64,000 nt of DNA from Spirochaetia bacterium (GTDB taxonomy: Bacteria > Spirochaetota > Spirochaetia > UBA9216), in assembly GCA_965140585.1 (NCBI GenBank), contig OZ223267.1, forward strand, positions 416,001 through 480,000, given 5' to 3'. The notes below the pieces were generated by a model that was given only the letters and a program-made list of their open reading frames with translations, did no database searches and was not told the DNA's origin. The translations under genes were made by a program, and so were the position numbers. Positions 1 to 64,000 of the stretch are shown piece by piece. Every line of letters begins with the position of its first letter. Within the stretch, counting starts at the first letter, position 1.

Positions 1-508
1 GGCTTTTGTAATTACTGCCAATCACCAGTCTCTTATAGATATTCTGCTTGTTTTCCGTCTTTTTTATCCGGTCAAAATGATTGCAAAAAAATCCCTGGCT
101 ATTGTTCCTGTAATCGGCTGGAACCTGTTTTTTTCTGGACATCTTTTAATCGATCGAAATAATAGAAAAAGCCAGTTTGATGCAATCAGAAAAATTGAAG
201 ATATTCTGGGCAACGGCGAATCCTTTCTTATTTTTCCGGAAGGAACCAGAACCCGTGATGGAAATATAGGTGAGTTCAAAAAAGGAGCATTCAGATCCGC
301 GGTGAATACAGGAACGCCGATTCTTCCTGTGATTATCGACGGTGCATTTCAGTCACTGCCCCCGAATAAATTTATTGCCAACGGTTTCAAGACAATAACA
401 ATAAATATTCTGCCGCCTATTGAAGTTACAAGTGATATGAAGATGTCGGATGTCTCCGAAAATTGCCGGAATAAAATGGTGCAAGAACTGGACCGTATGA
501 GGGGCTGA
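1..508 (+). CDS. plsC: 1-acyl-sn-glycerol-3-phosphate acyltransferase (5' truncated by window edge)
   Basis: The frame from nt 2 reads AFVITANHQSLIDI (NHxSxxD motif) and is in frame with ORF 77..508, which contains FPEGTR and FKKGAF. Confidence 0.9.
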   Translation, partial: AFVITANHQSLIDILLVFRLFYPVKMIAKKSLAIVPVIGWNLFFSGHLLIDRNNRKSQFDAIRKIEDILGNGESFLIFPEGTRTRDGNIGEFKKGAFRSAVNTGTPILPVIIDGAFQSLPPNKFIANGFKTITINILPPIEVTSDMKMSDVSENCRNKMVQELDRMRG

Positions 509-525
509 TTTATTTAAAAGCGAGT

Positions 526-1839
526 TTGAACTTGGCATGTCTTTCTGTTATAGTTTTATTAGATATGATAAGTTCCATTCAAATAAGTGATTTTTCAATT
601 TCTCTTTTAGTCACAGTAGGAATCAGATTTTTTGCATTTATTATGTTTATCGTAATGACATTACGGCAGCGTGAAAGTAAACATTTTATCATATCAGCTG
701 CCTGGTTAATATATATAATAGGGCCTATCATAGTACTGACTTCTTCAGATATGGTATCAGGATTTTCCAAACCATCTTTTGTTTTCTCTGCTTTATGCGC
801 AACAGGTTTTCTTGTATTCGGGCTGGTTCTTTATATATATAATCTGAAAGCGAAGTATGTCACAATAATTGCATTATCTATCACTGCCGCTGCTGCTGTT
901 TTTTCGCTTCTGCTTTCAGCTGAACAAACAACAATTACATCTTTGATTCAGTTCTTTTTCATATTTTTGTGTTTTGCATTTGTATTATTCAATAGAAAGT
1001 CGTTCAAATATGAAAGATCAAGTCTGAGTTTAGTCTGGTTTATTATTACTATCGTTCTTGCTCTTATACAGTCACTAGGCTTTAATCTTTTCCTTGATGA
1101 TGTTGCTATTTCGGTAAAATTAATCCTTACTGCTCTGATAAATCTTTCATTTATGGAGTTTCTGATCTTCCTTGACTGGGAGCAGATTCAGAAAGAGTAC
1201 AATAACTCTCTAAAGCAGAAGGAAATTCTTATTCAGGAAGTACACCATCGTGTAAAAAACAACCTCTCAATTATCAATTCAATATTAAGGCTGCAGGAAT
1301 CACATATAGATGATGAGGACAAGATTGAACTGCTGCAGAGTCTTGAAACAAGACTGAGCACAATGGCCATGGTGCACGATCAGCTGTACAGATCAAGTTC
1401 CAAAAAGGTTGTAGATTTTTCACTGTACATGATCGAGCTTACAGATTATCTTGCCACCTGCCTGAGTCTTCCTGACAGTTCTGTTTCGATTGAGCGGGAT
1501 ATTCAGCCGCTCAATCTTGATATCAATAAAATGATACCCTGCGGAATGCTTGTAAATGAAATTGTTACTAATTCGTTCAAACATGCTTTTTCCGGAATAG
1601 AATCACCTGTGCTTTCAATACAGACAAAAATGGATGATAAAGGATATTGTATAATCAGGATTGCAGACAACGGACGAGGCATGGATGATTCCGGGCAGCA
1701 GACATCTAAGAGTACAACAGGACGGGTTATTATTTCCGCCCTGGTTGAACAGCTTGAAGCGCAGGTGAAAATTAACAACATCGGAGGAACTGAGTACATT
1801 ATCAGTATCAGGAGCAATGAAAAACAAAAGACAGGCTGA
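526..1839 (+). CDS. Membrane-bound sensor histidine kinase (HisKA_2 type)
   Basis: Several N-terminal hydrophobic helices, an EVHHRVKNNL H-box, an NEIVTNSFKHAF N-box and a DNGRG G1 box. The start codon is uncertain. Confidence 0.88.
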   Translation: MNLACLSVIVLLDMISSIQISDFSISLLVTVGIRFFAFIMFIVMTLRQRESKHFIISAAWLIYIIGPIIVLTSSDMVSGFSKPSFVFSALCATGFLVFGLVLYIYNLKAKYVTIIALSITAAAAVFSLLLSAEQTTITSLIQFFFIFLCFAFVLFNRKSFKYERSSLSLVWFIITIVLALIQSLGFNLFLDDVAISVKLILTALINLSFMEFLIFLDWEQIQKEYNNSLKQKEILIQEVHHRVKNNLSIINSILRLQESHIDDEDKIELLQSLETRLSTMAMVHDQLYRSSSKKVVDFSLYMIELTDYLATCLSLPDSSVSIERDIQPLNLDINKMIPCGMLVNEIVTNSFKHAFSGIESPVLSIQTKMDDKGYCIIRIADNGRGMDDSGQQTSKSTTGRVIISALVEQLEAQVKINNIGGTEYIISIRSNEKQKTG

Positions 1840-2329
1840 TTTTTTAAATTATTCAATCGGACAGATCGGATATGTAGTTGAAGATCTATACAAAACAGTA
1901 AAGAATTACCATGAAAACTTCGGCGTAGGTAACTGGCAGATCTATACCTATGGACCGCCGCTTCTTAAGTTTATGAACTATATGGGAAAACCGGTAAGCT
2001 ATAAATCAAGGATAGCACTAAGTTACTTTGGAAATACAAGAATCGAAATCATTCAGAATCTCGAGGGCAGAACCGTCTATAGCGATTTTATCGAAAAACA
2101 CGGCTATGGTATTCAGCATCTAGGTATCTACGTTGAGGACATTACAGAGGAAATCCGAAAGGCGGAAGAGGCCGGCTTTTGCGTGCTGATGGAGGGCGGA
2201 GGTTTCGGTCCCGATGGTGACGGACATTTTGCTTATCTTGATACCGAAAAAGATCATGGAATCACCTTCGAACTGATTCAGCGTCCGCTAAGGAGATACG
2301 AGCCGGAGGATATCTACCCGGCAGAATAA
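1817..2329 (+). CDS. VOC/glyoxalase family protein (methylmalonyl-CoA epimerase-like)
   Basis: QIGYVVEDL, IEIIQ, GIQHLGIYVED and FELIQ metal-ligand pattern. Confidence 0.8.
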   Translation: MKNKRQADFLNYSIGQIGYVVEDLYKTVKNYHENFGVGNWQIYTYGPPLLKFMNYMGKPVSYKSRIALSYFGNTRIEIIQNLEGRTVYSDFIEKHGYGIQHLGIYVEDITEEIRKAEEAGFCVLMEGGGFGPDGDGHFAYLDTEKDHGITFELIQRPLRRYEPEDIYPAE

Positions 2330-2334
2330 TTCTT

Positions 2335-3234
2335 TTAATAGCCGTTTTGTATCAGCATTTGAACCACACGTAAGTAGAAATATAGGTAGTCGAAGTCAGA
2401 GTTAGGCAGAATATCAAGTCCGACAAGATCCGGGTGGTTGAGACTGCCTGGATAATCCATGTATTCATTTACTGTCCCCAGGTAGTCGCCCCATCTTGCA
2501 GAAGATACTGATATCATTCCGTCATTGGGGCCTTCTTTGAAGAAGATATACTCCCGAAGAAGGCTGAAAATAAAATGAAAATCATCATACCTCATTACTG
2601 CTGAATAAGAGAAATATGAAATTTCATCCAGATTCGGATATTTGGTATTGAAAATTTCCATCTCTTCAGTTCCCAGCTGTGTTATGGTTTTTATAAAATC
2701 CTGATCTCTGTCTCCGGCATATCCGGCAAGGGTATTCATTATGTATTCAAGTGAATAGCTGGTTGTAAGCGGATTGGAGGAAAAAAAATCGGCAACCGGA
2801 GTGCCTCTATGAGGAGTTGATACTGTTGTAATACTTGCAATTTTTCCGCGGGCCTGTGGAAGATAGGCCGCCAGTCTTGCATCAAGACCGCCCTTGGAAA
2901 ATGCAATTATATTCACCTTTTCCGATTCTGTTTTCAGACATATTTTTTCGATCTGTTTTGCAAGCCTTTCAGCGTTGGATTCAATACTTCCCAGCGCATC
3001 AATATCTGCAATATAGGCCGACATTCCTTTTTTGTTGAGGAAATTTGCGATAGGGAGGGCTGAGTTAGGATAGATGATATCGGAACGTTCAATGAAGCCG
3101 TGAACGATAATCATGGGATATTTCGTTTTTTCATATTCATGGAAGTCCACTGCTACGGCGGTACGAGGCAGCAGCAGTAAGCAAGCTGTAAAAATAATAT
3201 AATTTCTAAGTCTCATTAGCATAAGTCCTTTCAA
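2335..3234 (-). CDS. Secreted alpha/beta-hydrolase (lipase-like)
   Basis: Signal peptide, YPMIIVHG, nucleophile elbow AFSKGG, TPHRG, NDG and a C-terminal His. Confidence 0.85.
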   Translation of the reverse strand: MKGLMLMRLRNYIIFTACLLLLPRTAVAVDFHEYEKTKYPMIIVHGFIERSDIIYPNSALPIANFLNKKGMSAYIADIDALGSIESNAERLAKQIEKICLKTESEKVNIIAFSKGGLDARLAAYLPQARGKIASITTVSTPHRGTPVADFFSSNPLTTSYSLEYIMNTLAGYAGDRDQDFIKTITQLGTEEMEIFNTKYPNLDEISYFSYSAVMRYDDFHFIFSLLREYIFFKEGPNDGMISVSSARWGDYLGTVNEYMDYPGSLNHPDLVGLDILPNSDFDYLYFYLRVVQMLIQNGY

Positions 3235-3236
3235 AA

Positions 3237-4139
3237 TTAAAAGCCGTTTTCGGCGAGGTATTCAATGAGTTTTTCAAAAAATATTTCATGATCAAAGTCA
3301 TTGTTATGCGGTATGTTCAGCCCGACTACATCTGTATGACAGATATCAGTATCACAGTCTGAAAAGCAGTTTATAGTTCCAAGGTATTCTCCCCATGCTG
3401 CAGATTCCTCGGAAACGATTCCGTCATTGGGTCCCTCGACAGTAGCTACCAGGTCCCGGGAAGAGCCAAAAAAAACATGAAAGTAATCGCTTGAAACCGT
3501 TGAGGCAAAAGAATAATACTTTACTCCGGGAAAATCACTGCATATCATATTGAAAATTCTCATCTTGTCACGACCCATCTGATAAAGGCAGTCCGGATAG
3601 GCTTCTTTGCGGTCTCCAGCCAGTTTTCCGAAGGTGTTGATTAGAAATACTGATAATTTATTTGAGGTCAACCACCAGGTAGAAAAAAAGTCTATTGCAG
3701 TTGAACCCCGGTGCGGGGTTGCAAGAGTCGTAAGTGAAGCCGTATATGCCCCGGCACCCATAATTGAAACGGCGTATCTGGCATCTAAACCGCCCTTGGA
3801 ATAAGCTATTATATTAATCTTTTCCTTCCCTGGATTTTCCTTGAGAATTTCATCTATAGTCTGAGTTATGTAGTAAGCGTTATCCTCAATTTTTGCGAAG
3901 GCATCGGTATCAGCATAGTAAACGTTATACCCCTTCCTCCTTAGATGTTTTGTAAGATCCACAAGTGAATTGGGATAGGGGATAGTAGTACGTTCATTGA
4001 AGCCGTGAACAAGAAGGATTGGGTAGCGGGGCTGCCTGATTTCGGGTTCAGCAAGTTTTGCGGTAGTATTGCATGAAACGAGAAGAAGTGCTGTAAAAAG
4101 TATCAGTATTGATTTTACACGCCGCATTTTTAAACTCAA
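3237..4139 (-). CDS. Lipase-like alpha/beta-hydrolase, probable lipoprotein; paralog of the adjacent lipase
   Basis: LLVSC lipobox, YPILLVHG, AYSKGG, TPHRG and NDG. Confidence 0.85.
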   Translation of the reverse strand: MSLKMRRVKSILILFTALLLVSCNTTAKLAEPEIRQPRYPILLVHGFNERTTIPYPNSLVDLTKHLRRKGYNVYYADTDAFAKIEDNAYYITQTIDEILKENPGKEKINIIAYSKGGLDARYAVSIMGAGAYTASLTTLATPHRGSTAIDFFSTWWLTSNKLSVFLINTFGKLAGDRKEAYPDCLYQMGRDKMRIFNMICSDFPGVKYYSFASTVSSDYFHVFFGSSRDLVATVEGPNDGIVSEESAAWGEYLGTINCFSDCDTDICHTDVVGLNIPHNNDFDHEIFFEKLIEYLAENGF

Positions 4140-4197
4140 AGTATTTATAGCAGGAAATCGGATTTATAACTATAGGCTGGAAGCATTTGAATTTTTG

Positions 4198-5817
4198 CTA
4201 TACACGCGCAAGTTTTCCGATCAGTTTTCTTGTCGTGAAGTTCACAATAAAAACGATTATTACAAGAATTGTCGCTGTAGCGAATGCGTTTTCCATTGAT
4301 ATATTTTCACGGATCAGCAGGTACAGATGAACAGATAGTACCCTGATAGGAGAATTAAGACTTTTTATCAGACTCATATTACTGCCCATTGTAAACAGAA
4401 TAGCTGCTGTTTCACCTATGGCCCGGCCGATACCGAGAATAAGGCCTGTAAGTATTCCCGGCAGTGCAGTAGGAATAGCAACCCTTAGCACCGTTTCAAG
4501 TCTGGTTGCTCCGAGGGCAATACTTCCGTCTTTCAGGTCTTTTGGAACACTTTTTAGGGCTTCCTCGCTTGTCCTGATAATTGTTGGTAGAATCATAAGG
4601 GTTAATGTCAGAGAACCTGAAATCAAACCTGTTTTAAGTCCCAGAAACTGTGAGAAAAAGACTAGTCCGAATAAGCCGAATATGATTGACGGAATTCCTG
4701 CCAGGGTTTCTGTTCCTACTCTGAAGGCGTTCAGCAGCGGACCCTGTTTTGCATACTCAACCAGGTATATTGCAGCACCGACGCCGATTATGCCGGCAAG
4801 AACTGTTACCGCAATCACCATTACTATGGTGTTTATAATGATGCTGCTAATTCCGCCCACTGCGCCTGCCCGGCTGGGCGGTGTGACAAAGAAAGATGGT
4901 TTGAGGTTTATTTTATTTTTGAAAAACTTTGTCTCAAGCAGTTCAAGTTTCATGTAATCAGCATCTGAGGCTGTCACCAAGCTTACTGCACCTTCAGTAG
5001 TATTTAAAATATTCTGAAGTTCGGAGATATTTTCTGCGCGTATCATTTCCGCCTGAAAAACAGAAGATCCCATCAATTCAGAAAGATAATCTGCAGAGGG
5101 ATAGCTTCTGTCAGAAAGTATCACCGGAATAACCGGAACATCAGGACCTCCGAGCTCTGACCAGCGTAAATCTTTATCTGCAAAAAGTCGTGTAAGCATT
5201 TTATCTGTAGGCTCAATTCTTTTAAAGCGGCGCCCGTCAATCAGTTCTGTCAGACCGGGATTGACTGCAATTGAATAAGGCCTTATACGGATAATTTTTA
5301 AGTTCTCCGGCAGATTTTCGGAATATTCGGAGGGAATTATTGCTATTCCGCCTGCTGCCAAACCGGTATCCCTGAGTAATTCTTCAAGGCTGGTTTTCTT
5401 TAGGGTGTTTTTATCTGTGTCATAGTTTTCAAGATTAAGATAACCGGCAGTCTGGATAATAAAGCTATTTTCATCAAGGATAAATGAACTGATACGCAGG
5501 TTCTGTCCGGTTATGTATCCCCAATAGCTGTTTTCTCCACTGTAAATTTCTTTAAGCTGTGAATATGTCAATTCATCTATATTCAGTTTTTCTCCAGCAA
5601 TTACTGTAAACAGCTGGGACCCGGTCATAAGGACAGATTCTTCAGATTTTATCAGCGCTGTTGAAAGATCCGCTTTCCTGTAAACAAGGCCGTTGAAAAT
5701 GATGTATCCTACAATGCAGACAAGAACTGCGAAAGTAACAAATGCTGCAGAATATATCGCAGTCTTTGCGGCTGTCTGCTGAGCCCTGACCTTTCCTGTG
5801 TTTGAGTGTCCTATCAT
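4198..5817 (-). CDS. pstA: Phosphate ABC permease PstA with a large periplasmic insertion
   Basis: The C-terminal half has GAAIYLVEYA, LAGIPSIIFGLFG, the EEALKSVP...ALGAT EAA motif and GRAIGETA. About 260 extra aa follow TM1. Confidence 0.9.
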   Translation of the reverse strand: MIGHSNTGKVRAQQTAAKTAIYSAAFVTFAVLVCIVGYIIFNGLVYRKADLSTALIKSEESVLMTGSQLFTVIAGEKLNIDELTYSQLKEIYSGENSYWGYITGQNLRISSFILDENSFIIQTAGYLNLENYDTDKNTLKKTSLEELLRDTGLAAGGIAIIPSEYSENLPENLKIIRIRPYSIAVNPGLTELIDGRRFKRIEPTDKMLTRLFADKDLRWSELGGPDVPVIPVILSDRSYPSADYLSELMGSSVFQAEMIRAENISELQNILNTTEGAVSLVTASDADYMKLELLETKFFKNKINLKPSFFVTPPSRAGAVGGISSIIINTIVMVIAVTVLAGIIGVGAAIYLVEYAKQGPLLNAFRVGTETLAGIPSIIFGLFGLVFFSQFLGLKTGLISGSLTLTLMILPTIIRTSEEALKSVPKDLKDGSIALGATRLETVLRVAIPTALPGILTGLILGIGRAIGETAAILFTMGSNMSLIKSLNSPIRVLSVHLYLLIRENISMENAFATATILVIIVFIVNFTTRKLIGKLARV

Positions 5818-5818
5818 A

Positions 5819-6724
5819 TCAGCTGTTCCTTATCGTTCTCTGGTGAGATATAACCTGAGTAATTATATTCAGGGCGAGGATGAAAAAGAAAAGAACTATA
5901 GCAGTGGTAAAAAGAGCTACCCGGTGGTCATCTCCGGCATAGCCCATATCGTTGACTATTGCCATGGTCATTGTTCTTACCCGTGATTTAAGACCCTCCA
6001 TCGGCATAGTCGGCTGATTTCCGGCAACCATGAGCACTGCCATTGTTTCCCCTATTGCGCGTCCCATTCCTAGTATTATTGCTGTAACTATTCCGCTTCT
6101 GGCCGATGGAAGCACTATCTTCCATATAGTCTGCCAATGGGTAGCTCCGGTTGCAAAAGACCCGTCTTTAAATTTCTGCGGGACGGCCTGTATTGAAACA
6201 GTTGAAATATTTACTATGGTCGGCAGTGTCATTATTCCAAGAATTATCATTGCAGAGAAGGCGTTGTAGTTGATAATCGGATCAGTTGAATGTGCCAGGA
6301 ACCTGCCGATCATCATTACCCCGAAAAAGCCGTATACAACGCTGGGTATGCCGGCAAGCATTTCAGTTACGCTTATCAGAAATCCTTTCATCCGGGCTCC
6401 TGACAGTTCTGCGATGAATATTGCTACTGCTATCCCTACAGGTACCGAAATGACCAGAGCCCCGGCTGTAACCATCAGGGATGAGACAATAAAGGGAAGT
6501 ATTCCGAAAAGCGGAGGCTTGTCGGTGGGATACCAGTCTTTCCCGAACAGAAAATCGGACACTGAGGGCGGGGTATTTCCGGCTTCTGATGTGAAAAAAA
6601 GAGGAAGTCCTTCACTTATAATAAAAGCCGTAATGAATATTACACTTATAACGGCTGTCGCCGCGAAGATAATCAGAATAACTTTTACTCCTGATTCAAA
6701 AGTTACTCTCTGCTTACTGTTCAA
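5819..6724 (-). CDS. pstC: Phosphate ABC permease PstC
   Basis: FLFGKDWYP, FGILPFI, LAGIPSVVYGFFG and GRAIGETMAVLMVAGN. TTG start. Confidence 0.93.
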   Translation of the reverse strand: MNSKQRVTFESGVKVILIIFAATAVISVIFITAFIISEGLPLFFTSEAGNTPPSVSDFLFGKDWYPTDKPPLFGILPFIVSSLMVTAGALVISVPVGIAVAIFIAELSGARMKGFLISVTEMLAGIPSVVYGFFGVMMIGRFLAHSTDPIINYNAFSAMIILGIMTLPTIVNISTVSIQAVPQKFKDGSFATGATHWQTIWKIVLPSARSGIVTAIILGMGRAIGETMAVLMVAGNQPTMPMEGLKSRVRTMTMAIVNDMGYAGDDHRVALFTTAIVLFFFILALNIITQVISHQRTIRNS

Positions 6725-6745
6725 TAGTTAATCTCCTGATGGCTT

Positions 6746-7585
6746 TTAGTTAAGCGGAATGTATTTAACGTCTGAAATTATCTGCTGGCCGCGTGAACTT
6801 AAAATGAATTCGATAAAAACAGATGCATCACCTTCGGGATCACCATAGCTTACAAAACTAAGCGGTCTTACTATGGGGTATTTTCCTGTTATTACATTCT
6901 CAGGAGAGTTTTTTATACCGTTAACAGTAATGGCTTTTCCGCCAGAGGCTTCAAGCCTGTCTATGATTGCAAGTGAACCATAGCCGATGGAATAGGGGGT
7001 TTGTGCTACCATCGTGGCCATGTTGCCGTTACTTTCAGTAACAAGGGCGTTTCGTGTGAATCTGCCGTCATCACCGTATACACGTTCAAGTACCAGTTCT
7101 TCAAATGCTCCGAGTGTTCCGGAAGCTTCATCACGGTTTACAACTATTATATTCTGATCTGGTCCGTTAAAGTAATTCCAGTTTGTAATCTCACCGACAA
7201 AAATACCTGCAAGGTCTTCGATTGAAATATCATCGATAGGTACAGTTTCGTTTACTATAATTGTAAGACCGTCCAGCGCAATATTAGTAAGAACAGCGCC
7301 CTGTTCAATTTCACTCAAAAGCAATGCACGGGACGCCGCTCCAAGATCGTAAGTCCCGTTGAGAATCCCGCGGATACCGGCAGTTGACCCCGTGGCATCG
7401 TATGATAGCTCCGCATCAGGATCGATCTCATTGATGTATATTTCAATAGCACTTGTGATAATTGGTTCTACTGTGGTTGATCCTCCCATCGAAAGCCTGA
7501 TGGATGAACCTCCTTCACCCTGTCCTCCGGCAAAGGCTGTTGAAGAGGATAAAATTAATAGGCATACTGCCAATATTTTTTTCAT
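6746..7585 (-). CDS. pstS: Phosphate ABC substrate-binding protein PstS
   Basis: GSTTV, TGSTAG, ASR, NRDEASGT and YPIVRPL motifs. Spirochaete-type signal (FAGGQGE); ATG at 7585 with an AGGAG RBS. Confidence 0.92.
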   Translation of the reverse strand: MKKILAVCLLILSSSTAFAGGQGEGGSSIRLSMGGSTTVEPIITSAIEIYINEIDPDAELSYDATGSTAGIRGILNGTYDLGAASRALLLSEIEQGAVLTNIALDGLTIIVNETVPIDDISIEDLAGIFVGEITNWNYFNGPDQNIIVVNRDEASGTLGAFEELVLERVYGDDGRFTRNALVTESNGNMATMVAQTPYSIGYGSLAIIDRLEASGGKAITVNGIKNSPENVITGKYPIVRPLSFVSYGDPEGDASVFIEFILSSRGQQIISDVKYIPLN

Positions 7586-7607
7586 CTTGTTTCTCCTTAA
7601 AAAGTTA

Positions 7608-10600
7608 TTAAAAATCAAGTTTGCCGCTTACTGTAAAGCTGCGTCCTTTTTTTTCTTCGTTTACTATCAGATCTCCGACTGTTTCAGTAGCAGGAAGATC
7701 GAGGATATTTTTAAATTTAAATCCCATTGAAAAAAACTCATTGAATGAATGTTTGGCTACAAGGTCCAGCTGATGAAAGGGCTGCTCGTAGTAGTCCGGA
7801 CTGCCGTCTTTTCCGATGCGAGAGATCCGCGGGCCGAATACATTGTAGTTGAGATATATACTCGTATGACTGTCGTAATCCATTGACCATGATACGGCAT
7901 TTTTATAACCAAACGAGACATTCAGTATCCAGGGAGACTGGCCCTGAAGCGCTCTCTGTGCATTTGTATTTGTACCCTGTTCGCCTTCATAGTCAATCAT
8001 TGAATAGATGTAGGAAAAATTTCCTGAGGTATTCATATCTCTGAAAAGAGAAGCCGTTCCCGCAAGGGCTTTCCTTATTTCCTTCGGAGGCCTTGCCCTG
8101 CTGATGTATGAACGAATACCGTCTGAGATATATCGAAGGCTGAGCTGCCATTCAAGTTCTCCGCCGATATTATAGGCGCTCGGAACATTTGCCAGAGTCG
8201 TTGAATCGGCTGCACCGGCTATGGATACAATTTCAATTGCATCAGTAAAGTGCTTGTAGAATCCGCCGATTGACAGGCTTTCCTGTTCTGCAATGTAGTA
8301 TTCAAGCCTTGTATCCGCGTTCCATATTTTTGCTTCCTGCAGGTCCGGATTTCCCTTGAAAACGCCTGAACCGGCAACATCATATTTTGGAGCGTCTGAA
8401 AGTTCCCGCAGATCCGGTCTGTTTACGGTTTTACTTCCGCTGGTACGGAATTGAAAACGTTCTCCAAGAGGTAAAGTCAGATTTAAAGCGGGAAGTATAT
8501 CAAGAACCTGGAGCTCTGCTGCAGATTCCGTGTCCCCGAAAAGATAGTAAGTTTCAACATCCTGTTTTGAATATTCAGCCCTGAGTCCGGCATTTGTCCG
8601 CAGATAATTAAAAAGAAGCAGGTCAGTGTTGAAGTATCCGGCTGCTATTAAATGTGAACCTCTGTAGTTATCGGTTTTCTCTGTGTATTCTGCGAAGTTG
8701 AATTCTTCATTAATATATTCTTCAATGAACAATTCATCAGGACTAAGAGAAAGATCTATCGCCGTATCATCCGAAGGCCCGAAAGCGAAGCGCCGTACAT
8801 CGGCCTCTCTGGTTTGATACATAAACTGAGTACCGACATCAAAGTAATCTGCTGAATCATTTCCAAGGAAAAAAAAACGGTATTTCCAGTTCAAGTTTTG
8901 CATCATGTATCATGTCATTAACTGTTGCATAGCACTGTGACGCCGCGTTGCTTCGGGGGTAAACTGAATATTCGGAAGATTCATCATCTGCATTTTTAGC
9001 ATAAATAATTTCACTGGTCCCCGGCTCATATCGGTTGGCCATTGAGAAGGTATACTGCCAGTTAAGATCAGGTTCTGTCAAAAAATCAAATCCTGCCATG
9101 CCCGCAATCCGCTGGCTTATGAGTGTCGATTCGATCCAGGAAATGTTGAATACGTTCAAATCAAGACTGTCGCTGCTGAAGTAACCGGAATAATTTTCAA
9201 TTTCATTGTCGGTGGTTCTGACAAGAAGTGTCGTTGATTCAAAGTTCAGATTATCATTAACCTTGTAGCCCATATCGTAAAGTGCGCCGATATCAATATT
9301 CCGGCTGGTTGAGACGGCATCATAATCATAATAAATTGCTTCCTGACTTACATCTGAATAATTTTTTATTGAGTATGCTGAGGTGTCCCAGTCGTTTTTA
9401 TAGGACAGAGATAGATTCCATCCCAGCGAGGCGTCATCCTCAAATTCCACCTTGTCTCTGAATGATACAGATGCAGAAATATCCGGCCAGATAATTCCGG
9501 TCGTACCGTCCCAGTCCTGGGGAAGAGACTCGGCAATAGTCTCAATTTCCTCCTCTGTGTAATCCGCAGAAAATATTGAAGACGACTCGGTTACCTGCTC
9601 ATCGTGAATAAGTTCTGACAGTTCCCTATCTCCGTCATCAAAGCCCAGCCAGTCAAATACTCCTGCCGTGTCAACCATCTGTTCTGTAAAGGTGCTGTCG
9701 GCATCGTATCCTATTGAAAAATTATATGTTGTCCTGAGTCTTCGTTTATATCGATCTTCCGGAATTCCGGAAGTCCTTAGGCTTACCGTTCCGCCTGCAA
9801 AATCTCCGAAAAGATCAGGGGAAAAAGATTTCTGTATCGACATACTCTCGATTACACTTGTCGGAAAGAGATCAAGAGGGACAACCCGTTTATCTATTTC
9901 AGGGCTCGGAAGTCTTGCTCCGTTCAGATATGAAGAAGAATATCTTTCTCCCATTCCACGTATATATACATATTTCCCGTCTACTACTGTAAGGCCGGTA
10001 ACCCTGCTTAATGCTCCGGCAGCATCGGAATCGCCGGAATGTGAGATTTGCTCAGCTCCAATCAGGTTCATAACGACGCTTGAATTTTTAGTTTCATCAA
10101 GTAGGTCTGCAATGCCGCCCTTTACCCTGATATCATCGGATGCAAAAACGGTAACTGCTTCAATGGTAATAGCGGAGGGTGTAAGGCTGACTTCAATATC
10201 CTGCTTTTCATCTGCGGTTATTTTAATTCCATCTATTGTTCTTGATGAAAAATCAGGGTGAATTATTGATATTGAATATTCACCTTCCGGAACCTCCGCA
10301 ATGAACCGCCCTGTATCTCCTGTATTACTTTCAAAGGCGATTCCCTTGAATATTACAGTTGCTTTTTTAATTATTTCTCCCTTTTCTATATCCCGGACAA
10401 TTCCGGACAGTATTCCGGTTTTCCCGGTAAAGCCGCCTGTCTTTTTTTCAGAGCTGTCGGATTCTCCGTTACCGGAACTGTTCTCAGTCTCATTAAAAAC
10501 TACTGTTTCATTGTCTGAAACAGTAATCAGTGCCTCCATAACAAGACCGGCTCTTACCGGAATTGTAATTACTGCAGCCTTCCGTCCTTTATAAAAAAGC

Positions 10601-10827
10601 TCATACTCTCTTGTCCCCTCAAGATCCCGGAATGTGAGATAACCGTTTTCATCTGTAGTAAATGTCTCTTCATTTACGGTTACTTCAACTCCGGGCTGAG
10701 GCATGCCGGATGCGGAGAAAACGTAGATGTCAACATCACCCTTTTTTTCGAGGGCAGTCACCGCAGAGGCTGGAATGAGAAATAATAGAATAAATGTTAA
10801 TTTAAAGCGCCTGATAAATTTATTCAT
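7608..10827 (-). pseudogene. TonB-dependent receptor (~1072 aa if intact), split by a frameshift in a T9 run
   Basis: The N-terminal ORF has a signal peptide, carboxypeptidase-regulatory-like domains and a plug (YVYIRGMGERYS, PLDLFP, FAGG). The C-terminal ORF is a beta-barrel ending in F (GNPDL, LQGQSP). Deleting one base of the A9 run at 8869-8877 fuses the two. Confidence 0.85.
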
Positions 10828-11980
10828 TATTAAAATACCTGATAGATGAATTTTTTGCTGATTCAATAGCTTTTCGAAGCTGTGATGACTGCCTGAAAAG
10901 TATGCTGTCGTCAATTCCGCTAAGATATGAGACCGCCTTCCCGTATTCCTGAGTCTGATAGAATACATATGCCAGTGCATATTTAATTCCGTCTTCATCT
11001 AAAAGTCCGAGCCTTTTAAGCCTCATTTCAAGAGCTGCAGCCTGCTCAAAACTTTTTTTCTGAATCAGGGTGTTAAACCTCAGTCTTGTTTTATCAACCT
11101 GGTCGGAGAGGAGTGTATTAAGATATTCTGATTTTAGAAAATCACCCGCTTCACGGTAGAGTTCCGCTGCATCATTTGTCATTTCATAATCATCATATGA
11201 AAGCTGTTCAACTATTCCTGCTGCGGTAAGATACATTTCCCTGTCAACATAACATTGGGCAAGCATCAGTTTTACCCTGGCATTTGCGGGGAATTTTAAA
11301 AGAGCTTCCTCCATAATCATTATTGATTCATCAGTCATTTTACAGTCCCGATGCGCTTCGGCAATTGTTATGTATCCCTCGGCATTATCGTTTTCAGAAT
11401 TTTCCAGATAGGTTCTGCTGATATCCAGAGCTTCCTGGCTGAGTCCTAGTTCCAGCAGGTAGAAAACTTTCTGCTGGAGAAAGCTTGACCTGTTTTTAAA
11501 AACCGACAGTCCCTTATCTATTGTTTTAAAAGCTTCTGATTTTTTACCGAGAAACCAGTATGACTGAGATTTTAATCCGTACAGATCCGGAAACTGATTG
11601 AGAGATGGAAGTTTATCTATTGATTCTACGGTCTGCTGATAGTCCCCGATTGAAAAATAAGCCTGCGCAAGATATGCGTTTATAACCGGATCATTAAAGC
11701 CGGCGTAAACTGCAGCTCTGAAATCCTCAATTGCTTCTTCATTATCCTGTTTTCGGAGGGCTATAAGCCCTTTGAGAGTCCAGTACCTTGCTGTATCTGT
11801 ATCGGGAGCCTCAGGATCGACATTATCCAGAGCTTCTTCGGCCCTGATATAGTTTCCGTCTTTTATCAGCACTGCTGCCACACCAAGATAATCAATGTTT
11901 CTGTTTTTAGCAGATTCCGCTGCAGGAAGAAACGCCGTGATTGCGATAGTTAGAAATATTGAAAGTAATACTCTTTTCAT
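10820..11980 (-). CDS. Exported TPR-repeat protein (TtpD-like)
   Basis: Signal peptide and repeated helical A/Y/G TPR patterns. Lies immediately downstream of tonB. Confidence 0.8.
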   Translation of the reverse strand: MKRVLLSIFLTIAITAFLPAAESAKNRNIDYLGVAAVLIKDGNYIRAEEALDNVDPEAPDTDTARYWTLKGLIALRKQDNEEAIEDFRAAVYAGFNDPVINAYLAQAYFSIGDYQQTVESIDKLPSLNQFPDLYGLKSQSYWFLGKKSEAFKTIDKGLSVFKNRSSFLQQKVFYLLELGLSQEALDISRTYLENSENDNAEGYITIAEAHRDCKMTDESIMIMEEALLKFPANARVKLMLAQCYVDREMYLTAAGIVEQLSYDDYEMTNDAAELYREAGDFLKSEYLNTLLSDQVDKTRLRFNTLIQKKSFEQAAALEMRLKRLGLLDEDGIKYALAYVFYQTQEYGKAVSYLSGIDDSILFRQSSQLRKAIESAKNSSIRYFNNE

Positions 11981-11989
11981 ATAAAACCT

Positions 11990-12643
11990 TTAATTCAGCC
12001 TGAACGGAATCGGGACATTAACCCAGGATGAAACTGCCTTTCCCTGATACTTTGCCGGAATGAAACTCCAGCTGCCAGAAGCTTCAATAACTGCAGAGTC
12101 GAACACTCCCGGAGGGTCTGATTCCAGAATCTGAGCATCAATAACCTGACCGGTTTCTGACAGATGAACGCTTACCAGAACCCGTCCTTCAAGCTGTCTC
12201 TGCTTTGCCCGTTCGGGGTAGGGAACTTTTATATTCTTTGCAGCCGGAGGAGTATCAACTGCATCCTCGGTCATAACAACATCTTCCAGTTCGCCAAGCA
12301 GAGATTCTGATATCCCTGCAGTTCCGGCTCCGTTAAAATTAGGCAGTGACAGAGAAATACTGCTCATCCCTGAACCTAAAACCGGAACCGGAGCAAGATC
12401 CGTCTCCGTCCTTTTAACCGGTTTCTGCTCCTTCTCTTCACGCGGCGGTGGTGCCTTCTGCTGAGCTAAAGGAATTGTAAAATCGACGGAAGTCATGCTG
12501 TCAATCTTCTCCGGATCTGTAATATACCTGTTCATCAGAATCACCCATGTGAATATAAGAAGTGAACCCAGAAAAGCTATGAGAACTATCCTGATAAAAT
12601 CCTTCCTGCCCGGATTTACCGGATCAAATACTGAACTGCTCAC
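11990..12643 (-). CDS. tonB: Energy transducer TonB
   Basis: N-terminal TM, Pro/Lys/Glu-rich linker and a TonB_C domain (YPERAKQRQLEGRV...FD.A...W.F.PA). Confidence 0.9.
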   Translation of the reverse strand: MSSSVFDPVNPGRKDFIRIVLIAFLGSLLIFTWVILMNRYITDPEKIDSMTSVDFTIPLAQQKAPPPREEKEQKPVKRTETDLAPVPVLGSGMSSISLSLPNFNGAGTAGISESLLGELEDVVMTEDAVDTPPAAKNIKVPYPERAKQRQLEGRVLVSVHLSETGQVIDAQILESDPPGVFDSAVIEASGSWSFIPAKYQGKAVSSWVNVPIPFRLN

Positions 12644-12648
12644 TCTGC

Positions 12649-13044
12649 TCAGTTCCTGGTTGCTACGCCGACATCTGACGCACCTGCCAGTTTTGCCTGA
12701 TCTATTACTTCAATCAGCTGTTCTGTAGAAGTAAGCCGGTCTGCAATAACCAGTACCGAACCTGATGATGATGCAGCCAGTGCATCCCTTACAAGGCTCT
12801 GAAGCATCCAGGTTTTTACAAGCTGTTCGTCCATGTAAATCAGACCTTCTCTGTCAATATAGATACGGATTGATTTGCCAGATGCCGCAGCGGCACCATT
12901 GGCACTGGGCCTTTCAAGGTTAAGCTGCATATCCTTGGTGAAAGTTGTGGATACCGCAAAAAATATTAAAAGTATGAAAACCATATCGATCAGCGGAGAC
13001 ATATCAAGCGCTTCCGGTTCGTGTCTTCTTGGTAAAAATTTCAT
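12649..13044 (-). CDS. exbD: Biopolymer transport protein ExbD
   Basis: MSPLIDMVFILLIFF TM motif with the conserved Asp. Confidence 0.92.
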   Translation of the reverse strand: MKFLPRRHEPEALDMSPLIDMVFILLIFFAVSTTFTKDMQLNLERPSANGAAAASGKSIRIYIDREGLIYMDEQLVKTWMLQSLVRDALAASSSGSVLVIADRLTSTEQLIEVIDQAKLAGASDVGVATRN

Positions 13045-13664
13045 ACCTGTCCATCTCCTTCATCAGCGTTTAAATCCGCTTCAAAAAATTCTTTAATCTG
13101 TTCAATTTCATCAGCCATGGAATCCTGGCGTCTGTCCAGAAAGCGTCCAAGTATCAGTCCGGGAACCGCAATAACCAGTCCGAACTGTGTTGTAAAAAGC
13201 GCCTGGGAGATTCCATTGGCAATTCCTCCGGTTTGTGAATAGAAAGTCAGACTGCCTAAGGAGTCAAACATTTCTATCATTCCGCTCACTGTTCCGAGAA
13301 GTCCGGCAAGCGGAGCAACAGTTACTATGGTTCTTACAAGAGTTCGATGTCTGTTCATCCCTTCCGTAAGAAAATAGAGCTCGTCATCAAGATAGCTTTT
13401 GATCTTTTTGCTCTGCTTTTTCCGGATACGCCAGGCAATACTGACTGCTGAATCGATAAAGCCTTTAACAGGTTCTTCAGGACGGCATTCGTAGATTGCA
13501 AGCAGTTCACGGACATTCATACGGTTTCCACGTCTCAGCATTATCATACGGTAGGCAAGGGCATACCACAGAACAACTGTACCTGCCACAAGCGGCCACA
13601 TGACAAAGCCGCCGCTTTTTAGGAATGCCGAAAGATCTTCAATCAGGTCAAGGAAGAAATTCAT
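13041..13664 (-). CDS. exbB: ExbB/MotA/TolQ proton channel
   Basis: APLAGLLGTVSGMI and GISQALFTTQFGL. Confidence 0.9.
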   Translation of the reverse strand: MNFFLDLIEDLSAFLKSGGFVMWPLVAGTVVLWYALAYRMIMLRRGNRMNVRELLAIYECRPEEPVKGFIDSAVSIAWRIRKKQSKKIKSYLDDELYFLTEGMNRHRTLVRTIVTVAPLAGLLGTVSGMIEMFDSLGSLTFYSQTGGIANGISQALFTTQFGLVIAVPGLILGRFLDRRQDSMADEIEQIKEFFEADLNADEGDGQV

Positions 13665-15031
13665 TTGGCTTTCTTAACCGCCTTTTTGGCTCTCTTGAAT
13701 CCTGAAGATGCATTTACGAGTCTAAGGGCGGAAATCTCCAGCTTTGAACTTATAGAATCAGACCAGGCCGAAAGAAGGTTTCCCAGGAGCAGTGTAGGAA
13801 TTGCCACTACAAGACCAAACTCTGTTGTAACCAGGGCTTCAGATATTCCTCCGGAAAGCAGTTTTGGATCTCCGGTACCATAAATAGTGATTATTTCAAA
13901 AGTTGAAATCATGCCAGTAACAGTTCCAAGAAGTCCGAGAAGAGGCGCCACAGCCGCGAAAACACTGATTGCCGATCTGAACCTGTTCAAAGCTGGCTGT
14001 TCATTAAGTACACTTTCAGCAATTGAATCTTCAACCTTTTTAGGAGAATCGATCAGGCCGTTTACAGTAGCTGTAATTACCCTGTTCAGCGCTCCGCTTA
14101 ATTTACTGCAGAGGACCAGTGCTTCCTGAAGGGCTCCGGATTCTACCTTGTCGGCTATATCATCAATGTACTCTTCTTTATTACCCTTATTGATTCCTGA
14201 AAGGCCTAGAGCCCTGATAACTATCAGCACAAGAGCCAGAAACCCCATGGCAATGATTACAAGTCCGATTATACCGCCTCCGTCTATTGTGTCTTTAAGA
14301 GTTTTCCCCTTGGAGGTTTCAATAAGATTTTCTGATGATTCAAATAGAAAAAGCGGAAGACTTGCAGGATGTTTTCCGTTAATAATTTCCTTCGCCTGGG
14401 GCAAGAAATCCTCTCTGACAAGGTGAAACATTCCGCCTCCGGCCGGGGCTAACGTGCCACCGATATTGTCGCCTGTTCCCATTGCCGCTATCTGGCCTAC
14501 ATGAGCAATTTTTCCATCGACGGTTTTTCCGTCGGGAAGGAAAAATGGTTCCTCTTTTACTGTAATTGAACCCAGTGTAGAGAGGAGCTTCAATGACTCT
14601 GAAAAAACTTCACCCAGATTGGCTGTCTGTTCATCAGCATTACCGCTGTATGCTTTAGTTTCAACATCATATTTCTGAAGTTTTGATACCGCCTGTATGA
14701 TGATTGTTTCAATCGTATCGAAAGTCTCAGTTGAATCACTTTCCTGGTCTTCAAGGAAGTTCAGTTCTTTCTGTTCTTTTTCTACATCATCCTGTAGGTT
14801 AAGCAGGGTAACTTCAAGGCGGTTAAGTTCATCTCTGGCTGCTTCAATACGCTGGTCTCCGTCAGTCTCAACATCCTGAATCCTATGCTGAAGAAGACGT
14901 ATTTCATTATCAAGATAGATAAACTCCCGTTTATATGCATCAGTGAGACTATCGCTTTCCTGTGCGGAAACGGAGAATATGCTGCAAAGAATCAATACTG
15001 CTGATATGATTAATACAAGCTGCTTTTTCAT
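13661..15031 (-). CDS. Long ExbB-family protein with signal peptide and periplasmic coiled coil (TtpC-like)
   Basis: Signal peptide, coiled coil, then APLLGLLGTVTGMI...GDPKLLSGGISEALVTT. Confidence 0.85.
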   Translation of the reverse strand: MKKQLVLIISAVLILCSIFSVSAQESDSLTDAYKREFIYLDNEIRLLQHRIQDVETDGDQRIEAARDELNRLEVTLLNLQDDVEKEQKELNFLEDQESDSTETFDTIETIIIQAVSKLQKYDVETKAYSGNADEQTANLGEVFSESLKLLSTLGSITVKEEPFFLPDGKTVDGKIAHVGQIAAMGTGDNIGGTLAPAGGGMFHLVREDFLPQAKEIINGKHPASLPLFLFESSENLIETSKGKTLKDTIDGGGIIGLVIIAMGFLALVLIVIRALGLSGINKGNKEEYIDDIADKVESGALQEALVLCSKLSGALNRVITATVNGLIDSPKKVEDSIAESVLNEQPALNRFRSAISVFAAVAPLLGLLGTVTGMISTFEIITIYGTGDPKLLSGGISEALVTTEFGLVVAIPTLLLGNLLSAWSDSISSKLEISALRLVNASSGFKRAKKAVKKAK

Positions 15032-15035
15032 GCGA

Positions 15036-15818
15036 TTACTCCTGTTCAGCCGTCATGGGGTTCGGCAGCTCAAAGAAACCTTCCCTCAGATTTTTCCGTA
15101 TTGAGTCAAACAGGGTTTCTATCTGCTTCTGCTGAGTCCGATCTTTAAGGACGGTATATTCGGGCCCGGTCTCTGTTCTTAAAGCGTAACCGTATTTCTC
15201 ATCAAAGGTTTTGAAATAAAGCAGGACCATCCCAAGTCTGGCAACTTCAACCAGCTGCTGTTCACCGTCAATCACTGCCTGCTGCCTGTAGATACCGTTT
15301 TCTGTTGTCAGCCGGAATTCAGACTCCAGGAGGTTCCAGAATCTGGCCAGAACCACACCGGTATCAGCGCTGCCTGTTTCGATTAAAGTTTTTAAGTCCT
15401 GTGCCTCGGAAACTCTTTCATCGGTCTGAAATGGAATGCCGCTTTTTATATATGCAATCAGCTCTTCAATGGTATTCAGCAGAACAGGTTTAATCTCGAC
15501 GATTGACTCCCTGTTCTTTTTTATCTGGTCCTCAAATTCGGCTGTATCTCTTCTGATTTGTTCTAAACTTATTTCTTCACGTTTGATCTGGGTTTCGATA
15601 TCAGTTTTCTGGGTTGCTATAGAACGGAGCTGCTCATTGTATTCAGTTTTTGTCAGTGAGAGCTGATTCGATAAAGTTTCAACCTGAGAACGTTTTTCGG
15701 CTATCTGGGCGGCAAGATTATTAAGTGCTGATGATTCAGCATCCTGTGCAAAAATTATAAGGGGTATAAAAAAAAGAAAAAGGGTTAAATAAACCTTTTT
15801 ATTAAGTGCTTTATGCAT
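15036..15818 (-). CDS. DUF3450/TtpB-like periplasmic coiled-coil protein
   Basis: Signal peptide, coiled coil, IPFQ..ER and RLG.V.LYF.T.D. Its position before the long ExbB matches TonB2-type operons. Confidence 0.75.
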   Translation of the reverse strand: MHKALNKKVYLTLFLFFIPLIIFAQDAESSALNNLAAQIAEKRSQVETLSNQLSLTKTEYNEQLRSIATQKTDIETQIKREEISLEQIRRDTAEFEDQIKKNRESIVEIKPVLLNTIEELIAYIKSGIPFQTDERVSEAQDLKTLIETGSADTGVVLARFWNLLESEFRLTTENGIYRQQAVIDGEQQLVEVARLGMVLLYFKTFDEKYGYALRTETGPEYTVLKDRTQQKQIETLFDSIRKNLREGFFELPNPMTAEQE

Positions 15819-15829
15819 TAGTTTTCCTC

Positions 15830-15857
15830 AAAAAACTCCACGCCCGAAGACGTGGAA
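15830..15857 (-). terminator. Intrinsic terminator after the lipoprotein gene
   Basis: Minus strand reads TCCACGTC-TTCG-GGCGTGGA followed by GTTTTTT. Confidence 0.8.
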
Positions 15858-15877
15858 TTAAAGCAGTAATAATAATC

Positions 15878-17287
15878 TTAGTTGGCAGGTGTTGAAGTCC
15901 AGCCGGCATACCATTCAGATCCTGAAGTTGAAGGATCAACAGCTCCAAAGTAGGCTGAGCCATCTACGCTTACAGAAATTGATGTTAAATCAGTTAAAGT
16001 TGTACTTGTCGGGCAAACATCAACTTCACTTTCATTAGCTCCAGCGAATGCTGCAGCGGGAAGGTAAGTTGTAATATTTCCATTGGTTGCATCTTTATTT
16101 GCTGCTGCAGTTGCAACCCAGTCGGCAGCTTCAGTAGCACTGTCCACAGCAGTTACAACGCCCTTATAAACAACAGTTCCGCATTCTTCGCCGGTAGCTG
16201 TCTCTTCTTCAAAGGGTTCTTTTGCAACAGCATATGCTATTGAGTTTATAAGAGTAAGGTTGGTCCCTCTTCTGAACTTACATCCGTGATCTCCGTTTCC
16301 AATCATTGTAAAGTTTGAAAGAGTAGGATTGGCAACAGGAGTGGCTGCAGTATTATCTTCGTTACTGTCAGCTTCAATGAGTTTGTCACCGATACCTGAA
16401 TACTGCTGAAGAATCACATGGTCGGCTGCTCCCGTCCATCCGTATGTCCAGTCAAGTGAATCGTCTTTTGCACCTGTAATTACAAGGTGGCTTACTTCTA
16501 CAGCTCCGCCGAAGAACTCAACACCGTCATCAGCATTCATGTGAACCTGAACGTAGTCTACAGTTGTTCCGCTTCCTACGGCCTGGAAGGCTATTCCGTT
16601 AAGTTCGTTGTCTGCACTGAAAAGTGTGCCGGCAAATTCAACTCTTACATATTTAAGAGTTCCGCTGTTATCAGCATCATCTGTTCCGCCGTAAGTTCCG
16701 GTTTCACCTTCACCTTCTGCAGTACCTCCGGTAGCATTGATTGCAGCGTTACCGTTGATTACAAGTCCGCCCCAGTCTCCGCGTGCTCTCGTTCCTTCTG
16801 ATTTTGCAGATGTAAAAACAATAGGAGCTGCAGCAGTACCGACTGCATTTATTTTTGAACCCCTTGTTATAACAAGGACACCCGGTTTGGTTGTGCTGAC
16901 TTCACCCTTGATAAGGGTTCCGGCTTCAATTGTAAGTGTACAGTTATTAGCATTATCATTTCCAATGAATACAGCATCAGCAAGATAGTATACATTGTCA
17001 CTATCCCAGCTCATGTCAGTTCCGAATCTTCCTGCTACAAGTACCTGATACTCATCATCATCACCTGTCATGTAGCCTGCATCACCTGAGACATCACCAT
17101 CAGCATCGTAAGTTCTTGTTGCCATATATCCGCCAAGGTCATCTACAGCGCTTACAATAAAGCCGTTTCCAAGATCGTCTCCAATCGCATAGTCTACAGT
17201 TCCGGTTGAATCGTCACAACCAACAAAGACAGCGAGTACAAGTGCCAGCATCACGAGTACTGACAATATGTTCATTAGTTTCTTCAT
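15878..17287 (-). CDS. Acidic beta-helix-type lipoprotein of the kind associated with TonB-dependent receptors
   Basis: FVGC lipobox; LTIEAGTLIKG, PIVFTS, GDWGGLVING, DNSGTLKYVRVEFAG and DDGVEFFGG. GGAGG RBS. Confidence 0.8.
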   Translation of the reverse strand: MKKLMNILSVLVMLALVLAVFVGCDDSTGTVDYAIGDDLGNGFIVSAVDDLGGYMATRTYDADGDVSGDAGYMTGDDDEYQVLVAGRFGTDMSWDSDNVYYLADAVFIGNDNANNCTLTIEAGTLIKGEVSTTKPGVLVITRGSKINAVGTAAAPIVFTSAKSEGTRARGDWGGLVINGNAAINATGGTAEGEGETGTYGGTDDADNSGTLKYVRVEFAGTLFSADNELNGIAFQAVGSGTTVDYVQVHMNADDGVEFFGGAVEVSHLVITGAKDDSLDWTYGWTGAADHVILQQYSGIGDKLIEADSNEDNTAATPVANPTLSNFTMIGNGDHGCKFRRGTNLTLINSIAYAVAKEPFEEETATGEECGTVVYKGVVTAVDSATEAADWVATAAANKDATNGNITTYLPAAAFAGANESEVDVCPTSTTLTDLTSISVSVDGSAYFGAVDPSTSGSEWYAGWTSTPAN

Positions 17288-17323
17288 ACTTTTCCTCCTA
17301 TGGAAAATTTAATAGATGGGCAC

Positions 17324-17389
17324 ATATTACGGGGCGGACTGTTAGGGTAGTATTATCCTGATATGAAATAGGGATAAGTTTAGTGTTAA
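17324..17389 (-). promoter_or_regulatory. Candidate Pho-box array and -10 element
   Basis: Minus-strand hexamers TTAACA, CTTATC, TTCATA, ATAATA and CTAACA at an exact 11-bp period (17389 to 17340), then 10 nt to TAATAT. Confidence 0.55.
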
Positions 17390-17424
17390 TTGTATTTAGA
17401 GAATGTTAAATAACACAGTGGAAT

Positions 17425-17460
17425 AAAAAAAAGGAACCAACCTGTTTCAAGTCAGTCCCC
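17425..17460 (-). terminator. Intrinsic terminator after the RRM gene
   Basis: Minus strand GGGACTGACTTG-AAA-CAGGTTGGTTCC (G-U rich stem) followed by T8. Confidence 0.7.
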
Positions 17461-17485
17461 TTCGGTACAAAGTAAAAAGTTATTG

Positions 17486-17755
17486 TTAGAAGCGTCTAGG
17501 GCCTCGTTCCTTTTCAATTGATTCGTTCACTTTAATGTTGCGGCCTTCAATATCAGTACCATTGAGCGCAGAGATTGCAGCCTGTGCTGAATCCTCGTCC
17601 TCCATCTCTACGAAACCGAAGCCCTTGGAGCGATTGGTTTCTCTGTCCATGATAATTTTTGCACTAACAACAGGTCCGAACTGACCGAACAGCTCTTCAA
17701 GCCCTTCGTTGCGCATTCTGTAGTTTAAGTTCCCTACATAAATTTTCTTTGACAA
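17486..17755 (-). CDS. RRM RNA-binding protein
   Basis: RNP2 IYVGNL and RNP1 KGFGFVEM. TTG start with a GAGG RBS. Confidence 0.95.
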   Translation of the reverse strand: MSKKIYVGNLNYRMRNEGLEELFGQFGPVVSAKIIMDRETNRSKGFGFVEMEDEDSAQAAISALNGTDIEGRNIKVNESIEKERGPRRF

Positions 17756-17892
17756 TTTAGCATCCTCACCGGTGTATTACCGGTATTAAAAAAATAAATA
17801 CACTGAACAGAAAATCTGTCTTAACCAGTTATTTCATCTTTAGCAGTAATTAAACTGTTTGTCAATCGGTAAAAAAATAAGTTGTAAAAACC

Positions 17893-19260
17893 TTATTTTT
17901 CATCGGGATTATCAAAGACAACCACCGTTCCGTTAAAATCAAGTACATCTCCGCTTTTAAGTATATGCTGCTTTTTAAACCGGTTGTTGACCTTAAACTC
18001 ATCATCAGCTGCTACAGTGTAGTTTCCAACGGTCTTGTCGTATACTATGGTCGCGTGTGATTCTCTTAAAGACGGGTTCCCGGCTACAGTCATATCGGCC
18101 CGGTCCCCAGCTCCAATTACAGTTACCTCATTTGTCAGATTCACTCTTGTTACCTGTGAAAATGGTTTGTCTGTATTGAGAATATTGATTTCCGCCGATT
18201 TTGCGGCATGTTCCCATACAAGCAGAAGCATTGCGGCAATTATACCTGCAGCAAGCAGAAGCGGAATCAGAAACAGCCAGCTGAAACCGTTCTCTGGAAG
18301 TCCCAGAAAGTGAGGTACATAGAATGCCGACTGACTTTCCTGATTGTCCACCTTCAGGATTATATCGTTAACCTCTGTCCTGTTGTATGAAGGACGGAAG
18401 CGTATACGGTATTCTTTTCTTATTTCCTCACGTATTGTACTGTAGACATTTTCAAGCTGTTCTCTGTCTGTTGCATCAAAGCTCCTGCCGCCTGTGGCTT
18501 CAGCAATTCTGGAAAGTTGCGGATCTCTGTCTGCTCCTATATGAACCGCATAAATACTGATGCCTTCCTCAAGCATTTTTTCAATAACTTCATCAGGTGC
18601 GGTTTGCTCTCCTGCATACAAAGGATGCTCACTACCAGAAAGCGAGTAGGGATAGTTTTCTCCGTCTGAAAGAACAATCATTGCCCGCCGGCCGGTAAAA
18701 GCTGCAAGTTCAGCAGAGGCCTTGTCCATGGACAGGTAGAGCTCTGTGAATGCTTCATCATCCGCCGGTTTCTGAATCTTTTGAAGTGAGGATTTCTGTG
18801 TTCCTGATATTCCGGCAATCGGTGAAAGCGGTGTGTAGTATGTGTTAAAAGAGGCAATCCCTATCTTATCAAGCGGATTATCTATACTGCTTAGAAAAGA
18901 TTCTACAGCATGAACCGCAGTCTGATATCTGCTCTCATCGCCTATATTCCATTTATGCATTGACCCCGAATTATCCAGCAGCAGAAGAAAGCTGATACCC
19001 TGCTGTTCAGGGGCTTCCTGCTCAATGCTCTGAATCTTCTGTTCCTTCATATTCCCCTTTGAATCGAGAATAAAAAGCTGAATTTTCTCTGAGCCGTCCA
19101 GAGTTCTCGGTGATCCTTCAGCATCTCTTGGAAGAAAGAACAGATCAAGAGTTCCGTCAATCAAAAGCCTTCGGTTTTCTATCTGGGTAATATCAATACT
19201 CTGAGCAAACAAAGATGAAACTGTTAATAAACAAATCGCTGCAGCTAATAATTTCTTCAT
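17893..19260 (-). CDS. Exported vWA domain, TM helix and cytoplasmic FHA-like domain
   Basis: Signal peptide from ATG 19260 (GGAG RBS), MIDAS DNSGS...T...SDGE, a TM helix and a C-terminal FHA-like domain (IG...HA...VN...L.SGD). Confidence 0.85.
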   Translation of the reverse strand: MKKLLAAAICLLTVSSLFAQSIDITQIENRRLLIDGTLDLFFLPRDAEGSPRTLDGSEKIQLFILDSKGNMKEQKIQSIEQEAPEQQGISFLLLLDNSGSMHKWNIGDESRYQTAVHAVESFLSSIDNPLDKIGIASFNTYYTPLSPIAGISGTQKSSLQKIQKPADDEAFTELYLSMDKASAELAAFTGRRAMIVLSDGENYPYSLSGSEHPLYAGEQTAPDEVIEKMLEEGISIYAVHIGADRDPQLSRIAEATGGRSFDATDREQLENVYSTIREEIRKEYRIRFRPSYNRTEVNDIILKVDNQESQSAFYVPHFLGLPENGFSWLFLIPLLLAAGIIAAMLLLVWEHAAKSAEINILNTDKPFSQVTRVNLTNEVTVIGAGDRADMTVAGNPSLRESHATIVYDKTVGNYTVAADDEFKVNNRFKKQHILKSGDVLDFNGTVVVFDNPDEK

Positions 19261-19274
19261 AATATTCTCCATAA

Positions 19275-20163
19275 CTAAGGTATAAATCTTAGTACTGTCC
19301 GTCCGCACCGGATAACATCTTCATATTTAAGCTGGCAGTCTCCATCGACAGCCCTGTCGTTGATAAACAGCTTTTTATCCGAAGCCTTCTTTTCAATATG
19401 AAGACTGCCTGACTGCCGGTATACCCTGGCATGGAAACCTGCTACTGCGGAATCTCCAGGCAGGACAATATCAGCCTTGTCGGCAGAACCTATAAGGCTT
19501 GAAGTTCTTGAGATGATGAATTCCTTACCTTTAAATTTTCCATTAACGACTTTCAGCACACCGTACCGGCCCACAGCATCAGCTATACTGAGCCCGGCGC
19601 CGATGAAAATTCCCATGAAAATAAAGCCGGCAAGTCTTAGTCCGGAAGGAGCTACTATGCTTAATGAGTTAAGTCCCTCATAAGCAAGTCCCGCCGGCAA
19701 GCCCTCCAACCAGTCCTCCGGCAAGTCCGAACAGCAGTCTTCTAAGTGATTTTGTCCTAACTCCTTCAATTATTCCAAGAATGCCGCCGAGGACAGTCCA
19801 TCCCGGAATTCTTGCTTTCGGAAGATAACTGGTCTGTATATCATTAATTGAAGCGCTTCCGGCTCCTGTGACAGAAAATAAAAGCCCCTGGGCTATCAGG
19901 ATTGCTAAGGCTCCGGCGATAAAGCCGAATATCAGACCGAAGAGTGCTCCATTTGCAGCCTTTGATTTTATTGAAAGGGCAATTCCTTCACCCAGTCCTA
20001 TTACAGCTCCGTATACAGCACCGATAAAACCTCCGGTAATGATCAGGTGCAGGTAAAATGAACCTCCGTTCATGATCATAAGAGATTCAGTGGCGAACCA
20101 CACTATGCCTCCTGCGGCCAGTCCAAGCAGCAGATATATAATCTTTTTTATAGTTTTAGTCAT
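19275..20163 (-). pseudogene. Gly-rich multi-TM protein with C-terminal FHA-like domain, split by a frameshift
   Basis: ORFs 19678..20163 and 19275..19769 join into ~295 aa if one C of CCC at 19690-19692 is removed (…GGLAGGLAYEG…). Confidence 0.8.
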
Positions 20164-20187
20164 TACGTTAACTCCCTGCTGTGATGT

Positions 20188-22092
20188 TTACTTTCTCAGC
20201 AATTGAATATTTCCATCTATCTCAGTAATTCTCAGTTCAATCTTCTCGCCAGAGACGATACTTAAATCCAGTCTTGTTCTGGATCCCCATCTTGATGCTT
20301 CAAACCTGTAGCGTCCCGGAGCCAGGTTCATAATCCCGGGAATGCTGTCATGCAGATTCCATGCTTCCATCCTTGTCACAGGACTTCCGCTGCTGTTATC
20401 TTCCAGATATAAATCAATCCATGATGTCCCGTTCACCGTCAAATCAATATTCTCATTACCTGTATCAAGACTAATAAGAGCCGGTTCCGGCAGGAGTACC
20501 GCTTCAATCTTCAAATCCCTGATTTCTTCTCCCAGAAAAAGGGAATAATCCTGTCCTATATATCCGTCAGCCGTCAGTCTGAAAAGATGAACATCTCCCG
20601 ATTCGATATTTGTTATATCTGAAAATGGAATGAACCCCCGGTTGGTTTTCATGCTTATCTGCGTATCAGGACCGATATCTTTCCCGCTCACTGCATCTCT
20701 GATGTCGAGAGCTACTGACAGTTCTGATGGCGCCGGCTCAGGAATACTGAAGGTTTTTACAGTTTCAGGATAAATATCCGATCCGCTGTGAAGCCTTTTC
20801 TGTTCTCTACCGGCCGGGAGATATACCGAGCCCCAGAAGATATCGGGACCGCAGGTAATTTTAATTCGGTATATCCCTGTTTTCAGATACAGGGGCAGCG
20901 TTGAGAATGTAGAACCTGTGTTTTCAGAATTTATAAACTTAGGAATCTTAAAAATTGACGGTTTTACCACAAGCGGAATTTCAGCGTTTTTTTCCGAAAA
21001 AACAGCGGCTGAAACCGGCAGATTATGAAAGTAACCTGCATTTTCGGGTAATGAAAAAGTTATCCTTAGTCTGCCGTCTGTACTTCCTTTAAAAAGGGGA
21101 TGAAATACCGTACTCTTAATTCCTGCAGTGAACAGAATAGCAACTGCCGCCATAGCAATGACGGATCGAGTGACTATTCTTATCAGGTTTTTCCTGGGTT
21201 TTAGAAGCTGCTCATTTTCTTCCAGACGTACCATAGAGCCTAGTTTTTCGCGAATAGCTTCTTTCTCGTAGTATTTGAGCAGCTTTTCGGTTCTTTTAAT
21301 TATCTGCTCTACCGTTTGATACCTTCCTTTCGGAGAGGTCTTCATACAGCCTCTGATAATTCTTACAAGCTGCCTCGATATTTCGGGAACATATTTTCTC
21401 GGGTTCCGGTATATTCCTTTCTGCTTTGCATGTATCAGTTCCGGAGAGAAACCGCCGGTAAAGGGCTGTTTTCCTGTGAGCATCTCGTATGCCATTACCC
21501 CCAGAGCATAAATATCAGCCCTTGCGTCTACATTCCTTGAATTTTGAAATTGTTCGGGAGCCATATAGGACGGTGTGCCCAGTGTCATCCCTTCACGGGT
21601 CAGTCCTGAATCTACATCTTCGGTCGATGCCGCAATTCCAAAGTCTGCGAGCTTGATTGCACCGTCTCTTGAAAGCAGCAGATTGGCGGGTTTTATATCC
21701 CTGTGTACTACGCCGCGCTTATGCGCATAACCAAGTGCCCTGGCACAGTGCAGCAGGATATATGCCGCCGTAACTGAATCAAGGTATCTGTGTTCTTTGA
21801 TAAGTCCTTCAAGAGAAGTTCCCTCAACATATTCCATGACAATGAAGTAAGAACTGCCCTCCTTGAAATGATCGAATACCGTGACAATATCATCATGTCT
21901 AAAATCCATCAGAATTCTGGCTTCGCGCTTAAAGCGTTCGGAGAAGGCCGATTTTCCACGAAGGGTAAGTTTTTTAAGGATTACGGGTCTGTTAAGAGTA
22001 GGGTGCATGGCTTTGTAAACCGCGCCCATACCGCCCTTGGCAATAAGGTCAACCTCGCCGTATTTATCAATCTTCTCAGGCTCTTTTCCCAT
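20188..22092 (-). CDS. Hanks-type Ser/Thr kinase with TM helix and extracytoplasmic C-terminus
   Basis: GGMGAVY, HRDIKPAN, DFG, GTPSYMAPE and DIYALG motifs; TM near aa 305-325. Confidence 0.95.
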   Translation of the reverse strand: MGKEPEKIDKYGEVDLIAKGGMGAVYKAMHPTLNRPVILKKLTLRGKSAFSERFKREARILMDFRHDDIVTVFDHFKEGSSYFIVMEYVEGTSLEGLIKEHRYLDSVTAAYILLHCARALGYAHKRGVVHRDIKPANLLLSRDGAIKLADFGIAASTEDVDSGLTREGMTLGTPSYMAPEQFQNSRNVDARADIYALGVMAYEMLTGKQPFTGGFSPELIHAKQKGIYRNPRKYVPEISRQLVRIIRGCMKTSPKGRYQTVEQIIKRTEKLLKYYEKEAIREKLGSMVRLEENEQLLKPRKNLIRIVTRSVIAMAAVAILFTAGIKSTVFHPLFKGSTDGRLRITFSLPENAGYFHNLPVSAAVFSEKNAEIPLVVKPSIFKIPKFINSENTGSTFSTLPLYLKTGIYRIKITCGPDIFWGSVYLPAGREQKRLHSGSDIYPETVKTFSIPEPAPSELSVALDIRDAVSGKDIGPDTQISMKTNRGFIPFSDITNIESGDVHLFRLTADGYIGQDYSLFLGEEIRDLKIEAVLLPEPALISLDTGNENIDLTVNGTSWIDLYLEDNSSGSPVTRMEAWNLHDSIPGIMNLAPGRYRFEASRWGSRTRLDLSIVSGEKIELRITEIDGNIQLLRK

Positions 22093-22112
22093 AAATAGTT
22101 CTGTTCCTTATA

Positions 22113-23117
22113 TTAAATTCTGCTGATTCGGATAATCTGCTTGTGGGGAATAAAGTCTTCGCCCCTGAATACAACAGCCGCTATTTCCTCTGATGGATGA
22201 TTAATCTGTATATACCTGTCTGAAGCCCGAAGCGCATACAGACCGTTTACCGGCCTGTGTCCGCCGAAGCATAATGCTGTCGGATTTTCCGGAAAAAGAT
22301 TATCAAGTGTCTGTTCAACACTCCCTTCCTCTGCAGCTTCATTATCAGTCCAGGTCAGGCCGTAAAGAACCTCATCATCTTCGTAAGCATTTATCAATTC
22401 GTCGCGGCTGAAAGTGCGTACAGGTTCCGCATGTGTAACCAGAAACCTCTCACCGACAGCCGTAAGCGGTAGTGCTTTTTCATAGTCATAAATCAGATCG
22501 AAGCATTCTTTTCCAAGAAACTTCTCTGTCCATACTTTTACCATTTCACCTTCATTAACAAACTTTCTAAAAGGGTAGTTCCCTTCGCCCATCTCATTGG
22601 CGATATTCTCATGGTTTCCTTTAAGGAAAAAAAAGTTTTCCGGAAAACTCTGAAGCAGTACCAGAATCATCTGCAGCAGCCTCAGATTGTCGGACATCTC
22701 CTGATCCATGGACCCATGTTTAACAAAACCTTCCATAAATTCTACATAAGCCAGGGACCATCTGCCTCTGACTCTTGCTTCACCATGAAAGGCGTCTCCT
22801 ACACAGACTACATTAGCTGTGCCCTGGGCGAGCATCCGAAGAAACGAATCCCCTTTTACAAGCGGTATTGTAAGTGCATTGTACAGGAAATCACGTCTTC
22901 CATGAAGATCCGGAATAATTAATGTGGGCATCTCCGGTTTAAGAGAGATAAGGCTTCCCGGCTCTCCGGATGAGGCGGTGGGGCGAATTTCATCAGATAG
23001 TCCCTTGAGACTGTCTATTGTTTTTCTGAGTTCTGTGGCAAGTGCCGCACCCTTGGGGGTGGAGGCACTGTCACGTAATCGAGCTAATAATGAACTGACA
23101 ACTTTAAAGGTATTCAT
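22113..23117 (-). CDS. Calcineurin-like metallophosphoesterase (putative PPP-type phosphatase)
   Basis: DLHG, GDAFHG, GNHE, THA and GGH motifs. Confidence 0.85.
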   Translation of the reverse strand: MNTFKVVSSLLARLRDSASTPKGAALATELRKTIDSLKGLSDEIRPTASSGEPGSLISLKPEMPTLIIPDLHGRRDFLYNALTIPLVKGDSFLRMLAQGTANVVCVGDAFHGEARVRGRWSLAYVEFMEGFVKHGSMDQEMSDNLRLLQMILVLLQSFPENFFFLKGNHENIANEMGEGNYPFRKFVNEGEMVKVWTEKFLGKECFDLIYDYEKALPLTAVGERFLVTHAEPVRTFSRDELINAYEDDEVLYGLTWTDNEAAEEGSVEQTLDNLFPENPTALCFGGHRPVNGLYALRASDRYIQINHPSEEIAAVVFRGEDFIPHKQIIRISRI

Positions 23118-23127
23118 CAGTTAAGAA

Positions 23128-23664
23128 TTATTCTCCGGCAATAATTGTTCTATTTACTTCAGTAAAATCTTCGGCAAGTATCTGTGTAACTTCAGCCAGC
23201 TGTTCTTCTTCATCTTCGGCTTCTAGCTCATCAGAGAATACTGCCATCTTATATATCGGCGAACTGCTCTTAACAGGACCGGATTTAAATTTTACTGATT
23301 CACCGGCCTGTACCATTGCATCAAGAACTGCATCTTCCGATTCTGCAAACTCTGGAACATCTTCCCTCATTCCGATGCTTGCATATGTTGCTGTTCTTTT
23401 GCCGTCTACAATTGGCCCTACAGAAAGAAGTGAACCTGAATAGGTAAGCAGAAGAACGCCGCCGTTTTCATCGTAGGGATCGAATTCGTCGACCATTTCC
23501 ATTTTTCTTACCAGGATCTGATGAACAAAGGCATCTTCTTTTTCTTTCCATGCTCTTGCCAGTGTTTCAAGAGCTTCACCGTCATCTTCAATTTTTACCG
23601 ATTTCCTAAGACTGCTGATATGATCAGCAACTTTCGGATCCAATTCATCAAAATATTCTGCCAT
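23128..23664 (-). CDS. Acidic hypothetical protein; paralog of the N-terminal domain of 23793..24656
   Basis: GGAGG RBS. Shares W.EK...F..Q, LT.SGSL.S..P, Y.SI..R.DVP, F..G.V...SP and F...NR with its neighbour. Confidence 0.85.
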   Translation of the reverse strand: MAEYFDELDPKVADHISSLRKSVKIEDDGEALETLARAWKEKEDAFVHQILVRKMEMVDEFDPYDENGGVLLLTYSGSLLSVGPIVDGKRTATYASIGMREDVPEFAESEDAVLDAMVQAGESVKFKSGPVKSSSPIYKMAVFSDELEAEDEEEQLAEVTQILAEDFTEVNRTIIAGE

Positions 23665-23792
23665 TTTGCATCCTCCATCCTCGTTAATTTATACCGGTTT
23701 TCCAGAAAATTCCAAAAAAATCGGAAAAATTTGAAAAATGTTGTATAATTAAGCTGTACAAAGCCTAATACATATGGAAAACAGGAGGCAGT

Positions 23793-24656
23793 ATGGCTTT
23801 TAATAAATTACCTGCGGATATACAGAAACACATCACCGGACTCGTAAAACTTATTCCGGATGCCGGGGAGGATACGCTGGAGTTGTACTCTGACGTATGG
23901 ATGGAAAAGGACAGGATGTTCAGGAGCCAGATGTCCTCAGTCGGCATGAAGCTGGTTGAGACTGCAGATCCCGGAGAGGGAAACGGAATCCTTGCCCTGA
24001 CCAATTCCGGTTCACTTGTAAGTCTGAGCCCCGGAAAAGAAGAGCGGGTTCTTGAATATTCAAGTATTAAACTGCGAACAGATGTCCCGGATATAATTAT
24101 AGATAAAATATCGAAGCTCCCGGAATCTATCAAAAACGGAATGCCTGTGGTTTTTCCTGAGGGCCGGGTAAGCAGAACCAGCCCGGTGCATCTGATAGCA
24201 GTCTGTACTTCAGAGGTTCCGCAGGAAGAGCAGTACAAGCGAGTCAGGGAAGCCACAATCTTTTTAACCAACGGATTTATGAAACTTAACCGCAGCCTTC
24301 ATCTTGATCCTGCAAATGTTCCGGATCAGTACACTATGAAAAGCATGGTCAGGTATGTAGCTAAAAAGAACAGTATGACCGCCGGAGATGTGAAGACTGT
24401 AATTGATGACTTTCTGTATCTCATCGAAACAGGCTTAACACTTGGTGAAACTGTACCGCTGGGAAGAATAGGACGGTTCAGTGCTAAGAAAAAGGATGCT
24501 CAGAAGGCAAGAATCGTAAGACATCCGGCTACCGGTGAAGAGATTACAGTAGAAGCCAAACCATCAATTGTAGTGCCCAAAATATCTTTCTCCAGCTATC
24601 TTAAGGAACAGCTTGCCGAGCTGCCGGCATCAGAGAATGATACGATAGAACGCTGA
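23793..24656 (+). CDS. Unrecognised N-terminal domain fused to an HU/IHF-like DNA-binding domain
   Basis: The C-terminal ~95 aa match the HU/IHF pattern (LTLGETVPLGRIGRF, ARIVRHPATGEEITV, PKISFSSYLKE). AGGAGG RBS. Confidence 0.88.
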   Translation: MAFNKLPADIQKHITGLVKLIPDAGEDTLELYSDVWMEKDRMFRSQMSSVGMKLVETADPGEGNGILALTNSGSLVSLSPGKEERVLEYSSIKLRTDVPDIIIDKISKLPESIKNGMPVVFPEGRVSRTSPVHLIAVCTSEVPQEEQYKRVREATIFLTNGFMKLNRSLHLDPANVPDQYTMKSMVRYVAKKNSMTAGDVKTVIDDFLYLIETGLTLGETVPLGRIGRFSAKKKDAQKARIVRHPATGEEITVEAKPSIVVPKISFSSYLKEQLAELPASENDTIER

Positions 24657-24688
24657 CTTTTTTTTAAGAACAGTTTATTCTACAGTAT

Positions 24689-26857
24689 ATGAGCAGTCCA
24701 TTTCTTTCAGCATCAGAGAAAAACCGTGGTCTTAAGCACCATTACCGTCACCAGCTGTTAAACGGCATCGGATTTAACTTTCTGGGTGATACGCCTGTAT
24801 ACCTCCTGGCTTTATATTTCGGGGCAAGCAATACAGAGCTTGGATTTATAAGTTCGGTTCTATATGTTGCAGGTATTCTTCTTTCAATTACCCCAAGGCT
24901 GCTTGCCGGTAAAGATATTGTAAAAATTCAGTATCTTGCATGGCTTATTCGCGGATTTCTCTGTCTTTCCTACGCCGCCCTGTTTTTCTTACAGGGACGA
25001 GCGGCTGTATGGCTGATTCTGATAACATATACGCTTTTCTGCTCATCGCGAATCGTGGGAGCATCTATGTATCAGCCGCTGATCAGGATGATTTCCACAA
25101 CCCGCAACCGGGGCAATGTTCTTGCCGGATCTTCGCTTAGATTTCAGATTTCGGCCACTCTTTCAAAGGTAATAAGTTTTGCAGTTACATCACTAAAGCA
25201 GCTGGGCGGAGTGTCCGGAATCCTTTTTATGACTCTTGGCGGTGTGATCATTAATACATTAGCCGCGCTTGAGATAAAAAAAATTCCCTGTAGGGAGAAA
25301 GTCAGATATAAAAAAGGAAGAAATGTATTTGTTATCTTTCTTGAATCTGTGAAAGTAAAAAATCTGCGGCAGCGAATACTTCTTTCAATAATCAACGCAG
25401 GGCTGATAGTAATTTTCGGGTTTGCTGTTCCGTTTCTGCGTAATGATGCCGGGTTTTCAAACTCCGAAGTCTTTCTAGTGACAGTGACCGCCGGGGTTGC
25501 TACCATTGCTTCTGCATATTTTTCAAAGGGTTTTGCGGATCGCCTGGGCAGCCGTCCGCTTATAATCTGGGTAATTGTACTTCTTACAGCCGCGTCACTT
25601 CTCTGGGCTTTACTTCCGTATACTCCCTACAAGGCTGTCTATTATTTCGCTCTTTTTCTTTCAACGTTTTTTCTCAGAGCCAATGACCTTCTGGTAAACA
25701 GGCTTATTGTAGGAAGTATGCCGGAAAATGATTCGGTTGGTTTTTCAAGTATGCTGAATTTTTTTATAGCTTTCTTTGCCCTGATAATCGGTCTCACTGG
25801 CGGAAAGCTGGCGGATTTTTCCAAAAGCAGTGACTCTTTTGCGGCTGTAAATGGGTATTCCTTCACCTTTATTTTTGCGGCAGTACTCTGCCTGTTTTCT
25901 CTGTTTATTTCGCTCAGGATAAAAGAAAGCGGTTCTATTTCGCCAGCTGAAGCAGCTGCCATAATTTTTTCACCGTCAAACCTTTCGACATATCAGAGTA
26001 TTTCCAAACTCGATTCAACCGAAAACGCAATTCAGCGGAAGACACTTCTGATGAATATTGGTCTGAATAATTCCAAAATGGCAACGGATGAAATCCGAAA
26101 CATTTTATCCAGCCCTCTCTCTTCCGATAAAGGTGAACTTATTACTTCACTGTATACGAACCATAGGCCTATTCTTCTTCCTGAACTTCTGCATGAAGCT
26201 GAGGAACCTTATTCATATCACCGGTTGAAGGCTATATTTGCTCTGGGTGCATATCCCTCTGTTGAAACCCAGGAGCTGCTTTTAAGGCTGCTTGACGATC
26301 CGGATCCGGCTGTTGTTTCAAATGCAGCAAAATCTCTAGGCAGAATAGGCTGTACAACCGCTTATGATAAGGTAAAAAAACTTGCAGCATCTCCGACTAC
26401 GATCTGGAACACGCTCAATTTTATTATTGCCATGTATCATCTTGATACTGAGGGTGAATATCTGAATGATATCTTCTCGGAAGACAAAACAGTCAACGGG
26501 GATGCTTTTAACCAGACTGTGTACAGTCTTTATGCAAACCTGTATCAGATGGAGCCGCCGCTCTCAGTTATTTTCCAGGAGAGAAATATGATGAAGGGGC
26601 AGGGGCTTCGGGATTTCCTGGATGAGGCACGTGAAGAGGAGAAATTCCTTCATAATCATCGAAATTTTCTTGAGTGGTTCAGGGATGATGAACTCGAAAA
26701 TATCTGGAACCTCTGTAAAGATATTCTTCAGCCGAAGACTGTCCCTGACTATTATTCGGGCATAAAAAAAAGCATCATCAAATTCCCTTCCGACAAAGGA
26801 GCTTATGATGATGCTTTAGCAGCAGTATATTTTACATATCAGCTGCTTAAGATGTAG
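24689..26857 (+). CDS. MFS-like transporter with C-terminal HEAT-repeat domain
   Basis: About 12 TM helices with ADRLGSRP; C-terminal AIFALG...LLDDPDPAVVSNAAKSLGRIG. Confidence 0.8.
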   Translation: MSSPFLSASEKNRGLKHHYRHQLLNGIGFNFLGDTPVYLLALYFGASNTELGFISSVLYVAGILLSITPRLLAGKDIVKIQYLAWLIRGFLCLSYAALFFLQGRAAVWLILITYTLFCSSRIVGASMYQPLIRMISTTRNRGNVLAGSSLRFQISATLSKVISFAVTSLKQLGGVSGILFMTLGGVIINTLAALEIKKIPCREKVRYKKGRNVFVIFLESVKVKNLRQRILLSIINAGLIVIFGFAVPFLRNDAGFSNSEVFLVTVTAGVATIASAYFSKGFADRLGSRPLIIWVIVLLTAASLLWALLPYTPYKAVYYFALFLSTFFLRANDLLVNRLIVGSMPENDSVGFSSMLNFFIAFFALIIGLTGGKLADFSKSSDSFAAVNGYSFTFIFAAVLCLFSLFISLRIKESGSISPAEAAAIIFSPSNLSTYQSISKLDSTENAIQRKTLLMNIGLNNSKMATDEIRNILSSPLSSDKGELITSLYTNHRPILLPELLHEAEEPYSYHRLKAIFALGAYPSVETQELLLRLLDDPDPAVVSNAAKSLGRIGCTTAYDKVKKLAASPTTIWNTLNFIIAMYHLDTEGEYLNDIFSEDKTVNGDAFNQTVYSLYANLYQMEPPLSVIFQERNMMKGQGLRDFLDEAREEEKFLHNHRNFLEWFRDDELENIWNLCKDILQPKTVPDYYSGIKKSIIKFPSDKGAYDDALAAVYFTYQLLKM

Positions 26858-26887
26858 CCCTGTTTTCAATTCAATCAGGCAACAGGA

Positions 26888-26938
26888 TTTTTACATTCAA
26901 CTTTTTACAATTAACCTTTTTTTACAATTAACCTTTTT
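26888..26938. repeat. Short tandem repeat TTTTTACA(A/T)T(T/C)AAC x3
   Basis: Copies at 26888-26901, 26902-26916 and 26919-26933 in an AT-rich intergenic region. Confidence 0.65.
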
Positions 26939-27124
26939 CTTTGTTTTTAATTTCAATTTTTAAATTATCTTAACTTTTTTTGTTTTTCAAAAATAATGTC
27001 TTATTTTCTAATAGAATTAGCACATATACAAGAAAAATGCTTACTTTTGGCATACCACTTTGGTGGTATATGTTAGTTTAGAGTCCTGATACTCATAAAA
27101 TATTAAAAGATGTTAAGTTTATAA

Positions 27125-27166
27125 TTGACTATTGATTAAGCTGTCCTTATATTTAAGTAAACTTAA
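27125..27166 (+). promoter_or_regulatory. Sigma70 promoter with probable MarR operator
   Basis: TTGACT-17 nt-TATATT, followed by the palindrome TTAAGT-AA-ACTTAA (27153-27166) over the expected start site. Confidence 0.7.
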
Positions 27167-27189
27167 CTATTTGGACGGCTAACAGATCT

Positions 27190-27639
27190 ATGAATAAGCA
27201 GACAGAACTAAATACCGCACTTCAGAGACTAACAAGGATAAGCATGCAGAATTCAATGCGTGGGTTTATGTCAATGTCAAAAAAACTGAATTTATCAATG
27301 TCCCAGATAGGCGCAATGATGCATATAAACAGATGCAGGAGCTGCGGGGTTTCAAATATTGGCGAAGAACTGGGAATAACCAATGCAGCAAGCAGTCAGT
27401 TACTGGAAAGGCTTGTTCAAAACGGGTACATAATCAGGGTAGAGAATCCTGATGACAGAAGGGCAAAAAAAATAGAACTGACCGAAAAGGGAACAAAACT
27501 AATAAAACAGGGTAATCGGATTCGTTACGATTGGATAAGCGGCCTGACAGAAAGCTTTTCCGAAGATGAATTGGATGCTGTTTTAAATGGAGTGAATATA
27601 TTGGTAAGAAAAGCAAATGAAATGGAGTATGCAGAATGA
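27190..27639 (+). CDS. MarR family regulator
   Basis: wHTH with the DDRRAKKIELTEKG wing motif. Confidence 0.93.
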   Translation: MNKQTELNTALQRLTRISMQNSMRGFMSMSKKLNLSMSQIGAMMHINRCRSCGVSNIGEELGITNAASSQLLERLVQNGYIIRVENPDDRRAKKIELTEKGTKLIKQGNRIRYDWISGLTESFSEDELDAVLNGVNILVRKANEMEYAE

Positions 27640-29813
27640 TCTTAAAACTTGGTAAATACTTAAAGCCATACCTCCCGGCAGTACTGTTTTCAATACTGCT
27701 TCTATTTATTCAGGCTAACGCAGATCTTGCTCTACCTGACTATATGTCAAAAATTGTTAATACAGGTATCCAGCAGGGCGGCATAGACAGCTCGGTCCCT
27801 GTAGCAATGAGTGAAGATGGCATGTCGTTATTGAAGCTTTTTATGACTGATGAGGATATTGGAACAGTAGAGTCGGCATATGTGAAAACTGAGGTTAATA
27901 CCGATGTCCTCATTGAAACTTATCCGGCAGCTGAGAGCGAAAATATCTACCTGTTGAGATCGGTTGATGAGACATTGCTTGATGAATTAAGCCATCTTAT
28001 GGCTCCGGCGCTGATAGCCGCAGGGAATATCGATAAAATGCCCATCCCTGAAGGGGCTGATCCTGCCGCTCTGCTTAGTGCCATGAGTTCAGAACAGCGT
28101 CTGATGATTCTTGAACAGATGACTTCATCAATACAGGCTATGTCGCCTACTATGATTGAACAGGCTGCCGTAAGTTCTGTAAAGGCAGAATATGATGCTC
28201 TGGGGATGGATACAGCTTCGATACAGCACAAATATATTCTTAGAATCGGAGGGCAGATGCTTCTGCTCACTCTTGTTGCCGCTTTTTGCACAATTATAGT
28301 CGGTTTTCTTGCTTCACGGGTTGCTGCCGGATTTTCCAGAGATCTGCGTTCAAGCATCTTTGAAAAGGTTGAAAATTTCTCAAGCCGTGAATTCGACAAG
28401 TTTTCGACAGCTTCTCTTATCACGCGAAGCACCAACGATATTACCCAGCTTCAGATGGTTATAGTCATGCTGATAAGAATGGTTTTCTATGCTCCGATTA
28501 TAGGAGTCGGCGGTATAATAAGGGCTATCGGAAAGAACTCCTCCATGTGGTGGGTTATCGCCTCTGCCGTAGGAGCACTCAGCCTTATAGTGATATTCAT
28601 GTATTTTGTGGCCATTCCCAAATTCAAGCTGATGCAGAAACTTGTAGACCGGCTTAACCTTGTCAGCCGTGAGGGGCTTTCGGGTATGCTTGTTATTCGT
28701 GCATTCAATATGCAGCCTCATGAGGAAAAACGGTTTGAGAAGGCAAACAGTGATCTCACTGATAATACTCTTTTTGTAAACCGTATTATGGTATTTATGA
28801 TGCCGCTGATGATGCTGATAATGAACGGACTCTCGCTTATAATCATCTGGGTCGGTGCTCACCAGATAGCAGACTCGGCAATGCAGGTCGGCGATATGAT
28901 GGCCTTCCTTCAGTATGCCATGCAGATAGTAATGTCCTTTCTGATGATGTCCATGATGTTCATCATGCTCCCCAGAGCTGCAGTTTCAGCTGTCAGAATA
29001 GCAGAGGTAATAGAAACTGAACCCACTATTAACGATCCGGAGAAACCGGAAAACTTTGACGATAATTTTAAACCGGAAATTGTTTTTGATAATGTTTCTT
29101 TTAAATATCCAGGAGCTCCCGAAAATGTACTTGATAAGATTAGTTTTACTGCAAAACCGGGACAGACTACAGCAGTTATCGGTGCAACAGGTTCAGGTAA
29201 ATCAACACTGGTTAACCTTATTCCCAGATTCTACGATGTTACCGAGGGTACAATAAAAATTGACGGGCTTGATATCCGTCATCTGACTCAGCATGATCTG
29301 CGCGATAAAATAGGTTTTGTTCCGCAGAAGTCAACACTGTTTTCAGGAACAGTAGAATCCAATTTGAAGTATGCAGATGAGAATGCCTCAGTTGACTTTG
29401 TGGCGGATGCTGCTGAAGTTGCCCAGGCTGCGGAGTTTATCAGTAAACTTGATGACGGATTTGATTCTCCCGTTTCCCAGGGAGGAAGTAATCTTTCCGG
29501 CGGTCAGAAACAGCGGTTGTCAATTGCAAGGGCGCTTGTAAAGAAGCCGCCTGTTTATATCTTTGACGACAGTTTCTCCGCACTTGACTACAAGACAGAC
29601 TCGGCGCTGAGGGAAGCTCTTGCATCACGCACCGAAAACAGCACTGTAATTATAGTTACACAGAGAGTTGCTACCGTAATGAGTGCAGACCAGATTATTG
29701 TTATGGAAGACGGCCGGGTTGAAGGCATAGGCACACACCGCGACCTGATGGAAAATTGTGAAACATACCGTGAAATTGCTACATCACAGCTGTCACTGGA
29801 GGAACTTCAATGA
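27636..29813 (+). CDS. ABC exporter half (TMD plus NBD), degenerate-site subunit
   Basis: GATGSGKST, LSGGQKQR, non-canonical Walker B FDDS and a Q in the switch motif (TQR). Confidence 0.93.
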   Translation: MILKLGKYLKPYLPAVLFSILLLFIQANADLALPDYMSKIVNTGIQQGGIDSSVPVAMSEDGMSLLKLFMTDEDIGTVESAYVKTEVNTDVLIETYPAAESENIYLLRSVDETLLDELSHLMAPALIAAGNIDKMPIPEGADPAALLSAMSSEQRLMILEQMTSSIQAMSPTMIEQAAVSSVKAEYDALGMDTASIQHKYILRIGGQMLLLTLVAAFCTIIVGFLASRVAAGFSRDLRSSIFEKVENFSSREFDKFSTASLITRSTNDITQLQMVIVMLIRMVFYAPIIGVGGIIRAIGKNSSMWWVIASAVGALSLIVIFMYFVAIPKFKLMQKLVDRLNLVSREGLSGMLVIRAFNMQPHEEKRFEKANSDLTDNTLFVNRIMVFMMPLMMLIMNGLSLIIIWVGAHQIADSAMQVGDMMAFLQYAMQIVMSFLMMSMMFIMLPRAAVSAVRIAEVIETEPTINDPEKPENFDDNFKPEIVFDNVSFKYPGAPENVLDKISFTAKPGQTTAVIGATGSGKSTLVNLIPRFYDVTEGTIKIDGLDIRHLTQHDLRDKIGFVPQKSTLFSGTVESNLKYADENASVDFVADAAEVAQAAEFISKLDDGFDSPVSQGGSNLSGGQKQRLSIARALVKKPPVYIFDDSFSALDYKTDSALREALASRTENSTVIIVTQRVATVMSADQIIVMEDGRVEGIGTHRDLMENCETYREIATSQLSLEELQ

Positions 29814-31711
29814 GTGATAATAAAAAAACACAGATGAATAACAGCCCGCGCGGGCCTATGATGGGGCGAGGCCCCGGCGGCGGCCGCGGTCCGATGGGGG
29901 GGGGACCTCCTCATCTTTCGGGCATACCGGGAGACAAGGCTTCAAACTTCAAGGGAACCATGAAGACTCTTCTGCAGTACCTTGGAAAGTATAAGGTTGC
30001 TGTTTTCTTTACTCTCATTGTATCTGCTGTATCAACAGTGTTCATGATACTCGGACCTAAGATCCTCGGAAGGGCAACTACCGGAATCTTTGAAGGCGTG
30101 ATGGCACAGATCAGCGGAACAGGCGGAATAGACTTCGGTTTTGTTGCAAGGATTCTGATAACAGTTCTGATTCTCTATCTGATCTCAACCGCAGCGAATT
30201 ACATTCAGGGCTGGATAATGGCCGGAATTTCAGCAAAGGTAACCTTCAGACTTAGAAAAGATATTGAGGAAAAGATTAACCGGATGCCTCTTGGCTACTT
30301 CGATACAACCAGTCACGGCGAGGTTCTTTCAAGAATCACAAATGATGTTGAAACCGTCAGCCGAACACTCAGCCAGAGCCTTACACAGGTCGTAACCTCG
30401 GTTGCTACAGTTGCAGGTGTTCTAGTTATGATGTTTTCAATCAGTTGGATGATGACCCTTGTTGCACTTGTAATAATCCCTGTGTCTATGATCTTTGTAA
30501 GTGTGATAATAAAAAAATCACAGAAGTATTTCAAACAGCAGCAGGATTACCTTGGTCATGTCAACGGACATGTTGAGGAGATGTTCAGCGGACATGTAGT
30601 AATGAAGGCTTTTAACGGAGAAAAAAAGAGTATTGAAAAATTCAGTGAATTAAACGATACCCTCTACACATCAGCATGGAAATCACAGTTTCTAACAGGG
30701 CTCATGCATCCTATAATGATGTTTGTCGGAAACCTCGGTTATGTCGGAGTCAGCATTCTAGGAGGCTACCTTGCTGTGCAGAGGGCAATTACCGTCGGAG
30801 ACATTCAGGCTTTTATTCAGTATGTAAGATCATTCATGCAGCCTCTAACCCAGCTTGCCAATATTTCCAATATTCTCCAGCAGACTGCTGCTGCAGCTGA
30901 AAGGGTATTTGAATTTCTTGATGAGCCAGAGCAGATTCCGGAGACTGATGATCCTCTTAAGGTGCGGAACTTTAATGGAAAGGTTGAGTTTGCGAATGTT
31001 AATTTCGGCTATACTGAAGATAAGGTAATCATCAACGATTTTTCAGCTGTAGCAGAACCCGGTCAGAAGGTAGCAATTGTAGGTCCAACCGGAGCCGGAA
31101 AAACGACTATGGTAAAGCTTCTGATGCGTTTCTATGATATCAACAAGGGTAAAATCTTAATTGACGGAAATGATATCACCGATTACAGCAGACGTGATCT
31201 AAGGCGGATGTTCGGAATGGTTCTTCAGGATACATGGCTGTTCAATGGGACTGTAATGGAAAATATCCGATACGGACGCCCCGGTGCCACCGATGAAGAA
31301 GTATATGCTGCGGCTAAAACAGCACATGCTGATCACTTTATAAAAACGCTTCCCGGCGGTTACTCAATGGTAATCAATGAAGAAGCAAGCAATATTTCAC
31401 AAGGACAGATGCAGCTTCTGACTATAGCCAGGGCAATTCTGGCCGATCCTAAAATGCTGATACTCGATGAAGCTACAAGTTCGGTTGATACCAGAACAGA
31501 AATACACATACAGAAGGCCATGGATAATCTTATGGCTGAACGTACCTCCTTTATTATTGCTCACAGGTTGTCAACAATTAAAAATGCCGACCTCATTCTG
31601 TTTATGAAGGATGGAGATATAGTGGAACAGGGCAACCATGAGCAGCTGATGGCCGCAGGCGGATTCTATTCAGAGCTTTACAACAGCCAGTTTGAAAAGA
31701 AGGCCGGCTGA
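29810..31711 (+). CDS. ABC exporter half (TMD plus NBD), partner subunit
   Basis: GPTGAGKTT, ISQGQ, LDEATSSVD and AHRLST; TM287/288- or EfrAB-like heterodimer pattern. Confidence 0.93.
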   Translation: MSDNKKTQMNNSPRGPMMGRGPGGGRGPMGGGPPHLSGIPGDKASNFKGTMKTLLQYLGKYKVAVFFTLIVSAVSTVFMILGPKILGRATTGIFEGVMAQISGTGGIDFGFVARILITVLILYLISTAANYIQGWIMAGISAKVTFRLRKDIEEKINRMPLGYFDTTSHGEVLSRITNDVETVSRTLSQSLTQVVTSVATVAGVLVMMFSISWMMTLVALVIIPVSMIFVSVIIKKSQKYFKQQQDYLGHVNGHVEEMFSGHVVMKAFNGEKKSIEKFSELNDTLYTSAWKSQFLTGLMHPIMMFVGNLGYVGVSILGGYLAVQRAITVGDIQAFIQYVRSFMQPLTQLANISNILQQTAAAAERVFEFLDEPEQIPETDDPLKVRNFNGKVEFANVNFGYTEDKVIINDFSAVAEPGQKVAIVGPTGAGKTTMVKLLMRFYDINKGKILIDGNDITDYSRRDLRRMFGMVLQDTWLFNGTVMENIRYGRPGATDEEVYAAAKTAHADHFIKTLPGGYSMVINEEASNISQGQMQLLTIARAILADPKMLILDEATSSVDTRTEIHIQKAMDNLMAERTSFIIAHRLSTIKNADLILFMKDGDIVEQGNHEQLMAAGGFYSELYNSQFEKKAG

Positions 31712-31712
31712 A

Positions 31713-33248
31713 ATGGGATTTCGGGAGATCGAGCTTAGTCTGCCGACTGCTTATACAGAAAATGAGCTGAAGGCTCAGATCAGGAAGAAAACCGGTCTGG
31801 GCAGCTTCAGCTACGAAATACGGCGTAAAAGTCTTGATGCCAGACGCAAGGGCAATATTCTGTGGCGTCTTGGAGTTCTTGTAATATCAGAGGCTCTGCC
31901 TGGAGACTCATTCGAAGAAAAGCAGCTTGAAATTCCTTTATCAAAAAGAAACAAAAATATACTGATTGCCGGCAGCGGACCCGCTGGTATTTTTGCCGCC
32001 TATACGCTTCAGAAGGCCGGGTTCAATACAAGGGTTATTGAACGCGGGACTGATGTTGAGAAGCGTGCTGCGGCAATAGAGCGTTTTGAGGCGACAGGCG
32101 AGTTTTCGACAGCTTCCAACTATGCCTTCGGTGAAGGCGGGGCCGGAACTTTCAGCGACGGAAAGCTGACAAGTCGTACAAAGAGTATAAAGCTTGAACG
32201 CAACTATATTTTTGATACCTATATCGAAGCCGGTGCTCCGGCTGAAATAAAGTATATGACTCATCCCCATCTGGGAACTGATAACCTGAAAATGATAGTC
32301 AAAAAGCTGAGGTTGATGTACGAGGAGCTCGGCGGAAAAATAATGTTTGAAACAGAACTTACAGACATCATTCCAGATTCATCCGGCGGCAGGATAACTG
32401 AAGCAGTTACTCCAGCCGGCTGTCTGCCCTGTGATGCACTGCTCATCGCACCTGGGCACTCGGCTTTTGACACCTACCGTATGCTTATTAAAAGAAATGT
32501 ACCGTTCCGGAACAAGAATTTTGCAATAGGAAGCCGGGTGGAACATCCCCAGACCCTGATTAACAGGGCGCAGTGGGGATTAGAGGCTTTGCCGGGCGTA
32601 AAGGCGGCAGAATACCGGCTTACATCAAATACAGATGAAGGGCATCCAGTATATACATTCTGCATGTGTCCCGGCGGTAAAATTGTACAGGCGGCTGCAT
32701 TTGAGAGCCAGAACATTGTAAACGGTATGAGCGAATATAAGCGGGACGGTAGGTTTGCTAATGCTGCATGTGTTGCCGGAATATCTATAGACAGGATTAC
32801 CGGAAGAGAAAGCAGTCCGTTGGAAGCTTTGGACTGGCTTGAAAGCCTTGAACAGCGGTTTTTTAAAGCAACCGGCGGATACTCAGTTCCATGCTGTAGT
32901 ATTGCAGACTTTACGGCAGCAAAAAACTCAGGGATACTGCCGGAGACCAGCTACAGTCTCGGCCTTTCCGAATACCCGTTGTGGGAACTTTTTCCGGATT
33001 CTGTTCATAAATCAATTAGAAAAGGTCTTCTGGATTTCTCATCGCGGATTCGGGGATTTGAAATCGGTGTTATAATGGGACTTGAGAGTAAAACAAGTTC
33101 ACCCGTCCAGGTCTGCCGAGATACAGCCGGGCTGGCGGAGGGATTTGAAAACCTTTATATAATAGGAGAGGGCAGCGGATATGCAGGCGGAATTATTTCG
33201 AGCGCTGCAGACGGTGTGAAGGCTGCCATGCATTTACTGAATCAGTGA
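31713..33248 (+). CDS. FAD-dependent oxidoreductase (uncharacterised family)
   Basis: GSGPAG, FGEGGAGTFSDGKL, YTFCMCPGG and GEGSGYAGGIISSAADG. Confidence 0.88.
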   Translation: MGFREIELSLPTAYTENELKAQIRKKTGLGSFSYEIRRKSLDARRKGNILWRLGVLVISEALPGDSFEEKQLEIPLSKRNKNILIAGSGPAGIFAAYTLQKAGFNTRVIERGTDVEKRAAAIERFEATGEFSTASNYAFGEGGAGTFSDGKLTSRTKSIKLERNYIFDTYIEAGAPAEIKYMTHPHLGTDNLKMIVKKLRLMYEELGGKIMFETELTDIIPDSSGGRITEAVTPAGCLPCDALLIAPGHSAFDTYRMLIKRNVPFRNKNFAIGSRVEHPQTLINRAQWGLEALPGVKAAEYRLTSNTDEGHPVYTFCMCPGGKIVQAAAFESQNIVNGMSEYKRDGRFANAACVAGISIDRITGRESSPLEALDWLESLEQRFFKATGGYSVPCCSIADFTAAKNSGILPETSYSLGLSEYPLWELFPDSVHKSIRKGLLDFSSRIRGFEIGVIMGLESKTSSPVQVCRDTAGLAEGFENLYIIGEGSGYAGGIISSAADGVKAAMHLLNQ

Positions 33249-33397
33249 GTTTTGAAATTGCCTTAGTATAATAATAGAATTACGAAAAAAAATAAAAAAT
33301 TTCGTTTGGGAAAAAAAAGAAGCGATATTTCTAAAAAATGTCACTATACTCTATTTTGATAATAAATATTATCGAATATTTGACATTAGAGGAAATT

Positions 33398-35785
33398 ATG
33401 GCGTCTGTGAAGAGTAAATCCAATTCCCGGGGGAGACAAGCTCTACTTGCAATCATCTTAAGCATCTTAGCGATAGGTGCTTATGCTTACATAGTTATAA
33501 CATATTTTAATTCGGTTGCTGTTCATATTGAGCGTATCGCCGAGAGTGCGCTAACCGGAACTTCGAAGGAAATTGACAACTGGGTGAAGCAGAAAGAACA
33601 GACTATCGATCTGATCAGCAAGAATATAAAATATTATCCGGATGATCCTGAACAATTACTAAAATTGCTTATGAGTATCAAAGCGGATGACGGCGATTAT
33701 ATCGATATCTTTTTTGGATCTGCAGCCTCGCCGGGTGCTGGCGGTTATGCGGTTTATGCAACAAACTGGACAGTTCCTGAAGATTATGACTGGACATCAC
33801 GAACCTGGTTTATAACCGCACTCGAATACGGCAATACCGTTATAACTCCCCCTTATGTGGATCTTCAGACGGGCAAGACCATTATCTCGATATCAAAACC
33901 TGTTTATGTTGATGGAATTCTTTATGGAGTCATATCGTCAGATATTTCCACAGACATTATCAGTGAAATTATTGAAACAACCTATGCAGCGGAGGGATCG
34001 ATAATAAGACTGTTTAACGGTCAGGGAGACTCCATTAATAGATCGATAGTCAGTGGGGAAAATAGTTATCTTGATATTTCGGATAAAAAATATAATGATG
34101 TATTTAAAGGTTCATTTTTAATTGAAACAGATGCTTTAAGTGATCGGTATACTGCCTACATAGGGCTTACAAAACTGGGCTGGATTTTATCAATAGAAGG
34201 TTCGCTTTCAAGTTTTGAAGATGTTTCAAGGACAGTTCTGTTATTTTTAATTATTCTATTCTCTCTTGCCGCACTTTTTATTTTCATGCTCATTCGCTCG
34301 ATGAGGGCTGCGGGAAAATTATCAGTTGTAAATGAGCAGGTGGAACAAATAAATAGGACGCTTGAGGAGACAGTTGCGGAACGAACTTCTTCTCTTAAAA
34401 ATATCCTTGACAGTGCAGAGGAAGGCTTTTTAACATTCGGTGAAAATTTCCAGGTCAATCCCGACTATTCGAAAGGGTGCACGGATATTTTCGGAAAAGA
34501 AATAAAAGATCTTTCTGTTGCTGATCTTCTTTTTGCAGGTCAAACTGAAATTATTTCGGATTTTAAACAGGGTTTTGGATTATATTTTCAGGGAAAATCC
34601 AAGGCTGAAATTATTTTTGATCTTACTGAAAAAGAAACAGATGTCTTAGGTAAAAATATCCGCATCAGCTATAAAGAGATTGCAGGGAACAAAATATTAT
34701 GTATCCTTCAGGATATCACACTTGAAAAACAGGTTGCAGAAAAGAATCGAAGTGAAGCTGAACGCCAAAACAGGATACTCCGGGCCATTCACAACAAGTA
34801 CTTTTTTGCTCATTTTCTTGAATCTGCAAATAATCTTTTTGCATATCTGGAAGTATATTCTTCCAATTTACCCGTTGAAGAAGAAAAGGTAAATCTGATG
34901 AGAATTCTTCATACGTTTAAAGGAGATTCCGGTTATTTCGGATTCACTGATACACAGAGTTTTGCACATGAATCTGAAACCATGATCTCAGACAGCATGC
35001 TGATTGAAACAAAAATATCATATAAAGAAATACTTATACAGCTTAGAAAATCCTACTTTAAAGAATTGAAATCAATAACAGATACAATGGGCGACGCTTG
35101 GATTGAAGAATCAAATGGAATCATAATTCCACGTCAGGAATTCCAAAAGTTATATGCATATGTTCTAAAGAAAGTCTCTAAAGATAAAAAATTAGCAATG
35201 TTCCTTGATTCATTCAGGAAGATTACGCTCGCTGAGTTATTTTCACGGCTCCCATTTATAGCGGCTGTTTCTGCTGAGAAACTTGGGAAAAGAATAAATC
35301 CAATGGTTATACAGGGTGGGAATTTTAAGATCGTGCCCGATCATTACCTTTCTCTAGTTGAGTCATGTTCCCATATAATCAATAATATGCTTGATCATGG
35401 AATAGAGTATCCATATGAACGTGAATCTCTCCAAAAGACACCAGAGGGTTCAATTATTTTAAATATTACTGTAAATAAAAAATCAATTTCTCTTGAATTC
35501 AGTGATGACGGAAGGGGAATCAATACCAGAATAATTGAGAAAAAAGCAAAGGATTCAGGTCTTATTGCTCAGGATCAAACTCTGCATACTTCCGAGCTAT
35601 ATTCATTACTGTTCGCAGACGGATTCTCAACACGCCAGGATGTTGATATTACTTCTGGGAGAGGTGTAGGACTTGCTTCTGTGAAGCAGGAGGTTGATAA
35701 ACTTGGTGGTTCAATTGAAGTCAGTTCAAAAATTGGCAAAGGTTCTACATTTGAAATTATAATTCCTATTACTAACAGAGTATAA
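33398..35785 (+). CDS. Membrane CheA-like kinase: TM-dCache-TM-PAS-like-Hpt-HATPase, with no CheW-like domain
   Basis: YDWTSRTWF and PPYVD (Cache); LHTFKGDSG (Hpt); HIINNMLDHGIE, DDGRG, FADGFST and SGRGVGL (CheA-type kinase). The protein ends right after the kinase domain. Confidence 0.88.
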   Translation: MASVKSKSNSRGRQALLAIILSILAIGAYAYIVITYFNSVAVHIERIAESALTGTSKEIDNWVKQKEQTIDLISKNIKYYPDDPEQLLKLLMSIKADDGDYIDIFFGSAASPGAGGYAVYATNWTVPEDYDWTSRTWFITALEYGNTVITPPYVDLQTGKTIISISKPVYVDGILYGVISSDISTDIISEIIETTYAAEGSIIRLFNGQGDSINRSIVSGENSYLDISDKKYNDVFKGSFLIETDALSDRYTAYIGLTKLGWILSIEGSLSSFEDVSRTVLLFLIILFSLAALFIFMLIRSMRAAGKLSVVNEQVEQINRTLEETVAERTSSLKNILDSAEEGFLTFGENFQVNPDYSKGCTDIFGKEIKDLSVADLLFAGQTEIISDFKQGFGLYFQGKSKAEIIFDLTEKETDVLGKNIRISYKEIAGNKILCILQDITLEKQVAEKNRSEAERQNRILRAIHNKYFFAHFLESANNLFAYLEVYSSNLPVEEEKVNLMRILHTFKGDSGYFGFTDTQSFAHESETMISDSMLIETKISYKEILIQLRKSYFKELKSITDTMGDAWIEESNGIIIPRQEFQKLYAYVLKKVSKDKKLAMFLDSFRKITLAELFSRLPFIAAVSAEKLGKRINPMVIQGGNFKIVPDHYLSLVESCSHIINNMLDHGIEYPYERESLQKTPEGSIILNITVNKKSISLEFSDDGRGINTRIIEKKAKDSGLIAQDQTLHTSELYSLLFADGFSTRQDVDITSGRGVGLASVKQEVDKLGGSIEVSSKIGKGSTFEIIIPITNRV

Positions 35786-35803
35786 ATATAAGGAGAAGTA
35801 AAG

Positions 35804-36274
35804 ATGAGAGCGGAATATGCAAATCCATTTATAACCGCAGCCGTGACTACATTTAAAAAGGAGCTGGGAGTACAATTAAATCGTAATGCTTTAAATGTAA
35901 AACAGTCTCCTGTCCCTTCAAAAGATCTATCAATTATTATAGGCGTTACCGGAGCGGTTAAGGGGCAGGTGGTATATTCAATGGACGCCTATGTAGGTAT
36001 GGCTGTTGCAAAAGCAATGCTTCCGGGTAAGCTTCCTGCTGAATTAAAGAAATTAACAAACAGTGCTGTTTCAGAGCTGGCAAATATAATTACAGGCCAG
36101 GCAAGTATCATCCTGGCAGGAGAAAATGATCGGATTGATATAACTCCTCCTGCTGTTTTCAGTGGAGGGGCATCGGTTATTGACTTTTTAACACTTCAGA
36201 CAATATCTCTATCTTTCCTTTCGGAGATAGGTTCTTTTGAGATAAATATTGCGTTAACGGAGGAAGGGCTATGA
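35804..36274 (+). CDS. cheX: CheY-P phosphatase CheX
   Basis: NPFI, IGVTGAVKG, the SELANII ExxN motif and ITPP. Confidence 0.9.
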   Translation: MRAEYANPFITAAVTTFKKELGVQLNRNALNVKQSPVPSKDLSIIIGVTGAVKGQVVYSMDAYVGMAVAKAMLPGKLPAELKKLTNSAVSELANIITGQASIILAGENDRIDITPPAVFSGGASVIDFLTLQTISLSFLSEIGSFEINIALTEEGL

Positions 36275-36627
36275 AAAAAGGACTTATAGTAGACGATGCA
36301 GCAGTGATGAGAATGCGTCTCCGGGATATTCTTTCATCAAAGTATTCGATTGTTTCAGAGGCCGAGAACGGTAGGGAAGCAATTGAACTCTATAGAAAAC
36401 ATCAGCCTGATTTTGTTACGATGGACATTTCAATGGCAGAAATGAATGGTATGGAGGCATTAAAAAATCTTCTTGCTGAATTTCCGGATGCAAAGATAAT
36501 TATGGTAAGTGCTGTAGGCCAAAAAGCGCTTGTCTTCGAGGCTCTGAGCATGGGCGCCAAGGATTTTATCATAAAACCTTTTGAAGCGGATCGTGTACTT
36601 CTTTCAATCGATCGAATATTTGGGTGA
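36271..36627 (+). CDS. cheY: Stand-alone receiver, CheY-like
   Basis: IVDD, TMDISM, MVSA and FIIKPF; Thermotoga/Bacillus CheY-like pattern. Confidence 0.85.
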   Translation: MKKGLIVDDAAVMRMRLRDILSSKYSIVSEAENGREAIELYRKHQPDFVTMDISMAEMNGMEALKNLLAEFPDAKIIMVSAVGQKALVFEALSMGAKDFIIKPFEADRVLLSIDRIFG

Positions 36628-36652
36628 TGAACGTTAAATTTCTAAAAAGAAT

Positions 36653-36688
36653 CATACCATCTTAGCAAACAAATTGCTTGGATGGTAT
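36653..36688 (+). terminator. Stem-loop after cheY
   Basis: ATACCATC...GATGGTAT with an inner AGCAA/TTGCT pair; no clear U tail. Confidence 0.45.
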
Positions 36689-36785
36689 AAATGCTGCGAT
36701 GAATACCATTAATCGGGTAGAAACTTTCTTTACGTATCTTTCTCCAATATAATTTTAGTTAATAACATCTTTTAGCGGAGAAAGA

Positions 36786-39401
36786 TTGCGTATGACTGAA
36801 TCCGGAATAGAAAACGGCCCGAACAAATATCATTCCAGACAGGATTATCTGAACAATATCCTGTATACCGCTATAGGCAGTATTCTGTCAGGAACCCTGA
36901 TAGTCTATCTACTGTTGGGTGTAACGCACCTTATATTTCTCAACGGAACAAACGCATTGATTATGTCTGTTACGGCATTCTCCTCTTCCGGGCTTTTTAT
37001 TATTCTAAAGTTCCTGTATTTAAAGAATAAACTGGATAAAAGAAATGCTCATCTATATTCATTTATTATATTTACAGCTGTTCTGGCAAACTCACTGATT
37101 CATATGCATGTTTCGGCAGATATACTTCAATCGATAAATATTATGATTATTATTATAGGGCTGTCGATGCTCCAGCCTGGTAGAAAATGGTTTATTACTT
37201 CAGCCTGTATAACTCTCGTTTGCTGGGTAATCTTTATTTCAGGAATCGCAGGTGTCAATTATCAGTCTGAATATCTGGTCCATTTTGTATTCAGTATGAC
37301 ATTATCACTTATTTTATCCGTAATATTTCATATTGCTATAAACAGCTTCATAGATAAGAAATATTATTCAGACTTGGAGCAGGCACATAGTAATGATGAA
37401 CTTACAACGGCGCTTGAAAAGGCTGACTATAATGAGAAGGTTTTAAAACGTCTCACGGAACTTGCGAACGAAGGTATCGGCTTTCATGACGGAAAAAGAA
37501 TTGTTAACTGCAATGAACAGTTCAGCAGAATGTTCGGATATTCTTCAAAGGCGGATATTAAAGGCTGTGAGATTCTGTCAATCATTGCTCCTGAGTCTCA
37601 TGAAACCGTTACTATAAAAATTGTAAATTCAATAGCCGGAAATTATGAAGCTCAGGGACTCCGGAAAGACGGAAGTAAATTCCCGATAGAGATGAATGCA
37701 AAGACCATAATTAAAGAGAATGATGAGATGCTCCGAGCCGTCATAGTTCATGATTTAACCGAGCAGAAGCGTACTCAGGAAAAACTTCGCAAGAGTGAAG
37801 AAATGTTCCGTACAATGAGCAAATATTCACCCGTAGGAATTTTTCTTTCAGATCTGGACGGAGACTGTGTATTCGTAAACGACAAGTTTCTGGAGATAAC
37901 CGGCCTGAGCTATAAACAGGCACTTGAAGACGGCTGGAAAAAAATCGTCTACCCGACTGATAAGGCCTCTGTTTATAAAAAATGGGAAGATTTTGTCAGA
38001 ACCAATGAAAATTTTCATACAATGTACAGAATAAAAAGCGGTATTGGAAATATACGCTGGATTGATGTGAGAATCTCAGTTTACCGGGATGGTGATACTA
38101 TCCTGGGCTATGTAGGCACTGTTGAAGACTTCACAGACCAGAGAAGGCAGGAGGAAGAACTGATAGAGTATTCACGGGATCTAGGTGAAATGGTGGAACT
38201 CCGTACCCGTGAACTGGAATCCCTGCAGGATGAACTAATAACACAGCAGCTCTTTCAGAAAGAACTTGAGATCGCTTCGGAAATCCAGATGAGCCTTCTT
38301 CCGACAAAAGCCCCGGTGATTGACGGATTTCAGATTGCCTCAATTGCGATACCGGCTCAGTATGTAAGCGGAGATTTTTATAACTGCTATAATATCACTG
38401 ATGAAATTCTTGAAATAGGAATAGCTGATATTGCAGGAAAGGGTGTGGCGGCTGCGCTGCTTGCCGCCGCTACAAGGGCATTTCTGCGTGCTTCTGTAAG
38501 CGAGGAAAATCTGCCGGATAAATCGCTTGCCTTCCTGAACAGTTCAATGTATGACGATCTTAATAACTCGGAAAAATTTATTACGATGCAGATGACGAGG
38601 ATAGACGGAGGAACCGGCCTGATAAGTTACACAAGCGCAGGGCATACTGAATCATTATTGTATCTCGCAAGAAAAAATAAAGTAGCGAGGCTTCTGCCTA
38701 CAACAATTCCGATCGGCATAGTTGAAGATCTTGTAACCGATATTAAAGAGTTTTATATGCTGCCCGGAGATCTTCTGTTCCTGTACAGTGACGGTGTAAC
38801 TGAAGCTGAAGATGCTGAACATGTTCTATTCGGTCTTGACCGGCTGAAAACTTCTATACAATCATGCTGTGAACAGAATATGGATGCGCCGACAGTGATC
38901 GCTACCTTATACAGTGAGTTAAATGACTTTATGAAGGCGGAAAATCCAAATGATGACATCACGATGGTCGCCATCAGGGCTGAAGAGCAGGAGTTCTCAA
39001 TAGAGGAACCCGGAGACTTTGAACACCTTGATTCTCTGGTTACCTGGGTGAGTGATAAATGCAGACGATACGGTGAAGAAATCATGAATGGCATCGAACT
39101 GGCTGCATCAGAACTAATAACCAATATGATTAAGCACTCTTACGGAAAAGGGGATGATGGAAAAAATGACGGTATAATTTCAATTACGGTTGAATTGAAT
39201 TATAATAATATTGAACTGAATCTGTATGACCGTGGAAAACCTTTTGAAATTACATCTGTGGCTGTACCCGATTTTGCATCACCGAATGAAAGCGGTTATG
39301 GGATATGGATGATCAACCAGATTATGGATTATGTTGAGTATCGTGCAGGCGGAGAAAACAGACCCGAAAATCACTGGATTTTAAGGAAAAATATTTCATA
39401 A
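36786..39401 (+). CDS. Multi-TM, PAS, PAS, PP2C/SpoIIE phosphatase fused to an RsbW-like HATPase
   Basis: IQMSLLP, VSGDFY, DIAGKG, YSDGVTE and DDIT; then ELITNMIKH, DRGKPF and SGYGIW. Confidence 0.9.
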   Translation: MRMTESGIENGPNKYHSRQDYLNNILYTAIGSILSGTLIVYLLLGVTHLIFLNGTNALIMSVTAFSSSGLFIILKFLYLKNKLDKRNAHLYSFIIFTAVLANSLIHMHVSADILQSINIMIIIIGLSMLQPGRKWFITSACITLVCWVIFISGIAGVNYQSEYLVHFVFSMTLSLILSVIFHIAINSFIDKKYYSDLEQAHSNDELTTALEKADYNEKVLKRLTELANEGIGFHDGKRIVNCNEQFSRMFGYSSKADIKGCEILSIIAPESHETVTIKIVNSIAGNYEAQGLRKDGSKFPIEMNAKTIIKENDEMLRAVIVHDLTEQKRTQEKLRKSEEMFRTMSKYSPVGIFLSDLDGDCVFVNDKFLEITGLSYKQALEDGWKKIVYPTDKASVYKKWEDFVRTNENFHTMYRIKSGIGNIRWIDVRISVYRDGDTILGYVGTVEDFTDQRRQEEELIEYSRDLGEMVELRTRELESLQDELITQQLFQKELEIASEIQMSLLPTKAPVIDGFQIASIAIPAQYVSGDFYNCYNITDEILEIGIADIAGKGVAAALLAAATRAFLRASVSEENLPDKSLAFLNSSMYDDLNNSEKFITMQMTRIDGGTGLISYTSAGHTESLLYLARKNKVARLLPTTIPIGIVEDLVTDIKEFYMLPGDLLFLYSDGVTEAEDAEHVLFGLDRLKTSIQSCCEQNMDAPTVIATLYSELNDFMKAENPNDDITMVAIRAEEQEFSIEEPGDFEHLDSLVTWVSDKCRRYGEEIMNGIELAASELITNMIKHSYGKGDDGKNDGIISITVELNYNNIELNLYDRGKPFEITSVAVPDFASPNESGYGIWMINQIMDYVEYRAGGENRPENHWILRKNIS

Positions 39402-39418
39402 GGAAAGGAATTGAACTG

Positions 39419-41440
39419 ATGGGGTTGAAACTTAAAACAAAATTTATTGAAAACTTCGGTCCTAATGATGATCCCGTAAAATAGAAAAAGCGGATTGCAT
39501 TGTTCAGGTTTCTGGCTTTAATTACAGTCTTTGCCGCCCTAAATTACATAATCTGGCGTTATTTTAAAAGCCTCAATATAAATGCGCTCTGGTTTGCAAT
39601 TCCAGTTGTGATTGCTGAAACTTACGGTATCATCGAAAGCTTTCTTTTTATTTATATGGTCTGGAAGCCAATGAAGAGAACTTCTCCGAAGCCTCCAGAA
39701 AAAGCTGATGTAGATGTATTTATTGTTACCCTTAATGAACCGCCTGAGCTTGTCCGGATTACTGTCGCTGCAGCCTCGCGGATAAACTGGAAGGATAAAA
39801 GTATTCATATTCTTGATGACGGCAACAGGGTTGAAATGAAGTACCTTGCTGAGGAATTTAAATGCGGCTATATTACACGCGGAATCGAATGGGCACATAA
39901 ACCCAGACATGCAAAAGCCGGGAATATAAACAACGCGATGCTTCAGACCTCAGGAGAATTTATTCTGGTTCTGGATGCTGATCAGATTCCGGAAGCGTCG
40001 ATCATAGAAAAAATAATAGGATATTTTGAGGACCCTGAAGTTGCCTTTGTTCAGACTCCGCAGCATTTTTATAATATACCTCCGGGGGATCCATTCGGAA
40101 ACGATGCTCCGCTGTTTTACGGCCCTATACAGGAGGGGAAGGATGGACACAACGCCTCCTACTTCTGCGGGTCAAATGGAATGCTCAGACGTGAGGCCCT
40201 GGTTCAGCTGGGCATTGTCAATTTTGTCGAAGAGATGGAAGCTCAGATAAGGCACGGTATCAAGGCGCTTAAAAAGGAAGCAGGAAGACTGCAGACTGCT
40301 GAACCGGATATAACCCGTCAGGCAAAGCATATCCTTAATATCGGACTGAAAAAAGCAGAAAGGCTTCTGAAGCAGAATGAATCGCTTGAAATAGTCAGCG
40401 ATCAGATTAGGGCGACAATACATAAGGTTGAACATCTTGTAGCAATAGACAGCTTCGATGAAATAGCAGACATGCTAAAGAATCTTGCTGTTAACGGTGA
40501 TATGAATGCTGCTGAGGCATATAACCATATTATTAAGGATGGGGATTCAATTGCTGAACAGACCGGCTCAGCTAAAACAGGGACTTCAATAGGGATTAAT
40601 TCAGATGTATTTGAAAATATAAACCTTACACGTTCGGATGAAGCAATCCCGGTACAGTCAATGTCCACGATAAGTATTACCGAGGATATGGCTACATCCA
40701 TGCGTCTTCATGCAGCTGGGTGGAAAAGCATATATCATTCAGAAATTCTTGCATACGGACTGGCTCCTGAGGATCTTTCCAGTGCCCTGAAGCAGCGGCT
40801 GAGATGGGCTCAGGGAACAATTCAGGTATTTCTAAGATCAAATCCCTTCCTGCTGAAAGGTCTAACTGTTTCCCAGCGACTAATGTATTTTGCTACAATA
40901 AATTCATACTTTAACGGTATCTTCAATCTGCTACTGATAATTTCACCAATCCTTTATCTGTTTACCGGTATTGCCCCGGTCTCTGTCTGGTCCTGGGGCT
41001 TCCTCTTTAGACTTCTTCCATTTTTTATACTAAACAAGATCACATTCCGCTATCTGTCGTGGGGAATCTCGGTATGGAGAGGAGAGCAGTATAATCTTGC
41101 ACTGTTCCCACTGTTTATAAAGGCAACCTTTACAGCCCTGTTTAAAAAAGAATTACCCTTTGTTGTTACATCCAAAGACAGAAAACAGCGAGATAAATCG
41201 AAATTTAAGCTGTTCTGGCCCCAGCTGACGATAATTATATTAACTACAGCGGCAATAATTTATGGTTTTATTAGCTATTTTGTGCTTGGCTCCGAATTAA
41301 CTTTTTTCGGATTATTTATTAATACATTCTGGGGTCTTTATAATGCTATAATGCTTTCAGTAATAATCAGGGCGGCGTTTTACAAATTACCGGAAGGATG
41401 GTTCCCCCGGCCGCCGGAATCAATATTTCAACGCGGATAA
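39419..41440 (+). CDS. Cellulose-synthase-like processive GT2 without PilZ; in-frame TAG at 39482 (open frame 39500..41440)
   Basis: DDG, HAKAGN, DAD, QTPQ, FCGS, TED, QRLRW and FVVTSK motifs plus C-terminal TM helices. An upstream ATG at 39419 with an RBS is in frame. Confidence 0.85.
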
Positions 41441-41463
41441 ACTGAAATAGGAGTGAATGCAAA

Positions 41464-41802
41464 ATGGATTTTGAAATTGAAGTACACGAATTCGACAATG
41501 AGAATATAAAAATTACTTTAATCGGACGACTTAATGCTTTAAGTGCTCCTGAACTTAAACGGACCACTGCTAATCTGATTGAAAAAGGCTTTAAGAAAAT
41601 TATTGTAGATTTATCATCCCTCCTGTTTATGGACAGCTCCGGAATGGCTGCGCTGGTTTCAGGCTTAAAGGCAACAAGGGAAGTTGATGGTTTTTTCAGA
41701 CTTTTCGGCGGACAGAAACAGGTAATCTCTGTTCTGAGACTCACAAAACTTGATCGTGTTTTCGAAATTTATCAGGATGAGGATTCAGCCCGTAAAATCT
41801 AA
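41464..41802 (+). CDS. STAS anti-sigma factor antagonist (RsbV/SpoIIAA-like)
   Basis: GRLNA, FMDSSG phospho-Ser motif and LTKLDRVF. Confidence 0.92.
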   Translation: MDFEIEVHEFDNENIKITLIGRLNALSAPELKRTTANLIEKGFKKIIVDLSSLLFMDSSGMAALVSGLKATREVDGFFRLFGGQKQVISVLRLTKLDRVFEIYQDEDSARKI

Positions 41803-42236
41803 TAAGGTAAAATCCTTTGTTTACAGCAGTCATCTCCATTAAGGATAGTTTTCTCCAGAACCACCTGTACCTGTTTCCCGAGTAAGTATTCAAAGACTGC
41901 TTTTGTTTTTCCTATTGTACAGTTACAGAAATCCGGATCCACTATTGTACCGTTATTTACCAGAGGGCAGACGCAGGAAGGGGATTCAAGGACAATTGTT
42001 TTTCCTTCTTTGGATAATCTCTGATTATCTTTTAATTGAGGTTGTACCATATCTACCAGGTGATCAATATCCGCAAAATTGGGCAAATCTCCGGTTAAAG
42101 CCCTGGCTAATTCCTTTGAATATTGAGATTTCGCACAAGACTTGCCACATGTTTCCAGGAGTTTCTTGTGATCATCTCCATGCATTAGTTTTTTTACTCT
42201 GTGTATACTATGAATCTTCTCGTACAAAGTATTCAT
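41799..42236 (-). CDS. Cys-rich V4R/DUF6144-like small protein
   Basis: CGKSCA, CVCPL, FCNCT and TILNGDDCC. Confidence 0.65.
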   Translation of the reverse strand: MNTLYEKIHSIHRVKKLMHGDDHKKLLETCGKSCAKSQYSKELARALTGDLPNFADIDHLVDMVQPQLKDNQRLSKEGKTIVLESPSCVCPLVNNGTIVDPDFCNCTIGKTKAVFEYLLGKQVQVVLEKTILNGDDCCKQRILPY

Positions 42237-42691
42237 TACAACTCCTTTCCATACTCACCATAATTCAGCTGCATAAATATTTATCAATGATGAAGTCTGA
42301 GATAGTTAAAATGTAAACTCTTTAGAATGGCTATCTTTTTAAATAGATTTAGTAAATCAATTGAATATAAACCTGATGTGAGGTGAGTACAAGGAAAATT
42401 ACACAAATTTGTGTAAAATCGTATAAAATTATTAGAGCTTCAAGTAATAAAGTCATACTTTTGTATATAAATTCTTGTTTTTTTTACTGAAGTAATACGC
42501 AGTTTTATATAAATTAGTGAAAAATGAGTATTTTTGAAATCTCAGCTTGTTTTTGGGAAATCTTTTAATTTTTAAGCCCTACACAGTATAAATATTTTTT
42601 ATGATTAGCAGCAATTATAAGGTAGATACATTCGCCTTCAAGTGTTGCATTTTATAGTGTTAGAAAATCATAATACCTCTGTTAACATCGA

Positions 42692-43478
42692 TTAACGAAC
42701 TGGAATTACTCGTATTGATTTTCCCTTTGGGATCCAGAAATCACCATCTTTATTGACTGTTTGAATTACCTTTATTCCATTATATTGCCAGTTAACAGCC
42801 TCCCAAACTAGAGCACGAGCTTCAGAGGTTCGTAATCCTGTAGAATACAATAAAGCCAAGAAAACCCCAAGATTATAGCCCTTTCCCCAAAGCTCCTTGA
42901 ATTCCTCAATGTTTTCCGGAAAAATTTTTAAAGCCATATCATCAGATAAAATTTCTTTCTCTGATTCATTTCGCGCAACAGGTGGTTCAATATCAGAGGA
43001 ACTGAAAGATATAAGATTTTCCCTTCTTAAATCGAATAATATGATTTTAAAAGTATTGTATATATGTCGTTTCCAATGATTAGAATAATCAAGATTAAAA
43101 ATCCAGTTCTCAATTGCCACAGGAGACAATTCAGAGAATCTATGATTGCTGAACTGTGGAAGAATATGAGTTTCTAACCTTGCTCGATGTTGTTCCCTGG
43201 TAAAACTAATAATCTTTTTTCCACTTCCTATTTTACGCGTCCACCAGGGACTGTCGTCATCCTTAAAATATTGTTCGGCATAATCGCCGAAAGTTGTATA
43301 TTGTCGAACTGAAGGGGATAGTGCGAGAAGTTTTTTACAGTATTGTTCTGCTTTTCTTCTAATGGTCTTTGGGTTTTCTATTGGGCCTAATAGAATGAAA
43401 AGACTTTTCATCTCTTAATTTATAATACAAGAATCCACTTTGCTGTTTTAACCGATATGGTTCTACTTTTCTTCCCAT
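42692..43478 (-). pseudogene. Tyrosine recombinase/integrase remnant
   Basis: HILPQF core-binding region and box I LLYSTGLRTSEARAL; stops before HxxR/Y. A probable N-terminus (MGRKVEPYRLK...YYKL, ATG 43478) lies in another frame. Confidence 0.8.
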
Positions 43479-43623
43479 AACTAAACTCTAAAATATGTAT
43501 TAAAAAAGATAAAAGGCAGGATAAATGGCACATTTAGGTAATTTTTAGGAAGGAGCATATAGTCTGATTTAATGTTTTTTATGTAATTCATTGTATTGTA
43601 AGGAATAGTTCTTCATAAAATCA

Positions 43624-43695
43624 AGCCAACGGTGGGAATTGAACCCACGACCTACGCTTTACGAGAGCGTTGCTCTACCCCTGAGCTACGTTGGC
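43624..43695 (-). tRNA. tRNA-Thr (anticodon CGT), CCA not encoded
   Basis: GCCAACG/CGTTGGC acceptor stem, TAGCTCAG D-arm, ACGCT-CTCGTAA-AGCGT anticodon arm and GGTTCAATTCC T-arm. Confidence 0.96.
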
Positions 43696-43870
43696 AGGAT
43701 TTACTGAAAACAAATAGTACTTAAAAAATCCCCTTCTTGCAAGCAGAATCTTCGTCATTGCATATCCTAAGTATATTGCCCGCGGTTGATTAAAATTTGA
43801 CTTTTTGAAATAACCATGATAAATATTTAACAAATAATGGTAAAATATTACTAAATACATGGAGGCCAGG

Positions 43871-45130
43871 ATGACATCACGTGAAAGGGTACTTGCTTCA
43901 ATTGACCATAAAACACCGGATCAGGTTCCGGTTGATTTAGGCGCTACCCCGAGCTCAGGTATTTCGGTTAAAGCCTACAGCAACTTTACTTCCTATATGG
44001 GATTTGACAGCAGTCCAAAGGTTTATGATGTGGTTCAGCAGCTTGTGCTTCCCGAATCCCCTGTAATAGATTTTGCCGGTGTTGATGTTCTTGATATTGC
44101 GCAGGCATATGTAAATGATGCGGATGCTCCGGAATCAGACTGGACACCTGTACCAGGCAATGAAACAACCTTTTATCCATCATGGTTTAAGCCGGTGCAG
44201 AATACTTCCGGCGGCTGGGATGCCTTTCATGAAGACGGCACCAGAATAGCCTCGATGCCTGCCGGGGCTTCATTCTATGACCAGACCTGCTTTCCATGGG
44301 AATCAGGATATCCCGATTCCCGGACTGCCATGAGTGACGCGCTTGATGAAGCCATGGACAAGGTCCTGTGGCAGAAACTGGTGCATTCACCCTGGGACAG
44401 AACCGCAGCTCCGGATTTCTGGGAAGACCTGAGAAATAAAAGTATAAAGCTTCAGAAAGAAAGCGGGAAGGCTCTGATGATAGTCTGCGGCTGCAACCTA
44501 TTTGAATGGGGTACATTCCTCCGCCGTATGGACAACTTTTTAATGGATATCTATCTTGAAAAGGATAATGTGATAATCCTCATGGAACTGCTTATGGAAA
44601 AGCATATGGCCACACTTGAAAAGGTATGCAGTGCTGTAGGCGACACAATCGATATTCTTCGCTTCGGTGATGATCTAGGAATGGATACCGGCCCTTTTAT
44701 GGGAATTGATGCCTATCGCGAGCTTTTTCATCATCACCGTAAAAACCTCTGTTCCTATGTGCATAATAACAGCAGCATGCATACTTTTCTTCATTCATGC
44801 GGCTCCATCTACCAGTATCTGCCTGATCTCATCGATTCAGGAATAGAGATTATAAATCCTGTACAGACTAACTGCCGGGATATGGATCCGGTACGCTTAA
44901 AAGCCGAGTTCGGCGATGATATAGTCTTCTGGGGGGCCGGAGCAGATACACGTGAGATCCTTAACAGCGGGACACCGCAGCAGGTCAGAGCTGATGTACT
45001 TAACCGTATGGAAATATTTTCAAAAAATGGAGGTTTTGTTTTTAACACAATCCATAATATACTGGGAGATGTACCTCCGCAGAATATTGAAGCAATGTTT
45101 AATGCGGTAAAAGAATTTAATTTAAAATGA
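43871..45130 (+). CDS. Uroporphyrinogen decarboxylase-like / MtaA-CmuA family protein
   Basis: MTSRERV, PDQVPVD, GDDLG, HSCGS, NPVQ and HNILGDVPPQN. GGAGG RBS. Confidence 0.85.
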   Translation: MTSRERVLASIDHKTPDQVPVDLGATPSSGISVKAYSNFTSYMGFDSSPKVYDVVQQLVLPESPVIDFAGVDVLDIAQAYVNDADAPESDWTPVPGNETTFYPSWFKPVQNTSGGWDAFHEDGTRIASMPAGASFYDQTCFPWESGYPDSRTAMSDALDEAMDKVLWQKLVHSPWDRTAAPDFWEDLRNKSIKLQKESGKALMIVCGCNLFEWGTFLRRMDNFLMDIYLEKDNVIILMELLMEKHMATLEKVCSAVGDTIDILRFGDDLGMDTGPFMGIDAYRELFHHHRKNLCSYVHNNSSMHTFLHSCGSIYQYLPDLIDSGIEIINPVQTNCRDMDPVRLKAEFGDDIVFWGAGADTREILNSGTPQQVRADVLNRMEIFSKNGGFVFNTIHNILGDVPPQNIEAMFNAVKEFNLK

Positions 45131-45138
45131 GGTCTCCT

Positions 45139-45564
45139 ATGATTAAAAAAATCCTTATAGCTGTTAATGATAATGAAACCAGTACTGAGATTCTTGATAC
45201 CGGCTTTTCTCTTGCCGAACAGCTCGGAGCAGAAGTCGGTATTGTTGATGTCGCAAGGCTTTCATTCGGATATATAGATGCGGGAATATATGCAAGGCAG
45301 ATAGAAGAGGTAAACCTCAACATAGCAAAACATACAGTTAAATCAATAAAAGAGAACTATCCGGGGAAGATTGCAGCTGATTTTGAACCGGTGGGTGACC
45401 CGGTTAGTGAGATAAGAAAAATCTTAGATGAATGGAGTGCCGATCTGATTATAATAGGTCATCATCAGCGTTCTGTTTTTCGAAAGATTGCTGATACAAG
45501 TCAGGAAAGAAGACTTGTTAACCAGATTGATGTTCCGGTAATGGTAGTTCCATGCTGTAATTAA
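45139..45564 (+). CDS. Universal stress protein (copy 1)
   Basis: KKILIAV, GDP, ADLIIIG and VPVMVVP. Confidence 0.88.
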   Translation: MIKKILIAVNDNETSTEILDTGFSLAEQLGAEVGIVDVARLSFGYIDAGIYARQIEEVNLNIAKHTVKSIKENYPGKIAADFEPVGDPVSEIRKILDEWSADLIIIGHHQRSVFRKIADTSQERRLVNQIDVPVMVVPCCN

Positions 45565-46354
45565 TCCGGTATTCCCTCGGCGGAATGCCTTTGGACTGCT
45601 TGAAACTCTTGCTGAAGTGAAATTCGCTGTAAAAGCAGAGCCTTTCTGAAATCTCATAAATCGGCATTCCTGTACTTATCAGCATTGAAGATGCTGCTTC
45701 TATTTTCAAATGATTCAGATACTTCATCGGCGTTGTATTCATCTTTCTGCTGAAAAGCCTGATAAGGTATGATTTATTAAGTTTCAATCTGTCAGCAAGC
45801 TCATCCAGACTTAGCCTGCTGAAGACATTGTTCTGCATAATCTTCAGTGCTTTCTCAATATGGGCGTTTGAACTGTCGCTGTAATGAAAAGACCCGGGCC
45901 CCTCCGTCATCATATATAAAAAGGATATAAACTGATGAATCCCCGAGTTCATTCGTGAGCGGTTATTTGACAGAAATTTGTCCTTCAGCTCCTCAAAGAA
46001 AAACCTGTAATTTGTACCGATATTGTAGTATTTCTTTCTGCTCATGAGTTCAGTCATCAGGTTTGTGATCTCTTCATCATTGTTGTCGGTTTTAAAAAGA
46101 ATTGCATAATAGGTTACCGGATTGGTTTTTGAAGCTGGAACAATAGTGTGAGTATCTCCAGGTGATGAGAAAAACAGCGAACCCTGACTTAACGACCATG
46201 TAACCCCGGCATTCTTAAAGCTGCCTGCACCCTGAATGAAGTAATGTAGTTCATATTCAGTATCGCTGTGCCTGTGTGTCCTGCTGTGCCAGCGCAGCTG
46301 ATCCTCATCCTGAAGTAGATATACAAATACAGCATCTGAAATTGATATCTGCAT
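45518..46354 (-). CDS. AraC family regulator (cupin plus HTH), probable xylose regulator
   Basis: HRH..YEL cupin, C-terminal YLIRLF...FSKSFKQSKGIPPREYR; divergent from xylB. Confidence 0.9.
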   Translation of the reverse strand: MQISISDAVFVYLLQDEDQLRWHSRTHRHSDTEYELHYFIQGAGSFKNAGVTWSLSQGSLFFSSPGDTHTIVPASKTNPVTYYAILFKTDNNDEEITNLMTELMSRKKYYNIGTNYRFFFEELKDKFLSNNRSRMNSGIHQFISFLYMMTEGPGSFHYSDSSNAHIEKALKIMQNNVFSRLSLDELADRLKLNKSYLIRLFSRKMNTTPMKYLNHLKIEAASSMLISTGMPIYEISERLCFYSEFHFSKSFKQSKGIPPREYRINYSMELPLPEHQSG

Positions 46355-46474
46355 ATACAGAAAATAACATTTCAAAAAGTTAATGTCAATTTTATATATG
46401 AAACCTCAATCCTTTCCATATTAAAAGACAGCAACCGAATATAAACTTTATATAGATTAAATACAGGAGGTCTT

Positions 46475-47965
46475 ATGGAAACAGTACTGGGTATTGATAT
46501 GGGTACGCAGAGTATTAAATTCCTCGTATATGACTATAAGCAGAAAAAGACAGTTGCAGTTACGCAGCAGAAACTTGATATTATTTCAGATTCAGACGGT
46601 ACAAGTGAACAGAAGGCAGAATGGTGGATAGAAGCTGCTGTGAAATGTGCACAGGGAATATCTCCGGATATCCTGAAATCGGTAAAGGCTGTCGGAGTCT
46701 CGGGACAGCAGCATGGTTTTGTTCCGCTTGATTCTGAAGGAAAGAATGTTTATAACGTAAAACTCTGGAATGATGTATCAACAGCCGCAGAATGTGATGA
46801 AATAACTGCAGCTTTCGGGGGTGAGGAAAAGCTTATTTCCGATGCGGGGAATAAGATACTTCCCGGATACACTGCACCAAAGGTCCTCTGGCTTAAAAAA
46901 AACAGGCCGGATGCATACAAAAAGCTCTCGCATATCCTGCTTCCACACGATTACATGAATTACTATTTGACTGGAGAGTATTCAGCCGAATACGGCGATG
47001 CTTCGGGAACGGCTTTTCTGGATGTCAGAAAACGATGCTGGTCTGAAGCTGTGCTTAATGCTCTTGACCCGGACAGGTCTCTGCTTGAATGTCTGCCGGA
47101 GCTTAGAGAAGCCTCAGCTTCTGCCGGAACAGTAACTGCCCGGGCCGCTGCAGCCTTCGGAATTCCGGCTGGAATTCCTGTGTCAACGGGCGGCGGAGAT
47201 AATATGATGGGTGCCGTTGGAACCGGAACCGTCCACGAGGGCGTTATGACGATGAGTCTGGGTACTTCCGGAACAATATACGTTTACGGTGATAGCCCGC
47301 TTATCGATCCGGAAGGTAATCTTGCAGCCTTCTGCTCATCAACCGGCGGATGGCTTCCGCTGCTGTGCACCATGAACTGTACAGTAGCGACAGAAAAGAT
47401 CAGATCGCTTTTTGATATGGAACACGAGGCACTCACCAGGCTTGCCGCTGAGACCGCGCCAGGTTCAAACGGTGTTATAGTCCTTCCGTATTTCAGCGGT
47501 GAACGTACACCGAGTCTTCCCAACGGCCGGGGGGTAATCACAGGCCTGAGCATGAATAACGTAAATCAGTCAAACATTACCCGCGCAGCAATGGAATCCG
47601 CAGTATTCGGGCTGAAGCTCGGGTATGAATCGCTGCAGGCTCTCGGCGTCAGCACACAGGAGGTCCGTCTTATAGGCGGAGGTTCAAAAAACCCGGTGTG
47701 GCGGCAGATAGCTGCTGATGTGCTGAATGCAGAGGTTGTTACTCCTGTAAATGAGGAAGCCGCCGCTTTCGGTGCGGCACTCCAGGCTCTCTGGATGCTG
47801 GAGGCCGGTGGCGCAGGCACGGGTATCAAAGAAATTACAGATGAACATATAAGGCTTGATGAAGAAAATACTGTTATTCCGGAAGCCTCTGCTGTAAAAG
47901 AATATGAATCAGTTTATAGAGAATATAAAAGTTATCTGGAACTGTTAAAACCAAAATTTGAATAA
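46475..47965 (+). CDS. xylB: Xylulokinase
   Basis: LGIDMGT, SGQQHG, LWND, GGGDN, SLGTSG and PYFSGERTP. Confidence 0.93.
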
Positions 47966-47984
47966 TTGCCAGGAGGAAAAGATT

Positions 47985-49322
47985 ATGTCGAATTATTACA
48001 AGGGAAACAAAGAATACTTTGAGGGAATAGGGAAAATTAATTACGAAGGCCCGGCCTCGGATAATCCGCTTGCATTCAAATTCTATGATGAGAATAAAGT
48101 CATAGGAGGCAAGACAATGAAAGAACAGCTTAGGTTTGCAATAGCCTACTGGCATTCTTTCTGCGGTGACGGAGGAGACCCCTTCGGCGGAAGAACTCAC
48201 TTCTTTCCATGGGATACAAAATCTGATCCCGTGGATGCTGCAATGGATAAACTTGATGCAGCTTTTGAATTTTTTACGAAGATAGGTGCACCCTTCTACT
48301 GCTTTCATGACAGGGATCTCGCTCCTGAAGGATCTTCAGTTACAGAGTCTGAAAAGAACCTGCAGACATTGATAGAAGCGGCAAAAGAAAGGCAGGATGC
48401 TACAGGTGTTAAACTGCTCTGGGGAACTGCAAACCTTTTCGGACACCCCCGTTATATGAACGGTGCTTTTACAAACCCGGATTTTAATGTTGTTGCACAT
48501 GCTGCGGCACAGGTTAAAGCTGCTATAGATGCAACAATTTACCTCGGCGGCGACGGTTATGTCTTCTGGGGAGGCCGTGAAGGCTATATGAGCCTGCTTA
48601 ATACCGATATGAAGCGAGAAAAAGACCATCTTCTCAAGGCTCTTACCGCAGCACGTGATTACGGACGGAAAGCCGGATTTAAGGGAATGTTCATGATAGA
48701 ACCAAAACCCATGGAACCTTCAAAACATCAGTATGATTATGATACCGAGACTGTCGTAAGCTTCCTGAAGCAGAACGGCCTCGATAGTGATTTCCGTTTG
48801 AATATAGAAAATAATCATGCAACCCTTGCCGGACATACTTTTTGGCATGATCTGCAGGTTGCTGTAGATGCCGGAATGCTCGGCAGTATTGATGCAAACC
48901 AGGGTGATTATCAGAACGGCTGGGATACTGACCAGTTCCCCACAAGTGTTTATGAAACAACAAGAGCCATGATGGTTGTACTTGAAAACGGAGGTCTTGG
49001 AAAAGGCGGACTCAATTTTGATGCAAAAATCAGAAGAAACTCCACAGATCCTGCTGATCTCTTTATAGCCCACATAGGTGGTATGGATGCCTTTGCTCTC
49101 GGATTGGAAGCTGCATATAAGGTAAAGAATGAAAGCAGCATTCCTTCAATGCTCAAGGACCGCTACAGCTCATTTGACAGCGGAAAGGGTGCTGACTTTG
49201 AGGCTGGAAAACTCGGTCTTGAAGCACTCAGAGACCTTGCTGCAGCCTACGGGGAACCTGAAATGCTCAGCGGCAGACAGGAACTCTACGAAAATATCCT
49301 CAACAGCATGCTGTTCAGATAA
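47985..49322 (+). CDS. xylA: Xylose isomerase (class II)
   Basis: [38 protein letters not shown] and GWDTDQFP. Confidence 0.97.
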
Positions 49323-49340
49323 GATCCATCATTTTTGCCT

Positions 49341-49382
49341 TTACCGGCGGTATTTATTATATTTGATATATACCGCTGGTAA
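49341..49382 (+). terminator. Inverted repeat after xylA
   Basis: TTACCGGCGGTAT ... ATACCGCTGGTAA. Confidence 0.55.
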
Positions 49383-49432
49383 AACTTGAAACCTGTAGGT
49401 ACGGTAAATTCATTAATTGGTGAGGTGGAATT

Positions 49433-49861
49433 ATGATTACTAAAATTCTAATCGCTGTGAATGATGAAGAAGCTGGGACAGGATACATTCAGGATGCATT
49501 TGAAATCGCCGAAAAATTCGGCGGTGAAATAGCCCTTATTGATGTTGCTCAGCTTGTCATCGAATATTCAGAGGCCGGAAGAATGGTTGCTCCTGTAGAG
49601 AATGTTAATATTGAGATTGCTGAGCACACTGTAAAAGCAATTAAAGAGCTCTTCCCCGGACGTGTTTCAGCAGATTTCGAACCGGAAGGTGATCCGGTAA
49701 CAGAAATACGACGGATTATCAATGAATGGAAGGCCGATATGCTTATTGTAGGCCATCATAAGAAGTCTTTTTTCCAGAAAATGTCTGATACGAGCAGGGA
49801 AAAACGACTTATTAACAACATCGATATTCCGGTGCTTGTTCTGCCCTGTGTAAAACAATAG
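49433..49861 (+). CDS. Universal stress protein (copy 2)
   Basis: Colinear paralog of 45139..45564 (KILIAVND, ADFEP.GDPV.EIR, DTS.E.RL). Confidence 0.88.
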   Translation: MITKILIAVNDEEAGTGYIQDAFEIAEKFGGEIALIDVAQLVIEYSEAGRMVAPVENVNIEIAEHTVKAIKELFPGRVSADFEPEGDPVTEIRRIINEWKADMLIVGHHKKSFFQKMSDTSREKRLINNIDIPVLVLPCVKQ

Positions 49862-49954
49862 CTGTCTGAAAAGATATAAAAATAAAATCAGATTCATCTT
49901 AAGACATTTTTTCGTATTCCGATATTTACTATAGAAGTATTTGCGGAGGAAAAA

Positions 49955-50800
49955 ATGCTTAGAGGCTTATATACAGGCGCAAGCGGCATGCAGGCTCAGA
50001 TCCATAAAATGGATGCCCTTGCCAATAATCTCGCCAATGTTGATACAACAGGATACAAAAAAGACACATCAGTACAGAAAGCTTTTCCGCAGATGCTAAT
50101 CCGCAGAATGAACGATGAAGTATATAAGTTCCCATTCGGTTCTGTAGATACTACCCCGGAGGTTGGAAAGCTCGGAACCGGCGTTGAGTTAAATGAAATA
50201 TATACACAGTTTTCACAGGGTTCTTTAAAAGAGACTTCAAATCCCTTTGATATAGCGCTAGACGGTACCGGTTTTTTTACAATCGAAACTCCGATGGGTG
50301 AAAGGTACACAAGAAACGGAACCTTCCTTATTGATGATAACGGTATGCTTGTAACAAAAGAGGGACTGCCTGTAGAAGGTGAAAACGGTCATATTTATCT
50401 TAAAAAGAACAATTTCGTTATTGATAAACAGGGAAGAGTGTTTCAGAATAAGGATCTTGCGCAGGACCCTCAGCGTCTTGTTTCAATGGAAGAAAACGAC
50501 TGGGCTAATCTTGAGCAGGTTGATACCCTGAAAATCGTCGATTTCCGACGTCCCAGATATCTCGACAAACAGGGCCAGTCACTCTGGTCAGCCAACAATG
50601 AATCAGGTGCGCCCAGGGCAGTGGAACTCGGCGGTACAACAAAGACTATACAGGGATTCCTGGAAACTGCAAACGTAAATCCGGTTACCGAGATGGTAAG
50701 TATGATAAGCGTCAACAGAGCATATGAAGCAAACCAGAAAGTAATACAGGCACACGATGCCATGACCGATAAACTTATAAATCAGGCAGCAAGGGTATAG
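49955..50800 (+). CDS. flgF: Flagellar basal-body rod protein, FlgF/FlhO type
   Basis: GLYTGASGM, ANNLANVDTTGYK, YTRNG and LETANVNPVTEM. Confidence 0.8.
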   Translation: MLRGLYTGASGMQAQIHKMDALANNLANVDTTGYKKDTSVQKAFPQMLIRRMNDEVYKFPFGSVDTTPEVGKLGTGVELNEIYTQFSQGSLKETSNPFDIALDGTGFFTIETPMGERYTRNGTFLIDDNGMLVTKEGLPVEGENGHIYLKKNNFVIDKQGRVFQNKDLAQDPQRLVSMEENDWANLEQVDTLKIVDFRRPRYLDKQGQSLWSANNESGAPRAVELGGTTKTIQGFLETANVNPVTEMVSMISVNRAYEANQKVIQAHDAMTDKLINQAARV

Positions 50801-50813
50801 GGGGTAAAAAGTC

Positions 50814-51608
50814 ATGATGAGATCACTTTACACAGCAGCATCAGGAATGACAGGACAGCAGTACAACATTGATACTATTTCAAATAACCTGTCAAACGTG
50901 AACACAACCGGTTTCAAGCAGAACCGTGTTGATTTTGAAGACCTCCTCTACCAGACAACCAGAGTCGCCGGAACCCCGGCTACAGAGCTTACAGTGGTGC
51001 CTACAGGTGTTCAGGTGGGTCATGGTGTAAGAGTAGCCGCTACTCAGAAAATGTACACTCAGGGCGCTCTTCAGAATACAGGCAATGTATCGGATGTAGC
51101 CATTACCGGCGAAGGCTTTATGAGAGTACTCCTTATGGACGGCTCCTACGGCTACACAAGAGACGGTGCACTTAAAATTGACTCTAACGGTCAGATTGTA
51201 ACTTCCAACGGATATAAACTGATGCCTGAGGTTGTCCTTCCTGAAGGATTTGAAAGAGACTCTCTTACTATTACCCAGGATGGAAGAATTACCGTAAAAG
51301 TTCCCGGAAGTGATGATCCGATTCTTGTCGGACAGATGCAGCTTTACCGCTTTGTAAACCCGGCAGGGCTTTCCGCAATCGGTGAAAACCTTTTAAAGGT
51401 AACAAACGCATCAGGTGACCCGATAGGAGGTCGTCCAGGTTTTGATGGAATGGGTAAAATCCAGCATAAGTTTCTTGAAATGTCGAATGTTTCAGTTGTT
51501 CAGGAAATGGTAAACATGATAGTTGCACAGCGTGCCTATGAACTTAACTCAAAGGCGATCCAGACATCAGACTCAATGCTCCAGATTGCAAATAACTTAA
51601 AGAGATAA
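50814..51608 (+). CDS. flgG: Distal rod protein FlgG
   Basis: SNNLSNVNTTGFK, FEDLLYQ and LEMSNVSVVQEMVNMIVAQRAYELNSK. Confidence 0.95.
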   Translation: MMRSLYTAASGMTGQQYNIDTISNNLSNVNTTGFKQNRVDFEDLLYQTTRVAGTPATELTVVPTGVQVGHGVRVAATQKMYTQGALQNTGNVSDVAITGEGFMRVLLMDGSYGYTRDGALKIDSNGQIVTSNGYKLMPEVVLPEGFERDSLTITQDGRITVKVPGSDDPILVGQMQLYRFVNPAGLSAIGENLLKVTNASGDPIGGRPGFDGMGKIQHKFLEMSNVSVVQEMVNMIVAQRAYELNSKAIQTSDSMLQIANNLKR

Positions 51609-51611
51609 TAG

Positions 51612-51935
51612 ATGGAAATAGCAGATATCGCTGATCTTCAGTACAGAAACCTAAAAACTTCAGATGCGGGAAATATTCTTAATAAAAAAATGCAGAATGA
51701 AGCAGAAGCTAAAAAACTGAAAGATGCCTGCAGAGATTTCGAGTCTCTTTTTATCAAGCAGATGCTCGATTCAATGAAAAAGACTGTCAACAAGTCCGGG
51801 CTGCTTGACGGCGGAATGGCTGAAGATATATTTGAAGATATGCTCTATGATGAATATGCAACCAAAATGGCTGATACTGCTAATCTTGGTATAGCAAAAA
51901 TGATGTATAAGCAGCTTTCTGCCGGCCTTCAATAA
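51612..51935 (+). CDS. flgJ: Rod-binding-domain-only FlgJ
   Basis: LKDACRDFESLFIKQML.SM.KT...GIAKMMYKQL; no muramidase domain. Confidence 0.88.
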   Translation: MEIADIADLQYRNLKTSDAGNILNKKMQNEAEAKKLKDACRDFESLFIKQMLDSMKKTVNKSGLLDGGMAEDIFEDMLYDEYATKMADTANLGIAKMMYKQLSAGLQ

Positions 51936-52153
51936 CAGATCCGGATATTTAAATTAATTGTAAAAGTTCAAAAAACTTCATGAAAACTTCCATCTGAGTG
52001 TTATATTCAAAATAGTAATATTGTTTATTTTATAACGACTCCTGTACAAAAAAGTATACATTTTTTTCTGTTTCTATTTAGAGTAATCTTTGTAAATTTT
52101 GTAAATCACTGCTATGTAAGTAAATACAAGCTTTTTATTTGTGAAATATAAAT

Positions 52154-52169
52154 TGGCACGTTTCCTGCT
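52154..52169 (+). promoter_or_regulatory. Sigma54 (-24/-12) promoter
   Basis: TGGCAC-GTTTC-CTGCT with GG and GC 12 nt apart, about 25 nt before the ATG. Confidence 0.8.
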
Positions 52170-52193
52170 ATATTATATGCGAGGTGATGCCAG

Positions 52194-53033
52194 ATGAATA
52201 AGAATGAAAACATTCAGGACAATACTTTAAAATCTTATTTTAAACAGATTCAGAAATACCCGCTTCTTGATTTTGATCAGGAAATTGAACTTTCAAAGCG
52301 TATTCAGGCTGGCGACAGAAAAGCTGTTGAAACGCTAATTGAATCAAATCTGCGACTTGTTGTAAAAATAGCCAAACCATATGTAAGCAGAGAAATGAGT
52401 TTTCTTGATGTTATCCAGGAAGGTAATCTTGGGCTGATGAAGGCAGCTGAAAAATATGATTTCAGAAAGAATGTAAGATTTTCCACATATGCAGCATGGT
52501 GGATTAGACAGGCAATTGTAAGAGCTATCTCAAATAAAAAGAGACCTATAAGACTTCCGCACCGGAAGGAGGAAACTCTCAGAAAGATTAAACAGGCTTA
52601 CTACACATTAAGTCAGTCATTTATGAGAGAGCCTAATTATGAAGAAATTGGAATTGAGTTGGGGATGAGTGCAGATGAAGTTGAAACAATCCTTCAGATC
52701 AGCGGAGATGTTATTTCACTTGATGCTGAAATGAATGAAGATTCAGGAACTCTTATTACAATGTTTGAAGATATGTCATACGAACCTGCCCAGACTGTAA
52801 TCAAGCAGATTATGCGTGATGATACTCTCAAAACTCTTGATATTCTCCCTGAGAAAGAGAAAAAAGTTCTAATGTACCGTTATTCATTTTATGACGGCAA
52901 GAAATACACACTTAAGAAAATAGGCGACAAATTTGGAATATCACCAGAAACTGTAAGACAGATAGAAATGAGAGCTCTTAAAAAGCTTGAAAAAGAAGCA
53001 GATAAACTTAAAGAGTATGTATATACTGCATAG
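52194..53033 (+). CDS. rpoS: Sigma70-family group 2-like factor (RpoS-like, no region 1.1)
   Basis: [27 protein letters not shown] and ETVRQIE; sigma54 promoter and Borrelia-like context. Confidence 0.72.
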
Positions 53034-53081
53034 ATTCTGTATTACTTGACGAAACGGTAATTTAATAATAACTTTTAGCCG

Positions 53082-54020
53082 GTGGTTAATAAACGCGTAA
53101 AAAAAAAGGGTTTGGGTCTTAAGGGGCTTAAACCCTATTATATTATTTCAGCTTTTATCATAGTACTGCTTGTGTTATTAATCTTTTTGATGAACAGACA
53201 GGCTAAAATTAAAAATCCGGAAAATAGTCCTGCAGTAATTGAGTCAGGAAATAACCGGGTGCCGGAAACCGTACCAGAGAATACGATAACTGAAACATCT
53301 GTTATTCCGGAGCATCCTGAGTATCCTGAAAAAAAGGATATGGGTGAACTGGTTTTTGTGATAGATGATGTTGGAAACAGTATCGAACTGCTTAAAGCTT
53401 TTCTTGATATTCCATACCCTGTTACGTTTGCAATTATGCCTGACAGGCAATATACTGAGGAATGCGCTGCAATGATTACAGCAGCAGGTAAAGAATATAT
53501 CCTTCATCAGCCGATGGAGGCCTTGGGCGATTCAGATCCGGGAGCTTCTGCTATATATACCGGTATGAGCCGCACTGAAATAAGAGAAATTCTTGCCCAT
53601 AATTTTAGTCAGCTTCCGGATGCAAAGGGCATGAATAATCATATGGGATCAAAAGCAACATCGGATCCCGAAGTAATGAGTATTGTGATGGAATATCTGT
53701 CAGAAAACGGGCTTTTTTTTCTTGATAGTTACACAATAGCCGAAACTAACTCAGCTGAAAAAGCTGCGGAAAAATCGGTATCTTACCTTAAGAGGAATAC
53801 AATGTTTTTGGACAATGAAAAGGATCAGGATTCCATTATAGAAGCAATAAACGAAGGGAAAAAAGCGGCCGGTAAAAAGGGTCATGCAGTTATGATTGGT
53901 CATGTAGTAAGCGATGAGCTTGCAAAGGCAATGCTGGAGCTGTATCCTAGTTTTATCGAAGACGGTTTTACTCTCAAGGAGATATCAGAAATCTTTCTTG
54001 AAATGAATCAGCAGGAATAG
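53082..54020 (+). CDS. Divergent polysaccharide deacetylase family protein
   Basis: TM anchor, IDDVG, LHQPME, NNHMGS, FLDS and IGH. Confidence 0.9.
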   Translation: MVNKRVKKKGLGLKGLKPYYIISAFIIVLLVLLIFLMNRQAKIKNPENSPAVIESGNNRVPETVPENTITETSVIPEHPEYPEKKDMGELVFVIDDVGNSIELLKAFLDIPYPVTFAIMPDRQYTEECAAMITAAGKEYILHQPMEALGDSDPGASAIYTGMSRTEIREILAHNFSQLPDAKGMNNHMGSKATSDPEVMSIVMEYLSENGLFFLDSYTIAETNSAEKAAEKSVSYLKRNTMFLDNEKDQDSIIEAINEGKKAAGKKGHAVMIGHVVSDELAKAMLELYPSFIEDGFTLKEISEIFLEMNQQE

Positions 54021-54030
54021 ATTTACAGTT

Positions 54031-55044
54031 ATGCTTGTTCTCGGTATTGAAAGTTCTTGTGATGAATGTGCCGCCTCGGTTGTGGAGGACGGTAGAAGAA
54101 TTCTCAGCAATGAAATTGCTACACAGATAGATATACACGTTCCTTATAACGGAGTTGTCCCTGAAATTGCTTCGAGGACTCATACAGAATGGATCTCTGG
54201 AGTGGTCAATCGGGCTCTAGAAGCTTCAGGTAAAACGCTGCCCGAAATTGACGGAATTGCAGTTACCAACCGTCCCGGGCTTATCGGTTCACTGCTTGTC
54301 GGACTTTCTTTTGCAAAGGGTTTATCACTCTCAAGCGGTATTCCTTTTATCGGTGTCGATCATATTCTTGCCCATCTATATGCAGCCAGACTTGAGTTTG
54401 AAATTGAATACCCATATATGGGTTTGCTCGTTTCCGGCGGACACACTATTATCTCAATAGTTAAAGCCTTTGATGATATTGAAGTTCTAGGAACCACGAT
54501 CGATGATGCGTGCGGAGAAGCATATGATAAGGTTGCAAAGCACTATGGTTTCGGATATCCGGGCGGAGCTGTAATTGATAAAATGGCTCAGAACGGGAAT
54601 TCGGCGGCCTTCAGTTTTCCTGACCCCTCACTCCATAAGGGTGATCACAGATATGATGTTTCATATTCGGGTCTTAAAACAGCAGTAATAAACCAGCTTG
54701 AGCAGTTCAGGAATGATGGTTTTGAAGCTACAAAAGAGAATATCTCCGCCGGCTTTCAAAAAGCGGCAATTGATATGCTGACTAAAAGGCTGTTCAAGGC
54801 CGCCCAGGATAATAATATTAATAGAATAGTTGCAGGCGGCGGAGTTGCAGCCAATTCCTACCTTAGAGAATCCTTGAAATCCAGAAATAATTTTAAGATG
54901 TTTTTCCCGTCAATGGCGCTCTGTACTGATAATGCAGCAATGATAGCAGGAATCGGCTACCACCATCTTGCAAGAGGTGAGAAGTCTGAACTTTCCTTAA
55001 ATGCCGGTTCCAGGGTGGATGGCTTTCGAAAAAAATACCCCTGA
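54031..55044 (+). CDS. tsaD: t6A tRNA modification protein TsaD
   Basis: GIESSCDE, GVVPEIASR.H, H...H, VSGGHT, DDACGEAYDK and CTDNAAMI. Confidence 0.96.
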   Translation: MLVLGIESSCDECAASVVEDGRRILSNEIATQIDIHVPYNGVVPEIASRTHTEWISGVVNRALEASGKTLPEIDGIAVTNRPGLIGSLLVGLSFAKGLSLSSGIPFIGVDHILAHLYAARLEFEIEYPYMGLLVSGGHTIISIVKAFDDIEVLGTTIDDACGEAYDKVAKHYGFGYPGGAVIDKMAQNGNSAAFSFPDPSLHKGDHRYDVSYSGLKTAVINQLEQFRNDGFEATKENISAGFQKAAIDMLTKRLFKAAQDNNINRIVAGGGVAANSYLRESLKSRNNFKMFFPSMALCTDNAAMIAGIGYHHLARGEKSELSLNAGSRVDGFRKKYP

Positions 55045-55056
55045 TTTCTCAGGGGT
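55038..55056. terminator. Hairpin between convergent tsaD and satP
   Basis: CCCCTGA-TTTC-TCAGGGG, preceded by an A-run that forms the U tail on the minus strand. Confidence 0.55.
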
Positions 55057-55076
55057 TCCAATTATTTATTTAATAA

Positions 55077-55643
55077 TTAATTGACCATACCAAGCGGCAG
55101 AACTGTTTTACCGTAAATCTCATTGAGGATAAGGGCAATAGCAGTATAGAAAGCTGAAAAACCGCAGAAGATTCCCTCTATTCCGGCAATGGTATGCAGC
55201 ACATGACTTCCGGTAAAATCGGATAAGGCAAGAAGCACAAAAAGAACAGTAAGTGAACCGAAAATAGTCTGATGGGCTTTACTGATCCTGAGAGTTCCGA
55301 AATACATGCAGAAAGTAAAGATGCCCCAGAGAAGCAGGTAGAAACCGGCATCAAGGCTTGTTGAAGATGTTACCATTTCTGCCGGAAGCAGTTTTAGGGC
55401 GACAAAGGAGAGCCAGAAAAAACCATACATGGTAAATGCTGTAGCTCCGAAAGTATTACCGATTTTCCATTCCTGTACACCGGCTATTACCTGTGCGATA
55501 CCTCCTACGAAAATCCCCATGCCCAGAATCATAGCTGTAAGAGGGAACACCCCGGCATTATGGATATTTAGCAGAATAGTAGTCATTCCGAACCCGAGCA
55601 GACCTAGCGGCGCCGGATTTCCAGTACTTGAGTTTGCAGACAC
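55077..55643 (-). CDS. satP: Acetate uptake transporter (GPR1/FUN34/YaaH)
   Basis: NPAPLGLLGFGMTT signature and six TM helices; GTG start. Confidence 0.92.
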   Translation of the reverse strand: MSANSSTGNPAPLGLLGFGMTTILLNIHNAGVFPLTAMILGMGIFVGGIAQVIAGVQEWKIGNTFGATAFTMYGFFWLSFVALKLLPAEMVTSSTSLDAGFYLLLWGIFTFCMYFGTLRISKAHQTIFGSLTVLFVLLALSDFTGSHVLHTIAGIEGIFCGFSAFYTAIALILNEIYGKTVLPLGMVN

Positions 55644-55665
55644 TAATACACTCCTGATAGATAAT

Positions 55666-55691
55666 AAAAAAAACCGCTGCGACCGCAGCGG
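55666..55691 (-). terminator. Intrinsic terminator after fba
   Basis: CCGCTGC-N4-GCAGCGG followed by T8 on the minus strand. Confidence 0.8.
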
Positions 55692-55730
55692 CTTGTATAC
55701 TAACTTAAAACACTTTTTTTGGAAAGACCC

Positions 55731-56729
55731 TCAGGCTTTTCCTGCTGAGCCGAGAACGTTATTATTCTTAGCCATGTACAGTTCTTTTAGTGCATCTCTG
55801 GCAGGTGAAAGATACTGTCTCGGATCAAAATGACCAGGATTTTCAGCCATGTATTTCCTTATGGCAGCAGTCATTGCAAGACGACCGTCAGAATCTATGT
55901 TGATTTTACATACTGCAGAAGCAGCTGCTTTTCTCAGCTGTTCTTCGGGAATTCCGACAGCATCTTTAAGTGCACCGCCGTTTGCGTTAATGGTATTTAC
56001 CTGATCCTGGGGAACAGAGGATGAACCGTGAAGAACAATGGGAAATCCCGGAAGTTTTTCTTCAATTTCTTCAAGGATATCAAATCTCAGCGGAGGCGGA
56101 ACAAGAACACCATCAGCATTCCTTGTACACTGTTCAGGTTTGAATTTATTAGCACCATGAGAAGTTCCTATTGATATTGCAAGTGAATCAACACCGGTTT
56201 TTGATACAAAGTCAATTACTTCCTCAGGTCTGGTGTATGTTGATTTTTCAGCAACAACATCGTCTTCTATACCAGCAAGTACTCCAAGTTCACCTTCAAC
56301 AGTTACATAGTTTTCCTGTGAGTGTGCGTAGTCAACAACTTTCTTGGTAAGTGCAACGTTTTCTTCATATGAATGATGTGAACCGTCGATCATTACTGAG
56401 GAAAAACCATTATCAATACATTCTTTGCAGATTTCAAAATCGGCGCCGTGATCAAGATGCAGTACTACAGGTATGTCATAACCAAGTTCGTGTGCATATT
56501 CAACTGCACCCTTAGCCATGTTTCTCAGCAGCGTACCGTTTGCATATTTTCTTGCACCTGCTGATACCTGAAGGATAACAGGTGATTTTGTTTCGACACA
56601 AGCCTGAATAATAGCCTGCATCTGCTCCATATTGTTGAAGTTATATGCGGGTATAGCATAACCGCCTTCAACAGCCTTGGCAAACATTTCCTTGGTGTTA
56701 ACCAGGCCAAGTTCCTTGTATGAAGTCAT
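55731..56729 (-). CDS. fba: Class II fructose-bisphosphate aldolase
   Basis: HLDHG, SSVMIDGS, EGELG, GTSHG, LHGSS and KINIDSD. Confidence 0.95.
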   Translation of the reverse strand: MTSYKELGLVNTKEMFAKAVEGGYAIPAYNFNNMEQMQAIIQACVETKSPVILQVSAGARKYANGTLLRNMAKGAVEYAHELGYDIPVVLHLDHGADFEICKECIDNGFSSVMIDGSHHSYEENVALTKKVVDYAHSQENYVTVEGELGVLAGIEDDVVAEKSTYTRPEEVIDFVSKTGVDSLAISIGTSHGANKFKPEQCTRNADGVLVPPPLRFDILEEIEEKLPGFPIVLHGSSSVPQDQVNTINANGGALKDAVGIPEEQLRKAAASAVCKINIDSDGRLAMTAAIRKYMAENPGHFDPRQYLSPARDALKELYMAKNNNVLGSAGKA

Positions 56730-56842
56730 ACTTTTAACTCCTTGTATATTCATTCGAGATAAAGATTAATCACGGATGTGCACACTGTCAAGGCAAACCC
56801 GAAACTTTTGAACAAGTTCTTCATTTTATTGGAAAATCTCGC

Positions 56843-57793
56843 TTGATTATTAATTACAGGAATATTAGCATAAATCCGATGAAGCTCAGAAATACAGTTT
56901 TACTCATGTCTTTTCTTTTAATTTCAATGACGCCTTTATATGCAGATTCCTATGTTCTAATTACCGACAAGTACTGGAACACGATGCTTCAGCAGGAGTA
57001 TGAACCCGGACTCATTACGAAGATTAATACTTTTATTGAAGAACGTACCGGGTTGAAAATTGAGAATAATATAAGAGTTGACGGAACGAAAATCAGGCTT
57101 GATGTAATAGAGAATGACTCGGTGCTTGGTTCTATTGAAAAGCTGAGCAGTGAAATCAGAACATCCGCCGAAGATACAGTCCTGCTCAGTCCCTACATCT
57201 CCTCTGCGGCTGAAGAATTGGCTTCAATGTTTCCTGATAAAAAAATTATAGCCTTGAAAGCTGAAGATTTTCACGATTCTGAACCTCTCCCGGAGACAGG
57301 GGATAATCTGTTCCGTCTGATTTGGGATTATGAGCAGGCTTTCATCAGTGCCGGAGAATATGCCGGTAAACTCGAAAAACCTCTTATCGGTGTTTTTTAC
57401 ACAGGTACTCCGGAATCCAGGAATCAATATGAAGCCTTTATGGAGGGGGTTGATTCGGTTAATTCAGCTTTGGAGAAAGATATATTAAAATTTTCCAGCA
57501 TTGATGATAAAAATGTTGTAAGAAAATTCACTGAAAAAATTGAGAACCATGACATTTTTTCTGCAGCAGTATTTGCCGGCCCATATAATCCTGATATACT
57601 TGCAGGAGAAGAAGGTGCGGGAACTGAAGATATTCTAACTGCGAATACACTTATCTGGCCGAATTCCGGTTTTCAGGTAAAAGGTTCAGTGGAATTGACT
57701 CCTTTGACGGTTATCGGCTATGGAATTCGTGAATTTTCGGCAAAAGATGCTGAAAATTCAAAAAAAATATATGCGGATTTTATTTTATACTGA
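56843..57793 (+). CDS. Exported hypothetical protein, weakly periplasmic-binding-protein-like
   Basis: Long ORF with a signal peptide (probable ATG 56879) and an alpha/beta pattern; no firm motif. Confidence 0.55.
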   Translation: MIINYRNISINPMKLRNTVLLMSFLLISMTPLYADSYVLITDKYWNTMLQQEYEPGLITKINTFIEERTGLKIENNIRVDGTKIRLDVIENDSVLGSIEKLSSEIRTSAEDTVLLSPYISSAAEELASMFPDKKIIALKAEDFHDSEPLPETGDNLFRLIWDYEQAFISAGEYAGKLEKPLIGVFYTGTPESRNQYEAFMEGVDSVNSALEKDILKFSSIDDKNVVRKFTEKIENHDIFSAAVFAGPYNPDILAGEEGAGTEDILTANTLIWPNSGFQVKGSVELTPLTVIGYGIREFSAKDAENSKKIYADFILY

Positions 57794-57816
57794 AAAGACC
57801 CGAAAAAGAAAAAGAT

Positions 57817-57845
57817 TTGACAAACATATTTGTAAGAAATATAAT
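57817..57845 (+). promoter_or_regulatory. Perfect consensus sigma70 promoter for the flaA pair
   Basis: TTGACA-17 nt-TATAAT. Confidence 0.88.
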
Positions 57846-57895
57846 TCAAATTGTCTTGGATTCTGTGACTTTTGTTACTACATTAAGGAGTAAAA

Positions 57896-58630
57896 ATGAT
57901 GAAACGAGGTAGCTTCCTATTCCTGTGCATTTTACTCGCCATTGCCTTCGTTATTCCTTCGAATGCGTTCGCAGATGAATCAACCGAGAATCTGGTCTCA
58001 TGGGTTATCGAAAGCTTCGATCCTGAAGATAGAACCAGTGACTGGGTTGTTACAGCGAGTAAGTTTGTAACAGAGGGTTATCCAAAGCAGATTTATGCTA
58101 AAAACTGGCCTGAAGCTCTGTGGGGATACAATCTGGAAGGAAAGGATTACGAAGTTCTTGGTATAAATGCCAAATTTGATCGGAAAGGATATAATTATCT
58201 TGAGATTGTGCCTATTACCGGTGATCCGGCAGGTGATTGGCAGCACAATCCCATAGAGCTGAAGGGTCGGGTTCAGAAATTCGACTGCTGGGTATGGGGT
58301 TCAATGTATGATTATAATATAGAACTTCATCTAATGGATTATAACGGTGTAAACTGGGTTCTTCCTGTCGGAAACCTTAAATACAGCGGATGGAAAAACC
58401 TCGCGGTTGATATTCCTGCATATGTTCCGCAGTCTGCCGTTTATATTCCATATTACAAACAGCTTACATTTGAAAAAATGGTTATCTGGACCATGCCTTA
58501 TGAAGCTGTAGATAATTTCTATATCTATATCGATCATCTCAAGATTCTTACAGACGTATTCGAATCCAGGTTTGACGGAGATACTCTGACATGGCCTGAT
58601 AAGATCGGTGAAATGTGGGGTAATGAATGA
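57896..58630 (+). CDS. flaA: Flagellar filament outer layer (sheath) protein, FlaA family
   Basis: Signal peptide; LG...FDRKGYN, WVWGS, G.L.Y.GWK.L...IP and YIDHLK..TD. Confidence 0.88.
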   Translation: MMKRGSFLFLCILLAIAFVIPSNAFADESTENLVSWVIESFDPEDRTSDWVVTASKFVTEGYPKQIYAKNWPEALWGYNLEGKDYEVLGINAKFDRKGYNYLEIVPITGDPAGDWQHNPIELKGRVQKFDCWVWGSMYDYNIELHLMDYNGVNWVLPVGNLKYSGWKNLAVDIPAYVPQSAVYIPYYKQLTFEKMVIWTMPYEAVDNFYIYIDHLKILTDVFESRFDGDTLTWPDKIGEMWGNE

Positions 58631-59358
58631 TGACTCGAACGAATAAAATACTTGTTATACTTTTAGTATTGACTGTTGCGGCAGTTTCAATGGTTTCTGC
58701 TCAGGCCGCTAACAGGGCAGTCGGTGATCCGGATCCCACACAGATTGGTGTTGACACTGCACAGCAGGAACTGAAGGAAGTCTCAATCTCAAAGTTTGAG
58801 GATGCCGGCTTCTGGAGAACTACAATGCCGAGAGATTCCGGTATTTCTGCTATTAGAAAGATTACCGGCGGTCCTATTGATAAGGAACCCATTCCTGAAG
58901 AGGAAGAACTTGGAATAAGCACACCTGATGATTATGTTCTTGGTGCCAGAGTTAATTTCTATAAAAGATCTGTAACTTCTTTTGCAATTATGCCTGCTAA
59001 TCCTCTTCCTGTGGAAGGCATCTGTAAAACTGTTTCAGTCTGGGTAATTGGAAGAAATACCGATCATGTTCTGAAACTTTTAATTAAAGACCATTTTGGA
59101 CAGAGAGCTGAAATTACTATGGGAAAACTTAATTTCAGCGGCTGGAAGAAAATGACCGTTGCAGTACCGACAAATATAACCCAGAAAGATTATCATTATG
59201 TTAATAAGATGGGTATTGAGATTCTTGGTTTCAAGGTTGACTGTAATGTAGAAGAAACCTACGGTTCATACTACATTTATTTTGATGACCTTAGAGCTAC
59301 AACAGACCTTTTCAGTGAAAACAACAGAGATGTTGATGATATAGCTGATACATGGTAG
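58627..59358 (+). CDS. flaA: Second FlaA family sheath protein
   Basis: Signal peptide; KFEDAGFW, VLG.RV.F, VWVIGRN, MGKLNFSGWKK and YFDDLRA.TD. Confidence 0.88.
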   Translation: MMTRTNKILVILLVLTVAAVSMVSAQAANRAVGDPDPTQIGVDTAQQELKEVSISKFEDAGFWRTTMPRDSGISAIRKITGGPIDKEPIPEEEELGISTPDDYVLGARVNFYKRSVTSFAIMPANPLPVEGICKTVSVWVIGRNTDHVLKLLIKDHFGQRAEITMGKLNFSGWKKMTVAVPTNITQKDYHYVNKMGIEILGFKVDCNVEETYGSYYIYFDDLRATTDLFSENNRDVDDIADTW

Positions 59359-59387
59359 ACCGGAGATTCATTTTATAGAGAGATATG

Positions 59388-59419
59388 GGACTGACTGAAA
59401 TATGTCAGTCCTTTTTTTT
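59388..59419 (+). terminator. Intrinsic terminator after the flaA pair
   Basis: GGACTGAC-N8-GTCAGTCC followed by T8. Confidence 0.85.
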
Positions 59420-59423
59420 AATT

Positions 59424-60644
59424 ATGTGTAAAGTCACAAATATATATAAAATACTTTTTCTCGCTGCTTTTTTTATATTTGGAACTCTTGTGTATGCAGA
59501 TACTATTAGTTCTGAAGGTTATATATTCAGTTTCAGCAGTGCCAGTCGCCTGAAGATAACCGAACGTTCCAATATAAGAGTCACAGTTAACGGACAGTAT
59601 CAGGGATTGACTTATAATGAATCAAGATGTGTTCTTGATTATATGTGGCATAAAGAAGGCAAGTCTCAGTATGCCGGCAATTTCCTTGTATATCAGAATT
59701 CCATCCAGGATACAAGAACTATCTCAAATCTTATAGACCGGGATGAATATTGTGAGATCCAGATTGATTCTGCCGGGCATTATTCTGTCGCTTATGATCA
59801 GACAGTCCCGGTTCTTCGAAGTTTTCCGGTTTTCAGCATAAATCCTGTCACCCCCGGTGATAAGTGGAGAGATTTCGCCGAGAGAATTGTAGATCCATTG
59901 AATAACGGCAAGCTTACAGCAGTAATATTTTATTGTGAATACAGCTATGCAGGTATACAGAATACTTCACTTGGTGAAAAGCATATCATAAATGCGCAGT
60001 ATGCCATGCGCTATAAAAAAGGTGATTCCAATCTTTCTGATGAGAATCTTAAGCAGATCTCAGGAAGGCATCTGGTAACAATAATGATTGATACCAGAGA
60101 CAGTTCTTCAATATTTATTCGTGATATGCTGGATGAACAGTATCAGTATACAGATGGAACCAGACTTGAGCATTCTGGCTTTATTCTTACCTGGTACAAT
60201 GATGTTGTAGGTATGGATAGAGAAGAAGTTGTTAGAAACGTTTCGGAGCTCATTGCAGAACATGATTTAAAGGATGTAGAAGTTACTGAAAAACAGGAAG
60301 GAATATCAATAAGTCTTCAGGATATTCATTTTGTACCCGATTCACCAGAGATCCTGCCGGAAGAAATAAACAGAATAAACAGGATAGCAGAAATTCTGCA
60401 TGATATCGATCCGTCGAAGATTATGGTTGTCGGTCACACAGCTGACGTGGGTACAAAAGCAAGCCAATATGAGCTTTCAGAGAAGAGAGCTGAAACTGTA
60501 ATTAATCTTCTTGTTGTAAATGGGTTTCCCCCAGCATTATTTGTATACAAGGGAGCTGGCGGTGATGAACCTGTCGCCGATAACGGAACTGAAGAAGGCC
60601 GGGCAAAAAACAGAAGGGTTGAGTTTATAATTCTTGAAGATTAA
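59424..60644 (+). CDS. OmpA-family peptidoglycan-binding protein
   Basis: Signal peptide; C-terminal IHF.PDS, GHTAD, LSEKRA and NRRVEF. Confidence 0.9.
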   Translation: MCKVTNIYKILFLAAFFIFGTLVYADTISSEGYIFSFSSASRLKITERSNIRVTVNGQYQGLTYNESRCVLDYMWHKEGKSQYAGNFLVYQNSIQDTRTISNLIDRDEYCEIQIDSAGHYSVAYDQTVPVLRSFPVFSINPVTPGDKWRDFAERIVDPLNNGKLTAVIFYCEYSYAGIQNTSLGEKHIINAQYAMRYKKGDSNLSDENLKQISGRHLVTIMIDTRDSSSIFIRDMLDEQYQYTDGTRLEHSGFILTWYNDVVGMDREEVVRNVSELIAEHDLKDVEVTEKQEGISISLQDIHFVPDSPEILPEEINRINRIAEILHDIDPSKIMVVGHTADVGTKASQYELSEKRAETVINLLVVNGFPPALFVYKGAGGDEPVADNGTEEGRAKNRRVEFIILED

Positions 60645-61449
60645 ACAGTTTTAAAAAATTCTTTCTTACAGAGAAAACCAGTTCTTCCAGCGGTATCTGA
60701 CGAAGCTCAGCTATATAATCATACGTATAACCGATAAAACCAGGGTGATTGGGTTTTGATCTTACTTTCTGCGGTGATAAAAATGGTGCATCGGTTTCTA
60801 AGAGAAGTTTTTCCAGGGGAACTGACCTTGCTGCATTCTGGATAATATCAGCATTTTTATAAGTAGCATTACCGGCAAAGGAAATATGGTAACCAAGCTC
60901 ACAAAATTTAAGGGCAGTTTCGGCGCTGTAGGAATAACAGTGAATAATTCCCTTTCTTTCCGGACTGTATGAGGCAAGCACAGAAAGGGTATCCTCTTCC
61001 GCATCCCTTGAATGAATTACTACAGGCAGTGAAAGCTCATCAGCCAGTTTCAGCTGTTTTTCAAGAAGTGATATTTGAAGTTCCCTTGTTCCCTGCATTC
61101 TGAAATAATCAAGTCCGATTTCACCCAGGGCTACAGCTTTTTTATCCTGAAGCAGTATTTCTTTAAGATATTCTATATCTGAGTCTATTTTGGAATTCTC
61201 ACACTCCGAAGGATAATAGCCGTGAGCAGTGAAAAGCTGTGGAATTTTACCAGCTGTTTCGGCCCTTAATGCAAAGTTTGCACGATTTATTCCGATATCC
61301 AGTGCATAGGCAAGACCATTGCTGAAGCAGTAGTTAATGATTTCAGTCTCCTGCATGCCCCGGTTCTTCATATGGAAAAGATGAAAATGAGAGTCTATGC
61401 AGCCTTTGGATATATTATATTTTGAAGTGTCAACTGAGTATTGATTCAA
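60625..61449 (-). CDS. tatD: TatD family hydrolase
   Basis: DSHFH, GEIGLDY, HSRDA, HCYS and ETDAPFL. Confidence 0.93.
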   Translation of the reverse strand: MNQYSVDTSKYNISKGCIDSHFHLFHMKNRGMQETEIINYCFSNGLAYALDIGINRANFALRAETAGKIPQLFTAHGYYPSECENSKIDSDIEYLKEILLQDKKAVALGEIGLDYFRMQGTRELQISLLEKQLKLADELSLPVVIHSRDAEEDTLSVLASYSPERKGIIHCYSYSAETALKFCELGYHISFAGNATYKNADIIQNAARSVPLEKLLLETDAPFLSPQKVRSKPNHPGFIGYTYDYIAELRQIPLEELVFSVRKNFLKLFNLQEL

Positions 61450-63361
61450 GGTTTTCCTCTTTCAGGAAGTCGGTAAACGTTCTGGCTATTTCAGGGTCAT
61501 ATTGTCTTCCGCTGTATTTTCTAATTTCATCAATAGCTTCATCAAAGCTTTTACCTTTTTTATACGGTGTATCATGGGTCATCGAATCGAAACTGTCAAG
61601 AATTGAAAATATTCTCGATTCAATCGGAATATTTTTCTCTTTAAGACCGGACGGATATCCGCTTCCATCCCAGCATTCATGATGGTAAAGTATCAGTTCT
61701 GCTATTGATGAAAACTCCGGAATAGCTTTTACAATTCTGTAGCCGATAATACTATGTTGTTTAATAGTGTTATACTCTTCATCAGTTAGCATACCGTCTT
61801 TGGTAAGAATTTTTGACGGTATTCTGATTTTTCCAATATCATGAAGCTTAGCAAGATTATTCAGTTTCTCAGCAGTCGTTGCCGAAAGATTTAATTTTTT
61901 AGAGAAAAGTTTATTAATAGTAATTAGGTTTGAAATGTGTCTGTGGGTTTCATATCCGCGGGTTTGAGCCGTCTCAATAATATCAGCAAAAAGCTGTTCA
62001 AGATGATTTCCCCGGTTTTGAAGTTTCATTTTGTACATCAGCTCATCGGCCTTATGTACGGCATCAATGAGAGACTCTTCCTGTGATGTTTTGGCAGCAC
62101 AACCGATGGATACACTGGGCCTGGAAAAAATATCGTCATATACACTTTCGTTACAGGCTGTTATTATATTTGATGCAAGTTTTTCAGCTCTGGAAAGGGT
62201 GCTTCCGGGAAGAAGTATCGCAAACTCATCACCTCCGGTTCTTGCTATTACATCGCTTTTCCGGCAGTTAGCTGATAGTATTTCGGAAACCTTTTTAAGA
62301 AGCTGATCGCCGAACGCGTGTCCGAAAGCGTCATTGGTCAGTTTAAGGCTGTTTACATCAACAATCAGGACACTGGTGGGAATTGCGTTTCGGTTGAGTT
62401 CGAGCCTTTTAAGTTCCTCGTCGAAATAAGCCCGGTTATAGAGTCCGGTCAGTACATCATGAAAACTTTTAAAATAGTAATCATTTTCCTTACTTTTTCT
62501 TGAACTTATATCCCTGATAATACAAGCATTCTCGTGAATACCTGATTTAACAACCTTGCATTCGAAATATTTATTTTCGCCTGTTGATGCATGATTGTAT
62601 TCGAAAGTTCGGACTGAGCCTTCATTATGAAGTGTTCCTGTATTTTTGATTATAGTGCTGGCAAGATGTTCAGGCATTATTTCAGTAAGATGCCTACCTT
62701 CCACAGCGTTTTCGCTCTGAAAGAGTTCGAATTCTGTTGATTCATGGTAATCTATAAAAAGGCCATTATCATTGAAAACTACAAGCAGATCAGGAATGGC
62801 GTTTAGAAGCGCTTTTGAGCGTTTCTGGCTTCTTTCCAGCGCATTTTCCATCTCTTTTCTCATTGAGATGTCAAGCATTACTTCGATGACACCTTTAATT
62901 TTACCGTTTTCATCAAGAACGGGCTGAGAGGAGATCAGAAATGTTTCGCCTTTACTATTGGAAATCTCTTCTTTCCAGGGCCAGCCTGTTTTAATTGTCC
63001 CTGTTACCGGACAACCTTCACATGGTTTATCGGTATTATGATATACCTGATAGCAGGGATTGCCTATGATGTTTTCGATTTTTTTATTATCTGGAATTGC
63101 TTTCAGTCCGGCTTTATTAATCCATTTAATGTTATAGTCCAGATCAATATAGCAGACCCTTTCAACCAGACTGTTTAGAATCTGTTCCTTTTCACGTTCA
63201 GATTCCTTCAATGATTCTTTAATGACATCATCAAGAAAGTTTTTTCTGCTGCCTTCAGCAATGTTTTCAAATTCAAGATTGCCGGCTTTAATTTTTTCTT
63301 TAAGCTCCGCGATTTCATTTTCAAGCAGTTCAATCTTTTTCTGTTGAGGATCCTTACTCAT
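61430..63361 (-). CDS. PAS-PAS-GGDEF-HD-GYP c-di-GMP enzyme
   Basis: DVLTGLYNR, RTGGDEF, LHDIGK and HHECWDGSGYP. Confidence 0.92.
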   Translation of the reverse strand: MSKDPQQKKIELLENEIAELKEKIKAGNLEFENIAEGSRKNFLDDVIKESLKESEREKEQILNSLVERVCYIDLDYNIKWINKAGLKAIPDNKKIENIIGNPCYQVYHNTDKPCEGCPVTGTIKTGWPWKEEISNSKGETFLISSQPVLDENGKIKGVIEVMLDISMRKEMENALERSQKRSKALLNAIPDLLVVFNDNGLFIDYHESTEFELFQSENAVEGRHLTEIMPEHLASTIIKNTGTLHNEGSVRTFEYNHASTGENKYFECKVVKSGIHENACIIRDISSRKSKENDYYFKSFHDVLTGLYNRAYFDEELKRLELNRNAIPTSVLIVDVNSLKLTNDAFGHAFGDQLLKKVSEILSANCRKSDVIARTGGDEFAILLPGSTLSRAEKLASNIITACNESVYDDIFSRPSVSIGCAAKTSQEESLIDAVHKADELMYKMKLQNRGNHLEQLFADIIETAQTRGYETHRHISNLITINKLFSKKLNLSATTAEKLNNLAKLHDIGKIRIPSKILTKDGMLTDEEYNTIKQHSIIGYRIVKAIPEFSSIAELILYHHECWDGSGYPSGLKEKNIPIESRIFSILDSFDSMTHDTPYKKGKSFDEAIDEIRKYSGRQYDPEIARTFTDFLKEENLESILS

Positions 63362-63472
63362 TGAATATAATTTAATATATAACCCAAAAAAATTCTATAA
63401 TAAGATACATTCTGTTAAATTTATTGACAAATGAGCTTTTGCGCTTCACACTTTTATACAGGAGGATGATTT

Positions 63473-64000
63473 ATGGAAAGAATTGTAAAATGCGGACATA
63501 TTCAGGCCTCAAATGCTCTTGATACAGGCAGTGTCGCCGAAATCAAGGAAGCTATGATTGCTAAACACATTCCATTAATTGAACAGGCCGGTAAGCAGGG
63601 GGTGCAGATTCTCTGTCTGCAGGAGATTTTCTGGGGACCATATTTCTGTGCTGAGCAGGATATCAAGTGGTATGCTACTGCAGAGACTGTTCCCGGACCT
63701 ACTACTGAGAGACTTGCGGAGTATGCTAAAAAATATAAAATGGTCCTGATTCTACCGGTATATGAAAAGACTCTTGAAGGAGTTTATTATAATACAGCGG
63801 CTGTCATTGATGCAGATGGAAAGTTTCTGGGTAAATTCCAGAAGATTCATATTCCGCATACATGGCCCGGATTCTGGGAGAAATTTTATTTTAAACCGGG
63901 AAATGCAGGTTTTCCTGTTTTTGAGACAGCTTATGCTAAGATTGGAATCTTTATCTGTTATGACAGGCATTTCCCTGAATGTGCCAGAATTCTTGCACTG
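63473..64000 (+). CDS. Nitrilase-superfamily amidohydrolase, beta-ureidopropionase-like (3' truncated; absent from the ORF track)
   Basis: Manual translation from ATG 63473 (GGAGG RBS) gives LCLQEIF, YNTAAVIDADG, KIHIP, FWEKFYF.PG and ICYDRHFPE, containing the E-K-C triad. Confidence 0.9.
   Translation, partial: MERIVKCGHIQASNALDTGSVAEIKEAMIAKHIPLIEQAGKQGVQILCLQEIFWGPYFCAEQDIKWYATAETVPGPTTERLAEYAKKYKMVLILPVYEKTLEGVYYNTAAVIDADGKFLGKFQKIHIPHTWPGFWEKFYFKPGNAGFPVFETAYAKIGIFICYDRHFPECARILAL

Follow-up and report, generated by a model that had tools for sequence, protein, structure and literature searches.

Comparative analysis of a 64,000-nt stretch of a Spirochaetia genome (contig OZ223267.1; hereafter, the window) identified a six-gene cluster in which a transmembrane Hanks-type kinase, a metallophosphoesterase, and membrane-anchored vWA and FHA-fold proteins are encoded beside an uncatalogued domain (hereafter, the orphan domain) that occurs both free and fused to an HU/IHF protein. 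We consider it an even call that the cluster forms a conserved chromosomal module for Ser/Thr phosphosignalling, seen here only in Spirochaetota, with the orphan domain as an effector that passes the phospho-state to its HU-fused paralog. Hanks kinases are common in bacteria, and their dedicated outputs are mostly unknown; comparative genomics here points to one specific candidate output, an uncatalogued domain present in free and HU-fused forms. If the link is real, it would connect an envelope receptor with chromosome architecture in spirochaetes along a directly testable path, and phospho-signalling would gain a new domain. Literature searches gave no description of the six-gene combination, in line with the initial annotation, which did not recognize it as a described pathway, and they turned up no paper that treats Ser/Thr kinase signalling in spirochaetes.

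Gene content of the cluster and motifs of its proteins

The ORF list and Pfam searches recovered all six genes where the initial annotation had placed them (Table 1), and its description of a tightly packed minus-strand run with a divergently transcribed orphan-HU gene was borne out. Successive genes of the run are separated by 10, 20, and 24 nt, with a further gap of 14 nt before the vWA gene if the ATG at 19260, which gives a signal-peptide-like N-terminus and is likely the true start, is used. The proposed sharing of the orphan domain also held: the stand-alone and HU-fused copies, the only two in the genome, are true paralogs with 35% identity over 173 aa (BLASTP, E 1e-26).

Table 1. Features of the cluster and its divergent neighbor (positions within the window)
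Feature	Position	Strand	Details
Exported vWA - TM - FHA-like protein	17893..19308	-	471 aa from GTG; VWA 109-289, E 1.9e-12; FHA 396-458 at 18.3 bits
TM-FHA gene, 3' part (frame B)	19275..19769	-	Last TM + FHA; FHA E 1.9e-8; Yop-YscD_cpl E 9.7e-15
TM-FHA gene, 5' part (frame A)	19678..20163	-	161 aa; glycine-rich polytopic membrane region; hydrophobic; no Pfam family
Frameshift site splitting the TM-FHA gene	19685..19692	-	One extra base in a G-rich run, relative to L003
Receptor Hanks-type Ser/Thr kinase	20188..22092	-	634 aa; Pkinase E 9.4e-53; cytoplasmic kinase domain, one TM, ectodomain
Cytoplasmic metallophosphoesterase, PPP-like, predicted protein Ser/Thr phosphatase	22113..23117	-	334 aa; Metallophos E 2.1e-8
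Stand-alone orphan-domain protein	23128..23664	-	178 aa; first operon gene; no Pfam, NCBIfam, or PADLOC family
Divergent intergenic region	23665..23792	.	128 nt; conserved block TGGA.T..T.TGGAAAA..G..TA, read on the orphan-gene strand
Orphan-HU fusion	23793..24656	+	287 aa; orphan domain 1 to ~170; C-terminal HU/IHF 181-274, Bac_DNA_binding E 2.4e-14

The kinase belongs to PF00069 (179.7 bits against a cut-off of 31.7) and is the sole Pkinase match in this 98.5%-complete genome. Regular-expression tallies found the HRD..K..N motif, the DFG motif, and the beta-3 lysine each in 78 of 78 kinase orthologs, and the window protein reads VHRDIKPANLL, LADFG, and VILKK at these motifs. Hydropathy placed a single TM segment at about residues 303–321, in agreement with its annotation as a transmembrane kinase. 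The modeled ectodomain (pLDDT 87) is all-beta, with three Ig-like beta-sandwiches, and its top Foldseek matches were the B. anthracis TIE protein (E 1.9e-8), pilins, and adhesins; since the three sandwiches are generic, they give no hint of the cue. The phosphatase belongs to Metallophos (PF00149; 35.3 bits against a cut-off of 21.5), and the motifs PD.H[AG]R, GD..H.E, LKGNHEN, HAEP, and GHR are present in 70–71 of its 71 orthologs, with GNHE in all 71. Compared with the PPP signature GDxHG ... GDxVDRG ... GNHE, these phosphatases have PD.H[AG]R at the first motif and GD..H.E, which contains no DRG, at the second. The closest solved structures are PP1 catalytic subunits (E ~0.08), matched over the “...PENFF.L.GNHE” block alone. 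With the HRD/DFG and metal-ligand motifs intact in their sequences, both enzymes look active. It is unusual for a Hanks kinase to be paired with a PPP-like rather than a PP2C phosphatase.

The vWA domain is a member of PF00092 (48.2 bits against a cut-off of 23.8), with the MIDAS motif D.S.S in 62 of 62 orthologs, and hydropathy of the form starting at M17 showed one TM segment at 330–348 besides a signal-like N-terminus, as expected for the exported vWA-TM protein that had been annotated. Against the Pfam FHA cut-off of 20.7 bits, the FHA match of this protein lies under (18.3 bits) and that of the TM-FHA protein over (35.1 bits). Among solved structures, the TM-FHA 3' part is closest to 3gqs (E 0.0065), whose deposited name is “adenylate cyclase-like protein”. 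The TM-FHA gene was correctly recognized as polytopic with an FHA domain, but it is split here into two overlapping ORFs in different frames. In relatives, both parts are joined in one ORF of 293–306 aa; for example, the relative L003 (91% identical) has a single 306-aa ORF with five hydrophobic segments at a hydropathy threshold of 1.5, and the window carries one additional base near 19689. Public contigs of run X1, the probable source run, break at the frameshift, ending at 19644 and restarting at 19691, and the contig of a relative from X3 lacks the extra base at 19689. The 1-nt indel is probably an assembly problem.

FHA domains contact phosphate through Gly-Arg, Ser-x-x-His, and Ser-x-Asn-Gly-Thr positions. 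The canonical Arg and Ser were each found in 5 of 53 TM-FHA orthologs, and in 1 and 2, respectively, of 54 vWA-FHA orthologs. Among eight operon FHA domains sampled, none has the S.NGT loop, and the Arg/Ser positions occur only in the TM-FHA protein of a single locus, L013 (G-R, S-x-x-H). Meanwhile, four canonical FHA proteins of spirochaete genomes placed in the same alignment have all three motifs. In the operon domains, the canonical contact positions are thus mostly missing, which makes a simple pThr-FHA relay or phospho-dependent docking doubtful. FHA-fold domains that have apparently lost the phosphothreonine pocket are likewise unusual.

Conservation across Spirochaetota

Eighty loci were gathered via the stand-alone orphan protein, and every title naming a taxon was from Spirochaetota; these loci come from related genomes of the stand-alone orphan clade, so that the counts are non-independent and carry an ascertainment bias. 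The core genes follow the same order throughout the 80 loci. The phosphatase gene adjoins the orphan gene in 71 of them and the kinase gene lies beside it in 78, the remaining two being contig ends. The orphan, kinase, TM-FHA, and vWA-TM-FHA genes occur together in 59 of the 60 loci with at least 5,300 nt downstream; hence, the linkage to kinase, FHA, and vWA genes in other genomes, on whose absence the initial annotation would have given up its proposal, was found by neighborhood comparison. In eight loci, the TM-FHA and vWA-FHA proteins are one fused ORF. The HU fusion is divergent and adjacent in 51 of the 70 loci with at least 1,200 nt upstream, convergent at the operon end in three more, and missing within the flank in 16. 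In five genomes without an adjacent HU fusion, it was located elsewhere in three and not found in two. More broadly, the module was present in 39 of 153 sampled genera, the orphan domain in 57 of 401 genomes (36 of the 57 showing at least two copies), and the phosphatase-kinase core in 87 of 401, including 35 of 401 without the orphan domain according to lists compared by hand.

The conserved block in the divergent intergenic region was derived from an alignment of seven relatives whose orphan proteins are ~60–100% identical. A simple promoter scan returned no sites within 23665–23792, and 12 over 17300–25000 against 13.6 expected; Rfam gave no family match for the intergenic region. The flanking ORFs scanned with Pfam encode an RRM protein, an ORF without a family, and an MFS-HEAT protein, none of them related to a type VI secretion system (T6SS).

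The orphan domain and its HU fusion

The orphan domain is lineage-specific and spans approximately 175 aa; a search of 1.84 billion proteins gave 202 representatives at E ≤1e-3. The AF2 model of the stand-alone protein is confident (pLDDT 87.9, pTM 0.84) and is without a clear match among solved structures: Foldseek against the PDB returned nothing at E ≤1e-3 (best VIA Z 5.0). A T.SGS motif is present in 80 of 80 orthologs, and about a dozen polar residues are invariant (H15, K42, T74, S76, S78, R90, Y94, S96, R100, D102, S135, and N171). A divergent orphan clade retains T74, G77, S78, R90, K42, and S135 as well, and kinase, phosphatase, FHA, and vWA genes were all absent at its six sampled loci. 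Because the invariant Thr, Ser, Arg, and Lys residues are kept there without kinase linkage, they are not simply phospho-acceptor sites, and a putative pocket for a ligand or partner would account for them no less well.

The operon position of the orphan gene is informative about its role. In another operon family, a canonical FHA protein of 114–123 aa precedes the phosphatase-kinase pair in place of the orphan protein (6 of 6 sampled loci), and this small FHA protein has a conserved Thr-containing N-terminus. Furthermore, in the metagenomic protein P0099, a vWA-TM segment is followed by an orphan domain at the position of the FHA domain of the window protein. Occupation of the FHA slot in the operon and of the vWA-TM C-terminus suggests that the orphan domain is the cytoplasmic effector of the module.

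These observations also bear on the alternative that the orphan domain binds a small molecule or phosphopeptide, as a sensor or reader, and is not a kinase substrate; it would then substitute for FHA, the HU fusion would be controlled by the ligand or reader, and the free paralog would act as an adaptor of the kinase system. The invariant polar residues, several of them kept in the clade not linked to kinases, the two instances in which the orphan domain stands in for FHA, and the loss of canonical residues from the operon's own FHA domains all point in this direction. However, homology between the orphan domain and FHA was undetectable (hhalign probability 0.1%), structure searches gave no match to a known binding fold, and the Pfam scan found no enzyme in the operon for making a small-molecule ligand; on balance, we regard this alternative as rather unlikely.

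The C-terminal part of the fusion is an intact DNA-bending domain of the HU/IHF family (PF00216; 53.7 bits against a cut-off of 22.4); the alignment of its 95 aa extends through the entire HU fold and takes in the beta-arm with its intercalating proline. When aligned to IHF-alpha (2iif, 1ihf) and HU (1b8z), the arm reads “RHPATGEEI” against “RNPKTGEDI” (pattern R.P.TGE.I); a strict beta-arm regular expression was satisfied in just 23 of 59 orphan-HU orthologs. The HU-fused N-domains form one clade with support of 100/100, indicating a single origin. The genome has two HU-family genes in total, one of which is the fusion. In a separate case, locus L091, orphan and HU are encoded as neighboring genes, a second and independent orphan-HU association.

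Proposed signalling route and comparison with known systems

The cluster suggests a putative signalling route from envelope to chromosome; its gene content, conservation, intact catalytic motifs, and topology were observed, and phosphorylation, protein contacts, and an effect on DNA are inferred. The kinase and the vWA and FHA-fold proteins may form an envelope-spanning receptor complex, and the phospho-state of the system would be set by the kinase/phosphatase pair, with the phosphatase as the eraser. The orphan domain would be the cytoplasmic effector or switch, either phosphorylated or docking on phosphorylated partners. Its HU-fused paralog would take the phospho-state to DNA and alter local nucleoid architecture or transcription, and the free paralog may compete with or partner the HU form. 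The six-gene combination of the initial annotation thus proved real, tightly packed, and strongly conserved, whereas a simple FHA relay and an output dedicated to HU became less likely.

A stronger form of this proposal holds that the orphan domain is an unrecognized phospho-signalling module (an acceptor switch or a phosphopeptide reader replacing FHA) and that the HU fusion is a nucleoid protein directly answering an envelope receptor kinase and a PPP phosphatase through a dedicated pathway. If true, this would be a receptor-kinase-to-nucleoid pathway in bacteria, but we advance it only tentatively. Two canonical FHA proteins, one of them fused to GGDEF, are encoded outside the operon in the same genome and are equally plausible outputs of its sole Hanks kinase; HU therefore need not be the only output of the kinase, and a pathway serving the HU fusion alone is improbable.

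The same facts are compatible with a general envelope or growth Ser/Thr kinase system with a role like that of PknB or PrkC, in which the vWA and FHA proteins are scaffolds and the HU fusion is a neighbor, possibly autoregulatory, outside kinase control. The kinase is the only one of its type in the genome, canonical FHA readers including the FHA-GGDEF protein lie elsewhere, the phosphatase-kinase core is broader than the orphan domain (87 against 57 of 401 genomes), and at part of the loci the HU fusion lies elsewhere or was not detected. Nevertheless, the N-domain of the HU fusion is common to the first operon gene, with which it has been co-inherited since a single duplication, the fusion is adjacent in 54 of 70 loci, and L091 shows a second, independent orphan-HU association as neighboring genes; on balance, we regard a general kinase system of this kind as rather unlikely. 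An anti-phage or conflict system of the vWA/kinase type is highly improbable: the kinase domain matches PADLOC PD-T4-6 and mad6, and NCBIfam MADS6 below its cut-off, and the conflict systems described in PMC7159879 include vWA and FHA domains, but the PADLOC matches cover a generic kinase domain alone, none of the other six ORFs matches, neither a MoxR/AAA+ nor an effector domain turned up in the Pfam scan of the operon, and the module is single-copy, spread over 39 of 153 sampled genera, and constant in core order across 80 loci. The vWA-MoxR or ternary conflict systems (MoxR AAA+ ATPase, vWA, and effectors; PMC7159879) were likewise rejected, the operon containing no AAA+ gene.

Returning to the proposed module with an orphan effector, its closest analogues are the Arn network of Sulfolobus and the PpkA/PppA/Fha1 pathway of the T6SS. 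ArnA and ArnB are cytoplasmic proteins, whereas here the vWA domain is exported and each FHA-fold domain is anchored in the membrane. The archaellum regulatory (Arn) network of Sulfolobus acidocaldarius comprises ArnA (ZnF-FHA), ArnB (vWA), the kinases ArnC and ArnD, and the PPP-type phosphatase PP2A, and the FHA domain of ArnA binds double pSer/pThr motifs (PMC6509490). At the level of domain types, the two systems resemble each other (Hanks kinase, PPP-type or PPP-like phosphatase, FHA-fold, and vWA proteins), and the Arn output acts on gene expression. In contrast, Arn is archaeal, its FHA domain binds phospho-motifs whereas those here mostly have no canonical residues, and it contains neither the orphan domain nor an HU fusion.

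The PppA phosphatase of the T6SS pathway is of the PP2C type, unlike the Metallophos/PPP-like enzyme found here. Threonine phosphorylation in the H1-T6SS of Pseudomonas aeruginosa involves PpkA, a kinase with an extracellular vWA domain, together with PppA and Fha1 (PMC3224232). Both systems encode a TM Hanks kinase close to its cognate phosphatase, an FHA protein, and a vWA domain that lies outside the cytoplasm. There, the vWA domain lies inside the PpkA polypeptide and the output is T6SS assembly; here, it is on a separate TM protein and the neighbors are not T6SS-related. The PpkA/PppA/Fha1 pathway also has no orphan domain or HU. Membership in this pathway was rejected, the phosphatase being Metallophos rather than PP2C and the scanned neighbors including no T6SS genes.

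Small FHA phospho-switch proteins are represented by GarA and OdhI of Actinobacteria, and the sister spirochaete operons resemble them in placing a small FHA protein with a Thr-containing N-terminus before the phosphatase and kinase. Because the orphan gene fills the slot of this GarA/OdhI-like protein, a comparable substrate or effector role is suggested, although the orphan domain has no FHA homology and no N-terminal Thr motif was apparent by eye in its alignment. The words “kinase” and “FHA” occur nowhere in the main text of a survey of HU architectures (PMC5499826). Compared with canonical HU/IHF proteins, the fusion matches the whole fold, proline beta-arm included, and differs in carrying a 175-aa N-terminal domain from an uncatalogued family.

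Gene content of the operon and the divergent HU fusion

The minus strand at positions 17893–23664 carries a series of closely spaced ORFs, and domain searches of these ORFs agreed with the content given in the initial annotation, which had read the region as a candidate envelope-to-nucleoid phosphosignalling system. The intergenic gaps are 10, 20, and 24 nt, with a further gap of approximately 14 nt 5′ of the vWA gene if the ATG at 19260 is its start. Hydropathy showed a signal-like N-terminus and one transmembrane (TM) segment in the vWA protein, and a single TM segment in the kinase. The N-terminal 170 residues of the HU fusion shared 35% identity with the 178-aa orphan protein (BLASTP E 1e−26), which bears out the claim that the divergent gene encodes a paralog of the orphan domain joined to HU; these two are the only copies of the domain in this genome. 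Over its full fold, with the proline-bearing arm included, the HU domain of the fusion could be aligned to structures of IHF-alpha and HU.

Features of the operon region and of related loci (positions in the window unless a locus is named)
Feature	Position	Strand	Description	Domain evidence
vWA protein (vWA-FHA)	17893–19308	−	Exported, one TM segment	VWA E 1.9e−12; C-terminal FHA 18.3 bits, below the 20.7 cut-off
TM-FHA protein	19275–20163	−	Polytopic membrane protein, C-terminal FHA	Yop-YscD_cpl E 9.7e−15; FHA E 1.9e−8
Hanks kinase	20188–22092	−		E 9.4e−53
Calcineurin-like metallophosphoesterase (phosphatase)	22113–23117	−		E 2.1e−8
Orphan protein	23128–23664	−	178 aa	Without Pfam, NCBIfam, or PADLOC family
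HU fusion	23793–24656	+	287 aa; divergent, 128 nt from orphan gene	HU/IHF at residues 181–274, E 2.4e−14
Divergent intergenic region	23665–23792
RRM protein	17486–17755	−	137 nt downstream of vWA gene	RRM_1 E 3.2e−27
Terminator-like hairpin	17463–17429		Follows the RRM gene
MFS-HEAT protein	24689–26857	+	722 aa; start 32 nt after HU fusion	MFS_1 E 7.4e−11; C-terminal HEAT_2 repeats E 2.1e−12
Third-clade orphan gene	L091:9104–9631
Gene next to it	L091:9908–11023		372 aa	N-terminal HU domain E 6.5e−24
Orphan–X protein	L097:9442–10449	−	336 aa	Orphan domain; C-terminal domain "X," ~125 aa
Small FHA protein, own genome	L110:3044–3427	−	127 aa; outside operon	Canonical FHA
FHA-GGDEF protein, own genome	L111:3088–4068	+	326 aa; outside operon	GGDEF E 1.3e−48

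The proposed multi-TM FHA gene does encode a polytopic protein with an FHA domain; it is not one ORF here, occupying two frames (19678–20163 and 19275–19769). Because the gene is a single 306-aa ORF at L003, a locus with 90.9% identity to the window across 15.8 kb relative to which the window has one surplus base near 19689, because this base is missing from a relative's contig, and because the public contigs of a sequencing run in which 99% of the words of the region occur stop and restart at 19644/19691, the split is probably an assembly or strain-heterogeneity problem.

At the flanks, an RRM gene also occurs within 3 kb (a few kilobases) downstream at three other loci (L044, L056, and L072), and the position of the MFS-HEAT gene is kept only in the close relative L003. 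The divergent intergenic region contains a conserved block, TGGA.T..T.TGGAAAA..G..TA, common to seven relatives, that may be a promoter or operator. Rfam gave no matches at E ≤ 0.1 across 17000–25000, and a promoter and terminator scan gave no excess over shuffles.

Conservation across Spirochaetota

A profile of the orphan domain, searched against 1.84 billion proteins, matched 202 representatives at E ≤ 1e−3 in two main sizes, approximately 175 aa and approximately 290 aa, the latter HU-fused; no longer fused forms were returned at E ≤ 1e−5, which counts as weak evidence. Gene neighborhoods were examined in GTDB contigs with one genome per species, which gave 89 relatives and 80 retained loci, by scanning the six-frame ORFs of the loci with the window's proteins. 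All titles naming a taxon among the relatives were from Spirochaetota (Marispirochaeta, Treponema, Sediminispirochaeta, Alkalispirochaeta, and many MAGs). The phosphatase adjoins the orphan gene in 71 of the 80 loci and the remaining nine pass directly from orphan gene to kinase, counts that, like the other locus counts here, are not independent because the loci come from related genomes and were retrieved by a motif at the C-terminus of the stand-alone clade. The kinase was detected in 78/80 loci, the two misses being contigs that end within ~1 kb. The linkage of orphan and HU-fusion homologs to kinase, FHA, and vWA genes on which the initial annotation had staked its reading was recovered in other genomes: kinase, TM-FHA, and vWA-FHA occurred together in 59 of the 60 loci with at least 5,300 nt of downstream sequence (the exception is L031), and among the 70 loci with at least 1,200 nt upstream, the HU fusion was divergent and adjacent in 51; in three it lay convergently at the operon's far end, and the flanks of the other 16 lacked it. 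TM-FHA and vWA-FHA are joined as one ORF in eight loci. When five genomes without the HU fusion in the flank were searched, three carried it elsewhere, and it was not found anywhere in the other two.

The orphan domain was present in 57 of 401 sampled Spirochaetota genomes (39 of 153 genera), with at least two matches in 36 of the 57; the frequencies in three large families were 0/75, 0/38, and 1/50. Maximum-likelihood analysis of 149 domain sequences grouped all 62 HU-fused N-domains as a single clade (support 100/100; 100% of 200 bootstrap trees), indicating that one ancient duplication/fusion gave rise to the HU-fused form, followed by co-inheritance.

The catalytic motifs are also conserved. 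The kinase orthologues retain HRD..K..N and DFG in 78/78 cases, the vWA orthologues the MIDAS motif DxSxS in 62/62, and the phosphatase orthologues PD.H[AG]R, GD..H.E, LKGNHEN, HAEP, and GHR in 70–71 of 71. The usual phosphatase partner of bacterial Hanks kinases is PP2C. The phosphatase here looks PPP-like and is not of the PP2C type; among solved structures, it came closest to PP1 catalytic subunits, with an E-value of only ~0.08, over the PENFF.L.GNHE block. The 309-aa kinase ectodomain was predicted as an all-beta structure (pLDDT 87) and matched multi-domain Ig-like proteins, led by the B. anthracis TIE protein (E 1.9e−8) and followed by pilins and adhesins; the modeled fold is generic and names no ligand.

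FHA-fold domains and the orphan domain

In FHA domains, the Gly-Arg, Ser-x-x-His, and Ser-x-Asn-Gly-Thr residues contact phosphate. The Arg after the conserved Gly was found in only 5/53 TM-FHA and 1/54 vWA-FHA orthologues, and the Ser that precedes the conserved His by three residues in 5/53 and 2/54, respectively. We aligned eight sampled operon domains with four canonical spirochaete FHA proteins (two from the same genome and two small FHA proteins from the sister operons, which are phosphatase–kinase operons of another spirochaete family). G-R, S-x-x-H, and S-x-N-G-T were present in all four canonical proteins; the S-x-N-G-T loop was missing in 8/8 operon domains, and the Arg and Ser were missing in all but one, the TM-FHA of locus L013, which retains G-R and S-x-x-H. 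Among solved structures, the TM-FHA domain came closest to 3gqs (E 0.0065). Judged by these residues, the operon FHA-fold domains are non-canonical, and they look like phospho-independent scaffolds.

The AF2 model of the orphan protein is of high confidence (pLDDT 87.9, pTM 0.84) and comprises a long helical hairpin (helices 28–52 and 149–176) around seven strands. Foldseek gave no match in the PDB at E ≤ 1e−3, the wide (exhaustive) VIA-align search reached a best Z of 5.0 with mostly helical hairpins in its top rows, and the ESM Atlas held only unnamed clusters (best score 0.86). The model thus found no match among solved structures, and we do not claim it as a new fold. Its identity as a diverged FHA domain was rejected by hhalign against FHA profiles (probability 0.1%).

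The invariant positions of the domain include H15, W39, K42, T74, S76, G77, S78, P84, R90, Y94, S96, R100, S135, and N171. A third, divergent clade (profile E ~1e−13 to 1e−15) retains W39, K42, F46, T74, G77, S78, R90, I97, F126, S135, and F167, and the six loci sampled from it (L091–L096) contained no kinase, phosphatase, FHA, or vWA genes. Because the residues are retained in a clade without kinase linkage, they are unlikely to be mere phospho-acceptors; for the conserved polar residues, a binding pocket is as good an explanation as acceptor sites. At L091, the orphan gene is followed by the gene for an HU-domain protein, a pair that, as read from its gene order, is a second, independent orphan–HU association. 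The domain also occurs with domain X, both in the L097 protein and in P0099, a 701-aa metagenomic protein with a signal-like N-terminus (by eye), a vWA domain (PF00092, E 2.2e−16), a TM region, the orphan domain (406–576), and X. In P0099, the orphan domain holds the position of the FHA-fold domain in the window's vWA protein. Metagenomes were scanned for the gene surroundings of P0099; of 595 pattern matches, none was confirmed.

Sister operons, proposed signalling, and known systems

Phosphatase orthologues, counted at E ≤ 1e−20 in the same 401 genomes, were found in 87. When the lists were compared by hand, 52 genomes had both phosphatase and orphan domain, five only the orphan domain, and 35 only the phosphatase, 26 of the latter belonging to one family. 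All six sister operons sampled (L100–L103, L106, and L107) have the order small FHA protein, phosphatase, kinase; genes for an orphan, TM-FHA, or vWA protein are missing from them. The small protein (114–123 aa) is a canonical FHA protein (PF00498, E ~1e−23) with a conserved Thr-containing N-terminus, "M.D.TII.SS," and resembles the actinobacterial GarA/OdhI switches. Because the small FHA gene lies 5′ of phosphatase and kinase in these operons, the orphan gene takes its slot here.

On gene content and conservation, the module is real and conserved, a putative Ser/Thr signalling system around an uncatalogued domain. A defence-system reading is unlikely, with the PADLOC search and the operon order kept across loci against it. 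In the picture put forward by the initial annotation, an envelope receptor complex would signal to a specialised HU through the shared orphan domain by putative steps of phosphorylation, binding, and DNA control; as an inference, this picture has passed the test of conservation. It gains support because the orphan domain takes the place of FHA both in the operon slot and in the P0099 fusion, and it is modified by the scaffold-like FHA folds, the pocket-compatible orphan residues, and a sole kinase that likely has other outputs.

Going by the types of component, the nearest known systems are the Sulfolobus Arn network, with FHA and vWA proteins, Hanks kinases, and PP2A (PMC6509490), and the P. 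aeruginosa pathway of PpkA(vWA)/PppA/Fha1 (PMC3224232). Unlike the spirochaete module, neither is known to include the orphan domain, an HU output, membrane-anchored degenerate FHA domains, or a separate exported vWA protein. A full-text literature search returned no description of the spirochaete module, and passages of the two most relevant comparative-genomics papers (PMC7159879 and PMC5499826), whose supplements may list architectures, do not describe it.

The genome of the window (98.5% complete) has exactly one Pkinase match, the operon kinase, and two HU-family genes, one canonical and the fusion. This sole kinase coexists with two canonical FHA genes outside the operon (L110 and L111) and so probably serves other readers, a c-di-GMP cyclase among them. 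The occurrence of an FHA-GGDEF diguanylate cyclase and a small FHA protein in a single-kinase genome suggests that Ser/Thr phosphorylation and c-di-GMP are linked.
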